A stretch of DNA of 25,720 nt from an uncultured Bacilli bacterium (GCA_947631885.1 CANRMZ010000001.1:1-25720); one strand, 5' to 3'. Shown: positions 1 to 25,720, numbered from the stretch's first letter. Notes: generated by a model not told the origin, from the letters alone. Numbers and translations: made by a program.

Positions 1-1013
1 CTTACCCAAGTATATTTATATTTAGGATGTGGCACTAAATTAGATACTGCCTCTCTATCATCAATAATACGATTCAATATATCTTCTGGACTCCATTGTG
101 TTCCAACAAACACATAAGTAACAGGGTCTTCTGTACGTCTATTAAACCATTCTGTATTCCACGAATTATAAAGCTGTTCATGAATAGAAACGTTATTTGC
201 CTCTTGTGCTCCTTTTGTCATATCATCGAAGATTTCTGCAAAAGATGCACGTTCACCAGTCGTCGCTCCAAAACGAGTACGTGCGATATGATTTGATTTT
301 GCTACAGGAGCATTTTTTATTTTCCAATCGGATTCACGTTCTACATCAAAAGGTTTTCCATTAAATGGAATAAATTCTTTAAATATCTTTGCAAATTTTG
401 GATCTGATACATAAGATTTCACTGTTCTACTAAAACCTAACACCAATTCATCTGAATAAGATAATCTTAAAATAGAATTTTTAGTATTCATTCCGATTGC
501 CCATGCACTATATAAGTTCGATATATACGACTTACCAAGTGATGGTGGAAAAGATGCAACAATATATTCTAATTTAGGATTAAAGGCACTTTCATTTAAA
601 GCCCATACAAAAGATGCAAGAATATCCTTTCTATTTTCATATACTTTTTTAGGCATGTCCCATTCCATGCAATCAATAAAACATTCAAAATCTCTTCTTG
701 CACTAAATTCGTATAAAGACTTATAAATATCATAGAAGTCACCCATAAATTCCACAGAAGCTTCTTTGACTAAATCTCTGAGTATTGGAATAAAGTTTTT
801 CTTGGAATATAAACACGCTTTTCTATCTTCTTTGGTAAACCAATCTTCTAAAACACTTACGGTCATTTCAGCAACATCTATTTTCTGTGATTCTACTATT
901 TTTTTATTTTTTAAAATTTCAATTGCATCTTTTAAAATACTTTCATATTTTGTTTCTTGTTCTTCTTGCTTTGGCTTTTTAATCTCGATTTTATCGCCAA
1001 TTTTAAAAGCCAT
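1..1013 (-). CDS. terL: Terminase large subunit, N-terminal ATPase part (runs off the left edge; absent from the ORF track)
   Basis: Manual translation from ATG 1013 (RBS AAGGAG) is open to base 1. It shows Walker A IVASFPPSLGKSY, LSYSDELV, GATTGERASFAEIFDD (Walker B) and FVGTQWSPEDIL (coupling motif). Confidence 0.88.
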   Translation of the reverse strand, partial: MAFKIGDKIEIKKPKQEEQETKYESILKDAIEILKNKKIVESQKIDVAEMTVSVLEDWFTKEDRKACLYSKKNFIPILRDLVKEASVEFMGDFYDIYKSLYEFSARRDFECFIDCMEWDMPKKVYENRKDILASFVWALNESAFNPKLEYIVASFPPSLGKSYISNLYSAWAIGMNTKNSILRLSYSDELVLGFSRTVKSYVSDPKFAKIFKEFIPFNGKPFDVERESDWKIKNAPVAKSNHIARTRFGATTGERASFAEIFDDMTKGAQEANNVSIHEQLYNSWNTEWFNRRTEDPVTYVFVGTQWSPEDILNRIIDDREAVSNLVPHPKYKYTWV

Positions 1014-1022
1014 TTATTCTCC

Positions 1023-1214
1023 TTAATTTTTGAAATAACTACCCACTATCGTAAGCATTAAGTTTATCACTAAAGCCATTGGATATGTGAAAGTAAAATC
1101 TATTGAAAATATACTAATAAATAGTAACCCTACTCCCCATACTATCAACGCAGATAAACAAAATAACCCAATATATATCAAGATTGCCAGTAGTACACAT
1201 ATTGTTCCCTTCAT
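1023..1214 (-). CDS. Small membrane protein (two hydrophobic segments)
   Basis: 63 aa, strongly hydrophobic, translationally coupled to its neighbours. Confidence 0.7.
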   Translation of the reverse strand: MKGTICVLLAILIYIGLFCLSALIVWGVGLLFISIFSIDFTFTYPMALVINLMLTIVGSYFKN

Positions 1215-1399
1215 TACTTCTTCTTTCTATATGTCCCGTCTTTTTTACTATTCCAAACTTTCTTTGGAAACCACTTTCTATTTAATTCGTATAATTTGGT
1301 AGTTAACTGGTTTCTTTTGTATCCAGTTGCTACAGAAAGCTCTTGCTCTAATTCTTCTTTTTTTCTTTGCATTTTTGCAAGTAATAAATTTCCTATCAT
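1214..1399 (-). CDS. Hypothetical basic protein (start reassigned to 1399)
   Basis: ATGA overlap with the stop of the upstream gene at 1396-1399; MIGNLLLAKMQ... Confidence 0.6.
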   Translation of the reverse strand: MIGNLLLAKMQRKKEELEQELSVATGYKRNQLTTKLYELNRKWFPKKVWNSKKDGTYRKKK

Positions 1400-1698
1400 T
1401 TTCTCACTTTCTTTTTCATTTCTTCTAATTCTTTTATTCCATTTTTTGACTTTGGTGGTGCAACCATATTTACTAAAGTATCTTCTTTTAAACCAAGTGC
1501 TTTTTCCCATATTACTAATTGTTTTGGTCTTAAATTATGAAGTTTCAATTGATTTAAAAAATTACTTATATTTTGTTTAGTTGTTTTGGTTTTAATTCCT
1601 GCATGTTCTTTTACTTTATTGATTTCTTCTGCAAATTTAGATAAACTCCATTTTTTCTTTTTTAAAATATCTCTGATAAATTCTTCTACTGGTATCAT
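1396..1698 (-). CDS. XRE-type helix-turn-helix protein
   Basis: IRDILKKKKWSLSKFAEEIN...TKQNISNFLN matches the XRE HTH pattern. Confidence 0.7.
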   Translation of the reverse strand: MIPVEEFIRDILKKKKWSLSKFAEEINKVKEHAGIKTKTTKQNISNFLNQLKLHNLRPKQLVIWEKALGLKEDTLVNMVAPPKSKNGIKELEEMKKKVRK

Positions 1699-2180
1699 TC
1701 TAAAAATCTTTCTCTATAAATTGTATCTTTAAATTCTTCGTAAAGGTCTTTCGTTACTCTTTTCCCTTTCATTGCAATATAAGGGTTAAATGTAAAAAAG
1801 AACGTCCTTCCTTCACGATGTTTATGTATCACATCTAAATCAATAAGTGTCTTTATGATATTAGACCCACTTCTTCTTTTTCTTTTTAGGATAGTAGACA
1901 AGCCTCGTGGACGTATAATTTTTCCGTTATGATAAGTTAAAATTCCTGTAGTATAGTCTACATAGGGCATTAAATCCCAAATTTCACTTGCATATTTACT
2001 TAATTTTGTCATTGCACTGATACTCACTTTATAAAACTTTAGATTAATAAACACCGTACCTTTTAAATATTCAATAGTAGCTCCTCTAATGATACGGTCT
2101 GAGGGACCTAAAACAGTGGCAAATTTTCCTTCTTCTATTTGTTCAAGGACTTCGCCCGTTTCATCTACTATATATTGCAT
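1695..2180 (-). CDS. RepL-like winged-helix DNA-binding protein
   Basis: C-terminal IIKTLIDLDVI...FFTFNPYIAMKG resembles the Firmicutes RepL/wHTH family; recognised from memory. Confidence 0.5.
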   Translation of the reverse strand: MQYIVDETGEVLEQIEEGKFATVLGPSDRIIRGATIEYLKGTVFINLKFYKVSISAMTKLSKYASEIWDLMPYVDYTTGILTYHNGKIIRPRGLSTILKRKRRSGSNIIKTLIDLDVIHKHREGRTFFFTFNPYIAMKGKRVTKDLYEEFKDTIYRERFLE

Positions 2181-2794
2181 TATTCGTGATGTTCTTGTAA
2201 CTTTCCATCTTTCATTCTCACATATTTTGTGATTTTATTTTTAAAATTTAAGACAAAACCCTCTACGTTTCGATTCACTTTATTACAATATTTCTCATAA
2301 AGACTATCCAAATGTTCCTTATTTGGTAAAACATTTAATTCGGCTACTTCTGGTACAATACCAATACATTTTGGAATTTCTTGCGATTCAAAAGCATACA
2401 TAAAATTCTCATGGTCGTATTGTAGATTGCTTAGTCCAAAGTTTTCTCCAATTCTTCCTTTAGCAAACATATAGAATCTTTTATCAAATTCATCTATTGG
2501 ATATTTAATCTGCCCCATTCCAATCCATTCTCCACATACAGCTGAACCCTCATAAATATCTTCTAAAGCATCTTTGTTATCTATTACCCATTGATAAAGT
2601 CCTTTATACATTATAGATTGATTTTCTTCCATTTCATCTATCGGAAAAATATTTTTTCTCTGTGCAATGTAAATTTTGCCTTCTAATTTAAAAAATACTA
2701 AGTTACTTCCATCTAACTTTTCTGTTAAATAAATTTTATCTCCTGTACAACTTGCTCGTTGTGTTTTTGGATAAATTTCTCTTTTTATTGTCAT
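2180..2794 (-). CDS. RNA ligase, Rnl2-like nucleotidyltransferase domain
   Basis: Motif I TEKLDGSN, III GEWIG, IIIa FYMF, IV EGFVL, V KYVRMK. Confidence 0.82.
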   Translation of the reverse strand: MTIKREIYPKTQRASCTGDKIYLTEKLDGSNLVFFKLEGKIYIAQRKNIFPIDEMEENQSIMYKGLYQWVIDNKDALEDIYEGSAVCGEWIGMGQIKYPIDEFDKRFYMFAKGRIGENFGLSNLQYDHENFMYAFESQEIPKCIGIVPEVAELNVLPNKEHLDSLYEKYCNKVNRNVEGFVLNFKNKITKYVRMKDGKLQEHHE

Positions 2795-3006
2795 TTTCTT
2801 GTTTTCTTTCTTTTTATCGTCTCTTCTAAATCTATCATATCATAGATCATATCTTGATTAAGTTTTACATCGTGTTTGATTACAATTACTCTGGTGTATA
2901 CACCTCTATCTACTTGATTGATACACCATCTTACTTGCTCATCGTTATAGGCATATGATACTAACTCGTACCCATGTAAACCCCAAGCATATATCCTATA
3001 AATCAA
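2791..3006 (-). CDS. Hypothetical phage protein
   Basis: 71 aa, overlapping start/stop coupling. Confidence 0.65.
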   Translation of the reverse strand: MIYRIYAWGLHGYELVSYAYNDEQVRWCINQVDRGVYTRVIVIKHDVKLNQDMIYDMIDLEETIKRKKTRK

Positions 3007-3340
3007 TTATTCCTCCCATTTTTTTAAAATAACATTCCGTTATGCTATGAATCATGTCGTGAGAACATGAACTTATATTACATAAAATTTCTTCATCAAA
3101 TTGCTGTACTTCTTCCATAAAACACTGAATGTATACATGTGTTAGTTCATGCATTAAAGTTTTTCTCTTTTGTTCTTCGCATATATCTTTACAAATATAA
3201 ACTTTTTGATAAGTGTATACTGTAATACCATAAACATAATCTCCATCACTATAAGAATTGCACTTTTTTGATATATCTATCATTTCATCTTGAGAAACTT
3301 CTTTTATTTCCCAAGTACGATTATTCATTTTAAATGTCAT
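2996..3340 (-). CDS. HExxH zinc metallopeptidase-like protein (start reassigned to 3340)
   Basis: KTLMHELTHVYI...DEE motif; ATGA overlap at 3337-3340. Confidence 0.7.
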   Translation of the reverse strand: MTFKMNNRTWEIKEVSQDEMIDISKKCNSYSDGDYVYGITVYTYQKVYICKDICEEQKRKTLMHELTHVYIQCFMEEVQQFDEEILCNISSCSHDMIHSITECYFKKMGGIIDL

Positions 3341-3537
3341 TTTAAATCTACTACCACCCAAAACACATAATGTGGTTTTTTATCTTCTTCTGTTTTAAAT
3401 TCATTTTTTCTTACTTGTATACGAAAAGATTCTGCATGACAAGCCTCACACATTTTGGTAATCTCTTCTAATGATATTTCTGGGCTCATATAATTTTCAC
3501 CATAATACTTAAATAAAGCTAATGCTTCCGATTTCAT
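3337..3537 (-). CDS. Hypothetical protein
   Basis: 66 aa in the coupled gene string. Confidence 0.65.
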   Translation of the reverse strand: MKSEALALFKYYGENYMSPEISLEEITKMCEACHAESFRIQVRKNEFKTEEDKKPHYVFWVVVDLK

Positions 3538-3777
3538 TTATTCTCCATATCCATTATTAAGGCAATCTATACAAATACATTCATTTCCAATATACCTTAA
3601 ATCTTCATATCTTTTTAATTCATTGCAATTATCACAAACGTGAAAATCTCTTATATCTTCACAACTCACACAACTCGCACAATGAGTTCCATCTACTTCA
3701 AAGTGACTAATGTCGCACTCATATCTTCCGTTTCCTTTTTCTGTGGCATGTATACAAGTTTCACATTTAGTAGACAT
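3538..3777 (-). CDS. Cys-rich putative zinc-binding protein (start reassigned to 3777)
   Basis: RBS GGAGG plus TAATG coupling; several CxxC motifs (CETC, CASC, CDNC, CIDC). Confidence 0.65.
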   Translation of the reverse strand: MSTKCETCIHATEKGNGRYECDISHFEVDGTHCASCVSCEDIRDFHVCDNCNELKRYEDLRYIGNECICIDCLNNGYGE

Positions 3778-4559
3778 TAATCCTCCACCACTAAAACATT
3801 TACTGTTTTTGTTAATATTGTACAACCATCTATAAATATCTTGTTATCATCTGTTTTTAATATGGAATTATCGTCAAAATCTTTCGTATCGATTTGCCAC
3901 ATTTTTCTTAAATGACCTGTACCAAAATGACCTACAACAATTGTTTTGTTTGTTGGATTCTTCTTTGTAATAAAACTGCCATCATCCCAAGTTAAGGCTT
4001 GCCAATCTGTAAATCCAAGATGTTCACAGTGTGGTTTACGCCAATCTTCAGCATAGGTATCAATGGATGCATGTGTAAATATATCATTTTCCGTTTCATA
4101 ATAATATGGTAAATTTTTTATCCATTCTAATAAATCAGGATATTCCTCATTAATCTCTTTCCGTGCTTTTGCAATCCATTTGCCAAAATCACTATATAAT
4201 GGGTTATCAATATTGTTTTCTATCAAGCACCATGATTCAAAGGGAGAAGTACGATGTAACAAGTCTGCTAGTGTTTCATTCACTCCATTTCTATAATAAT
4301 TAAATGGACTTGTGATTGAACCATCCAAGTACCCTTCTAACATTGGTTCGTGATTTCCTTTCAAACAAATTGCCTTGCCCTCATCATTTAATCTCTTTAA
4401 ATATAGATAGACTTCTCTTGACTCACTTCCTCTATCAAACATGTCTCCCAAGCTAATCAATTTATGATCCAAATTGTTTTCATCATAACCCGCTTTATTT
4501 AAAGCGCCTATCAATTCATTAAAATGTCCGTGTATATCGCTTACTACAAAATATTTCAT
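3777..4559 (-). CDS. Calcineurin-like metallophosphoesterase (NinI/PPP-like)
   Basis: SDIHG, GDMFDRG, GNHE, FTHA and GH motifs. Confidence 0.9.
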   Translation of the reverse strand: MKYFVVSDIHGHFNELIGALNKAGYDENNLDHKLISLGDMFDRGSESREVYLYLKRLNDEGKAICLKGNHEPMLEGYLDGSITSPFNYYRNGVNETLADLLHRTSPFESWCLIENNIDNPLYSDFGKWIAKARKEINEEYPDLLEWIKNLPYYYETENDIFTHASIDTYAEDWRKPHCEHLGFTDWQALTWDDGSFITKKNPTNKTIVVGHFGTGHLRKMWQIDTKDFDDNSILKTDDNKIFIDGCTILTKTVNVLVVED

Positions 4560-4577
4560 TTTTATCCTTTCACATAA

Positions 4578-4748
4578 TTATTTAAAATACTTTTCACACT
4601 CTTTTAATATTACATTATCCGTAGCATAAATTTCATAACATTTATTTTGGGTAATATCATTATTGCAATAATGAAGTGCACCAAATATTCCCAAACACAT
4701 AGTTGCTAAAGCTATAAGCATTATTAAAAATTCATCAAAATCGTCCAT
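4578..4748 (-). CDS. Small membrane protein, 56 aa (not in the ORF track)
   Basis: Manual translation MDDFDEFLIMLIALATMCLGIFGALHYC...; TAATG coupling with a GAGG RBS. Confidence 0.55.
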   Translation of the reverse strand: MDDFDEFLIMLIALATMCLGIFGALHYCNNDITQNKCYEIYATDNVILKECEKYFK

Positions 4749-4942
4749 TATTCCTCTTTCTTGTTATCCCTTTCATAAATTCTCTTTAAATCCGCTAACA
4801 AAGAATCGATTGTTAAATCTTCCACTTCTTCAATCAATGTTTCAATCAACATTTCTATACCTAACAACATGGTAACATATGGTGTTCCTTTATCCACAAG
4901 TAATGTAGCATTATTATCGTCTACTGTTTTAATAGTTATCAT
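4748..4942 (-). CDS. Hypothetical protein
   Basis: 64 aa in the coupled gene string. Confidence 0.65.
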   Translation of the reverse strand: MITIKTVDDNNATLLVDKGTPYVTMLLGIEMLIETLIEEVEDLTIDSLLADLKRIYERDNKKEE

Positions 4943-5075
4943 TATCTTTTCCTTCCTTATTTCTTAATAACCAATTTTCAAAATTAAGTCTTTCTATTTT
5001 TCTGCCTAATATTACAAAAAGTTGAGTTACAGAAAACCCTAAAATAACCCCGATAATAATTAATATAATACTCAT
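4929..5075 (-). CDS. Small single-pass membrane protein (start reassigned to 5075)
   Basis: MSIILIIIGVILGFSVTQLFVIL hydrophobic N-terminus. Confidence 0.55.
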   Translation of the reverse strand: MSIILIIIGVILGFSVTQLFVILGRKIERLNFENWLLRNKEGKDNDNY

Positions 5076-5079
5076 TATC

Positions 5080-5277
5080 TTACACTTTCCCTGCTTTATC
5101 AATTCTTTGCTCAGCACTTTCTAACGCACTTGATAATTTGTCATTAATATTATTCAATTCAACAATTTTTTGTTGTAACTCAATATAAACTGATACCAAC
5201 TCATTAAAAGCATTTCTGTCGCCTACATAAACCATTTGTAATTTTGCTGTAAATTCTTCTATAGTCATTTTATTCAT
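5080..5277 (-). CDS. Hypothetical coiled-coil protein
   Basis: 65 aa with a heptad-like C-terminal half. Confidence 0.6.
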   Translation of the reverse strand: MNKMTIEEFTAKLQMVYVGDRNAFNELVSVYIELQQKIVELNNINDKLSSALESAEQRIDKAGKV

Positions 5278-5638
5278 CTCCTATCTTATAGCAATTATTT
5301 TCAAAACATTCTTTAGTTAAAATTGTTTTAATTAAATCATTTGCAACACTTTTATCTATATATAAGTGTGTATCTACAAGCATAATCTCATTATCTGTTA
5401 TTTTTTCTACTTCAACACCATTAACATAATCTCCAACTTCAATTAAATCTATAATATTATGACTTGCTTTTATAATGTTTTTTAAACTCACCCCTCTTAC
5501 ATTATTAGCCTCTTTGTCAATAAATATTCCTGCCCATGCTTTATCAGGATAGTCTGCATTAACACTCGTTATTTTTCGTATATAATGATTACCACGTTTA
5601 TCTTTAAATCTAACATACATTCCTGCTTCTAATTTCAT
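5270..5638 (-). CDS. Hypothetical phage protein
   Basis: 122 aa in the coupled gene string. Confidence 0.7.
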   Translation of the reverse strand: MKLEAGMYVRFKDKRGNHYIRKITSVNADYPDKAWAGIFIDKEANNVRGVSLKNIIKASHNIIDLIEVGDYVNGVEVEKITDNEIMLVDTHLYIDKSVANDLIKTILTKECFENNCYKIGDE

Positions 5639-6024
5639 AAATCTAACTCCTCTAATGTATATTCTTTATTTAATTTCATGTTTTCATACATTTCGTTTTC
5701 TTCCATAAAATGTGGAAAATATAAGTCACCATCATCATGATTAATTATAATTTGAAAGCCAAAATGGTCTTCTTCTTTTTTGATATAGCATACGTTACCT
5801 CTAAAAGGTGCTACAACTCCACTTAAATATTTTCTTTCTTTTTCAGTAAGTATTGGTTCTTCTACTTCTAAAGTTAGTTTTATCTTTTTATCTTTATTTT
5901 TAATGATGAAATCTTTTTCGTTTTCTTCAAAGTAATAATATGGATTTAATAGTAAAAAATCATAACCACAATTGTCTTCATTAAAACCATAATTACATAT
6001 ACTAACTTCTTTTTCTAATTTCAT
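5635..6024 (-). CDS. Hypothetical phage protein
   Basis: 129 aa, RBS GGAAGTG. Confidence 0.7.
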   Translation of the reverse strand: MKLEKEVSICNYGFNEDNCGYDFLLLNPYYYFEENEKDFIIKNKDKKIKLTLEVEEPILTEKERKYLSGVVAPFRGNVCYIKKEEDHFGFQIIINHDDGDLYFPHFMEENEMYENMKLNKEYTLEELDL

Positions 6025-6038
6025 TTTATTTCACTTCC

Positions 6039-6392
6039 TTATCTAACATAAACTATTTCATTTTCTGGACAAAACCAAATTCTTCCATCAGCTTCTTGAA
6101 TATGTACTGTCATACTTCTTCCAGTTGGTTTGAAATGCTTAATGACTATTCCTTTATGTCCATCATAAGTTTCAACATTTTTTCCTATTCTAAATATAAG
6201 AATAGGTTGAAAGAATCCGCTTCCTATCATATTAGTTGGATATAGCATTTGGATTAACATTCTCCAATCACTATTTTCTAATTCTCTTACATTAGTTTTA
6301 ACAACTCGTGCTATTTCTTTTTCAGTAAAGTCATAATATACTACTCTTCCTCCAGCTTCTATATATTTTTTATCTTCTTCTTTATAATTCAT
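6039..6392 (-). CDS. Hypothetical phage protein
   Basis: 117 aa, ATAA overlap with the upstream stop. Confidence 0.7.
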   Translation of the reverse strand: MNYKEEDKKYIEAGGRVVYYDFTEKEIARVVKTNVRELENSDWRMLIQMLYPTNMIGSGFFQPILIFRIGKNVETYDGHKGIVIKHFKPTGRSMTVHIQEADGRIWFCPENEIVYVR

Positions 6393-7180
6393 TTTATTTC
6401 TTCTAACCTTTCTTTTAAGTGTTTTTGATTTTTAATAAGCTGATTGATTTTAATTATTAATGTTTCAAGATAAAAATCTAATATTTTTGCAACTTCTTCT
6501 GACATACCTGTTGGTTTGTTATAAAATTTAAAATTGTCTTCTTCTTGTAATTCTTCTATATCTTCCCACTCATCATTGTTATCTTCTTTATAATTAATAC
6601 ATTGTTCAATTACCGATTTAACATCTTCAAAAATTTCTTTTGTAGTCCATTTTTTTTGTGTTTGTAGTTCTTCTGGAAATAAACCACTATAATCACTAAA
6701 ATGTGCATAGTCCCATCCGATAAACCAGCCAATTATCAATCCAGTATCAATAACTAAATGGTCTGCACTGTAAGTTAAACCACCATGAACATCTATATCA
6801 ATCTTGCCATAATATTTTCCATTTAATAATTGATTGTTACTAACATCGACATAAGCTGTAGGATGCGTTCCTAAATTCATAATATAAAAATCATAACCTT
6901 TGTAAGTTCCGCTGTATAAAACTTCTGTTTTTCTGTCTTTTTGATATACCATTTCTTTCATTTTATTTTCTTCTGATAGAATTTCAATTGTATCATTTAA
7001 CATTGCATATCCTCCAGCAAGTTTATGATATAAGTCATTTGAAACATCATACACTTTATTTGCAAGATAATAATGATTTCCATATAATTCAAAAATGTCA
7101 TCATAAATTTTTATTTTTTTGGGAGCTTCATCATCTTTAATAAGCCCCAATAACTCATACATTGTAATTATTTTTTTCAT
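6389..7180 (-). CDS. Multi-domain hypothetical phage protein
   Basis: 263 aa; central HPTAYV...VHGGLTYS...WFIGWDYAH block typical of small phage proteins. Confidence 0.75.
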   Translation of the reverse strand: MKKIITMYELLGLIKDDEAPKKIKIYDDIFELYGNHYYLANKVYDVSNDLYHKLAGGYAMLNDTIEILSEENKMKEMVYQKDRKTEVLYSGTYKGYDFYIMNLGTHPTAYVDVSNNQLLNGKYYGKIDIDVHGGLTYSADHLVIDTGLIIGWFIGWDYAHFSDYSGLFPEELQTQKKWTTKEIFEDVKSVIEQCINYKEDNNDEWEDIEELQEEDNFKFYNKPTGMSEEVAKILDFYLETLIIKINQLIKNQKHLKERLEEIK

Positions 7181-7188
7181 CTTTAAAA

Positions 7189-7377
7189 CTACTCCTCCAA
7201 TGATATGATATCTTCTTGTTTACCTGTAAAATATGCTGATTGTTCAATAACATCATCTTCATCACCTTTCATAAGTTTTTCAATAGCCTCTTCTTTAGAA
7301 GTCGCTGTAACAACTCCCCATTCAGTGCCTTCTATTTTTCTTGTAAACGTGTACTCTTTCTCTTCTACATTTTCCAT
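7189..7377 (-). CDS. Small acidic hypothetical protein
   Basis: 62 aa containing VTATSKEEAIEKL, a common phage small-protein pattern. Confidence 0.6.
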   Translation of the reverse strand: MENVEEKEYTFTRKIEGTEWGVVTATSKEEAIEKLMKGDEDDVIEQSAYFTGKQEDIISLEE

Positions 7378-7823
7378 TAGTTCATCTTTCCTTTCTCATT
7401 TTTATCATTTTACACATCGAATTTTACATACCTCAATGTCGTTCAATGCCCAAATTTGCATTTTTTGCATCATATTTATGTCATTTTTTGCCACAATTAA
7501 ATTTGCGTTTTCCTCAATGTTTATAAGGGTTTGTAGCCAATTTTTTTCATTTTTGTATATAGGTATTTTTTCGCATTATTTTGACAAAAATTCTATTCTA
7601 TTTTCATTTTGCTTACATTCGCATTTTAACATTATAAATACTACCTATTCACTCCCGTATTTTGTCTATGATAGAGAAATAAAGGGGTAAATAAGACCCC
7701 CAGCCCATTCTTAAAAATAGGGATGGGGCGGTTAAAATGCAAAAACGGTCGTTTATGTGCAAGCAAAAACCCCATAAATAAAGGGATTGTAAGCAAAATG
7801 AATAAAAAAAGAACAACATCATA

Positions 7824-7991
7824 TGATCTGATCTTGTTCATTATTATTAAAAAAGAATTTTTGTATTCCATTTTGGAATGTGATACAAGAATACACTTCT
7901 GTTACTTCCCTCGCTATTTTCCTACTGATCTGATCCATCTGATCCATCATTATGATCTTGTCTTGAACTGATCACTCCTTTGATCTTGATC
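7824..7991. repeat. Cluster of nine TGATC pentamers in two groups
   Basis: TGATC at 7824, 7829, then a 92-bp gap, then 7926, 7931, 7940, 7953, 7969, 7981, 7987. Confidence 0.9.
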
Positions 7992-8174
7992 ACATTCCTA
8001 ATATACTAATTATATCAAACAAAATAATGCGAAAAGTATAATATACACCTTATTATCGTAATACATTTATGTGTACAATATGCAAAAACAAATATGTCCA
8101 TAAAACCAGCATATTATATGCCTTATTTGTGGTGTATTATATTTAAAATATATTTGATTTTTATACATTATTTA

Positions 8175-8203
8175 TTGACATTTATGTGTATATATGATAT
8201 ACT
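8175..8203 (+). promoter_or_regulatory. Near-consensus sigma70/sigmaA promoter of the plus-strand cassette
   Basis: TTGACA-17 nt-TATACT with an extended TG. The 13-bp repeat ACATTTATGTGTA occurs at 8063 and 8178, the second copy overlapping the -35. Confidence 0.8.
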
Positions 8204-8335
8204 GTATATGTAATAAAGAAATGAAAGTATTTATTACAAAATGGAAAGTATAGAAAAGGTTTTAATCTCAAAAGTTCGTAACCTAACAGGGGGTTTTAAA
8301 AAACGGGGGTTTGGTTATAAGAAAGGAGTAAAAAG

Positions 8336-8521
8336 ATGAGATTAAGACTAAAAAAAGAATACTTAATATTAATAACTGTAGTTCTTACACTATCAATTGA
8401 AAACTTAATTATAAAACCAACGTTTGAAAACATAAATAAAAAGATAGAACAGTGCGATGAGTTCATGCAACACGCCTGCTCTATCTACGAACTACGCGAT
8501 TACTTTTACAATAATCGCTGA
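8336..8521 (+). CDS. Small protein with N-terminal hydrophobic segment
   Basis: RBS AAAGGAG; first gene after the promoter. Confidence 0.7.
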   Translation: MRLRLKKEYLILITVVLTLSIENLIIKPTFENINKKIEQCDEFMQHACSIYELRDYFYNNR

Positions 8522-8626
8522 TACAAGAGGTTAAACCTTTCTTGCTATTCCATTATAAAAAATATTCTATAAAAAGTCAACGGCGAATCCACAAGATGTT
8601 AAAAAAAGAAAGAGAGTTAATGGAAT

Positions 8627-8851
8627 ATGAAAACAGTAAAAGAAATTAAAAAAGAATTGAAAGGACTTGGACTATTTGAAACATTGCAAGTTGGCAATCA
8701 AGTAATCATGAAATGCACTTCTGATTATGCAATGAGACATGCAGGAGATGAAAGTGATCCAATGAGAGATTATTCAGCTTATGTATATGGTTTTAAGTTA
8801 AAATGGGTTATTAATAGCTTATTAAGTGATAAGTTAATAAAGGAGGCTTAA
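8627..8851 (+). CDS. Hypothetical protein
   Basis: 74 aa, same operon. Confidence 0.65.
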   Translation: MKTVKEIKKELKGLGLFETLQVGNQVIMKCTSDYAMRHAGDESDPMRDYSAYVYGFKLKWVINSLLSDKLIKEA

Positions 8852-8853
8852 TC

Positions 8854-9189
8854 ATGAATCATGTAATATTAATCGGAAGAATTGCAAACGATATTGAAAA
8901 AATAGAAGATCATGGCACCTTTCGTACCGCTTTGAATCTTGCTGTACAAAGAAATTATAAAAACATCGATGGTATCTATGAAACGGATTTTATTCCATGT
9001 ATTTTATGGAACGGAATCGCAGAACGTGCCAATGAATACTGTAAAAAAGGTGACATCGTATGTATTCGCGGACGTTTACAAACAAGAAAATATGTTAATG
9101 AACACGATGAAACAGAATATTCAATGGAAGTTATTGCTGAAACAATCTCATTTGTGTCAAGCTATCATTCAGAAAAGAAAGAGGCATAA
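8854..9189 (+). CDS. ssb: Single-stranded DNA-binding protein, short form without acidic tail
   Basis: MNHVILIGRI...LAVQRNYKN.DG.YETDFIPC.LW...GRLQTRKY...EVIAETISF; ends SEKKEA. Confidence 0.92.
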   Translation: MNHVILIGRIANDIEKIEDHGTFRTALNLAVQRNYKNIDGIYETDFIPCILWNGIAERANEYCKKGDIVCIRGRLQTRKYVNEHDETEYSMEVIAETISFVSSYHSEKKEA

Positions 9190-9192
9190 ATT

Positions 9193-9390
9193 ATGAAAGA
9201 AAAAATGCAATATAATGTTGTTTTAGAAGATAATCAAAAATTTGTTTTAGCAAGTTGTCCTTCTCTTGAATTTGCAGAAAATTATTTAAAAGAGATGTAC
9301 AAAATAGATAAGCAACTTGCAAAGCATTATAATTGGAGTAAAATTCCAAAATACAAAATAATTGAAATTATTAAAGGAGAAGAGGCATAA
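9193..9390 (+). CDS. Hypothetical protein
   Basis: 65 aa, GAGG RBS. Confidence 0.65.
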   Translation: MKEKMQYNVVLEDNQKFVLASCPSLEFAENYLKEMYKIDKQLAKHYNWSKIPKYKIIEIIKGEEA

Positions 9391-9393
9391 ATT

Positions 9394-9612
9394 ATGAGAT
9401 TAGATTTTTATGATATTGATTACAGCATTGAACATTTAGAAGATGGTTTTAAAATTTACGACAATGGAAATAGATACCACATGTATGATAATGGCATCAT
9501 TTTCGATGATTGGTATAAAACATTTATTGAGTATTTACCTGCTGAAGAAGAATACAGAAATAGAGTTATTGAATGGGTAAATTCTTTCAAAAAAGAAAGA
9601 GGTGTAAAGTAA
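9394..9612 (+). CDS. Hypothetical protein
   Basis: 72 aa, GAGG RBS. Confidence 0.65.
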   Translation: MRLDFYDIDYSIEHLEDGFKIYDNGNRYHMYDNGIIFDDWYKTFIEYLPAEEEYRNRVIEWVNSFKKERGVK

Positions 9613-9771
9613 ATGATAAATAATAAACCTTTATATGAAATGTTAGTTGAATATATTAAAAATAATAAAAAATATAATAATATCGACTACGTTCAATCAA
9701 TTTACTATTTACAAGATATTATCAATCTCATTTTAAAAGATTTTGAACGGGGTGAGATAAATGAAAATTGA
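9613..9771 (+). CDS. Hypothetical protein, 52 aa (not in the ORF track)
   Basis: Starts directly after the previous stop; RBS GAGGTG. Confidence 0.5.
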   Translation: MINNKPLYEMLVEYIKNNKKYNNIDYVQSIYYLQDIINLILKDFERGEINEN

Positions 9772-9892
9772 AATTAACGTAAAAGATTTAACAACATTTT
9801 TGAATTACCTGCTAGATAAAGTGGAAGAATGCTACAAAGAAGAATGTATGCAGTCACTTCAAAGATTTTTGAAAAGAAATGGGGTCTTATAA
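9761..9892 (+). CDS. Hypothetical protein, 43 aa (not in the ORF track)
   Basis: RBS GGGGTG; fills the gap before the resolvase. Confidence 0.45.
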   Translation: MKIEINVKDLTTFLNYLLDKVEECYKEECMQSLQRFLKRNGVL

Positions 9893-9894
9893 TT

Positions 9895-10707
9895 ATGAAT
9901 AACTACGATGAAAACTTAAAAGAAATTAATTACTACATAGATTTATATGAAAAGGGAGAGTTTCCAGATATCAAGCAATATATAACAAGTGAAAACTTGT
10001 TTTTCTCCCTTTATAAATGCGATATTTATGCGTATTTACGAGTATCAACAGAGCATCAAGATTTTGGAAGGCAAATTATAGAATTATATCATTTTCTTAA
10101 AAAGAGAAAAATTTCTATTCCTATTCAACACATCTTTTTTGATAAATACACAGGAAAAAAGATAGATCGTGAACAGTATCAAGAAATGAAAACTTATTTT
10201 AAAGCAAATGATTATTTGTTAATTCCTAACCTATCCAGACTCGGCAGAAATTGGGACGATGTAAAAAAAGAATGGTATGAAATGGAAACTAAAAATATAA
10301 ATAGAGTCGTTTTAGATAACGAAAATTTATCCGTTGAACTTCCAAGCGAAGAAAAGAAAGTGGTTACACTTGAAAAGAAAATGATACAAGATATCACTTT
10401 CAGTGCTTGCCTTTACTCAGCATGTCAAAAGATTCAAGAAGTTAGTTCAGCAACAAAAGCAGGAATCGAAAAAGCACGAGAACAAGGAAAAACCATTGGT
10501 AGACCAAAAGGAAAATTTACGACCGAAACTAATTTTTTAGAAATGTTGAAAGCAATAAACAACGGGGAATCCCAAAAAGAAGCTTCTAAAAAATTAAAAT
10601 TTCCAGTAAGAACTTTCCAAGAATGGTTATATCGTTATTATAAAAGATATAACGTTAAAACCATAAAAGAACTACTATATTTATTAGAAAGAGAGGCTCA
10701 AAAATGA
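9895..10707 (+). CDS. Serine recombinase, resolvase/invertase family (start reassigned to 9895)
   Basis: YAYLRVSTEHQDFGRQ (catalytic Ser), DKYTGK, LSRLGRN, AREQGKTIGRPK and a C-terminal HTH. Confidence 0.92.
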   Translation: MNNYDENLKEINYYIDLYEKGEFPDIKQYITSENLFFSLYKCDIYAYLRVSTEHQDFGRQIIELYHFLKKRKISIPIQHIFFDKYTGKKIDREQYQEMKTYFKANDYLLIPNLSRLGRNWDDVKKEWYEMETKNINRVVLDNENLSVELPSEEKKVVTLEKKMIQDITFSACLYSACQKIQEVSSATKAGIEKAREQGKTIGRPKGKFTTETNFLEMLKAINNGESQKEASKKLKFPVRTFQEWLYRYYKRYNVKTIKELLYLLEREAQK

Positions 10708-10770
10708 CGATTATTTTAATTGGCATAGCTGTATTTATGGAATTAGCAAAAATGTCTAAAAAGTACTAAA

Positions 10771-10796
10771 AAACACCTTAAACGGTGTATTTTTTT
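10771..10796 (+). terminator. Probable intrinsic terminator of the plus-strand cassette
   Basis: ACACC-TTAAAC-GGTGT followed by a T tract. Confidence 0.55.
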
Positions 10797-11003
10797 GACT
10801 TTATTTTAAATTTTATATACTCTTTATATAAATGTGCCTTTATTTCTTGTTTTTATATGGTTTTTAGCAATGTTTCTATAATTTACGTATAACTTATCAC
10901 AAAACACTAAATGTGTCTAAAATCATATTTAAAACAGCTGATTTTATTTTTATAAAAATATATAATAATGTACAACATCTTATGCTTATTTTCTCTACAG
11001 TCA

Positions 11004-11041
11004 AAAAACTTTTTCATGGCTACGGCAAAAACTTTTTCATG
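11004..11041. repeat. 15-bp direct repeat AAAAACTTTTTCATG x2
   Basis: Exact copies at 11004-11018 and 11027-11041 (23-bp period). Confidence 0.75.
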
Positions 11042-11123
11042 ACAATGTAGATTTCCCTGCCATTCATTATCTTTTAGGCTCCCTCGTAGGAAGCTCAAGG
11101 ATTCGAACCTTGGTCTACATCAT
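11042..11123 (-). ncRNA. tRNA-like element with perfect T-arm and loop-closed acceptor-like helix
   Basis: Minus strand: ATGATGTAGA / CAAGG-TTCGAAT-CCTTG / GCTTCCT-ACG-AGGGAGC / ... TCTACATTGT (10-bp closing stem). Confidence 0.55.
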
Positions 11124-11242
11124 TTATAAATAACATACTGATAACAGAGGCGGTCTCTAACCATGGGCAATTAAGCCCATATGAATGCTACCAAGCATTT
11201 GATACCAGTATATTACCTGCTTTTGTTTCAATTATATATTTT

Positions 11243-11431
11243 TCATTGGTCTGCATTTAATTCCTTTTTTAATCGCATTTTAAGCCTTTTTCTTACTAAC
11301 CTACTATTAATCCGATTCTTATTTCTTGAATGCCACATATCATCTACAAAATCCCAACTTAACAAACTTTGGTATAACTTATTATCTATGTTTCTAAGAC
11401 CTCTTTGCTTGGAATTTCTTGTTCTACTCAT
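11243..11431 (-). CDS. Small basic hypothetical protein
   Basis: 62 aa, R/K-rich, ATGA-coupled. Confidence 0.6.
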   Translation of the reverse strand: MSRTRNSKQRGLRNIDNKLYQSLLSWDFVDDMWHSRNKNRINSRLVRKRLKMRLKKELNADQ

Positions 11432-11631
11432 AATCTTTTATACTTTCTTCGATTATCGTTTTCTTTGATGTCTACCACTATAACATCAGGGTTTCCACCT
11501 GTAGGAGCTTTTACTTCTACTGTGTCTCCTACTTTTAGATCCTTATTACTTTTATAATAATAAACTTTTTCATGCTTTCCGTAAGTTTTTCTATCAAATT
11601 GTACGCCTATTAATTTAGTCTTTTTCTTCAT
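11428..11631 (-). CDS. Hypothetical protein (start reassigned to 11631)
   Basis: MKKKTKLIGVQF...YYYKSNKDLKVGDTVEV; GAGG RBS. Confidence 0.65.
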   Translation of the reverse strand: MKKKTKLIGVQFDRKTYGKHEKVYYYKSNKDLKVGDTVEVKAPTGGNPDVIVVDIKENDNRRKYKRL

Positions 11632-12289
11632 AATCCGCCTCAATTACACTTGCTTTAATAGATGACATCCTTTTTTGAATTTCATCTATATTAGTTTCTT
11701 TTTTATGCTCTATAATTACAGGATTTGTTGCCTCAACAAGACCATGTTGTGCTTTTGCTGAAAAAATAGAAGTGATTTTTTCCAATTGCCCTACTTGTGC
11801 CGACGTTAGTATATTACCTACGATATAGTCATCTATTATTTGCATGATTTCCATTTTCTCGGCATCTTGTTTATAATTATTATATGTGACTGTACTAATT
11901 CCTAATAGTTGGCAAAATGTTGTTTTGTTTGGCGGAAATGGAACTTTTTCGTTTATCTTTGCGATCATTTCTTTATAAATTTGAAACGCGATGGCAAGTT
12001 CTTCTGGAGTATATGACTTTCTCATAACAATATCAATAGGCGCTGTACTTCTATTCGTTATTAAATTAAAAATTTGTGTAGATGTTAGTCCGTTTGGATC
12101 ATGAGCTAAAACTTTTTCAAGCTCTATTGAAACAGCCTCCGCTTTTTCTCTTACCATAGGTATTAAAGATTCTTTGGTAGCTAATTGTATATCTTTCACA
12201 AATTCTTGATGCTCCACAATTCTTCTATCTCTTTCTTTTTCTTGCACTTTTAAACTTTTTTCATGTATCTTTTTCATATCTTTTACCAT
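11615..12289 (-). CDS. terS: Putative terminase small subunit (P22 gp3-like DNA packaging protein)
   Basis: YTPEELAIAFQIYKEM...PPNKTTFCQLLGISTVTYNNYK...IIDDYI...IFSAKAQHGLVE resembles the gp3-type TerS pattern; recognised from memory. Confidence 0.62.
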   Translation of the reverse strand: MVKDMKKIHEKSLKVQEKERDRRIVEHQEFVKDIQLATKESLIPMVREKAEAVSIELEKVLAHDPNGLTSTQIFNLITNRSTAPIDIVMRKSYTPEELAIAFQIYKEMIAKINEKVPFPPNKTTFCQLLGISTVTYNNYKQDAEKMEIMQIIDDYIVGNILTSAQVGQLEKITSIFSAKAQHGLVEATNPVIIEHKKETNIDEIQKRMSSIKASVIEADYEEKD

Positions 12290-12630
12290 TGATTCGGCAC
12301 CTTGTCTTTCAAATAAAAATATCCATCATATGCTTCTTCTATTCCTGATGTTTGCATGTCACTATAATCTTTTAAATCATCTTCCAATTGTGAATAATAA
12401 AACGATAAATTTTTATCACAGTACTCATAATAAAGCCATAATGCATAATCGTCCCATGTCGTAAATCTTTTACTACGAAATGCTTTGCTTATATATCCTT
12501 TATATTTTCTGCTTACGAAATCTACAAAAGTTTTAGGCGGTTCTTCTTTATTGGTTTCCTCTTCTCCCCAAATCATTTTGTAAATGTCATCTAAATATTT
12601 TTTATCTTCGTTGCTTAATATCCTTTTCAT
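12283..12630 (-). CDS. Hypothetical protein
   Basis: 115 aa, coupled to rusA. Confidence 0.65.
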   Translation of the reverse strand: MKRILSNEDKKYLDDIYKMIWGEEETNKEEPPKTFVDFVSRKYKGYISKAFRSKRFTTWDDYALWLYYEYCDKNLSFYYSQLEDDLKDYSDMQTSGIEEAYDGYFYLKDKVPNQW

Positions 12631-13064
12631 TCATAATAAAGTATTTCTACCTTTAATCCCTCTTCTCCTACATTATATCTCTTTTTTATGCAAACATCTG
12701 TCACTTGAGCATCATCTTTGTATGCTACCCCATTTAAAGAATCTAACACACTTTTTACTAAGTTATCACAATCTGGTTTCTTTTGATATGCTTTTCCTTG
12801 CAATAAAAACTTCTTAGAATCACTATAACTTTCTGGTATTTTAAAATATGCTTCAATATTTACTGAAAGTTTTCCCTCATATTCTCTTGTCTCAAATGGA
12901 CAAGTGCAAAAATCAGGACTTTCTAAAAATTTACATCGGATTTTGCTTTCATAATCTGCCGTCTTTTTTGGAGTATAAGACCATACTTTTCCGTTTTTAC
13001 GTACTGTTCTTGGTCTTTCCTTCCCTTTTGGTTTTCCTAAATAAGTAAATTTAATTTGATACAT
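12627..13064 (-). CDS. rusA: RusA-family Holliday junction resolvase
   Basis: KPKGKERPR...KKPDCDNLVKSVLDSLNGVAYKDDAQV. Confidence 0.92.
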   Translation of the reverse strand: MYQIKFTYLGKPKGKERPRTVRKNGKVWSYTPKKTADYESKIRCKFLESPDFCTCPFETREYEGKLSVNIEAYFKIPESYSDSKKFLLQGKAYQKKPDCDNLVKSVLDSLNGVAYKDDAQVTDVCIKKRYNVGEEGLKVEILYYE

Positions 13065-13087
13065 TTTATCTCCTATTTATTCTATTT

Positions 13088-13165
13088 TGGAGACCTTTAT
13101 TGGATTCGAACCAATGAATCACGAATTTGCAGTTCGTTGCCTTAAACCATCTTGGCTAAAAGGTC
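13088..13165 (-). tRNA. tRNA-Cys(GCA)
   Basis: Acceptor GACCTTT/AAAGGTC, U73, encoded CCA, anticodon arm ACGAA-CTGCAAA-TTCGT, T-arm ATTGG-TTCGAAT-CCAAT. Confidence 0.93.
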
Positions 13166-13380
13166 TATAACGTAAAAAGTACCGAATCATCGGTACATCA
13201 ATGAAAAATGAATTATCTTGTAAGTCTTAAACAACAAGTACCGTTCTGCTATCTAATCATTACTTATAATTCGCATGGTTACCAACGACATGTACTCAAT
13301 AATGATTTATCATTAGCTTTCAAACCATGTCATCAGTAGAATTAAATCGTATAATCTTGTCTATAACACTTTTTTATACA

Positions 13381-13491
13381 AAGCCCTCATGTTATAGATA
13401 AGTTATAAGTCGTCCGCATAATTACGAACCAATTCCAGTATTGTAAAATAATTTACCATCTTTTTAGCGTTCTGTTTTGCTGTACGGGCTT
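13381..13491 (-). ncRNA. ACAGCAA-motif RNA unit 4
   Basis: Closing stem AAGCCC/GGGCTT, then GTACAGCAA; internal hairpins including a degenerate GGTTCG loop. Confidence 0.65.
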
Positions 13492-13501
13492 AAATGTAAA
13501 C

Positions 13502-13585
13502 AAGGCACCATTTTAAACTAAACGTTTCAATATTACCCTTTAATATCTGTTTGTTTTCTTTTAATTGTTTGCTGTAATGTGCCTT
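13502..13585 (-). ncRNA. ACAGCAA-motif RNA unit 3
   Basis: Closing stem AAGGCAC/GTGCCTT, then ATTACAGCAA; internal ATATTA-AAGGG-TAATAT hairpin. Confidence 0.65.
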
Positions 13586-13591
13586 TCATTC

Positions 13592-13700
13592 AAAGGACCT
13601 ATAATGCTCTACCGACTGAGCTACTCGCCCTTATAGGGTAAGAATGGATTCGAACCATTGACGTTTGCATGAATTGCATTGTTATTGCTGCAAGTCCTTT
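13592..13700 (-). ncRNA. Y-RNA (YrlA)-like circularly permuted tRNA mimic, unit 2
   Basis: AAAGGAC-TTGCAGCAAT..., T-arm AATGG-TTCGAAT-CCATT, acceptor-like CTTACCC-TATAA-GGGCGAG closed by a loop, D-arm TA-GCTC-AGTCGGTA-GAGC, ...GTCCTTT pairing with the 5' end. Confidence 0.8.
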
Positions 13701-13704
13701 TCTA

Positions 13705-13770
13705 ACAATCGTCTTTATTGATTCCTAAATTACAAGTTTAGACCAAATGAATTGCTGTACGACGATTTGT
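13705..13770 (-). ncRNA. ACAGCAA-motif RNA unit 1 with anticodon-like hairpin
   Basis: Closing stem AATCGTC/GACGATT, then GTACAGCAAT; internal CTAAA-CTTGTAA-TTTAG. Confidence 0.65.
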
Positions 13771-14031
13771 TTATTTTTTCTTCGTTCTTCTGCCTTTTCT
13801 AAAATGTTCTTTTGAGAAAATTTGTGCTTTTTCTTTAATCTCTTTACCCAGAGAAGTTAAGAACTTAGAGGCTTGAGAATTGCTCTTTAATTTCTTATTT
13901 GTTTTTCCCTTTTTATCAAGGTTCTTTTGTGTAACTACATAATGTTCTTTATATTTTTGATCCTTTAGTGGACTACTACCACCATGTAATCTCTTAGCCA
14001 TGATTTTCCTCATACTTCTTGTAATACTCAT
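13771..14031 (-). CDS. Small, highly basic protein (alternative start at 14001)
   Basis: K/R-rich; overlaps the 3' end of the DUF2828 gene; GAGG RBS before ATG 14001. Confidence 0.55.
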   Translation of the reverse strand: MSITRSMRKIMAKRLHGGSSPLKDQKYKEHYVVTQKNLDKKGKTNKKLKSNSQASKFLTSLGKEIKEKAQIFSKEHFRKGRRTKKK

Positions 14032-15316
14032 CTAAAAGAGTATTTAAAAATCTTTCTCCATCAAATCCAGCTTGTAGATATTTTAACATCATAGGCGAAT
14101 ATCCACTAATGTAAATATTTCCCATTTCATCTGTCTCGGGAACAGTCCTATTCTTTGCAAAATTCCACCAAACTATCTTAGTAGTATATCCTTTTTCTTT
14201 CCATAGTTTTTGTAATTCCTTTTTTGATTGATTAGAACCTATATCAAATTCCATATCAGATAACACAACTAAATATTCTGGCATCTCTTCTAATCCCTCT
14301 AATAACTTCATAACTTTACCAAAATCAGTATTGGAACAATCTCCTGTGTACATAGAAGTTAATTCTCTACTATATTTATTAGAATTTCCAAAACTCCAAC
14401 CTTTACATTTATTCATTTCATGAATAGTTATTAATTGAGGATTACTTGAAAAGCTAATCAATTGTCCGTTACAATATGTAGAACATTTTGATAAATAATG
14501 TGCTATAGATATTGCTTTACCAATACTATCATTACTGTCCCACATAGAACCACTTGTATCTAATATTGGAATACAATTTATTTTGATTTTCTCTAATTTA
14601 TCAAAGAATAAATCAGCATCTATTTTATCTCTGTTTCTATAAATATCATAGACGTTAGTAGTTGAAATATTTAATTTCTTTTCTCCTTTTTTAACGCTTT
14701 CTAAATACTTTTCAAAACGTACCCTTGTGTCTTCTCCTTTAGCAAATCTTGCATAGTATTTTACCATTGCTAAACTTGGAACTTGTTCAAATTTAATTTC
14801 ATTTGTTCTACATTCTGTTAGTTTCTTTTCAGTTGTTTCTACTTTAATTAGTTTACGATATTCTTTTTCTGAAAGTTTTAAATATTCACACAACGCTTTA
14901 GCAAGTTCTCTATTTGTACCTGTTAATCTTGGAAACCATTTTTTAGCTAACGCATTACCTTCTATAGCTCTCTTATACATGTAATCAACATATCGGTATA
15001 ATTGTTCAATATTGTTTGTTCCAGTAAGAAGTAAATCATCGAAACGACCACAATATTCAATATCTTCTGCATCAACTTCTGATAATCCTAATAATTTTCT
15101 TCCTAAGTCACGACGTCCTAATCCATTTCTTGGATCACGGATAAACATAGAAAACAATTTTTCCCTATCACTATTTCCAATATGTACTTCGTCTAAATGG
15201 TTTTCAAAATAAGAAGTCATAAACAAAATATCTAATAAATGATTTCCTGTTGTATTGTAGGATAAATCTCCATTTTCTGTTTTCTTTTTTGCAAATACTT
15301 TTTCTAATGCATTCAT
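13994..15316 (-). CDS. DUF2828-family protein with C-terminal vWA domain (Ro60/TROVE-like)
   Basis: TENGD..., FIRDPRNGLGRRD, AKKWFP, EYRK, QVPSLAM, MIDAS LDTSGSM, NTDFGKV, LSDMEFD, IVWWN, ISGYS follow the DUF2828 family pattern. Confidence 0.85.
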   Translation of the reverse strand: MNALEKVFAKKKTENGDLSYNTTGNHLLDILFMTSYFENHLDEVHIGNSDREKLFSMFIRDPRNGLGRRDLGRKLLGLSEVDAEDIEYCGRFDDLLLTGTNNIEQLYRYVDYMYKRAIEGNALAKKWFPRLTGTNRELAKALCEYLKLSEKEYRKLIKVETTEKKLTECRTNEIKFEQVPSLAMVKYYARFAKGEDTRVRFEKYLESVKKGEKKLNISTTNVYDIYRNRDKIDADLFFDKLEKIKINCIPILDTSGSMWDSNDSIGKAISIAHYLSKCSTYCNGQLISFSSNPQLITIHEMNKCKGWSFGNSNKYSRELTSMYTGDCSNTDFGKVMKLLEGLEEMPEYLVVLSDMEFDIGSNQSKKELQKLWKEKGYTTKIVWWNFAKNRTVPETDEMGNIYISGYSPMMLKYLQAGFDGERFLNTLLDEYYKKYEENHG

Positions 15317-15345
15317 TATTTCTTTTCCTAACTGTTTTCTTCTAT

Positions 15346-15422
15346 TGGTTGCTGATAATGGGCTCGAACCATTAAAATGTAAGCTCCAAGGGCTTATGTG
15401 TTACCAATTTCACCAATCAGCA
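15346..15422 (-). tRNA. tRNA-Gln(UUG), atypical anticodon loop
   Basis: U1-A72 acceptor TGCTGAT/ATCAGCA, encoded CCA, anticodon arm TAAGC-CCTTGGA-GCTTA. Confidence 0.82.
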
Positions 15423-15423
15423 A

Positions 15424-15500
15424 TGGTTACACCGACAGGATTTGAACCTGCAACCTCATGTTCCCAAAACACGTGTTCTGCCAAATTGAACTACGGCATA
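15424..15500 (-). tRNA. tRNA-Pro(UGG)
   Basis: Anticodon arm CGTGT-TTTGGGA-ACATG, T-arm GCAGG-TTCAAAT-CCTGT, A73 and encoded CCA. Confidence 0.88.
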
Positions 15501-15504
15501 ATGT

Positions 15505-15579
15505 TGGTTTCAGGGATGGGATTTGAACCCACATAGAACAGATAATGAGTCTGCCGAGTTACCAATACTCTACCCTGAT
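15505..15579 (-). tRNA. tRNA with CAU anticodon (Met-like; identity uncertain)
   Basis: ATCAGGG/CCCTGAA with an A1-A72 mismatch, GCAGA-CTCATTA-TCTGT, T-arm GTGGG-TTCAAAT-CCCAT, encoded CCA. Confidence 0.85.
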
Positions 15580-15618
15580 ATATAGAAAGGAGGTTTGATG
15601 GCAAGAAATTCGATATTC

Positions 15619-16011
15619 TTATAATTCTATATAATTGTTTTTTCTTAAACTAGCCATCTTCCTTGCAACCTCTCTCACATTTTCACACAAGCCATTTTCC
15701 CAAGCATGTTTTATATTGTCTTTACAAGAACACCACTCTAAATTATACCAATGATTATCATCTTTATTTCCATTAACATGATTCACTTGAGGCAAATGAT
15801 TTGGATTAGGTATAAATGCTTGTGCTACTAATCTGTGAATTTTGTATGAATGTCTAATGCCATTTTTTGACAATATAACAATGTGATACCCCTTTGGATT
15901 ACGACCGTGTTTCATATTCTTCCAATTTAAATGGACACTTTTAATATTTCCATAATTTGAAACTTTATATAAACCCTCAAAACCAGAAATATCTTTCCAT
16001 TTTTCTAACAT
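15619..16011 (-). CDS. NUMOD4/HNH homing endonuclease
   Basis: EKWKDISGFEGLYKVSNYG; HRLVAQAFIPNP...VNHVNGNKDDN...NLEWCS...N..HA. Confidence 0.9.
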   Translation of the reverse strand: MLEKWKDISGFEGLYKVSNYGNIKSVHLNWKNMKHGRNPKGYHIVILSKNGIRHSYKIHRLVAQAFIPNPNHLPQVNHVNGNKDDNHWYNLEWCSCKDNIKHAWENGLCENVREVARKMASLRKNNYIEL

Positions 16012-16066
16012 TCATACTCCTTATTTATCTCTATTGACAACCAAAGAATATCACCATATAAGCTCC

Positions 16067-16423
16067 CTATTCACTCTCTTTTTTATAATTTTCTATTATT
16101 TTTTTCAAATTTCTATAATAAAGCCATATTTTAGAAGTCGAAACGGGTTTTTTATCTTGTAAATAATTTTCTTCTGCTACTTTTTCCACTGCTTTTGTAA
16201 CTGACAACCCGTTATTAATATATTTATACAAACGAAGTTCGATAGATGATCCAAGATGTTCTAGAATGTGTTCATAGTTTGATAAATATTTATGAATTTC
16301 TTCTAATTTTAGTTGAAAAGATGTATTTTGTGTTCTTTCGTATTCCTTTTCATAAAACTGTTTTAATTGTTTTAGCTCTTCAATAGTCCAAACTACATCT
16401 TTCGTTGCTTCATTATTACTCAA
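16067..16423 (-). CDS. Hypothetical protein, possible C-terminal HTH
   Basis: 118 aa; LSVTKAVEKVAE...STSKIWLYYR. Confidence 0.65.
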   Translation of the reverse strand: MSNNEATKDVVWTIEELKQLKQFYEKEYERTQNTSFQLKLEEIHKYLSNYEHILEHLGSSIELRLYKYINNGLSVTKAVEKVAEENYLQDKKPVSTSKIWLYYRNLKKIIENYKKESE

Positions 16424-16775
16424 AAGGTAAATCCGAATCGTTAATCTCTATATCCGAATCTCCTAAAATATCATTCAAATCAATTTCTTCTGTTGAATTA
16501 TCCTCTGCCACATCATCAACAATTTCAAATTCATTAATAAAGATGTACCAATTAGTTTTATTATCTTCATTTTTATAAAAACTTAACCAAGCATCTTTAA
16601 TAAGAATTTTTGTTTTATTGTGAATTTCGACGTCTTTTTTAAATTGGCAATTCATGTACGCATTTTGCCATTCTCCATTTACATCTTTCTTGCCAATACC
16701 AATGGAATAATATCTTTTTCCTTCATATTCATTAGCAAACACCATAGTTGGCTTTTCTTCTATAAACTTTGCCAT
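16416..16775 (-). CDS. Phage-type single-stranded DNA-binding protein
   Basis: KKDVNGEWQNAYMNCQF OB-fold segment and acidic tail ending DSDLPFE; lies in the recombination module. Confidence 0.75.
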   Translation of the reverse strand: MAKFIEEKPTMVFANEYEGKRYYSIGIGKKDVNGEWQNAYMNCQFKKDVEIHNKTKILIKDAWLSFYKNEDNKTNWYIFINEFEIVDDVAEDNSTEEIDLNDILGDSDIEINDSDLPFE

Positions 16776-17271
16776 ATTTCTTTTCTCCTTTATCTATCTT
16801 TTTAATCTCTATTTCTAATCCAAATGTTGTGTTCTTGTTTAGATTCACTTTTCCATTCGCTTTTAACAATTCATAATCTCTTTGTTCCAAGCATACAGCA
16901 TCTGGATATTTTCCGCCCTCTTCTAATAAAATGATTTCTGCTTTTATATGAGGGTTATCATCTTTTAATTCTTCTATTTTTCTTTCAATGCTTGCATAAT
17001 TACGATAAATTTTGTGCTCTCTTTTTCCTTCAATTTCTAATGCAAGTTTTGGTCCACTAAATTTTTCTGTGTAATTCACAATCCGCATTGCTAAATCGTT
17101 GACGTCATTACCGATATATACTAATTCATATTCTGAATCAGGGTTTGCTTTTTGCAATTCTTGTATTTTCTTTTCTGCTAATTTTTTAGAGTTGGAAAAT
17201 ATATTTAAATATTTTCCGTTCCCTATAATGTTAAAATTGTGATGTTCGATAAAAATAGTTGTTTTACTCAT
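16732..17271 (-). CDS. Hypothetical protein
   Basis: 179 aa in the coupled gene string. Confidence 0.65.
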   Translation of the reverse strand: MSKTTIFIEHHNFNIIGNGKYLNIFSNSKKLAEKKIQELQKANPDSEYELVYIGNDVNDLAMRIVNYTEKFSGPKLALEIEGKREHKIYRNYASIERKIEELKDDNPHIKAEIILLEEGGKYPDAVCLEQRDYELLKANGKVNLNKNTTFGLEIEIKKIDKGEKKYGKVYRRKANYGVC

Positions 17272-17272
17272 G

Positions 17273-17908
17273 TTACACCTTTTCTATGTTTTTTGGTTTT
17301 ACATAACCTGGAATACTATCTTCGTTTTTAATTACAATATTATAATCAACATACTGTAAAATATTTGCTATTTGGTAAATCTCTCCAATTTCAAAAGCAT
17401 TAGTATATCCATGACTTAATAAACGAACTTTATCGCCTATTTTAAAATCTTTTTTCTTTGGAAGTTCTATCTTTTTTTTATTTTGATTATGAATACTATC
17501 AATTAATTTAGACATTATTTTATGTGCTTGAGTTTTTGTTAAACCACTGTTCTTTTCGAAAAATGCCCATAATATAGCCATTTCTGGACTATCTGTTTGA
17601 TTTTCTCCTAATTTAACAATGGTTTTCGTATCATCTTCCCAAAATATAACAGTAGTTTCCTTGTTACGAACAATACGTGCGATGTTTGCTAAATATTCTG
17701 GTTTATTAATATCTTCAAACATTTCATCTGTCCAATTATAATCATATTCCACTATACGATATACCCCCTCATCGCGAACTGACTCTATCGTTACCTTTTT
17801 CCCACATAATCTTTCCATATCGTCAGCGAATAGTTGACCGCCATAATACGCACCTACAACTAAATCTTTTCTAACTCTTACTTTATCTCCTACTTTATAT
17901 TTTCCCAT
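17273..17908 (-). CDS. Hypothetical phage protein with two (Y/F)K(V/I)GDKVR small beta-barrel-like modules
   Basis: YKVGDKVRVR at the N-terminus and FKIGDKVRLL near the C-terminus. Confidence 0.7.
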   Translation of the reverse strand: MGKYKVGDKVRVRKDLVVGAYYGGQLFADDMERLCGKKVTIESVRDEGVYRIVEYDYNWTDEMFEDINKPEYLANIARIVRNKETTVIFWEDDTKTIVKLGENQTDSPEMAILWAFFEKNSGLTKTQAHKIMSKLIDSIHNQNKKKIELPKKKDFKIGDKVRLLSHGYTNAFEIGEIYQIANILQYVDYNIVIKNEDSIPGYVKPKNIEKV

Positions 17909-17910
17909 AA

Positions 17911-18798
17911 TTATTTCTCCTCTTCTTCTTTCTCTACAATCTCTTTATAAAAATCGCAAAACTTACAGACACTGCAATATTCCATACATTTACGATTTTC
18001 TCCTTCTCTTTTTTCTATTTCATATGCGCCTTGATAATCTTTTTCTAAATTATTTAAGTGCTTTTGTGCTTCTTCTAAGGTGTCATGTATTTTGCTTGCA
18101 CGTTTATTATCTTTTTTCTTAATAGCATACTTATCGCCTGTATTATATCTTTCTTCTGGTGTACATAAAGGTAAATCTTTATCTGACATTTTTTCTAATT
18201 CGATAATTCTATCAAATCTTGCAAGAATCATTTTTTCTACTTCTTTAGGAGTTCCTAAATTAAAATTTACAACCTTACAAGCAAATTTTGGATAATCCTT
18301 TTCTGTTTGTGCTTTTAATCTGTTCCAATCCTTCAAAATAGCAATAATTCTTCCTTTTTTTCTCCACTTGCCATCTTTTTTATAAGCAAGATATGCTCCC
18401 ATTTGCAATTGTTTTTTCCACTTATCATAATCGCTTTTGAATATTAAAGTGAATGCCTTGCACGTTTTATAATCATCTAAATATGTATCGTCATAGTGGT
18501 CTATTATTCCACTAAGCGTATATCCATTCTCAAATGTATATTCCAAATGGTCTTCAACATGTTCATTTTCTAATAAATCTATATGTTCTAATTCAAAATG
18601 AGTTTTCGTACCTAATAGGGCGAATATTAAATCAGTCACATCTTGCTCTATTTCATCATTATGCCTACGTTTTAACATAATCACTCTATCTGGATCTAAC
18701 AATGATGTTATAGAATATCTTTTATCACGATAAGTATATTCTTTTTCTATTGCTCTTTTTAGCATAGAAGGTAAATGATGTTTATTAGTTATTATCAT
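17911..18798 (-). CDS. PD-(D/E)XK (RecB/Cas4-like) exonuclease
   Basis: GTKTH, LSGIIDHY...DDYKT, QLQMGAYL and C-terminal CMEYCSVCKFC. Confidence 0.82.
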   Translation of the reverse strand: MIITNKHHLPSMLKRAIEKEYTYRDKRYSITSLLDPDRVIMLKRRHNDEIEQDVTDLIFALLGTKTHFELEHIDLLENEHVEDHLEYTFENGYTLSGIIDHYDDTYLDDYKTCKAFTLIFKSDYDKWKKQLQMGAYLAYKKDGKWRKKGRIIAILKDWNRLKAQTEKDYPKFACKVVNFNLGTPKEVEKMILARFDRIIELEKMSDKDLPLCTPEERYNTGDKYAIKKKDNKRASKIHDTLEEAQKHLNNLEKDYQGAYEIEKREGENRKCMEYCSVCKFCDFYKEIVEKEEEEK

Positions 18799-18941
18799 TT
18801 GTTCTCCTCAAGAATATCTATTATTAAAAATATCACAATAAAGACTAATGCTAAGGGAAGTACGATTTCCATAAATGCCACCACGAACAAAGCAATTAAT
18901 ACAATAGCAATCAATACTACTATGCCAACTACTAAATTCAT
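18795..18941 (-). CDS. Hydrophobic peptide, 48 aa (not in the ORF track)
   Basis: MNLVVGIVVLIAIVLIALFVVAFMEIVLPLALVFIVIFLII...; ATGA overlaps at both ends. Confidence 0.55.
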   Translation of the reverse strand: MNLVVGIVVLIAIVLIALFVVAFMEIVLPLALVFIVIFLIIDILEENK

Positions 18942-19057
18942 AAATCCTCTTTAATCATTTTATATAAAGCATACAGTCCAAAACAAGCTGTAGCAATTAT
19001 TGCAATAATCATCAAAATCCCAATAATAATCATCAAAATATCAAAAATTAAGTTCAT
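18938..19057 (-). CDS. Hydrophobic peptide, 39 aa (not in the ORF track)
   Basis: MNLIFDILMIIIGILMIIAIIATACFGLYALYKMIKEDL; TAATG coupling with a GGAG RBS. Confidence 0.55.
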   Translation of the reverse strand: MNLIFDILMIIIGILMIIAIIATACFGLYALYKMIKEDL

Positions 19058-19398
19058 TATTTTGCTCCTATTTCTTCTATTTCATTTATGTTTTGATATT
19101 CACTAAAATAAGGTAGTCTATAGCCTGTAACTTTTATTTTATATTTTTTACCAATTTCTAATTTTGCATAAATATCAGAACTATTAAATTTTCCTTTAAA
19201 TAATAAATCACTAATTTTATAAACCGTGTCATCACAGGATACTAAGTATTCACTATCACTGCTATAATTTTTTACCCATTTGTCTTTTACAGTACATTCA
19301 ATAGTTTGCTCATTCATATATCCAACACAACCTGTACATGATATCAGAATTAGTAATGATAAAGCGACGATGCCAAGTAAACTATATTTTGTTCTCAT
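19057..19398 (-). CDS. Secreted/lipoprotein-like phage protein
   Basis: Signal-like N-terminus ending in Cys; FNSSDIY...GKKY...GYRLPYFS pattern. Confidence 0.7.
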   Translation of the reverse strand: MRTKYSLLGIVALSLLILISCTGCVGYMNEQTIECTVKDKWVKNYSSDSEYLVSCDDTVYKISDLLFKGKFNSSDIYAKLEIGKKYKIKVTGYRLPYFSEYQNINEIEEIGAK

Positions 19399-20087
19399 TA
19401 TTTTCCATTCCCTTCTAATTGTTTAATTAAAGATTGTGCTTTCTCTGTTGTTAATTCTTCTAATTTTGTAACTTTTAATTTATCAAGTAAAGCTTGTCTT
19501 TTATCATCGAATATTCCTCGTAAAAGCAATAATTCACTAATTTTATCAACTTGTTCTTTTGTTGCTAATGATGTGACATTAGATTTTTTTGTTGTCTTGC
19601 TTTTAGGATATTCATATACAACATTTCCTTTGGAATCAATGATTGATAAAGATTTAATATTGTTATTTTCATATTCTATGGATTTTACGCTATAACGTTC
19701 TTTTTTTAATTCATCTGCTTTTCCAGATAAGAATATTTGTGGTGATGTATATAATTCTCTACCAATACCCCAATTGACACAAGCCCGTTTAAAGGAATCA
19801 CTTGCTTCGCCTTTTTCAGCTTCTGTATTGCTTTCCTTACCAGCATCCCATTTAGTAACCCATTGTCTAATGTCTTCATTGTATATAGAAACTCCTGCAT
19901 ATAAGTTGCCTTTTAACTCTTTATGATCTCTTTGCCAATTTCCTTTTCCAACAGTTTCGTCAAGAATATCCATATCAACTCTAGCATTCTTATAAAGTAA
20001 TAAAGTTATATACGCATTATTTTTGCCAACCGTTCCAACTCTTACATCGATTTCGTCAGCCTTTAATTTTCTAAAATTAAGATTCAT
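19398..20087 (-). CDS. Rad52/Sak-like single-strand annealing recombinase
   Basis: YKNARVDMDILDETVG..NWQ...KWDAG.ES..EAEKGEASDSFKRACVNWGIGRELY. Confidence 0.85.
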   Translation of the reverse strand: MNLNFRKLKADEIDVRVGTVGKNNAYITLLLYKNARVDMDILDETVGKGNWQRDHKELKGNLYAGVSIYNEDIRQWVTKWDAGKESNTEAEKGEASDSFKRACVNWGIGRELYTSPQIFLSGKADELKKERYSVKSIEYENNNIKSLSIIDSKGNVVYEYPKSKTTKKSNVTSLATKEQVDKISELLLLRGIFDDKRQALLDKLKVTKLEELTTEKAQSLIKQLEGNGK

Positions 20088-20598
20088 TTTTTTCTCCTCT
20101 AACTCTTAATTTACCTTTTTCTATACCGAGCTTTTCTTCTAATTCTTCAACAGTCATTTCTACTGTTTCACTTTCCTGTCTTTCCCATATGGTTTCCAAC
20201 TTAACGGGACGTTCTACTTTGACTATGTCATTTTGACTACATCCATCGCCATCTTTTAAATTATCATCTAAGCCGTATAAACCAACAGTATTGCCAATTA
20301 ATCTGCCATTGTGATACACAGAAATATCTCCTTCTCCATCTGTTACAATATCTCCTTCTTGTAAATAAGCTTTTGTAAAATGGTCATAAACAATGTTTTC
20401 TATATCATCATAATTTAAAAACCAAACATTATCTCCATATTTTCTTTTAACATAAAAGCCATTGGTAAAAATATCTTGTACTTTCACAATTGTTCCCATT
20501 AAATAATCCATTTCTCCAAAGTAATTCCAACCTTCACCACGTCTATTTTTTATTTTAACTTTCATTCCTGGTTTAATATTTTCTTTACTAAATTCCAT
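20077..20598 (-). CDS. Hypothetical phage protein
   Basis: 173 aa; C-terminal EMTVEELEEKLG motif common in phage proteins. Confidence 0.7.
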   Translation of the reverse strand: MEFSKENIKPGMKVKIKNRRGEGWNYFGEMDYLMGTIVKVQDIFTNGFYVKRKYGDNVWFLNYDDIENIVYDHFTKAYLQEGDIVTDGEGDISVYHNGRLIGNTVGLYGLDDNLKDGDGCSQNDIVKVERPVKLETIWERQESETVEMTVEELEEKLGIEKGKLRVRGEKNES

Positions 20599-20600
20599 AA

Positions 20601-20834
20601 TTATTTTGTTCCTTTCATTTTCTTTTTTAAATCTTTTACTTTCGCTTTTTCTTTCTCATAATCACTTTTAAATGATTCTTTTTCAAATTTTTCTAATTCT
20701 AATTGAGATTCTAACTCTTTGATTTTAGTATTTCTCAAATCAATGTCTTCTTCAAGTTCCAAAACTTTTGTATTCAATTCCTTAATTCTTTGTTGTAATT
20801 CGTTTTTGCTTTTAAAAAAATTTCTAATTTTCAT
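20601..20834 (-). CDS. Coiled-coil hypothetical protein
   Basis: 77 aa, heptad-rich. Confidence 0.6.
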   Translation of the reverse strand: MKIRNFFKSKNELQQRIKELNTKVLELEEDIDLRNTKIKELESQLELEKFEKESFKSDYEKEKAKVKDLKKKMKGTK

Positions 20835-21144
20835 ATTTTCTCTCCATCTTTCCTTGTATCACTTCTGATAATTCCACCATCATTCTTGCTCTATTTTCTA
20901 AGTGATTGATTGTTTCCTCACAATCCTCTTTAGAATTTGCAATCCAATATCCCCCATCTCGTCCAGCTATACTTGCAACAATTTCTTTCATATCTGAGTT
21001 GAGTCTTATATTCTCAATAAATTTTCTTAAAGATTTATCGCCAAGTACATTGAACTTTTTTCTTAATTCATAGTTTTTCACACGATTATCTTTGCCAACA
21101 CAATATTTGCATAGATAATCATAAATTTGTTCCTCTTTCGTCAT
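20824..21144 (-). CDS. Winged-helix-like hypothetical protein
   Basis: DKSLRKFIENIR...IASIAGRDGGYWIA wing motif. Confidence 0.65.
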   Translation of the reverse strand: MTKEEQIYDYLCKYCVGKDNRVKNYELRKKFNVLGDKSLRKFIENIRLNSDMKEIVASIAGRDGGYWIANSKEDCEETINHLENRARMMVELSEVIQGKMERKYEN

Positions 21145-21292
21145 CTAAGACTTCTCCTTTCATAAATTCTTCTAACTCTTCCAATGTCATTTCGTCATCT
21201 TCATCTAAGATGGGAAAATAATCGTCTTCGACATATTCGTCCATGTATTCATCAAATTCTTTATCCGTCATGACATTTTCTGGTTCTTCCAT
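21119..21292 (-). CDS. Very acidic 57-aa protein (not in the ORF track)
   Basis: Manual translation MEEPENVMTDKEFDEYMDEYVEDDYFPILDEDDEMTLEELEEFMKGEVLDDERGTNL; fills the gap after dnaB. Confidence 0.6.
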   Translation of the reverse strand: MEEPENVMTDKEFDEYMDEYVEDDYFPILDEDDEMTLEELEEFMKGEVLDDERGTNL

Positions 21293-21298
21293 TTTTCT

Positions 21299-22543
21299 TT
21301 AATTCACTTCCTCAAATACTTGCTTTTCCTTGTGATAGATACAAGTAACATTTCCAAGTATGCCATCTCTATTTTTTACAATTTCCAAATTCATTTTTGG
21401 ACTTTTTGTTTCAGGATTTACTTCCTTATCCCTCTTATCACGATATAAAAGAATAACTTTACTACTACTGTTTTCTAACTCCCCACTATCTTTTAACATC
21501 GATAAGCTAAGTTCTTCAGCATTATAAGAAGCTCTATTCAACTGACATGCTGATATAATCGTACAATCAAAGTCTAAACATAATTGTCTAAGTTGTTTTG
21601 CTATTTCTGTCATTTGTTCATATTGCGATTTTCCTGTACTACATCGTATAAGTCCGATATGGTCTAAAAACACAATAGTATGTTTTTCATCATTCTTAGT
21701 TGATTGCAATACTTTTTTGATTTCTTCAATGTCCGTTGCTTTATGCTCTACGACAATACGATTCTTAACAATCTCTGCAATAGCTTTATTTACATTTTCG
21801 GTAATGTATTCTTTATCGTAATACTCTCTCCCACTCGGTTCAATTTGTTCTAAAGGAATACCACTTTTAATAGATAAAATTCTTTTATAAATTGTTGTCT
21901 TACTCATTTCCATATTGAAATAAATGCACTGATAATTTTCCATCAAGTCATTCATAAAATTTAGAAGCAAGCCACTTTTCCCAACTCCAGTAGATGCTCC
22001 AATCATTAAGAAATCTCCTTGTACAAGATGCAATAAATCATCTAAATGTTTGAAAGATTTTAAATGAATACTTTTTTCTTTCGAAGATATGTTTTCTTCA
22101 ATTTCTTCTTTTGTTAATGGTAAGGTTTCGGTTTTAATTTTGATTTCTTTGATTTTAGCCATTTTTTTAAGATAATCATCCATCATTATTGTTCCAGCAT
22201 TTAATTTTTTTGTTAAGTCATTAATAACAACTTTTTTATAAGAGTCTAAAATTAAACATTGATAATTCATAAAATGTTGTCTTATTTGTGTGACTGGTAA
22301 ATACTCGTCATCTATAATGTCACATATTGTATCAATAGTAACATCTTTGTTGTAATTAGACAGCTTTCCTAGAGTAATAGTCTTGTCATTCTCATAACTT
22401 TTAATGAATGAATCTAATATGTGCTGATGTAATTGTTTTTGAAGATAAAATGGTTTTATTTGCAATATGTCAAAGCATACATCTTGATAGTTAAATAATA
22501 AACCTAATAAGATTTTTTCATTCTCTATTTCCTGTTGTGTCAT
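21299..22543 (-). CDS. dnaB: DnaB-like replicative helicase
   Basis: GASTGVGKS (Walker A), FLDHIGL, QLNR, LKDSGELE, IVKNRDG. Confidence 0.93.
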   Translation of the reverse strand: MTQQEIENEKILLGLLFNYQDVCFDILQIKPFYLQKQLHQHILDSFIKSYENDKTITLGKLSNYNKDVTIDTICDIIDDEYLPVTQIRQHFMNYQCLILDSYKKVVINDLTKKLNAGTIMMDDYLKKMAKIKEIKIKTETLPLTKEEIEENISSKEKSIHLKSFKHLDDLLHLVQGDFLMIGASTGVGKSGLLLNFMNDLMENYQCIYFNMEMSKTTIYKRILSIKSGIPLEQIEPSGREYYDKEYITENVNKAIAEIVKNRIVVEHKATDIEEIKKVLQSTKNDEKHTIVFLDHIGLIRCSTGKSQYEQMTEIAKQLRQLCLDFDCTIISACQLNRASYNAEELSLSMLKDSGELENSSSKVILLYRDKRDKEVNPETKSPKMNLEIVKNRDGILGNVTCIYHKEKQVFEEVN

Positions 22544-23270
22544 TTTCTTCTACTTTTCTAATATAGAATCTCTTACCGTCTGCTCTATAACCCCATAATA
22601 TACCACCATCAATTCCATATTTTACATATCCATTTTCATCTTCTTGAAGAGTTTCTGATTTTACTTCTTTTTGATTAGCAAAGTTTCTTCTGTTCCAATT
22701 TCTTAGTGTTGCTTTCCAATCTTTCATTTTTGATTTACTAACAACCCAACCATTTGACTCATAATAATCATAGAAATAATCACAATCAACTTTTAAAGAA
22801 TTTTCTTCACAATATTTTTTTAGTTCTTCTATTGTTGGTTTGGAAAACTTTTTTTGGTTTTGGTCACTATATATATTCTCTCTTGTATTATTATCTTTTA
22901 TATTATTCTCTTTGACTTTTTTATCAATAGGGGCTTGATTATTTTCACAAGGGGGGATTGACGTTTCAATCAATACGGTATTGATTTTTTCGACAATAGG
23001 TATTATTACTCTTTTATCAATGCTGTTATCTTCATTTTGAGTAATATTGCTTTCAATATATCCAAGTTTTTTTAAATGATTTATCCATCTGGAAATAGTC
23101 TCAATTTTAACATCATATAAATTTGCAAAATATCTATTTGTTGCATAACAATATCCGTTCTTTTGACTAAGTGCCATAATTTCTCCAAAAAGCAATTTTT
23201 CATTTGGTTTTAATCTTGTATCATACCTAACATTTGCTGGAATGATTGCATAGTAATTTGGCTCTTTCAT
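22518..23270 (-). CDS. Phage replication initiator protein (N-terminal wHTH)
   Basis: NYYAIIPANVRYD...GYCYATNRYFA; C-terminal FSKPTIEEL...FYDYYESNGW...MKDWKAT. Confidence 0.88.
   Translation of the reverse strand: MKEPNYYAIIPANVRYDTRLKPNEKLLFGEIMALSQKNGYCYATNRYFANLYDVKIETISRWINHLKKLGYIESNITQNEDNSIDKRVIIPIVEKINTVLIETSIPPCENNQAPIDKKVKENNIKDNNTRENIYSDQNQKKFSKPTIEELKKYCEENSLKVDCDYFYDYYESNGWVVSKSKMKDWKATLRNWNRRNFANQKEVKSETLQEDENGYVKYGIDGGILWGYRADGKRFYIRKVEENDTTGNRE
22912..23000 (-). repeat. Four ~21-bp iterons in the initiator gene (putative phage ori)
   Basis: CCTATTGTCGAAAAAATCAAT, CCGTATTGATTGAAACGTCAAT, CCCTTGTGAAAATAATCAAG, CCTATTGATAAAAAAGTCAAAG, followed by an AT-rich tract. Confidence 0.7.
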
Positions 23271-23415
23271 ATTTTCCGTATTTCTACCTTTCTACAACTA
23301 AAATTTGTCTTTTGTCTGCATCGCATAAAATATCATATCTGAAATAAATTAATTCTAATCTTCTTATGCTTCCAATGATTGCATCATATGGTATCGTTTT
23401 AATAACTTTCATAAA

Positions 23416-23661
23416 TCACCTTAAATTTACTTGAACTTCAACTGTACCTTTTAAATTATAAATATCACACAATTTATCAAAATATTTTTTCTTGATTCTC
23501 ACCTTGCCAAGTTCCCACAAATCTAATGATTGTTTAGTTACGCCTATTTTCTTCGCCACTTGTGATAAACTTTTTCTTGACGATAATCTTGCTTGTGATA
23601 ATTTTTTACCTAATTCTTGGTAGTAAATGAAGTCAATATTGAGATGTTCGCCGTTGTTCAT
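23416..23661 (-). CDS. Cro-like XRE HTH regulator
   Basis: LSQARLSSRKSLSQVAKKIGVTKQSLDLWELG; first gene of the early leftward operon. Confidence 0.8.
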   Translation of the reverse strand: MNNGEHLNIDFIYYQELGKKLSQARLSSRKSLSQVAKKIGVTKQSLDLWELGKVRIKKKYFDKLCDIYNLKGTVEVQVNLR

Positions 23662-23706
23662 TTTTACCCCTTTCTATTCATATTTAAGGGTATATAAAAA
23701 CCCGAT

Positions 23707-23736
23707 TTGACAAATCAGGCTCTGTAATGCTATAAT
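23707..23736 (+). promoter_or_regulatory. Consensus sigmaA promoter, rightward
   Basis: TTGACA-18 nt-TATAAT with TG at the extended position. Confidence 0.7.
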
Positions 23737-23807
23737 TTTATTGCTACAAAAGATTATTTTGTAGTAGTTAAAATTCTTTCATTTATTCCTTTTAGGAAAG
23801 GAAAATA

Positions 23808-23918
23808 ATGTCAAAGCTTTTTGACTTTTTGGAGAAAATACTTCATGGCTTTAATATTCATATTAGAGATATTTTTATTAAAGTGTCTTTAATTAATATT
23901 AATATTACCAAGAGGTAA
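23808..23918 (+). CDS. 36-aa small ORF in the immunity region
   Basis: RBS AGGAAAGGA; MSKLFDFLEKILHGFNIHIRDIFIKVSLININITKR; has its own promoter and terminator. Confidence 0.5.
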   Translation: MSKLFDFLEKILHGFNIHIRDIFIKVSLININITKR

Positions 23919-23974
23919 TCTCCTGTTTACTTCATTCTACAGAGTCGATTGTCTTTGTAGAGAGATTGTCTTAG

Positions 23975-24017
23975 GAATATCAAAGTCGGTCAAAACTTAT
24001 TGATATTCTTTTTTTTT
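23975..24017 (+). terminator. Intrinsic terminator
   Basis: GAATATCAA...TTGATATTC stem followed by a long T run. Confidence 0.7.
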
Positions 24018-24033
24018 GCCTCTCTGCATTATA

Positions 24034-24062
24034 AATATATCTTATTTTTTTGTAATTGTCAA
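24034..24062 (-). promoter_or_regulatory. Leftward early (lytic) promoter candidate
   Basis: Minus-strand TTGACA-17 nt-TATATT. Confidence 0.6.
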
Positions 24063-24142
24063 TATTTATTTTTCATTTTTTTACAAGTGTTTTATTTTTA
24101 AAAATTTTGTGTTAAAATTATTGTAATCAAAGGAGAATTTTT

Positions 24143-24451
24143 ATGTTTGGATATAAATTAAAATATTTAAGAGAACAAGACGGATTAAGTCAATCTCAAT
24201 TAGCAAAGAACCTTAATGTTCAAACAAGCACTATATCAAATTGGGAAAATAATCGTGGTGAACCTACTTTTGATAAATTAAAAGAAATTGCTGATTACTT
24301 TACTGTGAGCATTGACTATTTATTAGATTATACAGATGATAATGAAAAAGAAATTGAAGAAATGAAACAAATGATAAAAAATGTTAAAAAAAGTGATCTA
24401 AAAAAAGCATTAAAAATTATAGAAATGCTTAAAAGCAAAGAAGATGAATGA
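24143..24451 (+). CDS. CI-like XRE repressor
   Basis: LKYLREQDGLSQSQLAKNLNVQTSTISNWENNRGEPTFDKLKEIADYFTVSIDYLL; divergent from cro. Confidence 0.9.
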   Translation: MFGYKLKYLREQDGLSQSQLAKNLNVQTSTISNWENNRGEPTFDKLKEIADYFTVSIDYLLDYTDDNEKEIEEMKQMIKNVKKSDLKKALKIIEMLKSKEDE

Positions 24452-24462
24452 TTCATCTTCTT
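24438..24462. terminator. Perfect inverted repeat at the repressor stop (possible bidirectional terminator)
   Basis: AAGAAGATGAAT-G-ATTCATCTTCTT. Confidence 0.55.
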
Positions 24463-24746
24463 ATTTATTTTCTTTCACTAAAGTATTCTAAAACCGTAAA
24501 AAAAATTTTACGCATATCATATTTTTTTGTTATATAACACAAGTATTTAATTTCATCATCTGTCATAGCTACTTCCCTTTCTAATCACCGCTACCATCTC
24601 ATTGAATTAATTTTACCATAATTTTCCAAAATAGTAAACATTTGTTCGAGATATGTGATATTTTTTTGTAAAAAGGAAAATAATAGATGGAGCCTAATAC
24701 CAGTTCGTATAACCCCCTGTTTCTGGTCTTATTCGTGGTCTTGTTT

Positions 24747-24852
24747 TCGTCAATAATTGCTATTTTTTTATGAAAATTTTTTCTTGACGATGTAGTACAA
24801 AATGCTTGATTTCAAGTAATTTATAAATATTTAGAAAGTTTTTCTTGACGAT
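24747..24852. repeat. Integrase arm-type-like repeats
   Basis: TTTTTCTTGACGAT exact at 24778 and 24839; inverted near-copy TCGTCAATAA at 24747. Confidence 0.6.
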
Positions 24853-24860
24853 ATGTTGTC

Positions 24861-24877
24861 TCCTGTCTTCAGCACCA
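24861..24877 (+). other. att core: displaced 3' end of a tRNA (probably tRNA-Leu)
   Basis: TCCTGTCTTCAGCACCA reads as T-stem 3' strand, acceptor 3' strand, A73 and CCA, with no upstream tRNA body. It is followed by a terminator. Confidence 0.7.
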
Positions 24878-24886
24878 TGAGTGAAT

Positions 24887-24917
24887 AACCCTCGTATTTA
24901 CGGGGTTTTTATTTTTT
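24887..24917 (+). terminator. Intrinsic terminator (probably that of the original host tRNA)
   Basis: AACCCTCGT-ATTT-ACGGGGTT plus T tract. Confidence 0.65.
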
Positions 24918-24935
24918 TACGTACAAATTTCTATT

Positions 24936-25487
24936 TTATTGTTTTCTTACTAACTGAATATCATTATCATTTTCTTCTGGATTTCTTACTAAATCATAAA
25001 AATCAATATGACATTTATCATAAATAGATTTTACTTCTTCAAAAGGAATCCCTTCTCTGTACCATTCAAAATATTTTTCATAATGTTTGCTTTTTTTAAA
25101 GAGTAATTGACGACCATCTACAGTATATAAACTTAAAACATCTTCTTCATTTACTTGATTCTTATCCATTTTTTGAAATCCTAATCTTTGTAAATTTAAA
25201 ACATTATTAAGTGCCGCGACACTTTGATAAGAACAAGGTTCTAAACAAAGCTCTTTTTCAATATAGTCTGTTAAATAAGATAAAACTTTAAATCCATCTT
25301 CCCTACTCATTCCTTCTGGAAAAGCAAATGGTTCAAATGGCCAGTTAATGACTCCAACAAAATGTGTCTCCCCTGCTCTATGATATTGAACATAATGAAG
25401 TCGATAAATTGTTTGATTTCCAATTGGATGATCTTCGAGTTCAGTTTCAAATTCATATTCTTTATAATCTTTCTTTTTAAAAAACAT
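24936..25487 (-). CDS. Host hypothetical protein
   Basis: 183 aa, RBS GGAGGT; lies beyond the att core. Confidence 0.75.
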   Translation of the reverse strand: MFFKKKDYKEYEFETELEDHPIGNQTIYRLHYVQYHRAGETHFVGVINWPFEPFAFPEGMSREDGFKVLSYLTDYIEKELCLEPCSYQSVAALNNVLNLQRLGFQKMDKNQVNEEDVLSLYTVDGRQLLFKKSKHYEKYFEWYREGIPFEEVKSIYDKCHIDFYDLVRNPEENDNDIQLVRKQ

Positions 25488-25632
25488 AATAATACCTCCT
25501 AAATACGAGAATAGTATATCACATACTTTTAAAAATATTGCAAATTTTCTTTATTTTTTGACACCTCAAAAAAGAGGTTGCATAAACTATATTAGGAATT
25601 CTAGAGTTCAAAAAAGAAAGAAGACAAAAGAG

Positions 25633-25720
25633 ATGAAAAAAACAAAATACATCCTTCTTCTCTTTTTCTTAATTGGCATATCCATCATGTCAATTGGTTA
25701 TTCTTTACTCGCGACAAACT
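25633..25720 (+). CDS. Secreted/membrane protein, 5' fragment (runs off the window)
   Basis: MKKTKYILLLFFLIGISIMSIGYSLLATN signal-peptide-like N-terminus. Confidence 0.6.
   Translation, partial: MKKTKYILLLFFLIGISIMSIGYSLLATN

What the first reader, a model, noticed from the sequence alone, without database searches (positions are those of the whole stretch)
13381..15316. Phage Ro60-like (DUF2828/vWA) gene with an array of four stem-closed ACAGCAA RNAs: candidate new Ro/Y-RNA ribonucleoprotein system
Seen: downstream of the DUF2828/vWA gene and one small basic ORF, the minus strand carries four tandem units spaced only about 4-10 nt apart (13770-13705, 13700-13592, 13585-13502, 13491-13381). 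Each is closed by a different 6-7 bp terminal stem (AATCGTC/GACGATT, AAAGGAC/GTCCTTT, AAGGCAC/GTGCCTT, AAGCCC/GGGCTT). The 5' strand of each stem is followed after 2-3 nt by the same motif (GTACAGCAA, TTGCAGCAA, TTACAGCAA, GTACAGCAA). Stem sequences vary while pairing and motif position are kept, as expected for a structured protein-binding RNA, and the interiors are unrelated. Established: Ro60/Rsr proteins are a helical ring plus a vWA MIDAS domain, bind Y RNAs via a conserved motif on the helix formed by the RNA 5' and 3' ends, and are encoded next to their Y RNAs and near RNA-repair genes. Inference: this DUF2828 protein is a divergent Ro-like protein and these units are its cognate Y-like RNAs, each presenting a different cargo domain.
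Basis: partly seen in the sequence, partly recalled or inferred. Interest (0 to 1): 0.92.

Follow-up and report, generated by a model that had tools for sequence, protein, structure and literature searches.

The report
Phage Ro60-like protein, four partner RNAs
A gut phage encodes a ring-shaped protein that folds like the RNA-binding autoantigen Ro60, followed by four small structured RNAs sharing one "handle" (a closing stem plus ACAGCAA); the same pairing recurs in many phages, I found no published description of it, and it probably forms an RNA-protein particle that displays tRNA look-alike parts.

Summary
On the minus strand lie three tRNAs, a 440-aa DUF2828/DUF7788 gene, a coupled 76-aa basic ORF, four tandem units (13767-13707, 13700-13592, 13585-13502, 13491-13381), a terminator and tRNA-Cys. 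Each unit has a 6-7 bp closing stem, a 2-3 nt spacer and [A/G]CAGCAA.

The protein model (pLDDT 86) matches only Ro60/TROVE structures over its full length (Z 12-16), and its MIDAS residues are invariant.

A covariance model of the handle gave 123 hits beside homologues in 63 of 80 viral contigs, 122 on the gene strand. All seven stem pairs covary. Units also flank the gene in Felix O1-like, mycobacterial, Listeria, Enterococcus, Bacillus, Campylobacter and Lak phages.

Cargo mimics tRNA parts. Unit 2 is YrlA-like but sub-threshold (27.6 bits). Unit 1 carries a Thr(UGU)-type anticodon stem-loop.

No Rfam family reaches threshold. The handle differs from the YrlA consensus and resembles Dictyostelium Class I RNAs (RF01414).

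Bas63 gp130, shown here to be a homologue, is reported to counter Ppl defence.

Verdict: a new variant of the Ro60/Y-RNA kind. Protein-RNA binding is inferred, not shown. This scan has already noted the same theme on other DNA (142 notes, at least 107 genomes). I found no published description.

The parts
15346..15579 (-). tRNA-Met(CAT), tRNA-Pro(TGG) and tRNA-Gln(TTG), directly upstream of the Ro-like gene on the same strand
   Evidence: ARAGORN; Rfam tRNA at 50.6-59.3 bits
13994..15316 (-). Ro60-like protein gene (440 aa): N-terminal helical ring domain (about residues 1-240) plus C-terminal vWA domain with MIDAS residues D253, S255, S257, T330, D354
   Evidence: Pfam DUF7788 and DUF2828; PHROG 850; AF2 model pLDDT 86; Ro60/TROVE top hits; invariant MIDAS columns
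13771..14001 (-). Small, very basic 76-aa ORF. Its ATG overlaps the stop codon of the Ro-like gene, which suggests translational coupling. It is present only in the closest relatives.
   Evidence: Sequence; translation; the first ~25 codons are conserved with mostly synonymous changes in L086 and L090; called as 76-aa and 40-aa genes in relatives
13707..13767 (-). Unit 1 (61 nt): handle AATCGTC-GT-ACAGCAA...GACGATT. The cargo is a hairpin, CTAAA-CTTGTAA-TTTAG (13741-13725), shaped like a tRNA-Thr(UGU) anticodon stem-loop.
   Evidence: (41.6 bits, E 2e-8)
13592..13700 (-). Unit 2 (109 nt): handle AAAGGAC-TT-GCAGCAA...GTCCTTT. The cargo is a YrlA-like tRNA mimic: T arm, closed acceptor-like hairpin, D arm.
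   Evidence: Fold z -2.3; Rfam YrlA 27.6 bits, E 0.0011, model positions 24-84; the motif reads ACAGCAA in relatives
13502..13585 (-). Unit 3 (84 nt): handle AAGGCAC-ATT-ACAGCAA...GTGCCTT. The interior holds a hairpin with a GGG-containing loop.
   Evidence: 29.7 bits, E 2e-5; not in the model's seed; compensatory changes to AAGACGC/GCGTCTT in L090
13381..13491 (-). Unit 4 (111 nt): handle AAGCCC-GT-ACAGCAA...GGGCTT. The cargo has no recognised tRNA-like module.
   Evidence: 13.3 bits, E 0.37; conserved in L086 and L090; the same AAGCCC/GGGCTT handle occurs in L051
13197..13380 (-). 184-nt ORF-free tail between the array and the terminator. It is predicted to form two long hairpins. It carries no ACAGCAA handle and its role is unknown.
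   Evidence: Fold -39.5 kcal/mol, z -2.7; partly conserved in L086 and L090
13179..13196 (-). Intrinsic-terminator-like hairpin followed by a T run; the likely end of the tRNA / Ro-like gene / RNA-array transcription unit
   Evidence: conserved in relatives
13088..13165 (-). tRNA-Cys(GCA), downstream of the terminator
2180..2794 (-). RNA ligase family protein (context: RNA-repair gene in the same phage, same strand)
   Evidence: Pfam PF09414 1e-11; PHROG 548 RNA ligase
3777..4559 (-). Calcineurin-like metallophosphoesterase (context: possible RNA end-healing enzyme)
   Evidence: Pfam PF00149 2.9e-13; PHROG 246 and 20114

Best explanation
The module encodes a phage ribonucleoprotein built on the Ro60/Y-RNA plan. 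One transcript probably runs from the tRNA genes through the Ro-like gene, the small basic ORF and the four RNAs to the terminator at 13196-13179. The RNAs are then cut out, as tRNAs are. Each RNA carries a common handle: a 6-7 bp stem joining its 5' and 3' ends with an inner C-G pair, a 2-3 nt spacer, a single-stranded ACAGCAA, and a G right after the 3' strand. I infer that the DUF2828/DUF7788 protein, a smaller divergent Ro60-like ring with an intact vWA MIDAS site, binds this handle as Ro60 binds the terminal stem of Y RNAs. The variable interior is cargo that imitates tRNA parts. Here the cargo is a Thr(UGU)-type anticodon stem-loop (unit 1), a YrlA-like T-arm/D-arm mimic (unit 2) and two unclassified domains. 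The particle would thus present tRNA look-alikes to enzymes that act on tRNA: host anticodon or other RNA-targeting defence nucleases, RNA-repair ligases, exoribonucleases or modification enzymes. It would act as a tether, gate or decoy during infection. Shown here: the Ro60-like fold, the conserved and covarying RNA family, its strict association with the gene in position and strand, and the tRNA-part mimicry. Inferred: co-transcription and processing, protein-RNA binding, and the counter-defence or RNA-repair role.
For: Fold: model pLDDT 86, pTM 0.81. The 13 best PDB hits are all Ro60/TROVE, including Thermus phage phiLo Ro60. VIA-align Z is 16.4-11.9 over 328-385 residues, against 10.4 or less for vWA-only proteins. 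Swiss-Prot models of RO60 are the five best hits. MIDAS residues are invariant in 42-54 homologues.

RNA family: stem+ACAGCAA units lie beside homologues of 45-67% identity in IMG/VR contigs. The covariance model gives 123 hits at E<=0.01, 122 on the gene strand, in 63 of 80 loci. Of these, 109 lie downstream (median 255 nt) and 13 upstream. On 102 distinct rows, 99.9% of cells are paired, 7 of 7 pairs change on both sides, and the covariation score is 0.79 against 0.26 shuffled and 0.18 or less when slid. The base after the 3' strand is G in 100 of 101 units.

Compensatory changes in close relatives: AAGGCAC/GTGCCTT becomes AAGACGC/GCGTCTT, AATCGTC/GACGATT becomes AATCGCC/GGCGATT, and AAAGGAC/GTCCTTT becomes AAAGGTC/GACCTTT. 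A whole unit is gained in L086.

Breadth: units lie on the gene strand in Felixounavirus wV8 and Bas63, Mycobacterium phage Whirlwind, Listeria LMTA-57, Enterococcus A2, Bacillus Chewbecca, Campylobacter NCTC12673 and Lak megaphages.

Cargo: T-arm hairpins occur in 34% of units against 0.1% after shuffling. Anticodon-loop-like hairpins occur in 37% against 2.7%, with loops identical to real anticodon loops.

Context: tRNA genes flank the module, and an RNA ligase and a phosphoesterase lie in the same phage.

Function lead: Bas63 gp130 is a homologue (25% identity, E 2e-35). A preprint reports that it resembles Ro60 and counters the Ppl defence system (10.1101/2024.10.10.617714).

Precedent: Ro60 with adjacent Y RNAs in bacteria and phages (PMC4201824; PMC12135203).
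Against: No experiment or RNA-seq shows that the units are discrete RNAs or that the protein binds them. No RNA run was listed, and the complex predictor does not handle RNA. At sequence level the protein is not recognisably TROVE: Pfam gives DUF2828/DUF7788 only, and the family profile against PDB Ro60 gives E 0.71, on the vWA part only. TM-scores are moderate (0.40-0.58) and the ring is about 90 residues smaller than Ro60. The handle is unlike the Ro-binding site of known Y RNAs: the Rfam YrlA consensus has no ACAGCAA, and phiLo Yrl RNAs use a CGAA bulge. Analogy therefore does not fix the binding mode. In the preprint, gp130 expressed alone from a plasmid rescued T7 on Ppl, so at least that activity may not need the RNAs. 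Aeromonas phage Aeh1 has no unit within 2.5 kb of its homologue. Units 2 and 4 of this window score weakly with the model. The pair counts were made on rows selected for, or fitted to, the stem.
Confidence: 0.68

Rival explanations
1. The units are real structured RNAs, but they are clients of something other than the neighbouring protein, for example a host or phage tRNA-processing, modification or repair enzyme. Gene and RNAs would then co-occur only because both live in phage tRNA islands. The DUF2828 protein would act on its own, for example as a protein-level inhibitor of a defence system.
For: Units sit among or beside tRNA genes. Many cargos are tRNA-part mimics. Bas63 gp130 expressed alone was reported to rescue T7 on Ppl. 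Aeh1 has the gene without nearby units. The handle is unlike known Ro-binding sites.
Against: Units follow the gene even where no tRNA is near: Whirlwind has three units right after the gene, and Lak phages have none of the tRNAs within 3 kb. Of 123 hits, 122 are on the gene strand and none lies inside the gene. The median distance is 255 nt for the 109 downstream hits and 114 nt for the 13 upstream hits. The outer stem sequence is lineage-specific (AGACC in Felixounavirus, TGGAC in mycobacteriophage, AA(A/G)G here), as expected if it co-evolves with a phage-encoded partner.
Confidence: 0.17
2. This is simply a canonical, already described Ro60 (Rsr)/YrlA system that Pfam and Rfam fail to recognise because of divergence. 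There would be no new protein branch and no new RNA class.
For: Ro60-like fold. Unit 2 and several relatives give sub-threshold YrlA hits of 27-45 bits. Ro60 with YrlA is known in 254 bacteria and 22 phages. Mycobacteriophage homologues are annotated 'Ro-like RNA binding protein'.
Against: The YrlA match covers only the tRNA-like core (model positions 24-84), not the Rsr-binding stem. The YrlA consensus handle has no ACAGCAA. Three of the four window units, and most units elsewhere, have no YrlA-like cargo. There is no TROVE or vWA_Ro60 Pfam hit. The published survey was restricted to proteins annotated as TROVE.
Confidence: 0.07
3. The units act at the DNA or transcription level, as recombination sites, cassette boundaries, terminators or attenuators, or as decayed tRNA genes. 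They would not be stable functional RNAs.
For: The array gains and loses whole units between close relatives. A serine recombinase/invertase gene lies in the window at 9829-10707. Some relatives' units contain near-complete tRNA bodies.
Against: The stem arms lie 45-120 nt apart and covary with G-U pairs tolerated, as expected for RNA pairing. There is strict strand bias. The units carry no T run; the only terminator-like site follows the array. The single-stranded motif is invariant while the interiors keep tRNA-like hairpins far above the shuffled expectation.
Confidence: 0.05

Closest known systems
Ro60 (Rsr, TROVE + vWA) with Y RNAs: bacterial Rsr-YrlA/YrlB/Yrn1 (Chen et al. 2014, PMC4201824) and Thermus phage phiLo Ro60 with Yrl1/Yrl2 (PMC12135203; PDB 9l5y)
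   Same: A helical ring plus a C-terminal vWA/MIDAS domain (Z 12-16). Several small RNA genes lie directly beside the protein gene. Each RNA is closed by a stem joining its 5' and 3' ends, next to a conserved element. At least one RNA carries a tRNA-like module (unit 2). tRNA genes and RNA-repair genes are nearby.
   Different: A different Pfam family (DUF2828/DUF7788, not TROVE/vWA_Ro60), with no significant sequence-profile link and about 90 fewer residues. The handle is a 7-bp stem plus single-stranded ACAGCAA, not the bulged CGAA-type helix or the YrlA consensus. Arrays hold up to five units. The cargo includes isolated anticodon stem-loop mimics, which I did not see in the Y-RNA papers I read. 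Binding and any PNPase tethering are untested.
Class I RNAs of dictyostelid amoebae (Rfam RF01414; Kjellin et al. 2021, PMC7919456)
   Same: The same design: a short terminal stem joining the 5' and 3' ends, a conserved unpaired motif directly after the 5' strand, and a variable remainder. The Rfam consensus reads GaUcuC-CUU-ACAGCAA...GagAuC-UG, against AAGGCAC-AUU-ACAGCAA...GUGCCUU-G here. RF01414 is the best Rfam hit for a related phage unit, L020:4237-4296 (23.9 bits, E 0.013, full model length).
   Different: These are eukaryotic, dispersed genes with their own DUSE promoter, 42-65 nt long, with an invariant 5' G. They are reported as unique to Dictyostelia, with an RRM protein (Rnp1A/CIBP) as the known binder. 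The window's units do not hit RF01414 even at E<=10, and the related unit is below the gathering score of 41.5. I could not test whether dictyostelids encode a DUF2828/DUF7788 protein. Convergence is not excluded.
Bas63 (Felixounavirus) gp130, reported counter of the Ppl defence system (PhageMaP preprint, 10.1101/2024.10.10.617714)
   Same: A homologue of the window protein (25% identity over residues 12-423, E 2e-35). The authors noted its resemblance to Ro60. It lies directly upstream of a tRNA cluster, and that cluster contains handle-bearing units (L100:22240-22297; wV8 has four).
   Different: The preprint guessed that some annotated tRNAs might be Y RNAs. It did not identify the ACAGCAA units, which lie between the tRNAs. 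The anti-Ppl activity was seen with the protein alone. No functional test exists for the window's phage, and no Ppl system is known in its host.

Membership tests
Ro60 / Rsr (TROVE) proteins | Ring of alpha-helical (HEAT-like) repeats followed by a vWA domain with a MIDAS site | tested here: met
   AF2 model pLDDT 86. Full-length matches go only to Ro60/TROVE structures: Foldseek E 1e-8 to 6e-4 and VIA Z 16.4-11.9. D253, S255, S257, T330 and D354 are invariant.
Ro60 / Rsr (TROVE) proteins | Sequence membership: Pfam TROVE (PF05731) / vWA_Ro60 (PF25045), or a significant profile match to Ro60 | tested here: not met
   Only PF25043 DUF7788 and PF11443 DUF2828 hit. phmmer and the family profile against PDB sequences give no significant Ro60 match (E 0.71, vWA part only).
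Ro60 / Rsr (TROVE) proteins | Cognate small RNAs encoded next to the gene | tested here: met
   Four units lie within 230-620 nt downstream on the same strand. The same holds in 63 of 80 related loci and in 7 of 8 sampled cultured or named phage lineages.
Ro60 / Rsr (TROVE) proteins | Protein binds the terminal stem of its Y RNA | not testable with these tools
   Complex prediction does not fold protein-RNA jobs. This needs RIP or EMSA.
YrlA (Rfam RF02553) | Score at or above the curated gathering threshold (69 bits) | tested here: not met
   Unit 2 scores 27.6 bits. The best relative scores 45.1 bits.
YrlA (Rfam RF02553) | tRNA-like module: T arm, acceptor-like hairpin, D arm | tested here: met
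   Unit 2 aligns to model positions 24-84, including GGTTCGAATCC and AGCTCAGTCGGTAGAGC. This holds for unit 2 only.
YrlA (Rfam RF02553) | Consensus Rsr-binding stem (model positions 1-23 and 85-114) | tested here: not met
   The match excludes these positions. The consensus shown contains no ACAGCAA.
Dictyostelium Class I RNA (Rfam RF01414) | Short 5'/3' terminal stem with a conserved unpaired 11-nt motif (..CUUACAGCAA) right after the 5' strand, and a variable rest | tested here: met
   Architecture and heptamer are identical to the Rfam consensus. The paper's conserved positions T3, C6, C9, A10 and A11 fit units 2 and 3 fully. Units 1 and 4 have G at position 3.
Dictyostelium Class I RNA (Rfam RF01414) | Score at or above the gathering threshold (41.5 bits); invariant 5' G; length about 42-65 nt | tested here: not met
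   No RF01414 hit on the window units at E<=10. A related phage unit scores 23.9 bits. The window units start with A and are 61-111 nt long.
tRNA | Cloverleaf with an open acceptor stem, recognised by ARAGORN or Rfam tRNA | tested here: not met
   Neither tool calls any of the four units. In some relatives the unit interior matches tRNA model positions 5-66, lacking the acceptor stem.

The most novel reading that the evidence does not exclude
The stem+ACAGCAA handle marks an ancient ribonucleoprotein class that crosses domains of life and parallels Ro60/Y RNA. DUF2828/DUF7788 Ro-like rings would be the dedicated partners of 'Class I-type' RNAs in phages, in gut bacteria and, through the eukaryotic members of this protein family, in dictyostelid amoebae. 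That would give the unexplained Dictyostelium Class I RNAs a binding partner and a mechanism. In phages, the arrays would be libraries of anticodon-loop and tRNA-elbow decoys held on the ring to absorb or report tRNA-targeting immune nucleases and to feed RNA repair.
Probability: 0.22. Interest if true: 0.9.

Novelty: new variant of a known kind. Interest (0 to 1): 0.74.

Why it matters
Ro60/Y-RNA particles are a classic and still poorly understood RNA-surveillance system, and a human autoantigen. This module points to a second, large branch of that system. The protein family has about 2,400 clusters at 50% identity. It occurs in many well-studied phage groups: Felix O1-like, A511/P100-like, Campylobacter, mycobacteriophage cluster L, and Lak megaphages. 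Its own RNA handle is absent from Rfam.

The handle gives a simple, testable signature for finding the RNAs. The tRNA-part cargo suggests what the particle engages. A homologue is already reported to defeat a bacterial defence system, so the RNAs may be a missing half of a phage counter-defence or RNA-repair mechanism.

The match to Dictyostelium Class I RNAs would, if homologous, overturn the view that those RNAs are unique to social amoebae and would suggest their protein partner.

Tried and rejected
- **DNA search.** Megablast of the locus against the phage collection found no match.
- **Sequence-level link to Ro60.** Sequence and profile searches of the PDB gave nothing significant. The link to Ro60 is by fold only.
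- **Expression.** DNA runs from rabbit gut hold the locus. No RNA run was listed, so expression and processing could not be checked, and read laying was not used.
- **Complex prediction.** Complex prediction with the protein and unit 1 RNA was not folded. It is no evidence either way.
- **Promoters.** The sigma-70-like scan found no more sites than in shuffles, so no promoter is claimed.
- **Rfam.** RF01414 does not hit the window's own units.
- **Aeromonas phage Aeh1.** It has the gene but no unit within 2.5 kb.
- **Model side hit.** A hit at 5207-5259 (E 0.026) has mismatched stem pairs and lies inside an ORF. I treat it as chance.
- **Dictyostelium protein.** I could not tell whether Dictyostelium encodes a DUF2828/DUF7788 protein. 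The AFDB cluster hits hide their organisms, the atlas search listed only viral clusters, and Aspegren 2004 is not held.
- **Literature.** Searches for DUF2828, YrlA+phage, Ro60+phage and UACAGCAA found no description of these RNAs.
- **Heptamer count.** On its own it is not significant.
Full report
**1. What is in the window**

On the minus strand, in order:
- tRNA-Met, tRNA-Pro and tRNA-Gln (15579-15346)
- a 440-aa gene (15316-13994) hitting Pfam DUF7788 and DUF2828
- a small basic ORF
- four tandem units (13767-13381)
- a 184-nt ORF-free stretch
- a terminator-like hairpin (13196-13179)
- tRNA-Cys (13165-13088)
- a RusA gene

The window is a whole 25.7-kb contig of phage character. It carries terminase, a DnaB-like helicase, Rad52-like, exonuclease, HNH and RusA genes. 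It was binned into an 80%-complete, 1.1-Mb, 29.5% GC assembly from rabbit gut.

**2.

The heptamer count alone is unremarkable. The array is nevertheless the only such cluster in the assembly.

Beside homologues elsewhere, 62% of gene-strand ACAGCAA sites have a flanking stem of 7 bp or more. The figure is 20% on the opposite strand and 20% after shuffling the downstream sequence.

A covariance model (R1) was built from 39 short units. One of these was window unit 1; the rest came from other phages. It places all four window units among the six best hits in the window. Unit 3, which was not in the seed, scores E 2e-5.

**3. The protein is Ro60-like by fold, not by sequence**

- An AlphaFold model from 54 homologues has pLDDT 86 and pTM 0.81.
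- Its 13 best Foldseek hits in the PDB are all Ro60/TROVE proteins: Xenopus, human and Deinococcus Ro60, Thermus phage phiLo Ro60, and a 'Trove domain' entry.
- VIA-align gives Z 16.4-11.9 over 328-385 residues spanning both domains. Proteins sharing only the vWA domain reach Z 10.4 at most.
- RO60 proteins are also the five best Swiss-Prot model matches. DUF7788 and TROVE proteins are both among the AFDB cluster matches.
- The MIDAS residues D253, S255, S257, T330 and D354 are invariant.
- No sequence method links the family to Ro60.
- The family is large: 2,398 representatives at 50% identity with E<=0.001. PHROGs and RefSeq already label it 'RNA-binding protein', and SEA-PHAGES labels it 'Ro-like RNA binding protein'.

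**4. The RNAs are a conserved, covarying family tied to the gene**

In 80 IMG/VR loci holding homologues of 45-67% identity, model R1 gives 123 hits at E<=0.01. Of these, 122 are on the gene strand, in 63 loci, with one to five per locus. They split into 109 downstream (median 255 nt) and 13 just upstream, with none inside the gene. Several 'no-hit' loci still show units by simple pattern search.

On 102 distinct rows, 99.9% of stem cells pair, and all seven pairs change on both sides. There are 233 doubly changed cells against 83 +/- 12 in shuffles. The covariation score is 0.79, against 0.26 shuffled and 0.18 or less for slid registers. A MAFFT-only alignment gives the same picture. These rows were selected for, or fitted to, the stem, so the independent evidence is the enrichment.

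The handle consensus is: A, then a 7-bp stem (AANNNNC), a 2-3 nt spacer usually ending in U, ACAGCAA followed by A, the variable interior, GNNNNUU, then G. The base after the stem is G in 100 of 101 units.

Close relatives (93%, 86% and 80% protein identity) keep the same array, with compensatory stem changes and one extra unit inserted in L086. The G in unit 2's motif is A in all three.

The handle also flanks the gene in these phages:
- Escherichia phages wV8 and Bas63
- Mycobacterium phage Whirlwind
- Listeria phage LMTA-57
- Enterococcus phage A2
- Bacillus phage Chewbecca
- Campylobacter phage NCTC12673
- Lak megaphages

It is absent near the Aeh1 homologue. Outer stem bases are lineage-specific.

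**5. The cargo mimics tRNA parts**

Unit 2 holds a T arm, a closed acceptor-like hairpin and a D arm, and gives a sub-threshold YrlA hit on the tRNA-like core only. Across 123 non-redundant units:
- 34% hold a 5-bp stem with a TTCRA T-loop, against 0.1% after shuffling.
- 37% hold a 5-bp stem with a 7-nt Y-U-NNN-R-N loop, against 2.7% after shuffling.
- The loops are identical to real anticodon loops. Those matched to tRNAs of this assembly are Pro TTTGGGA, Lys CTTTTAA, Ile CTGATAA, Gln CTTTGAC, Tyr CTGTAAA and Trp CTCCAAA. Other recurrent loops, such as Asn-type CTGTTAA and Phe-type CTGAAAA, are assigned from my own knowledge of tRNA anticodon loops.

Window unit 1 carries CTAAA-CTTGTAA-TTTAG. 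From my own knowledge of tRNAs, this is a Thr(UGU)-type anticodon stem-loop. The incomplete assembly has no tRNA-Thr(UGU) for comparison.

In some relatives the interior is a nearly whole tRNA body without an acceptor stem (Rfam tRNA model positions 5-66). Units 3 and 4 here have no recognised module.

**6. Comparison with known RNAs**

No Rfam family reaches its threshold on the window. The YrlA consensus handle contains no ACAGCAA, and phiLo Yrl RNAs are defined by a CGAA bulge.

Following it, I found that the Rfam Class I RNA model of Dictyostelium (RF01414) has the consensus GaUcuC-CUU-ACAGCAA...GagAuC-UG. It is the best Rfam hit for a related phage unit (23.9 bits, E 0.013, below the gathering score of 41.5). 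The published description of Class I RNAs is a short terminal stem, an unpaired conserved 11-nt motif after the 5' strand, and a variable remainder. That fits the handle. This is a resemblance, not membership.

**7. Function**

Known Ro60 systems use Y RNAs as gates and tethers, for example to PNPase, and lie near RNA-repair genes.

In this window the module is flanked by tRNAs, and the phage also carries an RNA ligase and a metallophosphoesterase. Listeria phage LMTA-57 has a tRNA-splicing ligase gene 1.3 kb from its homologue.

A preprint reports that Bas63 gp130 resembles Ro60 and counters the Ppl defence system, even when expressed alone for T7. I confirmed that gp130 is a homologue and that handle units lie in its tRNA cluster.

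My best reading is a phage Ro-like particle whose RNAs display tRNA look-alikes to tRNA-directed enzymes, serving counter-defence or RNA repair. My odds are:
- about 0.9 that the fold is Ro-like
- about 0.95 that the RNAs are a real gene-linked family
- about 0.65-0.7 that the protein binds them
- about 0.35 for the specific decoy or repair role

**8. Novelty**

My literature searches found no description of these RNAs. This scan itself has met the same theme many times on other DNA: 142 notes in at least 107 genomes, some with WYL-RtcB operons in gut bacteria. I did not test those bacterial operons.

I classify the module as a new variant of the Ro60/Y-RNA kind.

Noticed in passing
L091:3595-3958 and L095:514-1065: A ROOL RNA (Rfam RF03087) lies a few hundred bases from the unit array in an 80%-identical relative (130 bits, cut by the contig end). 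A sub-threshold ROOL match (88.5 bits) lies upstream of the DUF2828 gene in Listeria phage LMTA-57. The window has no ROOL at the equivalent place.
   Followed up: no
window 13771-14001 (-): A 76-aa lysine/arginine-rich ORF whose ATG overlaps the stop codon of the Ro-like gene. Its first ~25 codons are conserved with mostly synonymous changes in the 93% and 86% relatives. It is shortened to 40 aa in L090 and absent from more distant loci. It could be a small RNA-binding partner.
   Followed up: partly
window 13197-13380 (-): The ORF-free tail between unit 4 and the terminator folds into two long hairpins (z -2.7). It has no ACAGCAA handle and no Rfam match. It is partly deleted in L086.
   Followed up: partly
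window 2180-2794 (-) and 3777-4559 (-): An RNA ligase (PF09414) and a calcineurin-like phosphoesterase lie in the same phage on the same strand. Together they could be an RNA end-healing and sealing pair. No kinase was recognised.
   Followed up: partly
L086:4760-4879: The 93%-identical relative has a fifth unit (AAAGGGC/GCCCTTT, with a T arm and a D-arm-like hairpin) inserted between the counterparts of units 2 and 3. Arrays therefore gain or lose whole units over short evolutionary distances.
   Followed up: partly
L045:4369-4428, L039:4600-4663, L045:4171-4242: Some units in related contigs enclose a near-complete tRNA body in normal D-anticodon-T order (Rfam tRNA 40-46 bits; two of the three match only model positions 5-66 or 7-64). 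In those two the acceptor stem is replaced by the ACAGCAA handle. This is a second topology beside the YrlA-like permuted one.
   Followed up: partly
L096:1830-1951: Enterococcus phage A2 has a full-length but sub-threshold YrlA-like RNA (45 bits) without ACAGCAA, lying between two ACAGCAA units upstream of its DUF2828 gene. Both handle types can therefore coexist in one locus.
   Followed up: no
L092:4508-4720 (Escherichia phage wV8): Two handle units overlap the annotated minus-strand 'hypothetical protein' gp048 (4562-4819). That CDS call may be spurious. The record also lists two 'tRNA-OTHER' pseudogenes in the same cluster.
   Followed up: no
window 1-25720 / assembly G000: The window is an entire contig of phage character, binned into a small (1.1 Mb, 80% complete), 29.5% GC rabbit-gut assembly of almost identical GC content. 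Whether it is a prophage, a plasmid-like phage or a binning passenger is open. The assembly shows no RtcB.
   Followed up: partly
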